Shown: piece after piece, positions 1 through 64,000 of the stretch | Layout of the letters: every line of letters begins with the position of its first letter | How positions within the stretch are numbered: position 1 is the stretch's first letter | Source: Botryllus schlosseri | Lineage: Eukaryota | Direction of reading: 5' to 3' | NCBI GenBank assembly: GCA_051294905.1 | Contig: CM119381.1 | Location: forward strand, 18,476,001-18,540,000 | DNA length: 64,000 bases | Notes under the pieces: generated by a model | What the model saw: the letters and a program-made list of their open reading frames with translations, nothing else | What the model was told of the DNA's origin: nothing | Database searches by the model: none | Translations under genes and position numbers: made by a program

Positions 1-394
1 CGGTGATTCCTAAATTTTATTAGACACGCCCATCTTTATGATAGTGAAAGTTTTCTCGTCCCCTTTATCGTGATATCAGAAAATATCCAAGAGAGAAATC
101 AGAGTTCTAGCAATCCCAACGGAAAGTTTGATGGCATTGGAGGCTATGGCTGTAGACGAGCGAATTATCAAATATGAAATATATGGACAATAGACAGGAC
201 AATAACCATGAAATGGAGACAAATTGCGCGGAGCGCGAAAATTTTGTCAGTTTATTTGCGGCTTCGCGCCTCCTTTTAAATGCTTCCACGCCCCCCAGTT
301 TGAGAACCACTGTCATATAGTGACCGAAGAATTATGGAGATATAATCTATAAGTGGATCGTCCTCATCAGTAACGAGTTTGTAAAGAAAAACAC

Positions 395-1163
395 TCGTGG
401 ACCTAGCATTCAACATCTAAATCCATTCGCCTGCCGCACTATCAAAAATTGAGATTATAAACCAAAACTCAATATTGGTATGTGATTATAGTGAGGATGT
501 TGAAATTATATATATTTTGATTTAAAACCAACCAACCATTGATTTGAGGATATGGTACACGCGTCAGAAACATTGGCGAGCTGCTGGTCAACCTCAATAT
601 GAGCAATTTTCAAAACTAGGAATGAAGGTCGGTTGTCGCACCCGATTCTTAGAACAGGATGGAGATTTGAATCTGTGAGCAGTCATTTGTTTATAGATTT
701 GCTGATTCTACTTTTGGTTCAACTCCAGGACACACAATGCTGACAGCGTCATAACCATGCTAGCTTCAAATAGATTTTAGAAATATAAATACTTCTGCAA
801 ATACAGAGAACGAATTATACCTAAAACACGCGCGAATCGGTTTATCCAAGTACAGCATTGGAGTGGCCAATGTAAAATTTCACACATGATCTGTAAGTCA
901 TTTCCATTTTGGCTTTCTGTAATGTTTAGCAATTAAAACCTTTTAAAATGCGTGGTCCGGCTATCGCACCAGCAATGAAATAAAAATATATACCAGTCAG
1001 AATATAACTTATAATTATCATGGTGAAATATAATGAGAAAAAGTTTAATGGAGTCCCTGCAGAAATTAGATTTTTACTGCGCATTTTTTCAATATTTTAA
1101 ATACGATTCTTGAGCCTTTCGCGGGCCGCATGCGGCCTTCGGGCCGTAGTTTGCCCACCCCTG
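395..1163. mobile_element. hAT/Charlie-type MITE (left end decayed), same family as 27155-28307
   Basis: Ends ...gggccgtagtttgcccacccctg; internal sequence (cacacaatgctgacagc, aatataaatacttct, tgtttagcaattaaaacc) is homologous to 27840-28307. Confidence 0.7.
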
Positions 1164-1894
1164 GCGTAGACTATGCCGGCAATGCGTTCGAATCAACGAT
1201 TTAGGTTTCCCCCTTGGCAACGCCTTGGTTCCAGAGAACATTACTAATAACTATCATTCTCAAATCACAAACGTTACAATTTTGTCCACGTAAATTTCAC
1301 ATCACTTTCTATAAATCAACATTGCATGTGTCGCAAGATTTTAACACGACATGCCACCCCATTTTTTGTAGCTTGCTTTTTTCTAGTCGCTTAGACACCT
1401 CCCTATCTTTTCATTGTATCGCATTTTTGTGGTATATTGAACTGATAAAATTGCTAATAAACCAATGATGATGATGATGTTGCGCTTTGAAAAAGGTTTG
1501 GAGCCACCGCTGGACTTTGTCTACCATAGGCTACGGTAAACCCGTCCTGCAGTACTGAAAGGGCTGTGTCACTGATAGCGTCCCGGTTCATGCATTATTA
1601 CACGCGACAATGTATGACTGTATTTTTAGCAATGCAAGGTGGATAGTTTTGCAGGATAGAATAGGAGTATTTTGGGTGGTCAACGGATTGAACGTCAGTG
1701 GTTGGCGCTGCCAAGCTATTATTGGGTTAGTATTCATGATTCCTGAGCCGCCGACTTTTAGCGCGGCCCACTTTCGTCCTTCTAGACTTTATAGAATAGA
1801 CCTATAGAATAGATAAACCTCCACCAAGCTGATTGAAAAATGTGTTCGGGTCTTTCAGCAGGCTGCATCACGGTGTGATTTAGAGACTTAAAAG

Positions 1895-2665
1895 CAGTGA
1901 TTCCCAACCGCGGCAACCATAGCCGCATGCGGCTAGCTACCCTTCTTACGGCTCTGATTTACCTCTGAATATGCCACAAATATATAATATACAGTTGTTG
2001 TTTGTTTCTATGAATAGTTAGAGTCAATTTTTGTATATGAATACTAAAATAAGGGGTATTAGTCATGTCTACAGCCGCTTCCGAAAACGGGGAAAGTGAA
2101 TTCTTGCATAGTAGCGTCAATTATACGCAACGCATGTACCCGTCATACAATGATATATCTTGAGTTCTGCTTGTCATAGACCTTTATAGATCGTGTCTGT
2201 GACAAGTAAATTTCGACACAACTTTACTGACATCAAAGTAACGACTCATAGTCAAGTACAAAATTGCAATATTACCAATATATATTACGTAGCGTATAAT
2301 CCCCTCAAACTTGTGCATTAAGTGCTGGGAATTATGAAGACTCTTCATTGAAGAGCTATCACATTACGACATATATAGTAGGCCTATACTGTAGTAATGA
2401 TACGCATTTTCCGTTTATTTCAATGTATAGCACTCGCCAATCTGCGTCTATCAATGCTAAAATAACCGATATAGAATCTATAGAAGTTCACGTGCAATCG
2501 TGCATGCTTTTGAATTAGCTTGATGGTGAGATCCAGAGGTAGTCTGGCTAGCTATTCTTTAAAATTATCGTTATAAGTAGCCTAACTGAATGTTTTCATG
2601 CCCCTCCATACGTAGCCTGAAGTTTGAAATGCGGCTCCGACATCCAAAGAGGTTGGGAACCACTG
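1895..2665. mobile_element. hAT MITE
   Basis: TIR cagtgattcccaacc / ggttgggaaccactg; 8-bp TSD cttaaaag / ctcaaaag. Confidence 0.85.
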
Positions 2666-2893
2666 CTCAAAAGGGTATAGGTCTTCGTTCGTGTTTTAGG
2701 CGCATATATAGACCATTGTAGAGTCACGAATCCATAAATTCACAACTGCGATTTCATTTAGATTTATAGATAACGAAAATTTCCTCGTTTTACGACGTCG
2801 TACAATAATGTAGAACAAAGAGCGATTTCGCATTGTATTTCATTGTCAGCTCAATCGCATTACTCGACGTCGAATGTTACGTCAATATCTCAT

Positions 2894-20817
<17,924 letters not shown>

Positions 20818-20972
20818 ACTGTACTGCTACGCAGCAGCGACTCTGTCGAATTTACCTTGCGGGCAATCCACTGTGCAAAGGACTGAAGCGCAGGCTACAC
20901 ATCAAGGGCATAGGCCGTAACATATTCCATTGCATGCCATTAACACCATCTGACTTGATCAGTGTATAGCGC

Positions 20973-21093
20973 CAGAGGTGGTTAACAACCAAGCAATTTT
21001 ACTTTATCAAGGAGTTGTCTACTTAATCAAATGGTTATGTTTTTGGCTACTTCTTCTACTTGAGCACCAACAATTACTTCGACCACCTCTGGT
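20973..21093. mobile_element. Short cagaggtgg-family MITE remnant in the SIK 3' UTR
   Basis: ccagaggtggt ... accacctctgg inverted ends; same terminal motif as 54071-54581. No clear TSD. Confidence 0.55.
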
Positions 21094-21238
21094 TAACCTT
21101 ACAGAATTGCATGCATGCGATGCTAACAAAATGGTATCGACAGTTGTATTGGGAGATATAGCGTAGTGCCAGGCCAAAATTGCATGCCAGCCCTACCGGC
21201 TTGTGCTCATATTTGACATGTTGAATCGATGCACTGTG

Positions 21239-21244
21239 AATAAA
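21239..21244 (+). promoter_or_regulatory. Candidate polyadenylation signal of SIK
   Basis: AATAAA about 420 nt downstream of the SIK stop codon. Confidence 0.5.
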
Positions 21245-21426
21245 GTACTTCTATCGATCCGCTCGTCGATGCGAGTGTTCAAAACGAGACAGCAGTGCAG
21301 ACAAATTTCAGTAAAAGAAAATATAATCAACAAACTCAAATCAATGATCTCGTAAAACATCAACAGTCGCACTTATCGTACAATCGCAATGCTATACTTA
21401 AAAATGTGGACGAAAACACAAAATCC

Positions 21427-24400
21427 TCAATCCGAAGTGGCAGAACGGTTTTGCTCAATGCACATAGTGTAAAAGATGACCGCATCACGTTTCGTGTCGT
21501 TGTTGCGAAGTGCGTACATGTTCTTATAGGGAACTTGAAACTGCGAACGTCTCGGGAGTTGTATGGATTCGCCAGCTAGTGTCAGTTCCACGGAACCAGC
21601 TTCGACCAGACAGGACTGAAATAAGAAACGTTAGCAATCATTTGCTTGCAAGACTCAGCACTATAAAAATTTGTCTGTGAGTTGACCACATTTTACAAGA
21701 AGGGACGGACCAATGCCAACCAACGTATCATAATTGATTCGAACTAGCGAATCGGCAGAAATAACCATACGGCGGCGCTGAAGGGAGGAAAGGGTCAAAC
21801 AAATCACCGATCATTACTTGACTCGAATTCCTCCACCTGGGCCTATACACAATACAGATATGTGTCCGCTCAGGCCATGGTAGGTACTAGTACTACAGGT
21901 ATCTTATATCAGTTAAGCCCCTATTACCAAAATTAATTCAAAGCATTGACACTCAAGAGACAAACGATCGCAAAGAGAAATATCATGGAAGAACATTCAC
22001 CATAGTCCCATAACCGCAGATCCTCTCCGGCTTCGCATACTTGGGCTTGATGATGATCCGGCCCTGCACGACAGACGACAAGCCCGTTTCAGACAAATTA
22101 ACGGCCCGCGTTATCGAGATCCCGTCGGCGACTTGGTGCCGTTTTGGCCGCGTGGCTAGGGGTCCGCTGCCGCGCACGACGATTTGCGACAGATCTGGCA
22201 AAGAAACGAGAGTGAGTGTGAGTTGCAGGGTGAAAAGCAGAGGTGTTCAGTAAAGGAGTACTTTTTTCTTTTTGCCATTTCATTGCATCACAATCTTGCA
22301 GTGTTTTGAATTGAGGAAATTAACAATTAATCGACTGATGCCAACACTCAATTAGATTCCGCCTACTTGCGCTACATAGTAGAGTTGTTACCTTTTTAGA
22401 CAACTTCCACTGCTACTTCAACTACTTGCTTTTCACATTTCGGGTTTTAAAATCTAGATGAGTGGCTCCTAACGTTTTCGTCTTCGTGGACCCTCTTTGA
22501 ACCGACACGGACCCCCTACCAAGCTATAGTTCAAATCCAGATCTACTATCACGCAACCGTCAATTCGTCATTTGTCTGGCAGAAATATAACTGTATGTAG
22601 GCTAGCGATAAACAGCAACAAAATGACCTTTCTTGAAACTAACATACTATTTACATATAAACTGGGAACACGTTTCCTATTTCAAAGTGAATCCTGTATC
22701 TGCATTTCTTGAGGTTCGTGGCTGTGTCTCGAAAATTCGCGCCGTCGATTTGATATGAGCGAGGGCCGAAAATCCATTTTCACAAAGAGAGGTGGTGACA
22801 CCTTTGGGTATGATCACAGCATAATATAAGGGAAACCTCTAGAATAGTCATTTCTATCTAGCTGCAATAGAGGTTGTGGATATCACATTAAAAATGGACT
22901 TTTGCAAGCAAATGTTTTCCGAAAGCCCGACAGAACATTCTAAACACCAATATGTTTGTATCAGACTATTGGCAATTTGCAGATTAAAATGACTTTGCAA
23001 AGTCGAATATTTCATCTCAGACGGCCATTCTGTTTTCTTGTGAGTTCTGAAGTTTTTTAGCAGTTATGAAGCGAAACGGCTTCGTGATTTCTCTAATTTA
23101 AAAAATACAAATTGTAGGTTATCAAGCATTCGGCAAATTTGGAGGTTTCGCGGACCCCCTGAAAATGCCTCGCGAGCCACTAGGCGTTCGAGGACTCCAG
23201 TTGAGAACCACTGATCTAGATAATAGTTGTTTGATATGTTTACAATTGCACCACTCATATGAGTAAATTTATATCATCACGTGAAATAGTCCCTGTAGTA
23301 TCGTGGTTGCATAAGTTTTCAAAGATTGCACATATTTGGACTGCGATTAGTTATTTTGCTTTAGTCCCAAAGATACGTATTGAAATTTCGAAAGTAGCTG
23401 GCCATTAATTGATAAATGTACGCGAGTCCTTGACCAAATAAACTTTTTGGACCTACTTGCTGAATAGAAGTTTCCAGACCTTTTGCCTTAGTCGCTTAAA
23501 TGCATCACACAATTTCAAACGTTGCACAGCATATCAGTTTGGGAAACGAAGTGGATCAAATCATGCTTTTCTACATCAATTGCGTGTTGCCTGCCGTTTG
23601 AGCAAGATTTATTATACTGCTTGTCAGCTCGCAGTTATATATCATGGTAAAATGCAAAAATTCACTAACATCAAAATCGAGTTAGGCTTTCCATGCATAC
23701 GCTAATGACACATTTAAATGCATGAGGAATGAAACGTCGAATAACGATCTCAAATTCTTCAATCGGAAATTTTAATATATCATCGAACAAGATATCAGCA
23801 GTGCCGGCATATGCCCACAGATTTTTGAGCTGACACTCGCCAAACACGGTCGCTAGCTTGACGGCATTCTGTTTCACAACTATCGGCATACCAATTTCGC
23901 TACAACAAGGATAGGTGATATTTCAAAACGTCCAATCAAGTTCCAACTACAACACACAAACAATGGACGTAGTAGTATACATGAATCCTTCAACTGTGCA
24001 CCCGAGCTTGGTTGCTGTTATAAAACAATAAAGGAGCTATTATATCAACTATAATCGGGAAGTGCCACTGATAAATTCAGATATTAATCTGCCCTTGCTC
24101 GCATTACCACGGTGATTGCATGAAACGGATACGCACCGATGTGACACATTGAATTTGTCGTGCTGTTGAGCAAGTTTACGGTCCTCTCTGCGATACTCCC
24201 AGACTGGTTCAATATGTCATCGTCTTCGCACGACGATGGTTCCTCTTCATCTGTTGCTGCAAGTTGGGTGGTTATTTTCAAAGCCGGCAGCACAACATTG
24301 CACGCATCTCACACCTACAACTACACCAGAGTTGGATCAATTACATTATTTCAGTTCAATTACAATTACAATTACAATTACTTTCATGCATGTTTCAATT

Positions 24401-27400
24401 ACATTACAATTACAATTACTCCATGCTAAAAATATCAAATTACAATTACAATTACTCCTTGCATGCTTCAATTACATTACAATTACAATTGCTGCTGTTG
24501 AACATGTAATTGAATAATCATAAATTCAACTGTGCTCCTTGACAACGGTAGCGTCGTAATTAACAACAATTCAAGTATTCATGTTTCATTCATGATGCGC
24601 AAATACCCGTTAATTAATAAAAAGAAAAAACGTTTTCGAATTATTCCAGTATGCAGTATGTCGTTGAAAAAAGTATTATAATATATGCACGTGTTGGATT
24701 TGCGTATATAGTATATAATTGAAGAAATATTATTATTTTTTATCGAGGGACGTAGGAATTAGGATGAGGAGTAAAAACAAAACCGTGCTTTGTCAGATAA
24801 GACGTTATATAATATCCAGTGGTCTGGTTATTAGCCAGACGAAGTAAGGATGCAGTATCGTGATCTGAAATCGTATTGTAGATTGCCAATCCACGGACAG
24901 ATGCGCAAGATGTGAGTCATGGATGAATGCACCGACAAACGTACTGCAGAGTCGGCTGAAAGCAGCAAACTTTGTAGTCCTAGAGCTGGCGATCCAAGCG
25001 TCCAAATTTGATGCATCTGGTCTTTATCGTAAGCTATTGATGCACTAATTCCGAAAATACAAATTAAAATCTCGTCAGAGCAATGTAACTGCTCCAAAAT
25101 AGCCGTTTAAGGCCGACTGTTCTGAAAAGTGAGAGCGCCGCAGCAGCATGACCACAACAATGACCAATTACGCCGAGCGATTGTTCAGAACAATGCTGAT
25201 TCCCAGACTTTCACGACTATTTTGAGATGGTACCATTGCCTGGAAATATACTTTGATTGCGGAATCAGTGCGACACTAGCTTTCGATTAGGACCACACAT
25301 ATCAAATTTCGACGCTTGGATCGCCAGCAATTGGACTATCAATTCTGCTGCTTTTAGCCGGCTCAGCAGTTCGCTTCTCGGCGTATTCAATCGTGAGTCA
25401 CGTGTTGCGAATCCATCCGTTGGTTAGTAATCTAATAATTGTATACAATGGCAGCCGAGGCCAGCATAGCGGTAAAAATAAAAAACTTTGCATGCAAGGG
25501 CGCAGTCAAGGGCTTCCGCGAATGGATCCATCAAATTCCTTGTCGACATTTAAAGAGAATGCATTATATGTCAATTATTTTATGTTGTGCTTGTCAGGTA
25601 TCAATAGCAATTTAATGTAATTGAAATTGTAATTGAGCAAAATTTTTGTCAAATTACAATCACAATTACAATTACACAAAATAAAAATGCTTTAATTACA
25701 ATTACATTACAATTACATTGAAAAATGTATTTAATTACATTCAATTACAATTACAAATTACAATTGATCCAACTCTGAGCTACACCCACGAATTCTGATA
25801 CGTCGGAAAGCGATTGAACACACTGCCTCTAAGTAAAAAGGAGATTCGTGCACATGGCAAATGTCACTCAGAGACGCATATCGAGCATGCCCCCTGCCAA
25901 CGGAGACCTCAAACGTAATCTATAGATTTCGAGACTCGATATGGACTATGGAGCATAGCAGAACAGCGCATATTATCGATTGATTACAATCAGAGCCCGA
26001 CCCATATCATAATCTCTAGCCGATAGCGATACAACATATTTTCGTCAACATCAAAACATGAGATGTACCGACGAAAGCTTCTAATTAGTGGTGGTAATTT
26101 AAAAGATATAAAACATACCCCATACAAAGCTCTATCCCAACGCTGCATCACTATGACTATCACCAAAACCACAAACACAGATCTGTAATAACGTGGCAGA
26201 CTAGGCCTACCTATCGGAGCTGGTCTTTCCACTACAGCATCTGCCTTTTCAGCCACCCGTTTCTTGGCTCCACCCTTTTTCTTTGCTGCGCCTAGACAAG
26301 AATCAAAATGCCTGGGTCATATCGACGGCGACACCCCTCGAGGTAACAGCCGGAGACCGCTTGAAATAACTAGGGCTGGGGAGAATGATTTGAGTACTCC
26401 AATCTGAATTGAGTATTAATTATAATTATCTGAGCCGAATACTGAGTACCAAAACTATACGCTCTTTGCCACTAAGTGCGGAGAATGGAGATCATAAAGT
26501 TCGATTATCATGTTCATCAGGATTTAACAACCCATGATTAATGAAACCGGTTGATCGCAGCGCATAAAGTTAGTTTTAATCCCACGATTTAACAAACCTT
26601 TACGGACTATAGATAATAGTAATCTATAAAAACTATGTAGAGTGCGTAACATTCCTACGCGCAAATATTTCCGATAATGACCGCGTCGATTGTCTGTTAG
26701 GTAAAGGGTTCACAAAAGGATCAGACAATCAACGAACTATGTAGGCTATCCACCATTGCACTGCGATATATCTATCGATATTATAAAATCAATTTCTTCG
26801 CTGTACATTACTGATCACGCACGCCTTTAATTTCGCGAAGCTGATGAATTCTACCTATCATAGTCGCAGTATCTTTATCAGCAGCCTACCGTTTTATTAA
26901 ACAAATTAACAAATGACAGCCAAAACCGAGTATTCGCATTATGATGCCATACATACCGCAACGCAATTGAAAACTCGGACACCTCAAGTAGTCATAGCAC
27001 GTAACCTTATCCAACTTTACGCGCCGCGATTAGCAGTTTTCAATCACACAATCACCATTCTTCCGGATCAACTAACTTTATGATCCCCCCTTAAAATGCG
27101 TCCCGATTAGCGGTTTTTAATCACATGATTAGAATTCTCCCGGATAAGCTAACTCATGGGTGGGCAAACTTCTTAGATCGCGGGCCGCATTCGACATCGA
27201 AATCCATTTGCGGGCCGCACTATATAAAATTGGGATACCAAGCCAAAATTCGATGTCGTTATTTGATTATATAGTGACTGACGACACGGAAATAATATAT
27301 ATGTATCTGTATATTTAAAACAAACCAAACGTTGATTTGATGATGATGAACACTCGTCAGAAACGTTGACTAGAATATACAAGCTAGTCGTCTTCATTGT

Positions 27401-30400
27401 CAAAATTAGGGATGAATGTCGGGCGTCGGCTTAAAACTGGATGTAAATTTCAGTCTGTGGGAAGCGACCTGTTCATAGCTCTTATGATAGCAGTGGAGAA
27501 ATTAGCGTAGCAGTGACGATAAGCTGCCGGCGACCCGGGTTCGATTCCGTGTCGGGGTTTATCAGGGCTCCTCTTACCCCGCGTTGCGTCGCGTCTTACG
27601 GCAACAAAAAGAGCCCAGAAAAAGAACGCACTCTCAAGGAACGGAGAGAGCAAGAAGGAGCCGAGAGATTAACATATAAAAAGGATTTTGACATCGGACA
27701 ACCGGCCGAGGTGGATGTCAGTTTAGCAGACCGCAACTGGTCGTTCGGCATCCTCTTATCTGTTCATTACACTGCATTGTACATTGCGTGTCTTGATCAG
27801 ATGAAGATATAGTCTGATGATTATTGATTGTACTTTTGGTGTAACTCCAGCACACACAATGCTGACAGCATCATAACTATGGTACCGTTTAATACGCTTC
27901 TACAATGCATAAATATTACCAATTACAAATATAAATACTTCTACACATATGAAAAACGAATCTATCTGACACACTTGCGAATCGGTTTTCCCAAGTACAT
28001 CACTAAAAGTAATAAGCTCGCTCGTGTTGCTCTAATATCACACTCGTGGTCTGAATAAAGTCATTCACGTTTCAGTTTCTGTGATGTTTAGCGATTAAAA
28101 CCTTTCAAAATGCATGGGCACCGAGGTCGGGCAATCGCGCCATCAATAATATAAAAAATACTATGCTAAGAATATAACTTCTCATCATGACGAAATATAT
28201 TAAGAAAAAGTTCAATCAAGTGCGACAGTAATTTGATTTCTAGAAGCATTTTATCATTATTTTCATGTTTCTCGAGGTTTGCGCGGGCTGTAGTTTGCCC
28301 ACTCCTAAGCTAGCTTATGATCTCTGCCCTTGAGAGCTGATTTGTAAACGAAGATGATAGCTTCGACATTATTTTCCGCCACACAAAACATGTATTGCAA
28401 AGCTACGCACGTTAGTGGAAATTACATGTGTGCGTGCAAGTCCTGAACGATCCGTGCCATCGCCAGAAAGTACACTGAAATGGGCATAGTCAAAATAACA
28501 CCAAGCTATCTTTATTCTCACGTAAAGCTTGCGTCAATCTCTCATCGCGTAAAAGGTGCATATTTGAACTGTCCACATCTCTCACACTGCTAGTGTCATA
28601 ATCTGCGATACTTGAATAGGCTATCAGATTCGAGGCCTAATACTCGATTCAAAATCGAGTCACTCAGGCAGCGGAATTCGATTTTGACCAGCCCTAGAAA
28701 TAACGTGAACGAAATGGGATCGACGATACCTTTTGACTTTGCGTTCTCGGTCTGCTTGGTCTCGGCCTTCTTGGTCACCTTTTTCTTGGGTTTGCTTCTC
28801 CTTTTCTTCAGCGACACGGTAGCAGCGTCTAATTCCGCATCGCCTATGAACAGAGAATTTCGCCATTACTCGAGCAGTAGCAACGCCGTACATAACTCCT
28901 CGATCACCGGCAGACGTAGCGATTACCGAGATGTGTCAAACCTAATTCAAGCAGTAGAAAGTAGAAAATGCAGAGAGTCGATTTTTACGAGGGGTCGCAA
29001 ACATTGAGCAGCGAGTCAGAGCCAGGTGACTTTGACAACACAGAATGACCAATGACATTACAAACAAGCGTATTGAAAAAAAAAAAATACATTCAATTAT
29101 TGTGATGTAGGGGTTATTTGACCCCATTGTTATGACAATTTCACTCACGGAACCGATGCAGACATGTGACAAACTGCACGCAGATAAACTAACATCTACT
29201 TTACAAAATACAAAGTATAAAAACTCCCTTCTACACTAACGTCGACCACCTCTGCCTGGAAATCACTATTGCCACCCTTGGCTGGAACATAAATTCGCGT
29301 TACCAAACCATTACTCAAAAGTCAATGTAGCAACAGACAATATATTCATCATGCCGAATATATCCCACTCAAAGCTTTTCGACTGATTCTCATCAGGAGC
29401 GAACGTCAACATACCTTCGATTGTCAATTTCCTAACCCCGACCACTTTTTTAAATCCATGCTCGTCAAACTCCGTCCTGCAACGGAACAAGACATATCAA
29501 TAGTCATGGTACTCGGCGTAGGGAGCACGCGGTCCACTCACGAGTAATGGATCCCGTATCTTACTCCGATACCGACTGGTAATCGAACTCTTTTGCTTCT
29601 TCGGACGCCTGCGCCGTCGTCGTCTGCAGAAGAGGCTGGCTCCACTGACAAAAAAGAACAGGCTGAATTCGCAGAAGGCGGGCCCGTGACCGAAGATTTA
29701 AATCGACCCTATCACCGTACGGACCGTAAAGACGAGTGTGCATGTCGGGTTTTCAAATTCAAACCAGGCTCAACACTACGGCAGGTTGATTACAAAATAT
29801 TCCAATCCGAAGTGTGGTAGGTTTATCTAAGCTCCTCCTCACCATCTGAGCTAGGTAAGTGGACTCTTAAAAAATCCTAGAAGTGGGCCGTGCTACAATT
29901 CTGTAAATACGGAGCCGTGATTACAGACATGACAGTCGAGTACCGATGACTACCGTCTCCCTTTCCGATCGATCGCGTCTTGAAACGCAAATGCTTACCG
30001 GGATATTCTTCTATCTGTTTGGTCGAGAGGACGTTGTTTGTAGTTTGCAGCGCTCTCCTGCAATGCAAGACGTTGTCTTTAAACTTCAGGAAATACATCG
30101 CAGGTCTTAAAAATGGCCATGGACACACAAGCAATCGAGCATGTGCGTTGAGTTAAGGGTTTAGGGTTAATTTTGGTGTTAAAGTCACATGCTCAAGTGT
30201 CGCACATTAATTTGCAGTTTTTCATTATACCACCAGGGGTGGTCTGGTCATTGTTGGTATACAAGTAGAAGTAGTGGTCCAGGGGTGGTCATTGTAGGTG
30301 CGCAAGTAGAAATAGTGGTAACTTTGTAATTCTATAATCAACTAGAAGTTTCCAAGTAAGAAAAAAAGTTTAGTAATCGGAACCTAATTTGCCTAACACA

Positions 30401-33400
30401 CAGAAATCTGCTGAGTAAAAGTAGTATAAAATGATAACCACATGAGCAGTGATTCTTCGCCAGTGTTCCATGGAACACCGCAGGCTCGTTGAGTAAGTAT
30501 CAGGAGTTCGACCACGCAGTACGATAACAGTCTCCAAGGTGAAGAAACATTGATTTGCAATGAATAATCATTGTAATGTTTTCGTTTTGTTCTTTCACAA
30601 CGTCGTTGATGCTGCCCAGTTCAATTTGCTCACAAGCATTCTTTAGTAATGTGTTGGTGACTCGGTGAAACTTTGGGTTCAGCGAAGTACTGTAACTTTT
30701 TTGAAGTACTCAAGTACGTTTGGTCCACTCACACTACTTGCTCCAGCCAATATGCCTTTTCATGTAACAGTATCCCGTGTTTTTTAGGCAAAATTAGGCC
30801 TAGAATACTCGCTTCCTACTTATTTGAAAATAGACATTTCTAATCGCACTCAATAGAAACTTGACTACTTTGACCATGTCTGCTTAAGAAGCACTTCACC
30901 TTTTTCGTTAGTGACAACACAATTGAAACAATCGAAAAAATTGCGACGTCGCGAAACACAAACAGCCTCATCATCACCTGGACTTGGGCGGCTTCGATTT
31001 CTTCGCCGGGGCAGATTTATTCGACTTTTTCTTGCCCTGCTTCCCGCCTGTTTTCTCCGGCTTCCCCTTCTTTTTCTTACCGGACAGCGGCGGCCGGGTC
31101 GTCTCTACGACAGTGCTGGACCTGTCGATCCCGCTGTCCGGGTCGGGCCCCGGCATATCCCCGTCAATTTCAGTAGCAGCAGCCGGCCGGACCGATGATT
31201 TTCGCCGGCCTGACCTGCCGCTTTTAGGCGTCGGTCGGACCGACATGTTCCGGCTTCTCGTCGAAGTTTCGTGCCCCGGGACAGACGGCGGCAGCACGAT
31301 CGCGTTCCCCAACGAATAGGAATCGTGGGACACCACCTCGCTGGATCCGCTCTGCACGTCGTCACCTGGCAAGAAAAAGGCGCTCTTAACAAACTACTGG
31401 ATTGTTGACATGCGCAACTTGAACAGAAGACCTTATCGGAGGTACAAATCGTCAATATCCAATTGAATACTTTCGGCTGACACTCGTCAGGGGTAATCGT
31501 CAGCAACTAGTAGAGAATCGGAAAAAGCATCAGCAGCATGAAAGTTTGAATAGTTATAATCTGGGAGAAATTTCATACCGCTGATGTCATATTTGGTTAT
31601 ACGATTGTTGATATACAATGTCCTTTCCAATTCCCTACTCCCGGACAGATACCCCTGACCAGTGTCAGCCGAAAATATTCGGGTTTATTTCAATGTGAAT
31701 ACACCATTTAATTGCATATAGAATATTCGCTTTTCGAAAACTCGAAACTAGAACCGGAGACCTTTAAAGATCTGCCACTTACTAAACTGAAATCCAAAAC
31801 AGTTCATTAATTTTTTATTATATTTATGTTTTTGGAATCTGATCGGCTCTCCGATTGCGGCCAATGAGCATCAGCCGTTAAATTGTTTTTTCGTTGTACA
31901 ATCTGCAACTGGAAGTGGAGCACGAACTACTCAAAACCCTAGTCACTAGTTAACCGCCACCCAACATTAATAGCTTGTACAAGTCTGTCATCATTTGTGA
32001 CAGGCGGCAGTGGTGGGCCAGACATACCTTCGTCCTCGTCTTCCGGCGGCAGGGCGTGCGACACTGCTTTCCGAGGCTTTGGCGCTCTCGGGGTTGACGA
32101 CGGTGGCCCAAATGTATCACGTGGTACGTCACTGAACCTGCGCGTCGAAGGTAGACTCAAAGTAGGAGTTTGTTTCATATGCTCCAACTTGACTACTTTA
32201 AAATCGAACCAAATGTTGCTGCGAAGTTGGAAAAGATAGTTTCCCTTCTAACAACTAAAGATTGTAACAAACGCACCGTTTTCCAAGTAGATTCACGGGA
32301 ATGAGTTCTGTAAACTGTCACGAGTTGGAGTGTTTTGCGGCAGTGGTACTTAACCGGGGCTGAGACATTTTTTTCGTTACATTGTGTTATCGCTCCTGAT
32401 ATACGAAATTCGAATAGGTCACGAGTATGGAATGTGTCGAGTCATATGACTTGGTCGAATCATACGCAATGACTCAAGTATATGTCGGGTCAATACACAA
32501 ATTGAGTCGAGTCTGGTCATTTTCCATTTTTGAGAAAATGACTCGAGTCATTACAGCCCTGGCGAACCGACTTCACAGCCCTGGCGGCAATGCTTTGTTT
32601 TCACTCTAGGTCCCCATTAGCAACAAGATGGTGACATCTGCAAATCAACATCGGGCCACAGTGTGATTCTGATGCTGCTAGAATATGTAAAATCTCGAGT
32701 TCCATTGAAGTAATGCTACCCCGATCAAACCTACATAAACACACTCACTCGTTAAAACAATCGTGTATGAAAAAGTACAACGTCAGTGACCAGGCGCGTA
32801 GCCAGCTGAAAAATAAGGGGAGAGGGGGTTTCGATTTTTTTGGATTTAGTAATGTAGCATCAATTCATTAGGGTTAAGTACATACGATGCGTGAATAACG
32901 ATTATACAACATCCCCGTGTTGGCGATTATATGCGTATGATAAGCTTGTCTACAAGTCCGGAAGTGCTGTTAATTAGAGACTCCCTGATCTGTCGTGAAC
33001 AATGAAATACGCACGCGTCAAACGTTCGAATACGCGCGCTTATCAACGCGTCCAACAATTAATGACGCCCGTTTGTCAATGCGTCTTGCGTCTTACGTAG
33101 CCACGGCGACGATCTGCGCAAGTCAAAATGTACGAGTTTTTATGGAATATGTGCTATAATGACGCCAATTTCAGGTGGTTCAAAACTTACCTCTTTTATA
33201 ACTCAAGCCTACTAGACTATAACTCAAGCCTACTAGACTATAACTCAAGACTAGTGGAAATCAATTACGCATGTACGCACGCGTCGCACATGATTGCGGA
33301 CATTCGATGTCATACAGTTACGAGATGTCACTCTTTAAATACAATCGTTAATCAGCATATACTTGATAGCATTTTATCCAAGCCATCGAGAAATAGGAGC

Positions 33401-36400
33401 CAAAGCATGGTAAGCCCAAGACGCGGTAGTTGAGCTAGCGATACCTTGAGTACTAGGCCTATGGCAGATGCGATTGTGCAGGCCAGCGAAGATATCGTGC
33501 GCAGTGCGCACCAAGCCAATGCAGATGTGATTGTGTACGCCAGCGACGATATCGTGCGCACAGGGCCTATTGCAGATGCGATTATTCAAGCCAGCAGAAT
33601 TAGGCTTGTTGGAGACGCAGTAAATCAGGCTAGCAATGATCACCGAACGTGCGACAATGAATGACATGATTTCGTAATTATCTCAGCGGGAGATCGTGTC
33701 GCGTTACATTGTGAAGTGCAATGCGCAAGGACGAATCTCGATAATTGGCAACACACCTTTCGTTAATTGGCCGCGCGCAATACTGATAATACAACTTATT
33801 GAATTGCAACCGAGTATTAGCATCAGAGCGGTCATTTGAAAAGGTCGGGGTTTGGCGTTGAAGGAGGGGGTTTCGCGTTTCTAAAGGAGGAGGTTTCGAC
33901 CCCCGAACCCCCCCCCATGGCTACGCGCCTGTCAGTGAAGTAAAACACGGCCAACACTAACCGATCGTCGATAGAATCCTGCCCGTCGCGGATCGTAGAC
34001 TCGTTGACAAACGGCAGTTTGCTTCTCTGGTTTGACGGCGTGCCAGATTCGCTGTCTGTAGAAGATTAGAATCGGTCCGATAAGAATGTCGCAAATGAGC
34101 AACGTTCAACGTTAAGTCGGAAATTATAGAGTAAATGGGAACCACCAAGCTGACAGAACGATGACAATTGGCGATGATTTGTCAACGCAAGATGGGTGGA
34201 AATTAGGGGCAGTCGGTAACAAAGCACTTCTACCTTCTCAGAGTCAGTTTTGCTTACGTGCGCTAGTTACTCAAGTGGTTATGTCTCTCGCTTTGTGTAG
34301 GTGCCCCCCCCTGTATCAAGGTAACTGAATACATTTTTGAAAATGGCACCAATTTTTAATGGCGTTTTATTAGTCGCAAAGATGCACATTGCACGCCGCA
34401 ATTTTCAAAGTGCAATCTCCGATGAACTCCTACCAGTTTGCGACCAATCGAGTAAATCTACTCAGTGATTTTCATACCATGATTGCTTATTTCTACTTGG
34501 AAGGAGCCTTGACATTTTTGGAATTCGCTACTCCAACTCGTAATCTAGTATAAATTTACGAATCTACTTGTACTTCTTTGACCGGTTCTGATGAAAACAT
34601 CACCATGACCAATACCACTCTGGCATCGCCAACGGTCGCAAACAAACAAACCCGGCCGGTGCACTCACGTTTCGAACGCCTCCCGGTGACACTGGTCCCG
34701 TCCGATCGCTTATCCCGAAGCCGAGGAGACGCGTCTCCAGGCCCATCCTGTGACTGCAACCACTCTGCCAAACGCTTGTCCCTTCCCCTGCCAGTACGCC
34801 GTCCCGTCCCGGATTTCGACTGGTCGCGATTAACAACCACAGTCGCCCGGTCATCCACACCACTGGCAGACTCCCCGTCGGTAAGCCTAGTCCCGGAACG
34901 GACCAGTCCGTATCCCGCGGCAACGACATTTGAACTCCGCCTTTTCCTCGAAGACAAGACAATATCGCTATCGTGGTCTGAAGACGGGCTGTCGTATTTG
35001 CTTTTTGATCGAGCTTGTCCAAGATAAGCTTCGCGGACTTCGGCCGCGATACTCCTCTCCCCCATGGTGCGGTATATACTGCGGCGTCGCCGAGAGCTGT
35101 GCCGGGACTGTTTCGAGTCCAACCGGGCCTCTGTATCAGGGCTGGGTTCGTCTGCCTCGATATCATCGCCGCTGTCCGGGTAGCTCACCAGAGATCGAGC
35201 CGGTACTTTGTCCCGCGGTGTTTTACTCCTCCTTTTGACCGTTGACTTTTTGGGCCCGGACCGTCTCCCGGAATCCACGGCTGAATATTCCAAACTCTTT
35301 TTCGCCTTTGAGCTCAGCTTGAGACCGGTCGAGGACCTTTTGCGGGCGCCGCTACGATTCTGGCCCGAAAAGCTGAGCGAGCGCTTTGCCGGGTTGGCGC
35401 TATGGCGGTTCTCGGACGTCTTCTGCAAACTCCTTACCGACCCAGGCACGATACCTGGATCTGCACCGGTTATCGTGGGCGGCGAGTCTGAGACACTTTC
35501 CGGCAATCTGAACAACAAGCGTATTAAAATATTAAATCACACCGTGCACATGGTTATCAGTGACTTCGGAACTTGACGACCCCTTCCTAACCCTAGCATA
35601 CTCCTACTCTAAACCCCAACGCTAGCCTCAATGCAACCCGAAAGCATCAATACATACATACAAGTGGCGAATTCAATAAGTGCCGTATATCACAATTCAC
35701 GCTCATACCCAATGAAAGAGTCATTTTCAAGATTATTCTTACAATAATGATGCACCACTTTTATATTAAAAATAGTTGATACACTTCTAATGCCACTCGT
35801 GACCGTGCAATCATGCATAGAGGTGGTCAGTAACGAACAACTTCTGCTCTTTCAGAGCACTCAAATAGGATACTCTGACTATTTTGACACTTCTGGTGTC
35901 GAAATTACTCTGCTACTAAAAATAGCGTAATGGTGAAGCATCCGGCTGCTTGATCAGTAGGTCGTGGGTTCAATCCCCGGCCGGGTCAAACCAAAGACCT
36001 GATTAGTAACATTGGTGTCCATGACTTGCACGCTTGGTGCTCAGCATTACTGGGATAGCATGGAGGGGTGAGGGTGCAAGACTTAGAAAGCCTTATAATC
36101 TGCACCTTCCTTGCCCAATGCCCAGCGGCATATGCACATCATGCACTCATGGTATGCATATGCACAGATTGTGCGTATGTTTATCGTGAGCCGGTGTATA
36201 TGCCGCCAAGTCATCAAGGACAAAAATACGTAATGTCTTTCCTTTTGGGACTTACTCGACTTGCCAATCATCTTCCAAAGCAGGTGGCTCGACCGGACCA
36301 TCACCGAGACCCTAAATAACGATGAGATATGAGACAGCCGACACAAGTAAAACACGGGCAGCACATACCACAGATTTCCGCGTCGAGTTTAAGGGGCTGC

Positions 36401-39400
36401 CACTGATCCCGTCTTTGAAGGATAACCTGAAAAGAGAAATGAACCAAGTACGTTCACGCGAGAGCAGCGAGATTCCTGTTATCTGCCAACATTCAGGATT
36501 AAGCATGCAAAGTATAAAATTAGAAATTCTGCTCAAAATCCCATCACAGATCACAACCATCACAATGTGTAAAATTGCAGCATAACAAGCAGAGTGCGTC
36601 CAACTGTCCATTGACCAACATTGTAGATTTATAGTCATAGAACTCAATCAAACAATACCGAAAACACTCTCACTTGGAACAGCTTCATGAGTGATGCCCG
36701 CATTAGACCGATATTTTCACGGGAACAAATATCAGTCGGAGTCTATAATTGCAAAATTAAAACATAGTACCGCAAAATCACCTTTTTCTTAAACCTGTAT
36801 CCTTTTCCTGTTTAGAATCTCGGCGAGACGATGTATAGCTTTTACTCTGAGACGCCTGCGTCACGTCCATCACTACAAAGCAAAAGAAATGGATCACTGC
36901 TGAAAAGAAGTAACTTCCAAGAGACGATCTCACTTTCCGTGTATTTCTCTAGTATGTTGCTTCTATTAGCCGATGCTCCTCGTTTTGACAAGCCAGAGAA
37001 AGTTGATATCTGAGAAGTGATCAACGTTTAGAAAGACATCAGATAATACCGTCGTCATAGACCATTGGGATTGCACCGCCGTTAATGCGCGACAAAAACA
37101 ATCAATCATTCCCGTTTACACATCAGAGCCATAACAGAAAAGTTACACGCTTGGACATTTATTCAGTAATTCGTATTATCAGTGCTGCCAAACACTGAGA
37201 ATCGAATGTATACAATGTACAGCCGCACGAGGTGCGTATTCATTCCGACATCTCTCACATCTCCTGCTGTGTTGTAATATGATGCGCGCGTATCATCGCT
37301 TGCCCGAATTACAGAGTCTGCTGCAAACCTCTTCCCCTCCTTGCCTTGGTTCAAGACTAATAACAGGAACGAAATTACTTCGAATATGCGTAACTGGCTA
37401 CTAATTTACGATCATATGTGGTGCAGGCTGGTCTGAATCGTCTCAAATCGGAGTCATGACTCAACAGATTGTAGAATAGACGTGGACACTATCATTTGCG
37501 AAAATAGTAAGCCTACTTATTCATTTGTTGGCGAAATTGAGTGATTGAAATCTCCTGTTGCGTTGTAATATGATGCCTTGCTGGATACGGTGTTATGTTA
37601 TTGCGATGTTCTAGTTTTGCTTCACAGCTTCATGAATAGTAGGCTAGTAGTGCCGGTAAGATAGCACAGCACCTTTTATTTTCTTAAAGCTTTGATGTCT
37701 GGCAGAATTATCACCTAAATAATCAAAATGGGCCGACAAAAGATGCAAATCGAAGATATATATTGCGTCAGAATAGTTAGATTTTGCGAACGATTTTTTT
37801 TGGAGGCACTTATCATCAATAAAAGCAATATACTCACCGCTTCGGGTGGCGTGTTTCGGATTTGCGAAAGCAACGACTCCCGACTTCTCCTATCGCTGCG
37901 CCTTGCCATCCTGACTTGACTGCGAGACATCTCCTTATCCAGCTCCTTATCTATGACATCACACTCTGCATCGTTTGATGTCGGACTGGGCCATCTGTTG
38001 CGCGGACGCAGCAGCGACGACCCCAGAGATTTTCTTTTGTCTACATCCCGATCCGATGTGCCGGTTGCGGCGTCCATAGATTTTTCACCGGCTTTGGACC
38101 GGCGTTTGTTCGGGTGGCTGCGCCGTGCGGTCCTGCTGGCCAGGAATTTTTTGTAAGGTCCGCCCGAGATCATTTGAGTCCCCGTATCTTTCACAGTAAC
38201 GTCGATTTCATCGTCGCTGCGTGAAGAATCGGCTCCGTTTTGTAGAGGAGAATCTTCGTTTATCGACGTCTGGGTTGCGATGGACACGGTTACATCGTGC
38301 CTTGTCGCTGAAACCAATAGTGCCCAACATAAAAATGGAACTTCTCGCCAAAATTAGGTGGAAAGTTGACTACCAGTGAATTCGGCTAACCAGAGAAGAT
38401 GGCCAATTGGCCATGAAACCGCTTGTTCTGTTCGGGTGTGCTTTGTACATGCAATTGAGAGCAAACACTTTGGACCGTCCATGAACATTAACAAGACAAA
38501 GCCGCCTTCCAATCGAACAGATGTTCACGTGAAGTCTTTACTAAGGGTTTCTATGTCTGACATGCAGTCAGAGTGAAAAAAAAACTTGTTGACAACTTTG
38601 ATCGACCACAGATGACACATTGACATCAACAACTATCGAAGTACATTGCGTCAATAAATTCATTAAACCCTATTTTTGGTCTTTGTGCTTTACAGTTTTG
38701 TTAGTTTAAAGTTTACATTAAAGGGGCACTGCGCTCTAAAAATGATGTGGTCTCAAATTGAAGGGCAAAACGAAAGAAAAATTTAGGCCGCAGCCGTTTT
38801 CTTCAGAACGCCACCGTAATGGAGCTGTAATGTATTGAAATTTCCAGAGTTGCAGCACGCTCCAGCAATCACGCAGAGATCGAACTTTATATAGTTGTCA
38901 GCCGATGTTATGAAGGAAATAGAATACACTAGGCCCGATTTTGACATAAATCTCCTGACTGGACATCTTCCGTCGAACGTGGTATCTAAACCACCTTGGC
39001 GTGTACGATATATTTCCTTCATAACATCGGCTGACAACTATATAAAGTTTGATCTCTGCGTGACTGCTGGAGCGTGCTGCAACTCTGGAAATTTCAATAC
39101 ATTACAGCTCCATTACGGTGACGTTCTGAAGAAAACGGCTGCGGCCAAAATTTTTCTTTCGTTTTGCCCTTCAATTTGAGACCACATCATTTTTAGAGCG
39201 CACTGCCCATTGAAATACACTTTATTCCTTGCATAGGTGGATAAATACGCGATTAATGAATCGATTCAGGAATCCGACTCGCCCAAGTACTGAATTTTCC
39301 CGCAACTGACCCATCGTCTGGAGAAGTTTCCCGCCGCTGATGTATAGCCTACCAATAGAGCTGGGGTTTGAGGACGGACCCACGATAGGCCAATGCTGCA

Positions 39401-41430
39401 ACTACAACTATATTTTACTACATTGTCCTTATTCATAGTATCTGTATTATTTTCAACTTATGTCCATATCTTATCATATTTCCAGTGTACACCGCAGGCC
39501 GGCGGCCGCAATAGGCTCAAGGGCTGGGCGAAAACGATGACCATTCTTTAGTCTCATGACATAGCTTTATAGACCAGATGGCAGAGTGGCCGCAGTTAGG
39601 ATAAGGACTCTGCGAAATGGATGACGTTTTTCTAGCCATCCGCTGCCCAAATTGGGAGGTTGGCCTACTTCAAATTCAGTTCAAAATTCATCACAATGAC
39701 GGGCACATACAACCACCCCAAAAATTTAGTGGTCCACGGTAGAAAGAGGTTAGGAACCCTATTATAGAAAATGTTGGATGGCTGTTTTACGAATAATTAA
39801 ATTCAATCAGTCAACTAAAAATAATACAGCCAAAAAGACTCATACATTTTCGTCTTCTCTTGGGTGGTGTCGGATTATCATCAACCGACTCCAAAGTCTG
39901 AATCTGCGGTGCTTCAGACGACAGGTTATGTCGACTGACTCGAGAGATTTCCTGAGAAAGGGCAACAAATCAAATCCAAGCTGCACACAATATTATGAGT
40001 GATTCTAAGCAGTTACTATTCCGAGCAACACTCACCGGGACATCCGAAGCATCACCATCTGAAATAAACCAAGATATTGCAGATTTCATACATGATTCTA
40101 GGATGAACTAGGATGAGAAATATCAAGTACATGAAGAAGAAAAAGCAATACTTCAGAGCAGTGGCGGGAAACTTATGCCCAAATACAGTTATCGGTCTTA
40201 CATGATAACATGGCCCGTGGACATCAGTTGGTAAACCCGAGATAGATGGTCATAAAACTACTTCGGGTCTACCGGTATGTACATTAGGGTTGTCCAAAAT
40301 TTGGAAAATCTCAAAAATCCTGTTTCGACCGGAATCTTACTGCACCATTTCCGCTCCGCGTCTGCCTGCGTCTCTAGCATCAAAAATCTACGAACCCAGT
40401 TGGTCTTAATGCCATATCACGATTATATATGGCCAATAAATTGGCAGGGTTATCGATACATAAAATGAGCATAGACTTCTGTAAATATTTCGGCAATTTA
40501 GCAGTTCTTCCCACACGGCTTTGTAAATATATTTCCTTCTTTAGCATAACATAACTGACTTTCCTGTTCGCACCATCAGCGGCACATGTGATCGTCACAT
40601 GTCCCTATTGGATGCCAGATGGTTGGACATTGATTTATCCCTCAGAGGACCAACTTTAATGTGTTTTATTATTCCCCTTTTTATGCATGCATTGTATTTT
40701 GCCTGACAACTAATCAGCAAGAAGCCACGGTCGTGCTCATTGAAGCATACCCGATTAGCCAATCGAGAGCCGTGATTTCGTGATTACTAGTCTTGTTGCC
40801 GTTCTATGGTCACTGGCATGCCCACTCGTCGGTGGCTACTTTCAAACGATTTGTGACAAATCTTAACGACTTTCCTGAGAGCTTATTCCATACCCATTGC
40901 TGTTTCTTATCAATAATCTATAGAATGAGACATTGATACTCATCATTTTTGAGATTTTCCAAATTTTGGACAACCCTAATTTACATTTTCGGGCAAACAT
41001 TTCCGAACATGAACAGAACAGGTTTCTATGTCCAACATGCAGCCAGAGTTTAAAGAATTTGCTGACAACTTTGATTGACCACAGACGTCTCATTGACTTC
41101 AACAGCTCTTGAATAACATTACGTGAATAAATTCAAAATTTGGAAACAATTTAAAAATAGAAAGCCGGAATTGTAGGAGAGAATGAGAATATCAATTATT
41201 CACCTGATTCAGACTCTGAACACCGAAAATACCCCGAGATGTTATCGATGGGGCAGACCTTGATTTCCTTCCCCGTACGTCTAAAAATTGTTATCGACAA
41301 TGTTCACAAGCAGAAGTCGCCAGACGTGGAAACACGACAATGAATCTCAAACTCACGTTCCAACATTGGGATTCCACCGGTTCCACCGGCTTCGACTGTT
41401 GGCTTTCTTCGTCTCATGCTCTTTCAAGAG
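21427..41430 (-). CDS. CENPC: Centromere protein C (CENP-C/Mif2/Cnp3) homolog, at least 19 exons, ~1080 aa; first (ATG) exon not fixed
   Basis: Phase-consistent minus-strand exons: 41430-41357, 41280-41204, 40058-40036, 39951-39846, 38307-37838, 37009-36934, 36872-36795, 35487(or 35507)-34669, 34055-33962, 32137-32028, 31365-30978, 30057-29999, 29644-29542, 29476-29415, 28843-28730, 26291-26211, 24256-24137, 22194-22001, 21615-21427. The C-terminal cupin QGRIIIKPKYAKPERICGYGTM-SCLVEAGSVELTLAGESIQLPRRSQFQVPYKNMYALRN...AVIFYT aligns with the recalled human TGKLILGPQEEKGKQHVGQDIL-VFYVNFGDLLCTLHETPYILSTGDSFYVPSGNYYNIKN...SVLLFT. Also an N-terminal NVGTRTGKEIK..DNISGYF (Mif2/Cnp3-like), VRRSKRVRLP, and a long S/R/K-rich disordered middle. 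Confidence 0.82.
24327..25777. mobile_element. hAT element with (CAATTA)n arrays at both ends and unrelated internal sequence, in a CENP-C intron
   Basis: TIR cagagttggatcaatt / aattgatccaactctg; TSD aactacac / agctacac; caattac arrays at ~24350-24500 and ~25660-25765. Confidence 0.85.
27155..28307. mobile_element. hAT/Charlie-type MITE with a nested SINE
   Basis: catgggtgggcaaact / agtttgcccactccta ends; TSD agctaact / agctagct; homologous to 395-1163. Confidence 0.8.
27490..27790 (+). mobile_element. tRNA-derived SINE, copy 2
   Basis: A box tagcgtagcagt and B box gggttcgattcc; body homologous to 12300-12610. Boundaries approximate. Confidence 0.75.
32791..33931. mobile_element. hAT non-autonomous element with internal minisatellites
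   Basis: TIR caggcgcgtagcca / tggctacgcgcctg; TSD tcagtgac / tcagtgaa; 21-bp tandem ctataactcaagcctactaga x~3 (33195-33255) and ~50-60-bp units at 33455-33600. Confidence 0.85.
35921..36100 (+). mobile_element. tRNA-derived SINE (second family)
   Basis: A box tagcgtaatgg and B box gggttcaatcc, followed by ggccgggtcaaaccaaagacc...cttggtgctcagcatt instead of a tRNA acceptor stem. Confidence 0.7.
38722..39209. mobile_element. Foldback MITE with ~205-bp near-perfect TIRs, Kolobok-like (TTAA target)
   Basis: 38722-38925 is almost the exact reverse complement of 39005-39209; flanks ttaa / ttga. The superfamily call is tentative. Confidence 0.8.
40285..40978. mobile_element. hAT non-autonomous element in a CENP-C intron
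   Basis: TIR tagggttgtccaaaatttggaaaatctcaaaaat at both ends; TSD atgtacat / atttacat. Confidence 0.85.
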
Positions 41431-41893
41431 CTGAAAAATGCATAGAGATGCCAGGGTGCAAAACCGGGAACACAATGGGCGATACTGGATGGTGCGGTCT
41501 TGAATACATTAGAGCAGGGGTGGCCAACCTTTTTGGCCATAGGGTCACATGCGGTTTTCCAAACCGTTGTGCAAGTCACTGTTTTAGTCATCCGATATGA
41601 GGGAGCCGGTTTAGTTAACGATGAGGCCAAGACTTCTTACTACGCACCAAAATCGCTGTCATTTAGGTCATGAAAAATCAGTCTGTAATCATGTTGTAGC
41701 GGCGCTAGGCGGAAAATATATTTTAAAGTTTACGAATGAACTCGGTCAATAATATTGGTGCCTGTCCATGGACTGTACACAACTATACTGAAGCATCCCA
41801 ACGACCTCAGAAGATACCAGGAATAATCAGTTCTCTTGCTATTGCGAATAAAGTTAGACTCAATTCTGTAAGTTAGGCGTATTTCTCATTTGG

Positions 41894-42696
41894 GCCATTC
41901 CATACTTAGACATCCGATGTCCCCACCATCACCTCTTGAAATTTTCCGAATTTCGTAATGCATAGATGAGCTAATTCCTAACACGATGAACTTTATTTTA
42001 TGAAAATTGGACTTTGAGGCTGTAAAGTCCATTAAATTGCAGTTTCAAGAGCACACTTCATTTTTGGTGACATTATAGCACGCGACAATTGGGCAAGCGT
42101 CACATGAGCATGTGAGTTAAATGACAGGTTAGGGGTGGCTTAGGGTTGGACTCAAGTCATTTTTATTTAATCATCAAGTCAATCCGAAATCTAGTAATTT
42201 TACGAACGGTCGCACCAAACCAAATCACAATTTTCAGTCACGAATCATCAACGGGTCTTCTACCGCATGATAGCTTTTAAAAGTGATGTGATAGTGTAGT
42301 TTGTTTATATTTCAGTGATATTAAACAGTAGTAATTTCAAGGTGAACTTTACGTTCTTATATCTAAAAAAGGTATGTGGCGCTTGATTATTGTCGAATAC
42401 TTGAAATTCTAAAATGCTGTCGCGGGCCGCACAAAATGTTCTCGCGGGCCGCGTATTTGAGACCTCTGAGTTAGCTAAACCTTCTTGAATATTACAGTGA
42501 CAAAGCCTGAACTGTGCGGACCCGAAATGAGCAGAAAATTGTTGATTTTCAAAGTGACGTAACTTTTTACCCCAAAGTCCAATTTTCATAAAACAAAGTT
42601 CCTCCAGCTTCGAATTAGCTTATCTATGCATATACCAAATTTCAGAAAATTTCAAGAGGGGATGGTGGGACATCGGACGTCCAAGTATGGAATAGC
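41894..42696. mobile_element. MITE with long imperfect TIRs and a nested gcgggccgc-type MITE end (~42420-42465)
   Basis: attccatacttagacatccgatgtccccaccatc...atgcatagatgagctaattc is inverted at 42610-42694; a related fragment lies at ~51965-52080. Confidence 0.6.
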
Positions 42697-43223
42697 ATAT
42701 TTATAATATAGCGTCTGGACGGGTACTAAAAGCAAGAAATCTAGCGGCACTAAATGCCGCGAAGAAAGATTTAAAATTAAATAAATAAATCTGCCGCATT
42801 ATACTTTTACTTCGTAAATTTACAAAGATTTACGAAAAAGATATGAGGGGCATGGCGCCTTTTGCCTCCTCTGGCTACGCCAATGCGTCGGAACTGTTTT
42901 ACTATTCATCAATATCCCAAAGTTCGCAGTCAGACTAATCAAAATTTTGGGCTCCGAACAATCATAAATAGTGCAGCAAAGGTCATTGTATGGCGCCTGC
43001 GGTGTTTGGATTGTACATTGTATAGGATTCTTCAGAACAAGGCCGATTTCCGACTTTTAACAGCAATTGGGGGTGTAGAGTCAGTGCCTTGAACGGTTTA
43101 CAATTTAAATTTTCGGAATCCGTGCGGCAATTATCGTTCGTTTAAGACTAGTTTCAAGGCAAGATCAATTTTGGTATATTGCACATCACGCACATAATGA
43201 CATAGCCTGCATTGCCAATTTAT

Positions 43224-43962
43224 ATCCAGCGCATCACCTCTATACCTGATTGGAATCGCTGGCCTTTTTGCATGATATATCAGGTGTGAGCTGCGATGAT
43301 TTTCCAAGTTGAAGTAATTTAATAAAAAATAATTAAAAAATGAAATATAGTGTGAGCACAGGACACCGATTCCAAACAGGACTCTATACAGTTTCATCAC
43401 CATGCAGAGCATAATTCACAACGAAATATCATATAAGTGGTACAATACCTTGGAGAAATAATCATTTACACTCATACTGCCAGAAGCCATCTTTCCTGAG
43501 TCAGATTTGCTTCACCACGTAATCCGTGTGTGCAGGTACCTCCACGGCTTCTTTGCAGTAGTATAGCCTTATTGTTAGATTCAAAGTAGTATTCCGCGTT
43601 TATATACACACTTAAAACAAAAACGAATCAATAAAACCAACCATGCAAGCAGTACAGACAATAGGAGACAGGCCTATCATCATAATGCTGATCAAAACAT
43701 GTGGAACTATGACACATGCTTTGCGCCATTTCTTTCAAACATAGTCATCCTGATGAGAACTGTATAACTTCCACACCCGGTATTTATTTATTCCGCGCCG
43801 CCGAACAAAAAACAACATGCATCAACTACAGACCTGATTGGAATCGCTGGCCATTTTGCCTGATATATCAGGTGAGCAGCGATGAATTTCCAAGTTAAAG
43901 TAATTTGATAAAAACTAATAAAAAAGTATAACAGAGTGTGAGCACAGGAGACCGATTCCATA
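43224..43962. repeat. ~135-bp diverged direct repeat pair (43224-43372 and 43832-43962)
   Basis: acctgattggaatcgctggcc...gatatatcaggtg...tttccaagtt.aagtaattt...gtgtgagcacagga.accgattcca occurs twice. Confidence 0.8.
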
Positions 43963-44179
43963 CTACAGAAAACTTACAAATGGGAGTTCAAAACTTTCAC
44001 GGCGCCATTTTCCCATGACGTCATTAAGTTATGCTTGATCGGAAACAATTTTTGAAAACTATCATAAATCATAAGTATCTATCATCTATTTAGAACGGAG
44101 CTAGAAGCAATGACAAAGGCTTTCATAATGAAGGATATAAATAACTTTCGAACATATATTTCTAAATACTATAACATAT

Positions 44180-44580
44180 ACTTTGATCATTTACTACGTT
44201 TAGCGTCATCTAGTGGCTTATACATTTATATACAATACTTTCTTCACGTTTGTTTTGCCGAGGCTGCTCACTGCTCAGCTGCTGCAAAACAACAAGGGCT
44301 GGTAAGGTAAGATCGAAAGTTTTCCAGGTTGCAAAAAAATCCATTCTAACAAAGTCACTCAATTTAACTTTGGTTTTTGCTGTATTGTATATTGTTGATG
44401 ACCCGACGAGATAACTTTCCTGTAGTTGCGGGCGTTGCATTAGACTCCGTGTTTTAATTGGTAAAAGTTGGAGGTTGTCCACTGTGTTGTGCAGGGACGG
44501 TATATGCATGCACCTGAATGGAGTACATGCCTCACTTATACTAACGAATTCCTCGATGTCCTTCCTGCAGGTGTATTAGC
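44180..44580 (-). mobile_element. Possible decayed Penelope-like (GIY-YIG) 3' remnant
   Basis: Minus frame ..SISEACT..HIPSLHNTVDNLQLL..RSLMQRPQLQESYLVGSSTIYN loosely fits the Penelope endonuclease tail (SAIxEH..NFKIL..LxIxES..LN). Weak. Confidence 0.3.
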
Positions 44581-44871
44581 ATGTTAACAGTGTCTCGTTT
44601 TTACTGTCTCCCCATTTTTCTGTGACTTCCCTCTTGTCAAAATTTCGAAAAAATAAATCAAGAGAAGGCCAGACTGGAATCAGTGGTTGTTTTCATCAAT
44701 AAGTTGCGCGTGATAGAAGGGTTTATTTCATAGAATAATTAAAGAATTATATGAAAAGTTGTGCGTGACGTTTGCCACCAATTCCACTCTGGAGAGAAGG
44801 ATGTATCTCAGTATCTACACTACAAAAAATAATAAGACAAATTTGGTCTTATGGTCTTGAAGTGACTTATT

Positions 44872-45360
44872 AGGATTGGGGAAAGAGGGATATTTGGGCT
44901 TGGAAGGGGATGTTAGGCTTGGGGGAAATTAGGGTTATGGGAGGGGGATATTAAGGTTGGGGTAAGGGGGATTGGAGGTGGGTTAGGGTCAAAGTTGGGG
45001 TTGGGTATCCCAAGATTAGGGTTGGGAATAGGGGATATTAGGGTTGGAGGTGGGTTAGGGTCAAAGTCGGTTGGATATCATGTCCCTCACCCCAACTCTA
45101 ATATCCCCCTCTCCCCCAACCGTAATCTTTGGATGCCCTAACCCACCTCCAATCCCCCTTTCCCCAAACCATAATATCCCCTTTCCCCCAACCCTGACCC
45201 TAATAACCACCAACCCTAATCCCCAACTTTGACCCTAACCCACCTTTAATCCCCCTTTCCGGCAACCCTAATATCCCTCCTCCCATAACCCTAATTTCCC
45301 CCAAGCCTAACATCCCCTCCTAAGCCCTAATATCCCTCTTTCCCCAAACCTAATATCCGT
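44872..45360. repeat. Degenerate TTAGGG-like G-rich arm followed by its CCCTAA-like inverted arm
   Basis: For example ggggatgttaggcttgggggaaattagggttatgggag (44905-44942) vs ctcccataaccctaatttcccccaagcctaacatcccc (45280-45318); centre near 45080. Confidence 0.85.
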
Positions 45361-45624
45361 CTCTCCAAAGACACAAAACACAACAATTCATTTTGACGTT
45401 TATAAATTTTTATTCGTGTTCATGGGAAACATTTATTGGTGATCATGGTGAACACTTTTCGATGTCTACCTACTATCGAAGATGTGCCGACTTTTTTGGA
45501 TAAAAATTCACTTTGAGAATTTTTCGTTTAAAATTAAGACTGAAATTGCTTGAAAATAAGACCATTGTTGCTTAAAACCAAGAGACAAATTCCATGAAAT
45601 TACTACGAGTGCTGTGGGTGGGGG

Positions 45625-46846
45625 CAAAGAATGTAGAAGGACAAGAAGTGCGAGGTCATTGTGTCGTCATTTCATTGTTACGTATGCCGTCCGCCATTTT
45701 GGTCTCAAAAGCTGCAGCGATCTGCCTTCAGTTTGCCTACAGACGCGCTCGCCGGTACTAATAAAATTTATTTTTTGGATAATTTCACCCTTTATTTATA
45801 AAGTCCGACTATGAGTGATTAATTTATACTCCAATTAATCATTACTAAGAAACTGGAACGAGCCTTAACCCGAGAATATAATAAAAAATTCAGAAAAATG
45901 TTCGTGGTATCAGAGGATTTACTCAGATATCTACACTCTACATTCGATATAGAAACACTGTTGGAGCTCAAAAACTACCCATACTTTCCAGATGAAAACC
46001 TGATTTTCAGTGCTGACATAATTGTATCACCGGCCCATCTGCATCCAGAGGCCTGCCCTTCTCTTTTCAAAGCCTGAATCTGATCCTTGTTAAGAAACCT
46101 GCCTATCCTCCTCCATCTGTTCCGCGTTATCCGAGCTTACATGCAACTACCAAAACGATCATAAATTGTACAATTCCGCTATTAATCACATTTGGGTATC
46201 TTGTATGGTTCTCATTGTGTATTTGTATCGTCAAAATGCTACAATTAATTTCACAAGGATTTCGCATTACCAGCGATTTCAACGGCGCAATTTCTTCATC
46301 TTTGTCCCTGAATTTGTTTGCACTGTATACCGTGGCACACAAGACCTGAACAGGTGATAAGGGTGACTCTAAACTTTTAATAATACGGTAATAATAATAA
46401 CGCGCAATTTCTTCATCTTTCTCCCGACACCGGCAATTTCAATTGCAACAAACTTCGCAAAGTCGTCCATTGATCTCGCCTGTAGTTTATTTTGCATCTC
46501 CGCATCCTCTCTTCATCCACTGGAAAACGTTATGCAGCATAGCCACATGTAGGCCTACAATTAGGTGCAGCCCATAAAGGCATTTTGCTGTGGTAGTCCG
46601 GGGTGATCTGAAATAAAAACGACCAGCAGACAACGAAAATACATAAATTCACCTTGGTTTCTATGTCCAATATCCCAGTTGCGAGCGTAATCCCATAAAT
46701 ATCACTGCCAATATGACCGAAAACTACAGCCGCACGCATAGGTTCAGGCTGTTTTTGTGGTCTTTTGAGACCAAAATGGATGCCGCTGCGTAACAGTGGC
46801 GTGACGCAACAATGACCTCGCACTTCTTGTCCTTCTACATTCTTTG
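45625..46846 (-). mobile_element. Decayed P-element derivative (THAP and transposase remnants)
   Basis: ~85-bp TIR starting caaagaatgtagaaggacaagaagtgcgagg; perfect 8-bp TSD ggtggggg. Minus strand from 46593: MPLWAAPNCRPTCGYAA*RFPVDEERMRRCKINYRRDQW (broken THAP). Around 46050-45960: CRWAGDTIMSALKIRFSSGKYG*FL (P-transposase N-terminal RW..I..AL.L...S.K.Y..L pattern). Confidence 0.78.
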
Positions 46847-46944
46847 GGTGGGGGTATTCATGTCAGTGTTAGGTTCTGCATGAAGGGAAGCATAACATTC
46901 CTGGATTTGCAGTTCATTAGATACCCATTATATAACATTATCTT

Positions 46945-48202
46945 TTTTTTTTTTTTCCTGCCCTTCCTCGACCCTCTTTAAGATTTAGGGTCGCCTCTGG
47001 GTCAGGGGTTTTTTAATATATTTTCCAACTAAGGTGTGTTTGTTTCCAACTGAGTTTTTAAGGTTTGAATTAATATAACTATTCCTTCTTGCTTCTTATT
47101 TTCTTTCCCATACCTTATTACAACCAAATACTCCAACTGCTGCGATGGGTTAAAGGCTAGAAGGGGCAGTATCTCCCGTTGCGTTGGAATAGCTGCCTAC
47201 CCGTCGCAAGCAGTTGGGGGGTTTTTGTTTTATGTCTCCATCCTCCCCCGGGGGAGTTTTTGCTATTTTTTGTTTTGGGTTGGCGTTTGGATTAACCAAG
47301 GTTTCTTTTGGAACCCAGCAAGCCCCCCCAAAGTCTTGCGTTTTTCTTTTTGCTTCCTCTTTCGTGCTTATGTTAGACTCTGTGTTGTGTCTAATTTTTC
47401 CGTCAGATCTTCCATTTCCGTGTCCGGGTATTCGAGTAATTTTAGCCTTTGTCTAAGCGTGCCGCACGTTTTTTTGAGTATTTCAGTTACCACATTCTGT
47501 GTACTTTTTGGTTTTTCGTCCCCGTTTTCCAGTTGGATTCGGCTTTGTATTATTTTATGTTTGTAGATGGCCAGGATCACTTTGGTCTGTTCTTTTCTTT
47601 TTTCTGTTTCTTCTCCTTTGATCACGTGATCTTCTGTTATTCTTATTTTTACTCCTTTTTCGTCCCGAATGTAATTGCTTAGTTTTCCTAATATTTTCTG
47701 GGCGACGGGGCATGTGTACACGACATGTTTTGCTGTCTCCTCTCCGTGGCCGCATCTCTGACATTTGGTATTTACTCTTTTTCCGTTTTTGTTGTTTAGG
47801 ATGTTTTTAGAGATTCTTTTCGCCCCAAAAAGATATCCTTCGTGGGCTACTCTGAATTCTGTGATCCTTTATTTATTAGTAATAATCCTTTCTACACTTC
47901 CTGTTTGGAAATGGATGTTCCCCCACTCGATGTTTGAGGGGGGGGGTCGAGCCCGTATGTTCGTTTTCGAACGTGGCTTTTATAGCCTGATAGAATTTTT
48001 TCTGCGTAGCCTCTTTTATTTCATCCAGAGGCCAGTTCAGACTTTCCATCGTTTTTGTTATTTCCCTCCATTCTTGTGGGAGTTCAGTTTTATGTGGCAT
48101 GTTGTTCGTAAACAATGCCGTGTTCCACTTCCTGATTGTAGGGCCTAGACAATATAAGTCAAAGAAATGCCAGAATTCTGTTGGTTTTTCCAGGCTGGCC
48201 AA
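46945..48202 (-). mobile_element. 5'-truncated Tx1/L1-clade LINE (ORF2 C-terminus, 3' UTR, poly(A))
   Basis: CCHC motif CQRCGHGEETAKHVVYTCPVAQKI (~47765-47695); poly(A) at ~46943-46956; 11-bp TSD aacattatctt at 46934-46944 and 48203-48213. Confidence 0.85.
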
Positions 48203-49856
48203 AACATTATCTTGTTCATACCACTTACCTCTTTGTATACAATGCTCAAAACAATATATACTTGAGTCTGAGTATATAATAGTATTTGTGGTGGGTGCGA
48301 CGTGCCACCACCATTGTGTCAGTGAAAAGTGACAAGGTACGGTAAATTGAATTCTTGTTCTAGCGCAAATGCATCCTGTATTTGACTTATTTGAATTGTG
48401 ACATGTGACCAATGAGAAATGGACAAACATGGCACCACCAAATACCTTTGGCTCTCCGCTCTCCAAGCCACCGATTAGATTGTTTTTGCAAGGACCTTTG
48501 ACCGATCAAAATTTGTCAAAGAAAGCTAATTACGTCTTGTGCTCCTGGCTCATGACAATTTACCATTCTGATTTATAAGACCACGGACCATGATGTTTCT
48601 TGATTAGCAAATTCTTCTTAAAAACAAGACCAGAAAAACTGATGCATCAAAGATTGTTCAAAAAAGCACAATGTGTCTTTTAAGAAGTGTTTATCGGTCT
48701 CAGTTATAAAACCGAATAATCTTGGCAATTCAATATGGTCTTAAAAAGTTTGATCAGTCCTAATTTTAAGACCAAATAATCTTGACAATTCGATATGGTC
48801 TTATAAAGCTGAATCAGTCAAGACCGAATAACCTTGACAATTCAATATGGTCTTAAAAGTTTGATCCGTCTTAATTTTAAGTCCGAATAATCTTGACAAT
48901 TTAATATGGTCTAGAAAAGCTTAATCAGTCTCGATTTTAAGACAGTCTCACTTCATCAGTGAGACTAAATTTGCTGAAAATGAGACCAAATCTTCTCAAT
49001 GTCTTGAATTTGAGACCAAAATTGCAAATTATTTTTTGTAGTGTATATATTTTGAAATTGCTCAATGAACCTCAACCGTATGATGGGTGGCACTGGATTT
49101 GACGGCAAGCCACCCTTTCATTCTTTTCTTGCCATTTAACAACACATCAAAATATAATTCAATTGACTGTTGCATTGATAGCGTTTTTGATTGTGACAGA
49201 GGAAACGATTTTTATCTTTTCATGCGTGCATGACTTAATCCTTGAACTCTGGTCTTTTGAATGATATCTATAATCTTCTTCAATCATAGAATGTTGACAG
49301 AGAGGGAATTGTTTATTCGGTTCCACAAATAATACATAAATAAATACAAAGGAATTGAAAGTAATGCACAATCAGGCTGTAACAAAGGGATTGACTGATC
49401 ATACAGTAAGCTACAGCCTGAATGATGAATTGCTGCATCATTTGAAGTGAAGACGGCACATGCACCTGCCAAACATGAAAATGCATGCTACAAACCGTTA
49501 AAGGAGCACAATTGTCAGATAATGTAATAAAAACAAAATAACTGTAAAACCTTTCACCGTCAGTAACTATGAATAAATGTTTAATAAGAAACATGACTAA
49601 TAGTCAAGAATCAACAAGTTCAGGAATAAATAAGTTCAGTATGCATATCACTGCATATAGTATTTATATAGATAGGTACTGCAGGAGGGAAGCTGGTAAT
49701 TACTTGAATGACATCGGAATAATATTAGTAGTAATAAATATATATTACACAGATGATTGATATGACTTGAAACACCGACATGATATAGACCTGTGTGAAT
49801 TTTTGGGTACTTCTATGCACCGACTGCAGGTTATTATAAGCTTGGTCACTCAAAAT

Positions 49857-50807
49857 ATGTCACATTTTGATGTCAAGACCATAATGTTGAATAATGGCAT
49901 TGAGCTGCCAGCGGTCGGCATCGGCACTTCAATGAGCAGTGGAGAGTTACTTCGCAGAACATTGTCCAGTGCTTTGAAGAATGGATATCGACATTTCGAT
50001 TGCGCTCATGTATACGGAAATGAATCAGAGATTGGAGAAGTGCTATCCCAGAAGTTTCTTAATCATGAATTCAGAAGGAATGAACTGTTTATCGCGAGCA
50101 AATTAGGTGTTAGTTGTCTTCACCCAGATGTTGTGAAAACAGAATTAGACGTCACTTTGAAGAATCTACGCATGGACTATCTGGATCTGTATTATGTTCA
50201 CTGGCCTTTTGCCCTGAAATATGATGGCCCGATAAATAACTTTCCCGCAACTCCCGATGGATGCCCAATATTTGACGAAAATGTTGACTATGTAGAAACC
50301 TGGAAAGAAATGGAGAAATTTTACCACAGTGGACAAGTGAAGGCCATTGGGGTCAGCAATTTCAACATATCACAATTGAAAAGACTTCTTCAAAGCTGCG
50401 AAGTCCCACCTGTGGTCCATCAGTTTGAATGCCACCCGTACTTGAACCAAGCTGAAATGATAGAGTTTTGTCAAAAACATCGCATAACGCCTGTTGCATT
50501 TAGTCCATTATGTTGCAAAGATAAGAAAAGGCCGCTGCACAGTGTTGACCTTTTCAATGATTCGATTGTGACTTCTCTTGCCCACAAGTATGAGAGAACA
50601 GTCGCTCAGATTTGTCTCCGTTATCAGATTCAAAGAGGAGTCTCTGTGATTCCGAGAAGCACTAACGGTGAAAGGATGAAAGAGAACATATCGGTTTTTG
50701 ATTTTTGTTTGTCTGACGAGGACGTGGCTGCTATTTCTGGGATGGATAAGAATGTGAGACTTTATTACCCAGATAAGTTTGCAAAACATAAGCACTTTCC
50801 ATTTTAA
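49857..50807 (+). CDS. Aldo-keto reductase (AKR1-like), intronless CDS, 316 aa
   Basis: ATG 49857 (MSHFDVKTIMLNNGIELPAVGIGT). Catalytic tetrad D (FDCAHVY), Y, K (ASKL), H (VHWP); also LDYLDLYYVHWP, KAIGVSNF, QFECHPYLNQ, AQICLRYQIQRG.SVIPRS, ENISVFDF. The upstream TTG start in the ORF track is unlikely. Confidence 0.95.
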   Translation: MSHFDVKTIMLNNGIELPAVGIGTSMSSGELLRRTLSSALKNGYRHFDCAHVYGNESEIGEVLSQKFLNHEFRRNELFIASKLGVSCLHPDVVKTELDVTLKNLRMDYLDLYYVHWPFALKYDGPINNFPATPDGCPIFDENVDYVETWKEMEKFYHSGQVKAIGVSNFNISQLKRLLQSCEVPPVVHQFECHPYLNQAEMIEFCQKHRITPVAFSPLCCKDKKRPLHSVDLFNDSIVTSLAHKYERTVAQICLRYQIQRGVSVIPRSTNGERMKENISVFDFCLSDEDVAAISGMDKNVRLYYPDKFAKHKHFPF

Positions 50808-53380
50808 GAAATTGATTATAATTATGTCGCTTCAGGTGTATTACTGCTAATTTTATTGTGCATTTGATGGTTGACAGTGTTGCATGGAACCCTACGCTAA
50901 GCAAGGCTTCTTGATGAATTGTAATCACACAAACATTGACTATCTCATTCCTTATGAACACATGTCTTTACATGTGCATTAAGTATCATGCTTTTATCCC
51001 AACTTGCATGGTCAAGAATGAAAGTACTAAAATGCATGAGTTTGGCTATATTTCAATCCCTGTTATATTCTTGTTATGCTGTGAAACTCTGAATTAGTGG
51101 TCTTTGTCTTCGATCAATTATACTGCAATGCAATGCGATGAATGTAGGCCTAGTGTTGAGAGACATATATAGCAATATTATGCACTTGGCTTTTAATGAT
51201 AACTGACACTTCTATCCTGTTCAAATGGCTCATTGAACTCCTGGGGTTTATTTAAACGCCAGTTAAGAACCAGTGACTTAGTTTGATCAGGTTGCGGTTC
51301 GAATTGGATCAAACTGAGAAGTCAACTGACCCGGAGTGACTAAATCAGTTCTGTAACCAAATTACAAGGTTCGAGTTGCAAGTCAATCTTGCTTTCATGG
51401 TCTTGACCACAGTCAAGTCGAGTCATTTTCAATTCACCAAGTCCAACAGAGGGTCGAGTCCGAGTCATAGTGTTAAAACTCGAGTCTTAGGATGGAGCCC
51501 AATTCTTCACCTCAACTAAGTAATGCTCAAATGCTTATCTCCACTCAACCAAGTATCGATCGATACTTGGCGCCGAGTGCGCGCCAATTCTCGCTGCTCA
51601 GTTAAGTATCGATTTCCAGACGTCATTTTCCGAAAGTGCATTGTCAGATTTTTGAGGACGATTTTGTCGTGACAACGAGACGCTTTCCTCGTTGTTTCGT
51701 CGCAAAACCTACTATGTAGACGTCGATCTCACTGATTTACCTCATCCAGCCTCTTTCAAGATGGCCCAATAGAAATAATAGTGATACTTGAAGATATCCG
51801 GAACATTCCTTTGCCCCACAGAAGTATATTTACAAGATGTTACAAACCCATTCAAAATTCATAAAGAGAAGTTTCACAGCAGGCGCAAACTTAAGTGCGG
51901 GCCTCAAAGAACAAAAGAATGCATCGATATCATGTAAATAAATTGAAAATTTACATTTCTTCAAGGTGGGCCATTCCCAACATACACAACAAAAGTTGGA
52001 ACCACCACATTCCCAAATCTTCTGAAATTTGGTACATGCATAGATGAGTTAATTTCGAACACAATAAAGTTTATTTGAGGAAAATTGATCCCCGGGGTCA
52101 TCATAAGTTATGTCATTTTGAAAAATTGACGATTTTCTGCTAATTTCAGCTCTGCAGCATTCAGGTTTATCAATGTAAAAGGTGTAAACAGATGTTGGAC
52201 TACAGTTGGCACTGGGTTTTCTGAGTAGCCAGTATATTGGTCTATATTCCCATGTGGTGTAGTGTTAAAGGTTGAATTGAGGTGAAACTTGGTTGATGGT
52301 CTGAAATCGGTCAAGCGGTACACAATTTAGAATGCGAATTGAGCAAAACCTTATGAAAGCTGGTTACAAAGACAATTTTCCATAGATTTTTTATTTGTTT
52401 TTTTGACTGTAAGGTGGGGAAATCGCAATCTCGAGAGTACACTGCATTTGTACATGGATATGCTTAAATTTGGAATATGGTAAACCGATGGTTCCCATAC
52501 TTTTTTGACTCAACACACCTTGCTAAGCTCAAGTTATACTCTGCGGACTATATGTCAATTTCCAACAACCTATTTGAAACCAAGAGCTGTTCCTTGGGTA
52601 TATATTAATGAGAATAGCTACCCATTGCTCCCGCTGTTTACCCGTCCGTTGTCGAGAGGGTACAGAAGAGAATTACTAATATAATTATAAACACAAAATC
52701 CACCCAAGCGCCACTGATTTCATTTGCTCAGCAGAACCTCACATCATGAAATAGCGGCGATTTACTGATACTACAATACCGGTACGGTACTCCGGTATTA
52801 TGCGGGTGTAGCTTACAGTTGGCAACTGGCTAGTGAAAATTGACACTCAAGTCTGGTGGTGCGCTGACTCAAATCTGAGTGTTGATTCAAATGCATTTGA
52901 GTGTGAGTATACTGTTTGGCATGAGTTGAGTAACAAAATTATTGCTGAGTAGAGAATTGCTACTCAGCAGAGAAATTGGGCTCCGCCCTAAGTCATTGTA
53001 TTCACTTTCGAATTCAGATCATGGTCAACCCACTTTATTACAACTGTGCTTAGCTGATATCAAATGCCTTGCATCAGTAATATACTAATTTCCCCACTCT
53101 TAACAAGTTTCGATCCCTATTTTTCCGTCTGAGTCTCGAGTCATATGTCTTGGTCTAATCATGCGCAGTTCAAGTACACGAGCCCAAGTTGAGTCAATAT
53201 AGAAATTAACTCAATTCAAGTCGAGTCATCTTCCATATTTTGAAATTTGCGACTCGATTCATTACAACCCTGAACTAAATGTCTTACTGAACTACAGCTG
53301 TTACTAAACAGCATCAAAACTACCTACAAACCTCATACAGCGTCATTTATTTCCAGTTTCTACGCTAGAGTTGTCATTGC

Positions 53381-56300
53381 ATGATGTCTTCTATTAACGA
53401 TATACCTGATGAAATAGTGCTCAACATCTTTTCATTCTTACCAATTAACGATATAAAAAGGTAAGTGCTTGTTTTTGTACAGGCCTAGGACTGATAGCGT
53501 AGTAACCTTGATCATCTATTTTTCAGTTTATTGTTCGTGGACTCGAGATTTTGCAGTCTTGCAAGTGACGAATTTATATGGGAGCGTTTATGTCGTAATC
53601 ATTGTTTCGTTGAGGAGTAAGGCCCCCTTTGTGGCATGATATGATGATCAACTTACTACTCTTTGTAATTTAGAAAAACATCAAAATCCTGGAAGGAAAC
53701 TTACAACAACTATTATAGTCAGTATGGTACATACCTTCATACAGAAAATGAACTTCTTCGTACATGGAGCAGGCTTATGAAAATTGTGAAGACCAAGTTA
53801 CCAATCATCTATGACAGTCTCCTAGGTACTGTTTCTTCTTCGAAGGTTATGGCTGCTATTTCAAATCTTAAATCAAGAATTGGAACCGTAGGCAGGAATT
53901 GATGAATGGATATTGGACATTACCACTCACGAATTGAAACCATGCTTTTTTGCATAAAGGAGGCTCCAGCTGCTCAAGACTCCTTAACTTACATATGTAT
54001 AATGGTATAATGATACTGAGAGTGCACTACAACCTTGAATGTAGTGACAAACCCAGTAATTCATTTTAATCAGAGGTGATCAAAGTTGCCATTGTTCATA
54101 GTCAAGTAGAAGTAATACTGTAAAGTAGAATTAAAAGTAGTCATGTTCAACACATGTGGAAGCTACTCCAAGTAGAAGTAGACAATGAAACTCAGAAATG
54201 TATTCGAGTAAGTAGCTTCAAGAAGTCAATTTGGTCAAGTCACTGCATACTTTCAGCAGCCGATGTAAAGTGGTCACTTTGAACGTGATGAACGTAAAAT
54301 AAGTAATGCTAATACAAATCTTCGAAAATGCATGTAATTACCATCATACAGGGGCTATTTTGTCCAGTCGTTGTGAAAATTTCACTTGTAACTGTGATCG
54401 CAACAGATCTCAAAACTACTTTGTGCTTTACAAAATCCAAATTTTAAAAAGTTGTGGTGGGGCCTTGAAACTGTTGAGTAGAAGTGGAAGTAATCAAAAA
54501 ACACGACCACTTGAGGAAGTAATGCAAGTAGGCAATACCAATTCAAAATAAGTAGAAGTACTTCATTACTGACCACCTCTAATTTTAATCTAACTGTGAG
54601 AAAGGATATGCCACTTGAATACAATGCGGAAATAGTGCTACATTCTTGTCCATGACTTTTGTTCATGTACCACAGATGGAATAGATGAGGAAACCCTTTA
54701 CGTAATGAAAAAAGCGTGGCAAGTCCGGTTCCCATCTTCACTGAAATTTCTGTATCAGCTGTGTGGAGGACAAGGCCCTATCTCCGATGCTATTTGTAGC
54801 AAACCAGGGTAGGGAAAGCAATACAGGGTGATCGATCAATTGATTCATGTTTTTCTTCAGACTATTCGGAAGTGTAAACAATCCATACATTCATGAGCGC
54901 GACAGCATTACCTCATTGCGTTTCCTTCCAATTTTACGTCAGAATTTGGAATATTCAGACCACTTTATGTATGTATATGTTCATAAGATTAGATTTCGCA
55001 TTTGACAATTGTTCTTCCCTAGAAATGACACAAAGTGCATCAAGTATCTGCCTATAGCAAAGGATTACGCGCATCAGATTTTTGTTGCATTACCGAAAAC
55101 AACCAAGCACCTCTGGACTTCTGATAATTGTTCTCCTCCACCTTATACCATTGTATGGACGAATTTGATGCAGGTAGCCTCTAAGACTATGCAAACAGAA
55201 TGAATGTAGTCAGTGTTTGTACAGTAGAATTGAGAGTAACTTACTACTCAATTTTCAAAAACTAGGTTTACCGAAGGGGTTCATTAGTTTTAGCAGTTAA
55301 TAGGTGATTGGGGCGCAACTTTACGAACAACGCAAAACGAATCCACCACAAATGATGTGATTTTTCGCCCGTCCATGAAACAGTTTTGTGATGATTTCAC
55401 TCATGAAAGTGATATAAAGATATTGCTAAACTACTTTTTTCTCTACAAAATCAGTACTATAGCCCCCCAAAAAACAGTCTATTAGAAGTGGAACTTGCCA
55501 AAAACTAAACCAATTGGGTAAGTAGACTTAAACAGAACCACTTGGTATGTAGTGAAATTAGGTAAAACCCTCTTTGAGTCGGCCTATTCCGATAAAATAG
55601 AAGTCTTCTTTACTGACCATATCTGTATGCAACATCGCTGGTGTATGCAGCAGATTAATCATACAATTTTATATTTGAGGATCGCATCTTCCATGTTGCC
55701 GACTCATTGCAAGATTGGCTCCGAGAATACACAGACAGACTGTCCAATGGTCAATATGTCATTGAAAATGGGCACGTTCTCCGGTAATTTAGGCATATTC
55801 GGCTATTGCTACGGTGAATTTAAAATGTCCCATTCCAGATATTTCTACCACCCAGATAGTGTATGCAGTACTGGATCAATAACTGTAAAGGCGGGATGGT
55901 ATACGGCTGCTATATATGAAGATAAAATGTTGTATCAATACAGGATTATGTAAGGCACAAGTAGGCTTGTACCGAGCTGACATTTATTTCAATGGCGACG
56001 CCTTTCGACTCAGTTTAGAAATGAAGGAAGACGCCGACCCTGGTGATGCATGTCAATTGATGTCGAGACATTGGGATATCGATCAGTATGTTGGAAATAC
56101 AACTGTCCGTGAAGTTGTGGACGGCGAGGGTGTAGTGGGGCAGCGTCCAGTTATGAAACCAGGTTTTTCAAAGAACGGGCAATGCGTGGCTTTGATATTG
56201 AATGATGTGCATCTATTTACAGGGGTTACTTTCTCGTGGGTGAGTCGGACGTTTTTTCAGAAACCTGGCGGTAGCATGAGTGGTTATTTCACGATGCGCA

Positions 56301-56395
56301 ACCTGTCAACACATGTCCTGAGCCGGGTTGTCTGTCCGAGGTTTACAATGCCTTTTCCAAAAGAATACCTTGATTCGTCCGAGGTTGAATCGTAG
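53381..56395 (+). CDS. FBXO3: F-box only protein 3 (F-box + SMI1/KNR4 + ApaG), 10 exons
   Basis: Phase-consistent exons 53381-53460, 53527-53616, 53674-53825, 54676-54808, 54861-54968, 55023-55173, 55680-55783, 55839-55949, 56014-56162, 56223-56395. F-box INDIPDEIVLNIFSFLP...SDEFIWERLC; SMI1/KNR4 DGIDEETL..VRFPSSLKFLYQLCGGQ; ApaG YRIILEM..ACQLMSRHWDI..VDGEGVVGQRPVMKPG..GSMSGYFTM..CPRFTM. Confidence 0.92.
54071..54581. mobile_element. hAT MITE (agtagaagta-rich) in FBXO3 intron 3
   Basis: cagaggtg / cacctcta ends; perfect TSD attttaat. Confidence 0.82.
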
Positions 56396-57555
56396 CGTAA
56401 TGGACTGCCTGGTCGCTTGTCACTGCCGATTTTGTACCTTTTTCCATATCCTCAATAATAGTGCATTAATATCAATTGAAATGGATGGTATTCATGGCTA
56501 GGAATTTTCAATACTACTGTGTTCTTACAAAGTTATTCATGTGCACATTTTGCAGTATTTTTTCGGTGCGGATTACAAATGTGGTGAATCCATATTAACA
56601 ATTTACGCTTTATTGCGAAAGACCAACCATGGACTGTGATGACAGCTTTAGTTGACAAAGAATTACTCTGATACCGTTGCTTCAACATCCAAACGTATGT
56701 TTTGGTATCATGGTCAGCACTGATAAATTCTACTCATGAACTTTAACAAAAATTCTGCTTTTTTGAAATTGCAATTCTATGAACATGCTGAAAAGTTGTA
56801 ACAATGCAGGAGATGATGTGGTGATACCGTTCTTTTCATATTGAATAATAATTATGCATTTCACTGTTATGAGTAATTTTAAGGTACATTTTTCTGAGGC
56901 AGAATCTTGAGAAGCATGTACTAAATTGTACCAGAGCCTGTCATACAAGTCCGGTATAGGACTGTCATTCCTCCTACCCAATGAAATATTGGTCATCCCA
57001 AACTTCCTTACTTCAACCAACCAATCAGGATGCAATTGCGCATACATCACCCGAACTACGATATGCATGGGTGGATTGTAAGCTCATCAGGCTACTACAA
57101 CTTCCATGATTCTGTCATTACAATAGGCCTACTTGCTCGCATTTGAAGAGAAATTACTTTTATAACTTTGTCCAACTATCACGCGATTTTGAGATTTATA
57201 CGGGAGTATAGTTTGAAAATTCTACCTACCTCTATATAGCACGATCAGCTGTTCTGCACTAATTCACTTGGACAAAATACATTGGAATGATATTGCAGTT
57301 GACTTCACTGCTCGATGGCATCCTGTCATGCATTGTTGCGAGAGGATTTTATGACCACATCTTCTACAATAAGCTACCGCATATGCAGCTATTATATTAA
57401 CAGAAGGGTGCTAACTTCACACTGTTGATTGAACGGCTGATAAGAACACTTGAAGAATTTGAGGTGCAGCAGTCGATAGGCCTGGCGTTGAAATGTGCAT
57501 GTCGCAGGTCGAAAGTGAAATATTGCTACGCTGTAAGCATATCTTACAAAAAGTC

Positions 57556-57561
57556 TTTATT
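57556..57561 (-). promoter_or_regulatory. Candidate polyadenylation signal of CAAP1 (end of the three-gene unit)
   Basis: AATAAA on the minus strand about 63 nt after the CAAP1 stop; I saw no such signal at the BORCS7-LYRM or LYRM-CAAP1 junctions. Confidence 0.55.
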
Positions 57562-57623
57562 ACATAATTCGTGACAGAAGATCTTGATTACATTCATCAG
57601 GCCAATGAAAAAAGATGATTTAA

Positions 57624-60176
57624 TCAAGGTTTTGTTGGCATAGGCTTCAGTGAACAGGCTTTGGCCGCCTTCATCAATGATCTTATAGCTCGTGCTCTAA
57701 GTTCCAACTCCAGTATTTCCAGTTGGGTTTTGCCGGCGTATTCTTCAGACTTGTCGTCACCACTATAAGTATCCTCGTCGTGGACGTCCTCGTTTTCAAC
57801 GTCAGCGATTACTTCGAATGCCTCTTCAATCTCTTCTACTTCCTCCACGAGAACTTCATCTATTTCTGGTGCCGTGTCTTTTACTGCTGGATTCTGGAAT
57901 CAATAGTGTGTTTGAATCACGTCAATGACAGACTTCAAGTTGACTTTCTAACAAAACGATCATGAAAGAGGAGAATAGAACTGTGACAACTGATCTAGAA
58001 ATTCGACAGTTTGGAGTTGCTTCTGGTCACTCAAACGATGGGCAAGGTTACTGTTACTTGCGCCGAAACATGACGTAGGTATTTCAAAGATTTGTCTAAA
58101 CTGGTTTACATGTCATAATATCGTTGTACCATCCACACACTGATGTTAGGTTTTGACTGATACCGAACCTTGCACTAATCAGAAGATGTCCCTGAATGAG
58201 GTGTAACTGGTGATGCGTTTAGCTGTGCTATTGGTTTTCGATTTAGCTAAGCTTAAGTGCGGTAATAAAGGGGATTAAAGCAACAAAATCGCTAAATTAT
58301 ATATGTGCTATGTGCCACCATTGCACATGATTATTGCACTGTGTGTAGGCCGAATTCCATATTCGAGAAGTGTCTCAACAGCCATTACACATTCCGTGCT
58401 AGCAAACAATGCGTTGGCATTGCAAACATTCTAGTGGTAGCAATATTTTTTGATATGAAGGGGGCACGAAATTTTTCACTATCATCAAGGTCAAGGGAAG
58501 TTTGAGAACCACTGGTATAACGTGTATTCAAGCTAGTTTTAATAAATTGATTTGGTCAACGCATTGTTTTAGCAGTTAGTCGGAGGTGGCTACTTTTGTA
58601 ATTTCAAGCGCATACACACAATGGCTAATGAAGCTAAAAATAGAATAATATAATGACATCGGACAGCGAAAATATTCGGTTTCATTTCAAGATGAATGTA
58701 GCCTATTAGCAACGTTCCCTCTAAGCTGCGCAATTGCGCAGTGCTGACACGGTCTCAGCGCACAGAAAATCTAAGCTGCGCACAAAAAATCCGAAGTGTT
58801 GTCCTTTTTTTAGTCGTTGCGCACTTTTGTTCAATGGATGCGTAGTAAGTTGGTGAGTGCGCGCAGACTCGCCAAAAATTAGAGGGAACATTGCCTATTA
58901 GCCTGCACATTGTATATTGAAGTTCTGTACCGCCAAGTGTCTCTTCAGAAACTAAAAATAAGTACAATTTCGAAAAATGTCTTCCGTTATAGTGGTTAGG
59001 CTATTTCGCCAGGTATTTTCGCAAACATTTCCCAAAACTGCTTTCTACGATACAAAATCTCAAGTTTGGAACGCGAGTAGTTTTTCTAATAAACTGTTCA
59101 GATGTCAAAGTCCACTAAAATAAAATGACACGACTAAACAGCCAAAACCTCAAGTAGGCTACTCCAAAATAGAAATCGTTCGCTAGTGACGCCATATGTT
59201 GATACCTCATTAGTACAGACTTTTTTCAAATACCATCAAGTGAAATACTTACCATTTTACTAAATGGACTGCGATGCACTGTTTCCTCATCACTACTTGA
59301 GATAGAATGAAGTTCCCCATCTTCGGCCTCATAATTCCCATATTCGGTGTCTTTAGCAATACTAGATGTTTCCGCATTAGTTTTGACAGACAGGGAGGTC
59401 GAAACATTGTCTATTTCACTGTGAATTGGTTGATGTGTATCATTTTCATGTACATTGCATTGAGCAGTATTTATAGCGGAGGGAAATAGCATTGATGGAC
59501 CAGTCGCATCACTAGTGGTTGAATCTACGAGATTGGTCTGTAACACATTATCTTGACGTCTGACATTCGGTTTCCGCTTTTTCCTAGACTTTCTTTCATC
59601 ATCCGACGAGTCCGTTCCAGAAGAAGAATCCATACTCATACCCGTCAAGACATGAAGAAGCCTTTTTGAAGACATAACAGTCAAATGCTCTCTACATAAT
59701 TGCTTGATTTGATCCAAAGGCATGGGTTTTAGCGTGTCAGGCAACATGGCAGTAAGCTTCGAGCCTTGGATGATTGAGAAAGCAGTTTCCAACAAGACAT
59801 CCCTGTCTTTAATCAAACTCGTCAGAGAAGACAGCGGCTTGGACAAGTCAAGATCGTCCGCGTCAAAATCTGAATCATCTTTCTGTTTTTTATGATCATG
59901 GCCGGAAGACTTTCCACTGTGACGTCTTTTAGAAGGTTTCCGACCTTCCTCCACTGTTCTCTTGGCTTTAGAGGACTGTGACGAAGATGCTTTTGTCCTT
60001 TCTTTGGGCCGAGTGGAATGCTTTTTGTGCACTCTCTCTTTTTTAGAACCATCATCAACCGATGACCTGCGCCGCTTGCTATTCTTTTTATCACTTATGT
60101 TTTTTTTCATTTCTTTGGTGAACTGCTCAAGACGGTCGGGGTTTACGGAAAGGACAGCGCGCTGGAACGCCGACAT
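57624..60176 (-). CDS. CAAP1: Caspase activity and apoptosis inhibitor 1 (CAAP1/C9orf82) homolog, 2 exons, ~397 aa
   Basis: Exon 1 60176-59253 (ATG|GTAAGT donor), exon 2 57893-57624 (ttccag acceptor, phase 0). The core LDLSKPLSSLTSLIKDRDVLLETAFSIIQGSKLTAMLPDTLKPMPLDQIKQLCREHL and the C-terminal QLEILELELRARAIRSLMKA match the recalled human ..LDLTVSLKP..KKLQKMLPDVLK..IKKLCQEQL and QLELLELEMRARAIKALMKA. Confidence 0.92.
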
Positions 60177-60179
60177 GAG

Positions 60180-60395
60180 TCACAGAAGCTTGCCGTGCTT
60201 GTCTTCTAAGAAGTGAAATCCTTTGTCGAGTTGCCTTTGCCTTTCTTTCGGCGACTCAACCTTCATATAATGACGGAATTCCTTCCGAATGTAATTGAAA
60301 TAATATTCCTTTTCGGTGTATTTTAAATCAGTGAGACCCTTTGATAGAAGCTGTTTGTATAAACTCAGTACAGCACGTTTACTCCACTTAACCAT
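60180..60395 (-). CDS. MIURF: LYR-motif mitochondrial microprotein, AltMIEF1/AltMiD51 (MIURF) ortholog, 71 aa
   Basis: MVKWSKRAVLSLYKQLLSKGLTDLKYTEKEYYFNYIRKEFRHYMKVESPKERQRQLDKGFHFLEDKHGKLL aligns end to end with the recalled human [70 protein letters not shown]. LYR-like LYK plus downstream F; good Kozak context (gcaATGg). Confidence 0.9.
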   Translation of the reverse strand: MVKWSKRAVLSLYKQLLSKGLTDLKYTEKEYYFNYIRKEFRHYMKVESPKERQRQLDKGFHFLEDKHGKLL

Positions 60396-60421
60396 TGCTC
60401 GAAACAAAGAGTAATGGGAGA

Positions 60422-61967
60422 TCACTGACTACAAGATCGATGATCGCGGTTTGCGATCAAGTGGTTCAAGCTTAGAAGCTGTTCGTGAACGTTGCCGGTG
60501 GTTTCAAGGCTTTTTTGTATTGCTTCTTGTTGATATGAGAGGTGTACTGCTAGTGCCGAAAGCTTGTGAAACGTATTTTCAGTGCTGGAGATGCTTTGGT
60601 CCGTGGAAGCAAAAGCCTTGGAAGCTTGAGATAAGAGTTCGGACGTTTTACTTCCCTGAAATTTAGTATAGCTTACAAGTCATGAATGGATATCAACTTT
60701 CCAGACCCATAAAAATATTCAAGCATAACATGTACAGTAGGGCTGTTAAAAAAAACTTTTTACCCCAAATCTTGCTCGCTACGTGATTAAATCGTCAGGC
60801 TGCCTGAAAAAAACGATGCACACTAAATTTAACTCTATTTCAACCAGTAGATGTCGAGTTCTTTCAGATTGATATTTCGGTCATTTTTTAAATAATAGTA
60901 TTTACGGTGACAAATTTAGTCATTCTGACATGACCAAAAATCTTGTTACAGGTATGCCTGAAGAGGCAGGGATGTCTTTTCCACTCGTTTCTATCTTGAC
61001 AAGGGCCTATTGTGGAGTTTGGATGGAGACATCTCCAGTTAACGAAAATTGAAACAACACAGATCAGCTGCTGGAAATTAGTCCACTTCATCCAAATAGT
61101 CACATTAAAAGGATGGTGTGATAATGATCTAGGGACTAGTGATATTTTTAGCGACTTTTGAAAAGTATTTAGCGATATTCTAGCAATTTTTTTCAAAAAT
61201 ATCCGAAATCAGTCGATTTTGAGCAGCGAACATCATGCACATTCACAATATCATATGTGCGCCACAACCGCCGATCTGCATTCAGGCCACGTTCACGTGC
61301 ATGGATATGAACGTCTTTTCCAGTGGTTCCAAGCGTGGGCGATATCACCAGTGATCCAGTGAAATATATTTATAATTAACACGGTCAAAAAATGCAAGTG
61401 AAGATGGCCTGTAAGGCTATAATGCATACGATGCGAAAAAGGGTCCACTTAACGGAAACTAGACGCGGAAATCAATTTTCCGAGCACCTTACCACCTCGG
61501 AAAATGGCCTTTCATAGTATATTCACCAGCCATCAGAGTTAGGTAAATAAATTTCCCGATTACGCGATTATATGTCCTCTTTTTCGGATCCATAAATATG
61601 CCCCCCCCCCCCCGGGCGAAAATGTGTGGCGAGATTGATAAGGGGGCGATGAGTCGAAACAGGTTGGGAACCACTGATATAGACAAAGCTAAAGTGAAGG
61701 GCAGACAGCTTGACTTGACCTATGTCAAAACACACATGAGATGAGGAGACGCGTTATGTTACGGTATATTTTGACTATGGGTCGTCAGTGAGATTATTAT
61801 AACCGAACGAATGCACTCGCAGTTATAAAATCAATTTTTCAACTTACCTTTGACACTTGCTTGAACAAAGCCGATACGTCAGCCAAGTTTGTCTGTAATT
61901 GGTTAGCGAATTGAACGTTCGGGATTCCAGAAACGTGTGCAGATTGACCTCCAACAGCGATGTTCAT
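60422..61967 (-). CDS. BORCS7: BLOC-1-related complex subunit 7 (BORCS7/C10orf32) homolog, 2 exons, ~117 aa (absent from the ORF track)
   Basis: Exon 1 61967-61848 (MNIAVGG...LADVSALFKQVSK|gtaagt), exon 2 60655-60422 (tttcag|GSKTSELLSQASKAFASTDQSISSTENTFHKLSALAVHLSYQQEAIQKSLETTGNVHEQL...*). Matches the recalled human TDVIALTKQVLKGSRSSELLGQAARNMVLQEDAILHSEDSLRKMAIITTHLQYQQEAIQKNVEQSSDLQDQL. The exact start codon is somewhat uncertain. Confidence 0.9.
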
Positions 61968-62836
61968 CACCAATTCATCAACACTAACCAATATCTTACG
62001 CCAACAAAGAGTAGAGACAAGGACAATAAAATGCCAAAACTACAAGGACAGTCAAGAAACAGCAAAGCTGCGAACGCAACGCAATGCAAAATGCAATGCA
62101 CCAACTGCAAACTGGAGGCGGAGGCTCGTCAATGTAAGCATGTACCACATGTATTAGCTGTATCAGTATTTGTGGTGGTCCCACAAAACACAGCCATTCC
62201 TCTTCGGTTTCTATAAACATTTAACCCAATATCATAAATTAAAAATTAAAAAATCCGATACTTTCAATTTCTAACCGCCCCACTTTTTACACAGACTTGG
62301 TTATAAATTTCATGAGCAAAGCACGATTGTGAGCCTCAAATTTCGAACACTGAATGCATCAACTACATAATAGTATATGTTATGTATGTTAGGTACAGTG
62401 CCGACTGCCGAGACAGTGACAACTCTGGTGCAGAAAGCTCAAGAGAAACCTTCGACTATTAATAGGTAGGCTACTCATCACGCAGAGAGGGTGGGCGAAG
62501 GCTGCTGCACTGATTCATATCGTGATTGTCACGCTGCATTGGTATCGGATTAATATCGTTACACCATGATATTCCATTCATAAATGGCTACAGCCACTGA
62601 GCTATATAAACACAGCACCAAAACTATGAGGTCGCGCCATGTTTGCATTTTGTGCTTATCATAAAGTTAATGTCATCGACAATGGAATTCTCGTCCTCGT
62701 AGTAGGTCTTAGGTCAAGGAAGAAACTTGCATTTTGTGGCGTTATGTTCGCTACTTGAAGTTTTGATTTGTTCTTATGCCTCAGAGACTGTGAAGCGGAC
62801 CAAAAACCGCGGGCTCAAAATAACCCATATGCGCAC

Positions 62837-63499
62837 TAGGGCTCTTCAAAAATGACTTTTTTTCTCAAATCGTACTGGCTACTTGATAAAATCGTTAGGT
62901 TACCTAATTTAAGCCTACACACTAAATTTGGTTCAATTCCAGCCAGTAACCGCTTTGCTACAGGAGAAGTAAGTTTCTATTTATTATATAAAAATAAATA
63001 ATAAAAAATTTGAAAATTTTCTGTTCACCCCTCGAAAGTGTTAGGCTGTCTATAGAAACGATGCTCACCAAATTTGGTTCAATTCCAACCAGTGGAAGCG
63101 GAGTTATTGCCATCGAAAAATTTGGATTTGAATAAAATAGTATTTACGGTGAGCACAACTATAATAAATAAACAAAGAATCGGTCACCGTAAATACTATT
63201 TTATTCAAATCCAAATTTTTCGACGGCAATAACTCCGCTTCCACTGGTTGGAATTGAACCAAATTTGGTGAGCATCGTTTCTATAGACAGCCTAACACTT
63301 TCATGGTGCGACCAGAAAATTTTCAAATTTTTTATTATTTATTTTTATATAATAAATAGAAACTTTATTCTCCTGTAGCAAAGCGGTTACTGGCTGGAAT
63401 TGAACCAAATTTTGTATGTAGGCCTAAATTAGGTAACCTAACAATTTTATCAAGTAGCCAGTACGATTTGAGAAAAAAAGTCATTTTTGAAGAGCCCTA
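62837..63499. mobile_element. hAT-type foldback MITE with ~310-bp near-perfect TIRs
   Basis: tagggctcttcaaaaatgac... / ...gtcatttttgaagagcccta; TSD atgcgcac / atgcgtac; spacer of about 30 bp near 63155-63185. Confidence 0.88.
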
Positions 63500-64000
63500 A
63501 TGCGTACATTATTAGAAGGCTCCAGAATAGTGTGGTTTCACCATAATGGATAGGACGTTGTTCGCATTATCGGCATATCTGCATGCCATAGTAACATATG
63601 ACAAATAGGTGAGAGATTCTTGACCGGGAGATGGCAGCTTTGCACAATCCGTTACCGGCGCCTGCGCGACGACTTATCAGATCGTAGCATTGAAATGTAA
63701 ATGTCGCCGAAGGACAGCTCCTTCGTTCATAACGCGTACCAGCGTTACGCGTACGCGAGTGATTGATCAGTTTTTATGGATTGATTCAGTCAGGTTTCAA
63801 CGATGTTGAATTCTATACCAAACAATTGGGCATCCCAGCGTTGTATTTTAGTGATCGCGAATGATGATCGGTTGTAAATTACCAGAACTGCCTTCAAGCG
63901 TATCACAATCGCAAGTGCGGAAGTGTGTCAGGTTTTCTGAACTGTTGCAAGCAGCTAATCACATGTTTCGTTGCTATTGCCGTACGATAAATGCATCAGA

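Follow-up and report, generated by a model that had tools for sequence, protein, structure and literature searches.

Termination-reinitiation at closely apposed stop and start codons is known from calicivirus VP1/VP2 and influenza B M1/BM2. The mRNA of vertebrate MIEF1 (MiD51/SMCR7L) is bicistronic, and its LYR-encoding uORF is translated (PMC4383229, PMC5703645). The SL operons of the tunicates Ciona and Oikopleura combine genes of unrelated housekeeping functions on the same strand, with almost no DNA between the genes, no AATAAA between the cistrons, and detectable unresolved polycistronic RNA (PMC1488885). In green algae, experiments have demonstrated leaky scanning through first ORFs that are poor in AUGs (PMC11892635), and green-algal polycistronic mRNAs and dicistronic Drosophila genes such as Sloth1/Sloth2 have in common a short leader, an AUG-poor or AUG-free first ORF followed by a better start, short inter-ORF distances, and long evolutionary conservation (PMC11892635, PMC7896298, PMC9681215).

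The locus described here lies in a 64,000-nucleotide stretch of Botryllus schlosseri DNA (contig CM119381.1, positions 18,476,001 to 18,540,000), hereafter the window, the minus strand of which carries BORCS7, a LYR ORF orthologous to AltMIEF1, and CAAP1, in this order. As in vertebrate MIEF1 mRNA, an orthologous microprotein of about 70 codons is encoded upstream of a larger, unrelated ORF on the same mature mRNA. Unlike in vertebrates, the downstream partner in tunicates is CAAP1, BORCS7 stands in front so that the microprotein is the middle cistron, and in most tunicates no more than 3 to 4 nt separate the LYR ORF from CAAP1. The traits listed above for SL operons recur in the window unit, including same-strand cistrons less than 100 nt apart (26 and 3 nt) and polycistronic RNA crossing both spacers. 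However, the unit differs from those operons in lacking even UTRs between cistrons (3 nt from stop to start) and any acceptor at the second boundary, its upstream cistrons are purged of AUGs, and 3'-tag data show no separate BORCS7 polyadenylation. It likewise shares the listed features of the green-algal and Drosophila genes, the better start of the next ORF only to a modest degree, but belongs to another kingdom or phylum, respectively, has three cistrons, and occurs in a lineage with SL trans-splicing as an alternative; in addition, leaky scanning alone poorly explains how its last cistron, which encodes a 397-aa protein, would be reached past a strong AUG. As in the calicivirus and influenza B pairs, only a few nucleotides separate the upstream stop from the restart AUG; in contrast, the corresponding spacers of Styela clava and of the RNA contig L002 are 22 and 40 nt long. 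Visual inspection of the final 60 nt of the LYR ORF revealed no obvious TURBS-like motif.

Table 1. Features of the BORCS7-LYR-CAAP1 unit, in window positions
Feature	Position	Strand	Basis
5' leader, short, 5' limit approximate	61968..61995	-	RNA depth, sequence, ORF list
BORCS7 coding exon 1, 121 nt, ATG at 61967, phase-1 donor	61847..61967	-	splice joint 60654/61847
BORCS7 intron, 1192 nt	60655..61846	-	RNA joints, depth
BORCS7 exon 2, coding part (of the 1402-nt middle exon), TGA 60424-60422	60422..60654	-	PF16088
Spacer 1, 26 nt, pyrimidine-rich, tctcccattactctttgtttcgagca	60396..60421	-	sequence
LYR ORF (AltMIEF1/L0R8F8 orthologue), 71 aa, ATG 60395, TGA 60182-60180	60180..60395	-	PF05347, PDB match
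Spacer 2, 3 nt, ctc, without AG	60177..60179	-	sequence
CAAP1 coding exon 1, 308 codons, ATG 60176	59253..60176	-	PF15335, joint 57893/59253
CAAP1 intron, 1359 nt	57894..59252	-	RNA joints, depth
CAAP1 last coding exon, stop 57626-57624	57624..57893	-	sequence, ORF list
3' UTR, downstream limit approximate	57535..57623	-	AATAAA 57561-57556, X21 depth

The three gene names proposed in an earlier note, which was made from the sequence alone, are correct, and its coordinates for the three ORFs on the minus strand are exact to the base. Each product passes its Pfam cut-off. BORCS7 (117 aa) matches PF16088 with exon 2 alone (8.4e-15; 55.3 bits against a cut-off of 27.3), the LYR ORF matches PF05347 (Complex1_LYR; 3.1e-8; 33.9 bits against 24.8), and CAAP1 (complete product, 397 aa) matches PF15335 (3.5e-16; 59.8 bits against 25). 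BORCS7 of the relative L001 is 70% identical to the window protein and 61% identical to the NCBI-named BORCS7-like protein of S. clava, and the window CAAP1 shares 45% identity and a C-terminal LEILELELRARAIRSLMKAA motif with the S. clava CAAP1-like protein (P0005). A phmmer search of the PDB with the LYR product retrieved human AltMIEF1/L0R8F8 (PDB 5OOL chain v and 28 further entries, E=1e-16), and residues 1 to 70 align with residues 1 to 69 of that chain, i.e., over its full length. By sequence comparison, the LYR ORF is thus an end-to-end orthologue of human AltMIEF1. Its LYR motif is L12-Y13-K14 (LYK), its conserved Phe is F40, and L12, Y13, and F40 are invariant across 13 aligned sequences. 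BORCS7 works in lysosome positioning, AltMIEF1 in the assembly of the mitoribosome large subunit, and CAAP1 in apoptosis control. AltMIEF1 is a member of the LYRM family and forms an assembly module with MALSU1 and mt-ACP, a role that its Botryllus orthologue presumably shares. Since the three proteins are functionally unrelated, the unit couples expression and not function.

RNA evidence came from a bulk RNA run (X23), a run with RNA contigs (X1), and a single-cell 3'-tag library (X21). The X23 reads derive from a divergent haplotype, and 92% of them fit only in part. The joint that removes the BORCS7 intron is supported by 16 X23 reads and one X1 contig, and the joint that connects CAAP1 exons 1 and 2 is supported by one X1 contig. 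A 671-nt X1 contig, in which 61913-61847 is spliced to 60654-60051, runs from BORCS7 exon 1 through exon 2 and the LYR ORF to a point 125 nt into CAAP1. The X23 depth is 25 to 38 from BORCS7 exon 1 through the LYR ORF, 27 at position 60168, and 13 to 17 in the CAAP1 body. Neither junction shows a gap; coverage is continuous across spacer 1, because the depth is 35 to 36 at the flanking SNP sites 60389 and 60418. RNA depth is zero above 62088, averages about 6 in the bin 61917-62087, reaches 25 at 61931, and falls to 0 to 1.2 below 57470. Mature RNA with both introns removed is represented by X1 contigs, the evidence consisting of short reads and contigs rather than single full-length molecules. 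BORCS7, the AltMIEF1-type LYR ORF, and CAAP1 therefore form one transcription unit with a mature tricistronic mRNA; the co-transcript postulated earlier is supported by the continuous depth, by reads and contigs spanning both junctions, including the 671-nt contig, and by spliced contigs of relatives. Relative to BORCS7-LYR depth, CAAP1 depth is about 0.4-fold in X23 but about 1.5-fold in X1, a difference that could reflect more than one RNA species, although the X23 reads derive from a divergent haplotype.

The 5' leader contains a three-codon mini-uORF (ATG 61978), the stop of which (TGA 61969-61967) overlaps the BORCS7 ATG as TGATG. A pyrimidine tract with AG at 61995 and 61984 in the leader could be an SL acceptor or could simply lie just past the transcription start site. 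Both introns contain high-copy repeats, at about 61575-61745 in BORCS7, where the depth of DNA run X15 exceeds 100,000, and at about 58668-59009 in CAAP1.

The sole AATAAA of the unit (57561-57556) lies 63 nt past the CAAP1 stop, and none occurs on the minus strand from 62980 down to that site. Neither AATAAA nor ATTAAA is found from the BORCS7 start into the first ~580 nt of CAAP1. The earlier statements that the ORFs leave no room for a poly(A) signal or promoter between them, and that the first AATAAA follows CAAP1, both hold. The 3-nt spacer 2 is too small to house RNA processing signals. The main 3'-tag peak of X21 lies 100 to 280 nt upstream of the AATAAA (depth 196 in 57642-57812 and 56 in 57471-57641). 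The same library, the only one of its kind used, has no peak for a BORCS7 mRNA ending at 60398 (depth 3 to 11 in 60378-60719), so that polyadenylation of BORCS7 at the acceptor, as in SL operons, was not seen at the BORCS7-LYR boundary. Its sole internal peak (58x, 60207-60377) covers the LYR ORF and fits priming at an A8 run in CAAP1 exon 1 (60107-60100), because its offset of ~106 nt from that run equals the offset of the true peak from the poly(A) site.

The order BORCS7-LYR-CAAP1 was found in at least five other sources, as the earlier note had suggested checking in related genomes; these are three spliced RNA contigs with three complete ORFs each (L001, L002, and L003), the S. clava genome, and one metagenomic tunicate-like contig (L005). 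The first and second spacers are 31 and 3 nt in L001, 58 and 40 nt in L002, 6 and 4 nt in L003, and 53 and 22 nt in S. clava (locus L011), and the LYR-CAAP1 spacer is 3 nt in a contig from SRR25569784. In the S. clava genome the LYR ORF is present but unannotated, and the BORCS7 intron occupies the same protein position as in the window. In L005, the first spacer is 138 nt and the LYR stop is followed directly by a strong donor matching 8 of 9 consensus positions (TAA-AG/GTGTGT, the slash marking the splice site); an acceptor (gggcag/T-ATG) lies 1 nt before the CAAP1 ATG, and the predicted splicing would restore a 3-nt spacer. LYR-CAAP1 spacing is thus 3 to 4 nt in four or five of the seven sources. 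The dN/dS ratio is ~0.13 for BORCS7 and CAAP1, with dS >2 or not computable, and synonymous sites are saturated between the window and L001 or L002. The recurrence of the order in five other sources, together with the saturation of synonymous sites, indicates that the arrangement is not due to chance and, as judged from these sequences, is old within tunicates. At the single hemichordate locus and the single amphioxus locus inspected, the tricistronic arrangement is absent and the AltMIEF1 gene stands alone. Because the gene is solitary there, the polycistronic states of vertebrates and tunicates are probably independent captures.

The 596 nt from the BORCS7 AUG to the CAAP1 AUG contain just two ATGs: that of the LYR start and a Met codon in the same frame, which is the only internal ATG of the LYR ORF; none is out of frame, and spacer 1 has none. 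Segments of 596 nt with two or fewer ATGs make up 0.08% of those on the minus strand of the 64 kb, or about one sampled segment, presumably this stretch. The window BORCS7 coding sequence has no internal ATG in any frame, against 3.5 expected (P=0.006, synonymous resampling), and for BORCS7 of four species pooled there is 1 ATG against 9.2 expected (P<1/3000). For both upstream ORFs of five species pooled, 5 ATGs were found against 16 expected (P<1/5000, own-codon permutation), four of which are fixed in-frame Mets. The CAAP1 body, used as a control, shows no depletion (33 ATGs against 28), and the depletion is repeated in relatives with saturated synonymous sites. Exceptions are one out-of-frame ATG in S. 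clava BORCS7 and a mini-ORF of 4 to 5 codons in the first spacer of S. clava and L002. The start contexts in the window are gtgATGa for BORCS7, gcaATGg for the LYR ORF, and ctcATGt for CAAP1. In all five species, the BORCS7 AUG is flanked by a purine at -3 and by A at +4. For the LYR AUG, five of six combine a -3 purine with G at +4, a modest advantage over the BORCS7 context. The scarcity of extra start codons suggests that all three proteins are made from one mRNA and not from separately trimmed ones.

We favor, with little more than even confidence, translation of the mature tricistronic mRNA by leaky scanning and reinitiation. In this unit a single 5' end lies near 61970-61995, two introns are removed by cis-splicing, and the only poly(A) signal follows CAAP1. 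The BORCS7 AUG, with its purine at -3, A at +4, and very short leader, would be bypassed by some 43S complexes, which would then scan ~530 nt without another AUG and reach the strong LYR AUG (G at both -3 and +4). The CAAP1 AUG, in a weak context 3 nt beyond the LYR stop, could be used by post-termination ribosomes reinitiating on the spot, and may also be reached by scanning complexes leaking past the two in-frame AUGs of the LYR ORF. However, the BORCS7 AUG has G at -3 and is hence not a weak start, reinitiation is usually inefficient after an ORF of 71 codons, and the out-of-frame ATG in S. clava and the mini-ORFs in two first spacers interrupt the AUG-free corridor. The different cistron depth ratios of X23 and X1 could likewise point to more than one RNA species. 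Acceptor-like sites, cgag/ at 60398 before the LYR AUG and cacttcttag/ at 60206, 35 nt before the CAAP1 AUG, also count against this mechanism, as do 5 of ~20 X23 molecules ending at 60387, near the former site.

These last observations bear on the possibility, which we consider doubtful, that the unit is a Ciona-type SL operon, in which the tricistronic RNA is mainly a precursor. SL would be added at 60398 and possibly at 60206, yielding SL-LYR(-CAAP1) and SL-CAAP1 mRNAs, and the upstream mRNA would receive its poly(A) tail at the acceptor or close to it. Such operons are known in tunicates, most without intercistronic DNA and many without AATAAA (PMC1488885). The window, L001, L002, and S. 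clava have pyrimidine-rich AG sites ahead of the LYR start; in the window, the 3' end of spacer 1 (cgag/ca) resembles a splice acceptor. The molecules ending at 60387, the internal 3'-tag peak, the varying depth ratios, and the L005 acceptor 1 nt before the CAAP1 ATG, a potential SL acceptor, also fit. However, this model predicts no selection against upstream AUGs, yet the strong AUG desert recurs across saturated synonymous divergence. The 6-nt first spacer of L003 lacks AG, as does the LYR-CAAP1 spacer in every species compared, and an acceptor within the LYR ORF would wreck that ORF on the same molecule. The expected BORCS7 3'-tag peak is missing, the internal peak is accounted for by the A8 run, and in L005 a near-consensus cis donor immediately follows the LYR stop. 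Among the best-supported ends listed, neither read ends nor loose ends cluster at 60398 or 60205; this set leaves 122 further ends aside, minority SL-capped molecules could escape it, and a 16-nt leader may be too short to register in it. The earlier note had left SL resolution and polycistronic translation side by side; the AUG-poor stretch, the absence of AG from every LYR-CAAP1 spacer compared, the lack of a BORCS7 3'-tag peak, and the lack of an end cluster at 60398 or 60205 among those listed tip the evidence toward the latter.

It is very improbable that these are three independent genes with promoters embedded in the coding sequences upstream and that the RNA spanning them is incidental read-through, as proposed for the Botryllus fuhc pair. 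Read-through between close tunicate genes is documented (PMC3691228), and CAAP1 depth exceeds BORCS7/LYR depth in X1. However, spacers of 3 and 26 nt are too small for promoters, BORCS7 exon 1 and the sequence up to the end of the LYR ORF are covered at equal depth without a break, and no read-start cluster appears within the unit. Six sources retain the gene order and close spacing, even across an intron placed exactly in the spacer, and the AUG desert would be left without explanation. We give hardly any credence to readthrough of the stop codon in CTG-TGA-CTC-ATG, which would produce a LYR-CAAP1 fusion protein. UGA-C is a leaky context, and the 3-nt spacer is in frame in the window, L001, the SRR25569784 contig, and, if spliced, L005. 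The fusion is nevertheless unsupported, because, among the spacers of 3, 3, 3, 4, 22, and 40 nt, those of L003, S. clava, and L002 are out of frame; moreover, the stop codon is not fixed (TGA, TAA, and TAG), and AltMIEF1 works as a free 70-aa subunit in mitochondria, as seen in the PDB entries.

Tentatively, AltMIEF1 may be a serial passenger cistron, which in several animal lineages has no gene of its own and is carried as an upstream ORF on the mRNA of another gene, reached via an AUG-free corridor. Its hosts would, on an equally tentative view, be MIEF1 in vertebrates and CAAP1, with BORCS7 in front, in tunicates. In two low-GC metagenomic eukaryote contigs, the host under this reading is C12orf65/MTRFR, a protein solved together with AltMIEF1 in PDB entry 7A5H. 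If the passenger reading is true, tunicates would possess a tricistronic mRNA that is genuinely translated and evades the SL trans-splicing by which other operons of the same cells are resolved.

Every position on the minus strand that the earlier note had claimed for BORCS7, the LYR ORF and CAAP1 matched the sequence and the ORF list when the stretch 62200-57400 was read (see the table), and the exons joined by script encode proteins of 117, 71, and 397 amino acids, respectively. The first AATAAA was confirmed to follow CAAP1, at 57561-57556, 63 nt past its stop; no AATAAA occurs on the minus strand from 62980 down to this signal, and ATTAAA is absent from the BORCS7 start to 59813 on the same strand. 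A 3-codon mini-ORF (ATG AAT TGG TGA, 61967-61978, minus strand) overlaps the BORCS7 start with its stop as TGATG, and its membership of the mRNA depends on where the 5' end falls. Both introns contain a very-high-copy repeat (58668-59009 and 61575-61745), which is covered >100,000-fold by the DNA run and 190- to 226-fold by the RNA contigs and has many loose ends at its borders, and a G12 run lies at ~61611-61600. A scan of the window for bacterial-type promoters and terminators stayed at chance level, which is irrelevant for a eukaryote.

Features of the three-gene unit in the window and of its counterparts in other sources
Feature or source	Position or description	Strand	BORCS7-LYR spacer	LYR-CAAP1 spacer	Basis
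BORCS7 exon 1	ATG 61967 to 61847, donor aag/gtaagt	minus			sequence reading
BORCS7 intron	1192 nt, between 61847 and 60654	minus			sequence, RNA joint
BORCS7 exon 2	from 60654; stop TGA 60424-60422	minus			sequence reading
BORCS7-LYR spacer	tctcccattactctttgtttcgagca	minus	26 nt		sequence reading
LYR ORF, 71 codons	ATG 60395 to TGA 60182-60180	minus			ORF list
LYR-CAAP1 spacer	ctc	minus		3 nt	sequence reading
CAAP1 exon 1	ATG 60176 to donor at 59253	minus			sequence reading
CAAP1 intron	1359 nt, between 59253 and 57893	minus			sequence, RNA joint
CAAP1 last exon	57893 to stop 57626-57624	minus			sequence reading
Window	this genome		26 nt	3 nt
L001	spliced RNA contig; BORCS7 46-402, LYR 434-649, CAAP1 653-1882		31 nt	3 nt
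L002	spliced RNA contig		58 nt	40 nt
L003	spliced contig, JGI sample		6 nt	4 nt
SRR25569784 contig	LYR 2031-2258 (P0001, 72% identical), CAAP1 from 2262			3 nt
L011	S. clava chromosome record OZ123515.1		53 nt	22 nt
L005	with four near-identical metagenomic contigs		138 nt (ATG-free)	predicted 3 nt if spliced

Pfam matches were obtained for BORCS7 (8.4e-15), Complex1_LYR (3.1e-8), and CAAP1 (3.5e-16). Along its whole length, the LYR ORF can be aligned with human AltMIEF1/L0R8F8, which occurs as the LYR protein on intermediates of the mitoribosomal large subunit (chain v of 5OOL and 28 further PDB entries, E=1e-16). Among named proteins, those of Styela clava were the closest found: the window CAAP1 shares 45% identity with the S. 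clava CAAP1-like protein, and the BORCS7 of the RNA contig L001 is 70% identical to that of the window and 61% to the S. clava BORCS7-like protein. The window was accordingly assigned to an ascidian-type tunicate. Word-based homologue searches returned 1, 5, and 2 matches and are too insensitive for a taxon survey. Exact look-up of the window LYR protein gave no record of it as a called gene, and look-up of the S. clava CAAP1-like protein (P0005) gave no record either, the locus being reached through the S. clava BORCS7 protein. No solved relative of BORCS7 was found in the PDB, and non-tunicate BORCS7 therefore offers no protein-level control for methionine content. At many sites within the unit, the assembly does not match the animals that were sequenced. 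Two differences in the LYR protein, residue 3 K to Q (60389) and residue 22 T to A (60332), are carried by all bulk RNA reads (X23), and by half and about two thirds of the reads of the 3'-tag single-cell library (X21), respectively; residue 3 is Q in all close relatives.

Four runs were mapped to 57300-62400, one of which (X15) turned out to be DNA. The earlier note had proposed a tricistronic transcript, either resolved by trans-splicing or translated polycistronically; co-transcription is borne out by the RNA, and the polycistronic option is favored below. In X23, 16 reads carry the BORCS7 intron joint 60654/61847. Depth at SNP sites in this run ranges over 25-32 in BORCS7 exon 1 and 27-38 in exon 2; it reaches 35-36 on each flank of the 26-nt spacer and 38 within the LYR ORF, then falls to 27 at 60168, shortly past the CAAP1 start, and to 13-17 deeper in CAAP1. 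An assembled RNA contig of 671 nt (run X1) joins 61913-61847 to 60654-60051 and contains BORCS7 exons 1 and 2, the LYR ORF, and 125 nt of CAAP1, and a second one of 812 nt joins the two CAAP1 exons at 57893/59253. RNA depth is zero above 62088 and 0-1.2 below 57470, which indicates that the unit stands alone.

In X21, the main peak (196x, 57642-57812) lies just upstream of the AATAAA and a second peak (58x, 60207-60377) lies over the LYR ORF, while BORCS7 exon 2 is covered only 3-11x, with no 3'-tag peak for a separate BORCS7 mRNA. A genomic A8 run (60107-60100) follows the second peak at a distance of ~106 nt, the same offset that separates the main peak from the real poly(A) site, and the second peak is read here as probable internal oligo-dT priming at this run. 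A genuine poly(A) site within CAAP1, at about 60100, could account for both the second peak and the 2:1 depth in X23; it was provisionally set aside because of this offset, because X23 represents a divergent haplotype (partial fits for 92% of the reads, and many fixed SNPs), and because X1 shows the opposite depth ratio; for the latter two reasons, the lower CAAP1 depth in X23 is unreliable evidence for a shorter isoform. Three single-cell reads joining 60595 in BORCS7 to 57728 in the last CAAP1 exon have noncanonical ends (TT..GC) and probably reflect template switching.

Synteny in relatives, one of the checks suggested in the earlier note, was found in five sources: the order BORCS7-LYR-CAAP1 recurs in the spliced RNA contigs L001, L002, and L003, in the S. 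clava record L011, and in the metagenomic contig L005; the metagenome scan was run with a 7-sequence LYR alignment. On the SRR25569784 contig, BORCS7 is not called upstream of LYR, as judged from gene calls only. The S. clava BORCS7 intron occupies the same protein position as that in the window. BORCS7 and CAAP1 of S. clava are separate called genes 291 nt apart (L011:11258-11548), and the gap contains a complete 71-codon AltMIEF1 orthologue (11311-11526) that is uncalled in the gene table returned. In L005, the last BORCS7 exon is followed by the LYR ORF (4231-4446), then by a donor, TAA-AG/GTGTGT (4444-4452; 8 of 9 consensus positions), 2 nt past the LYR stop, and, ~1.9 kb downstream, by an acceptor, gacgggcag/T-ATG (6353-6365), 1 nt before the CAAP1 ATG. 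Joining these predicted sites would give the spacer AGT, again 3 nt, with the intron exactly inside the inter-ORF spacer. The L005 LYR protein has a one-residue insertion that is common to ascidian sequences and absent from the non-tunicates in the alignment, and L005 was therefore taken as a tunicate.

The linkage is not universal, since CAAP1 does not follow LYR in contig L004 (LYR protein 62% identical), which is probably also of tunicate origin. There, the LYR exon follows an acceptor, and a POMGNT1-like gene with an ILEI domain begins 456 nt downstream, with an acceptor 2 nt before its ATG and ten ATGs between (L004:587-1320), an arrangement resembling either an ordinary pair of genes or an operon of the SL type. 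AltMIEF1 forms a gene of its own, interrupted by an intron, both in the hemichordate Glandiceps (L009) and in amphioxus (L010), and neither BORCS7 nor CAAP1 lies within 10 kb of it. All three ORFs are under purifying selection, with a dN/dS of ~0.13 for BORCS7 and CAAP1 between the window and L001 or L002. The dS values in these comparisons are >2 or not computable, and synonymous sites are effectively independent among the three.

The interval from the BORCS7 AUG to the CAAP1 AUG is depleted of other AUGs. No internal BORCS7 ATG occurs in any frame in the window, L001, L003, or the L005 exon; apart from the LYR start, the whole interval contains a single in-frame Met in the window (596 nt) and no ATG at all in L001 (604 nt) and L003 (583 nt). 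L002 and S. clava have an in-frame LYR Met in this interval, a mini-ORF of 4-5 codons, and one further ATG in BORCS7, which is in frame in L002 and out of frame in S. clava. The mini-ORFs (L002:399-417 and L011:11297-11310) are located in the BORCS7-LYR spacer with their stops 1 nt before the LYR AUG and represent the only noncoding ATG tolerated in the corridor. When synonymous codons were resampled according to the unit's own usage, 3.5 ATGs were expected in the window BORCS7 and 0 were observed (P=0.006); synonymous resampling of BORCS7 pooled over four species gave 9.2 expected versus 1 observed (P<1/3000). A stricter own-codon permutation of both upstream ORFs pooled over five species gave 16 expected versus 5 observed (P<1/5000), 4 of the 5 being in-frame Mets that are immovable in this test. 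CAAP1 bodies are not depleted (33 observed versus 28 expected in the window), and no 354-nt window within any of the four tested CAAP1 CDSs has <3 ATGs. Among 1269 windows of 596 nt on the minus strand of the 64 kb, 0.08%, or about one window, have <=2 ATGs, and this sole window is presumably the BORCS7-LYR stretch.

The reading we favor is a mature tricistronic mRNA carrying BORCS7, LYR, and CAAP1, on the basis of the AUG desert, the missing BORCS7 3'-tag peak, the absence of AG from the LYR-CAAP1 spacers in every source examined, and the conserved 3-4 nt between the LYR stop and the CAAP1 start, apparently kept across the intron in L005. Translation of BORCS7 would start at the first AUG, the LYR protein would be made through leaky scanning, and CAAP1 may be reached through further leakage, reinitiation 3 nt downstream of the LYR stop, or both mechanisms. 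This reading is weakened by the usually low efficiency of reinitiation after an ORF of 71 codons and by the purine at -3 of the BORCS7 AUG; the start contexts are gtgATGa for BORCS7, gcaATGg for LYR, and ctcATGt for CAAP1. AUG purging is the expected mark of scanning through one ORF to the next, as demonstrated by mutation in green algal bicistrons (PMC11892635). The vertebrate AltMIEF1 orthologue is itself translated from the MIEF1 mRNA, of which it forms the upstream cistron (PMC4383229, PMC5703645).

It is quite possible that some pre-mRNAs are trans-spliced to an SL ahead of LYR, giving a LYR-CAAP1 bicistron mixed with the tricistronic mRNA. SL trans-splicing exists in this animal, acceptor-like sites occur at 60398 and 60206, and five X23 molecules (at a depth of 20) end at 60387, the only position listed in the read-end table. 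Situated beside the fixed SNP 60389, these ends follow the acceptor-like cgag/ by 11 nt and could be clipped trans-spliced reads or chance, and no loose-end cluster at 60398 or 60205 is among the best-supported clusters listed. The Ciona leader ATTCTATTTGAATAAG was not seen among the loose ends listed or at the 5' ends of L001-L003, of which L001 begins with a Nextera adapter and L002 is truncated. Ascidian-type tunicates have SL trans-splicing and operons mostly without intercistronic DNA (PMC1488885). However, selection against AUGs in the upstream cistrons would be pointless in an SL-resolved operon if the cistrons were separated before translation. Independent promoters inside the CDSs are considered unlikely because they would leave the conserved spacing and the AUG desert unexplained, and a LYR-CAAP1 readthrough fusion was rejected on account of the spacer lengths (3, 3, 3, 4, 22, and 40 nt) and the variable stop codon.

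Two further metagenomic contigs (L016:220-1044, GC 36%; L017:144-915, GC 28%) contain an AltMIEF1-like ORF followed by an RF-1-domain ORF on the same strand. The L016 LYR ORF matches 5ool_v (E=7e-10), and the best solved relative of the L017 RF-1 ORF is C12orf65/MTRFR (7a5h_C, E=2e-34); PDB entry 7A5H holds both AltMIEF1 and MTRFR. In L016, the MTRFR AUG lies 45 nt beyond the LYR stop; in L017, this gap is ~24 nt when an apparent intron is taken into account, or 95 nt in the raw ORF call. The interval from the LYR AUG to the MTRFR AUG is free of other ATGs in L016 and L017 (270 and 274 nt). MTRFR is a third downstream partner of an AltMIEF1-type microprotein in these contigs.

No description of the BORCS7-AltMIEF1-CAAP1 unit was found in the openly searchable literature, subscription journals being outside this coverage. 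The AltMIEF1 orthologue has been overlooked in tunicate annotation, as seen in both the S. clava gap and the window microprotein. Tunicate polycistrons are taught as SL-resolved operons, and the 3-nt spacing together with the AUG desert in a conserved unit points to a second mode of expression for clustered genes in these animals. The unit provides a compact, testable model, since ascidian embryos accept electroporated reporters. AltMIEF1 is an upstream cistron with different partners in vertebrates and tunicates and stands alone in the amphioxus and hemichordate loci examined. These differing hosts make the question of why some microproteins ride on the mRNAs of other genes directly comparable across chordates.
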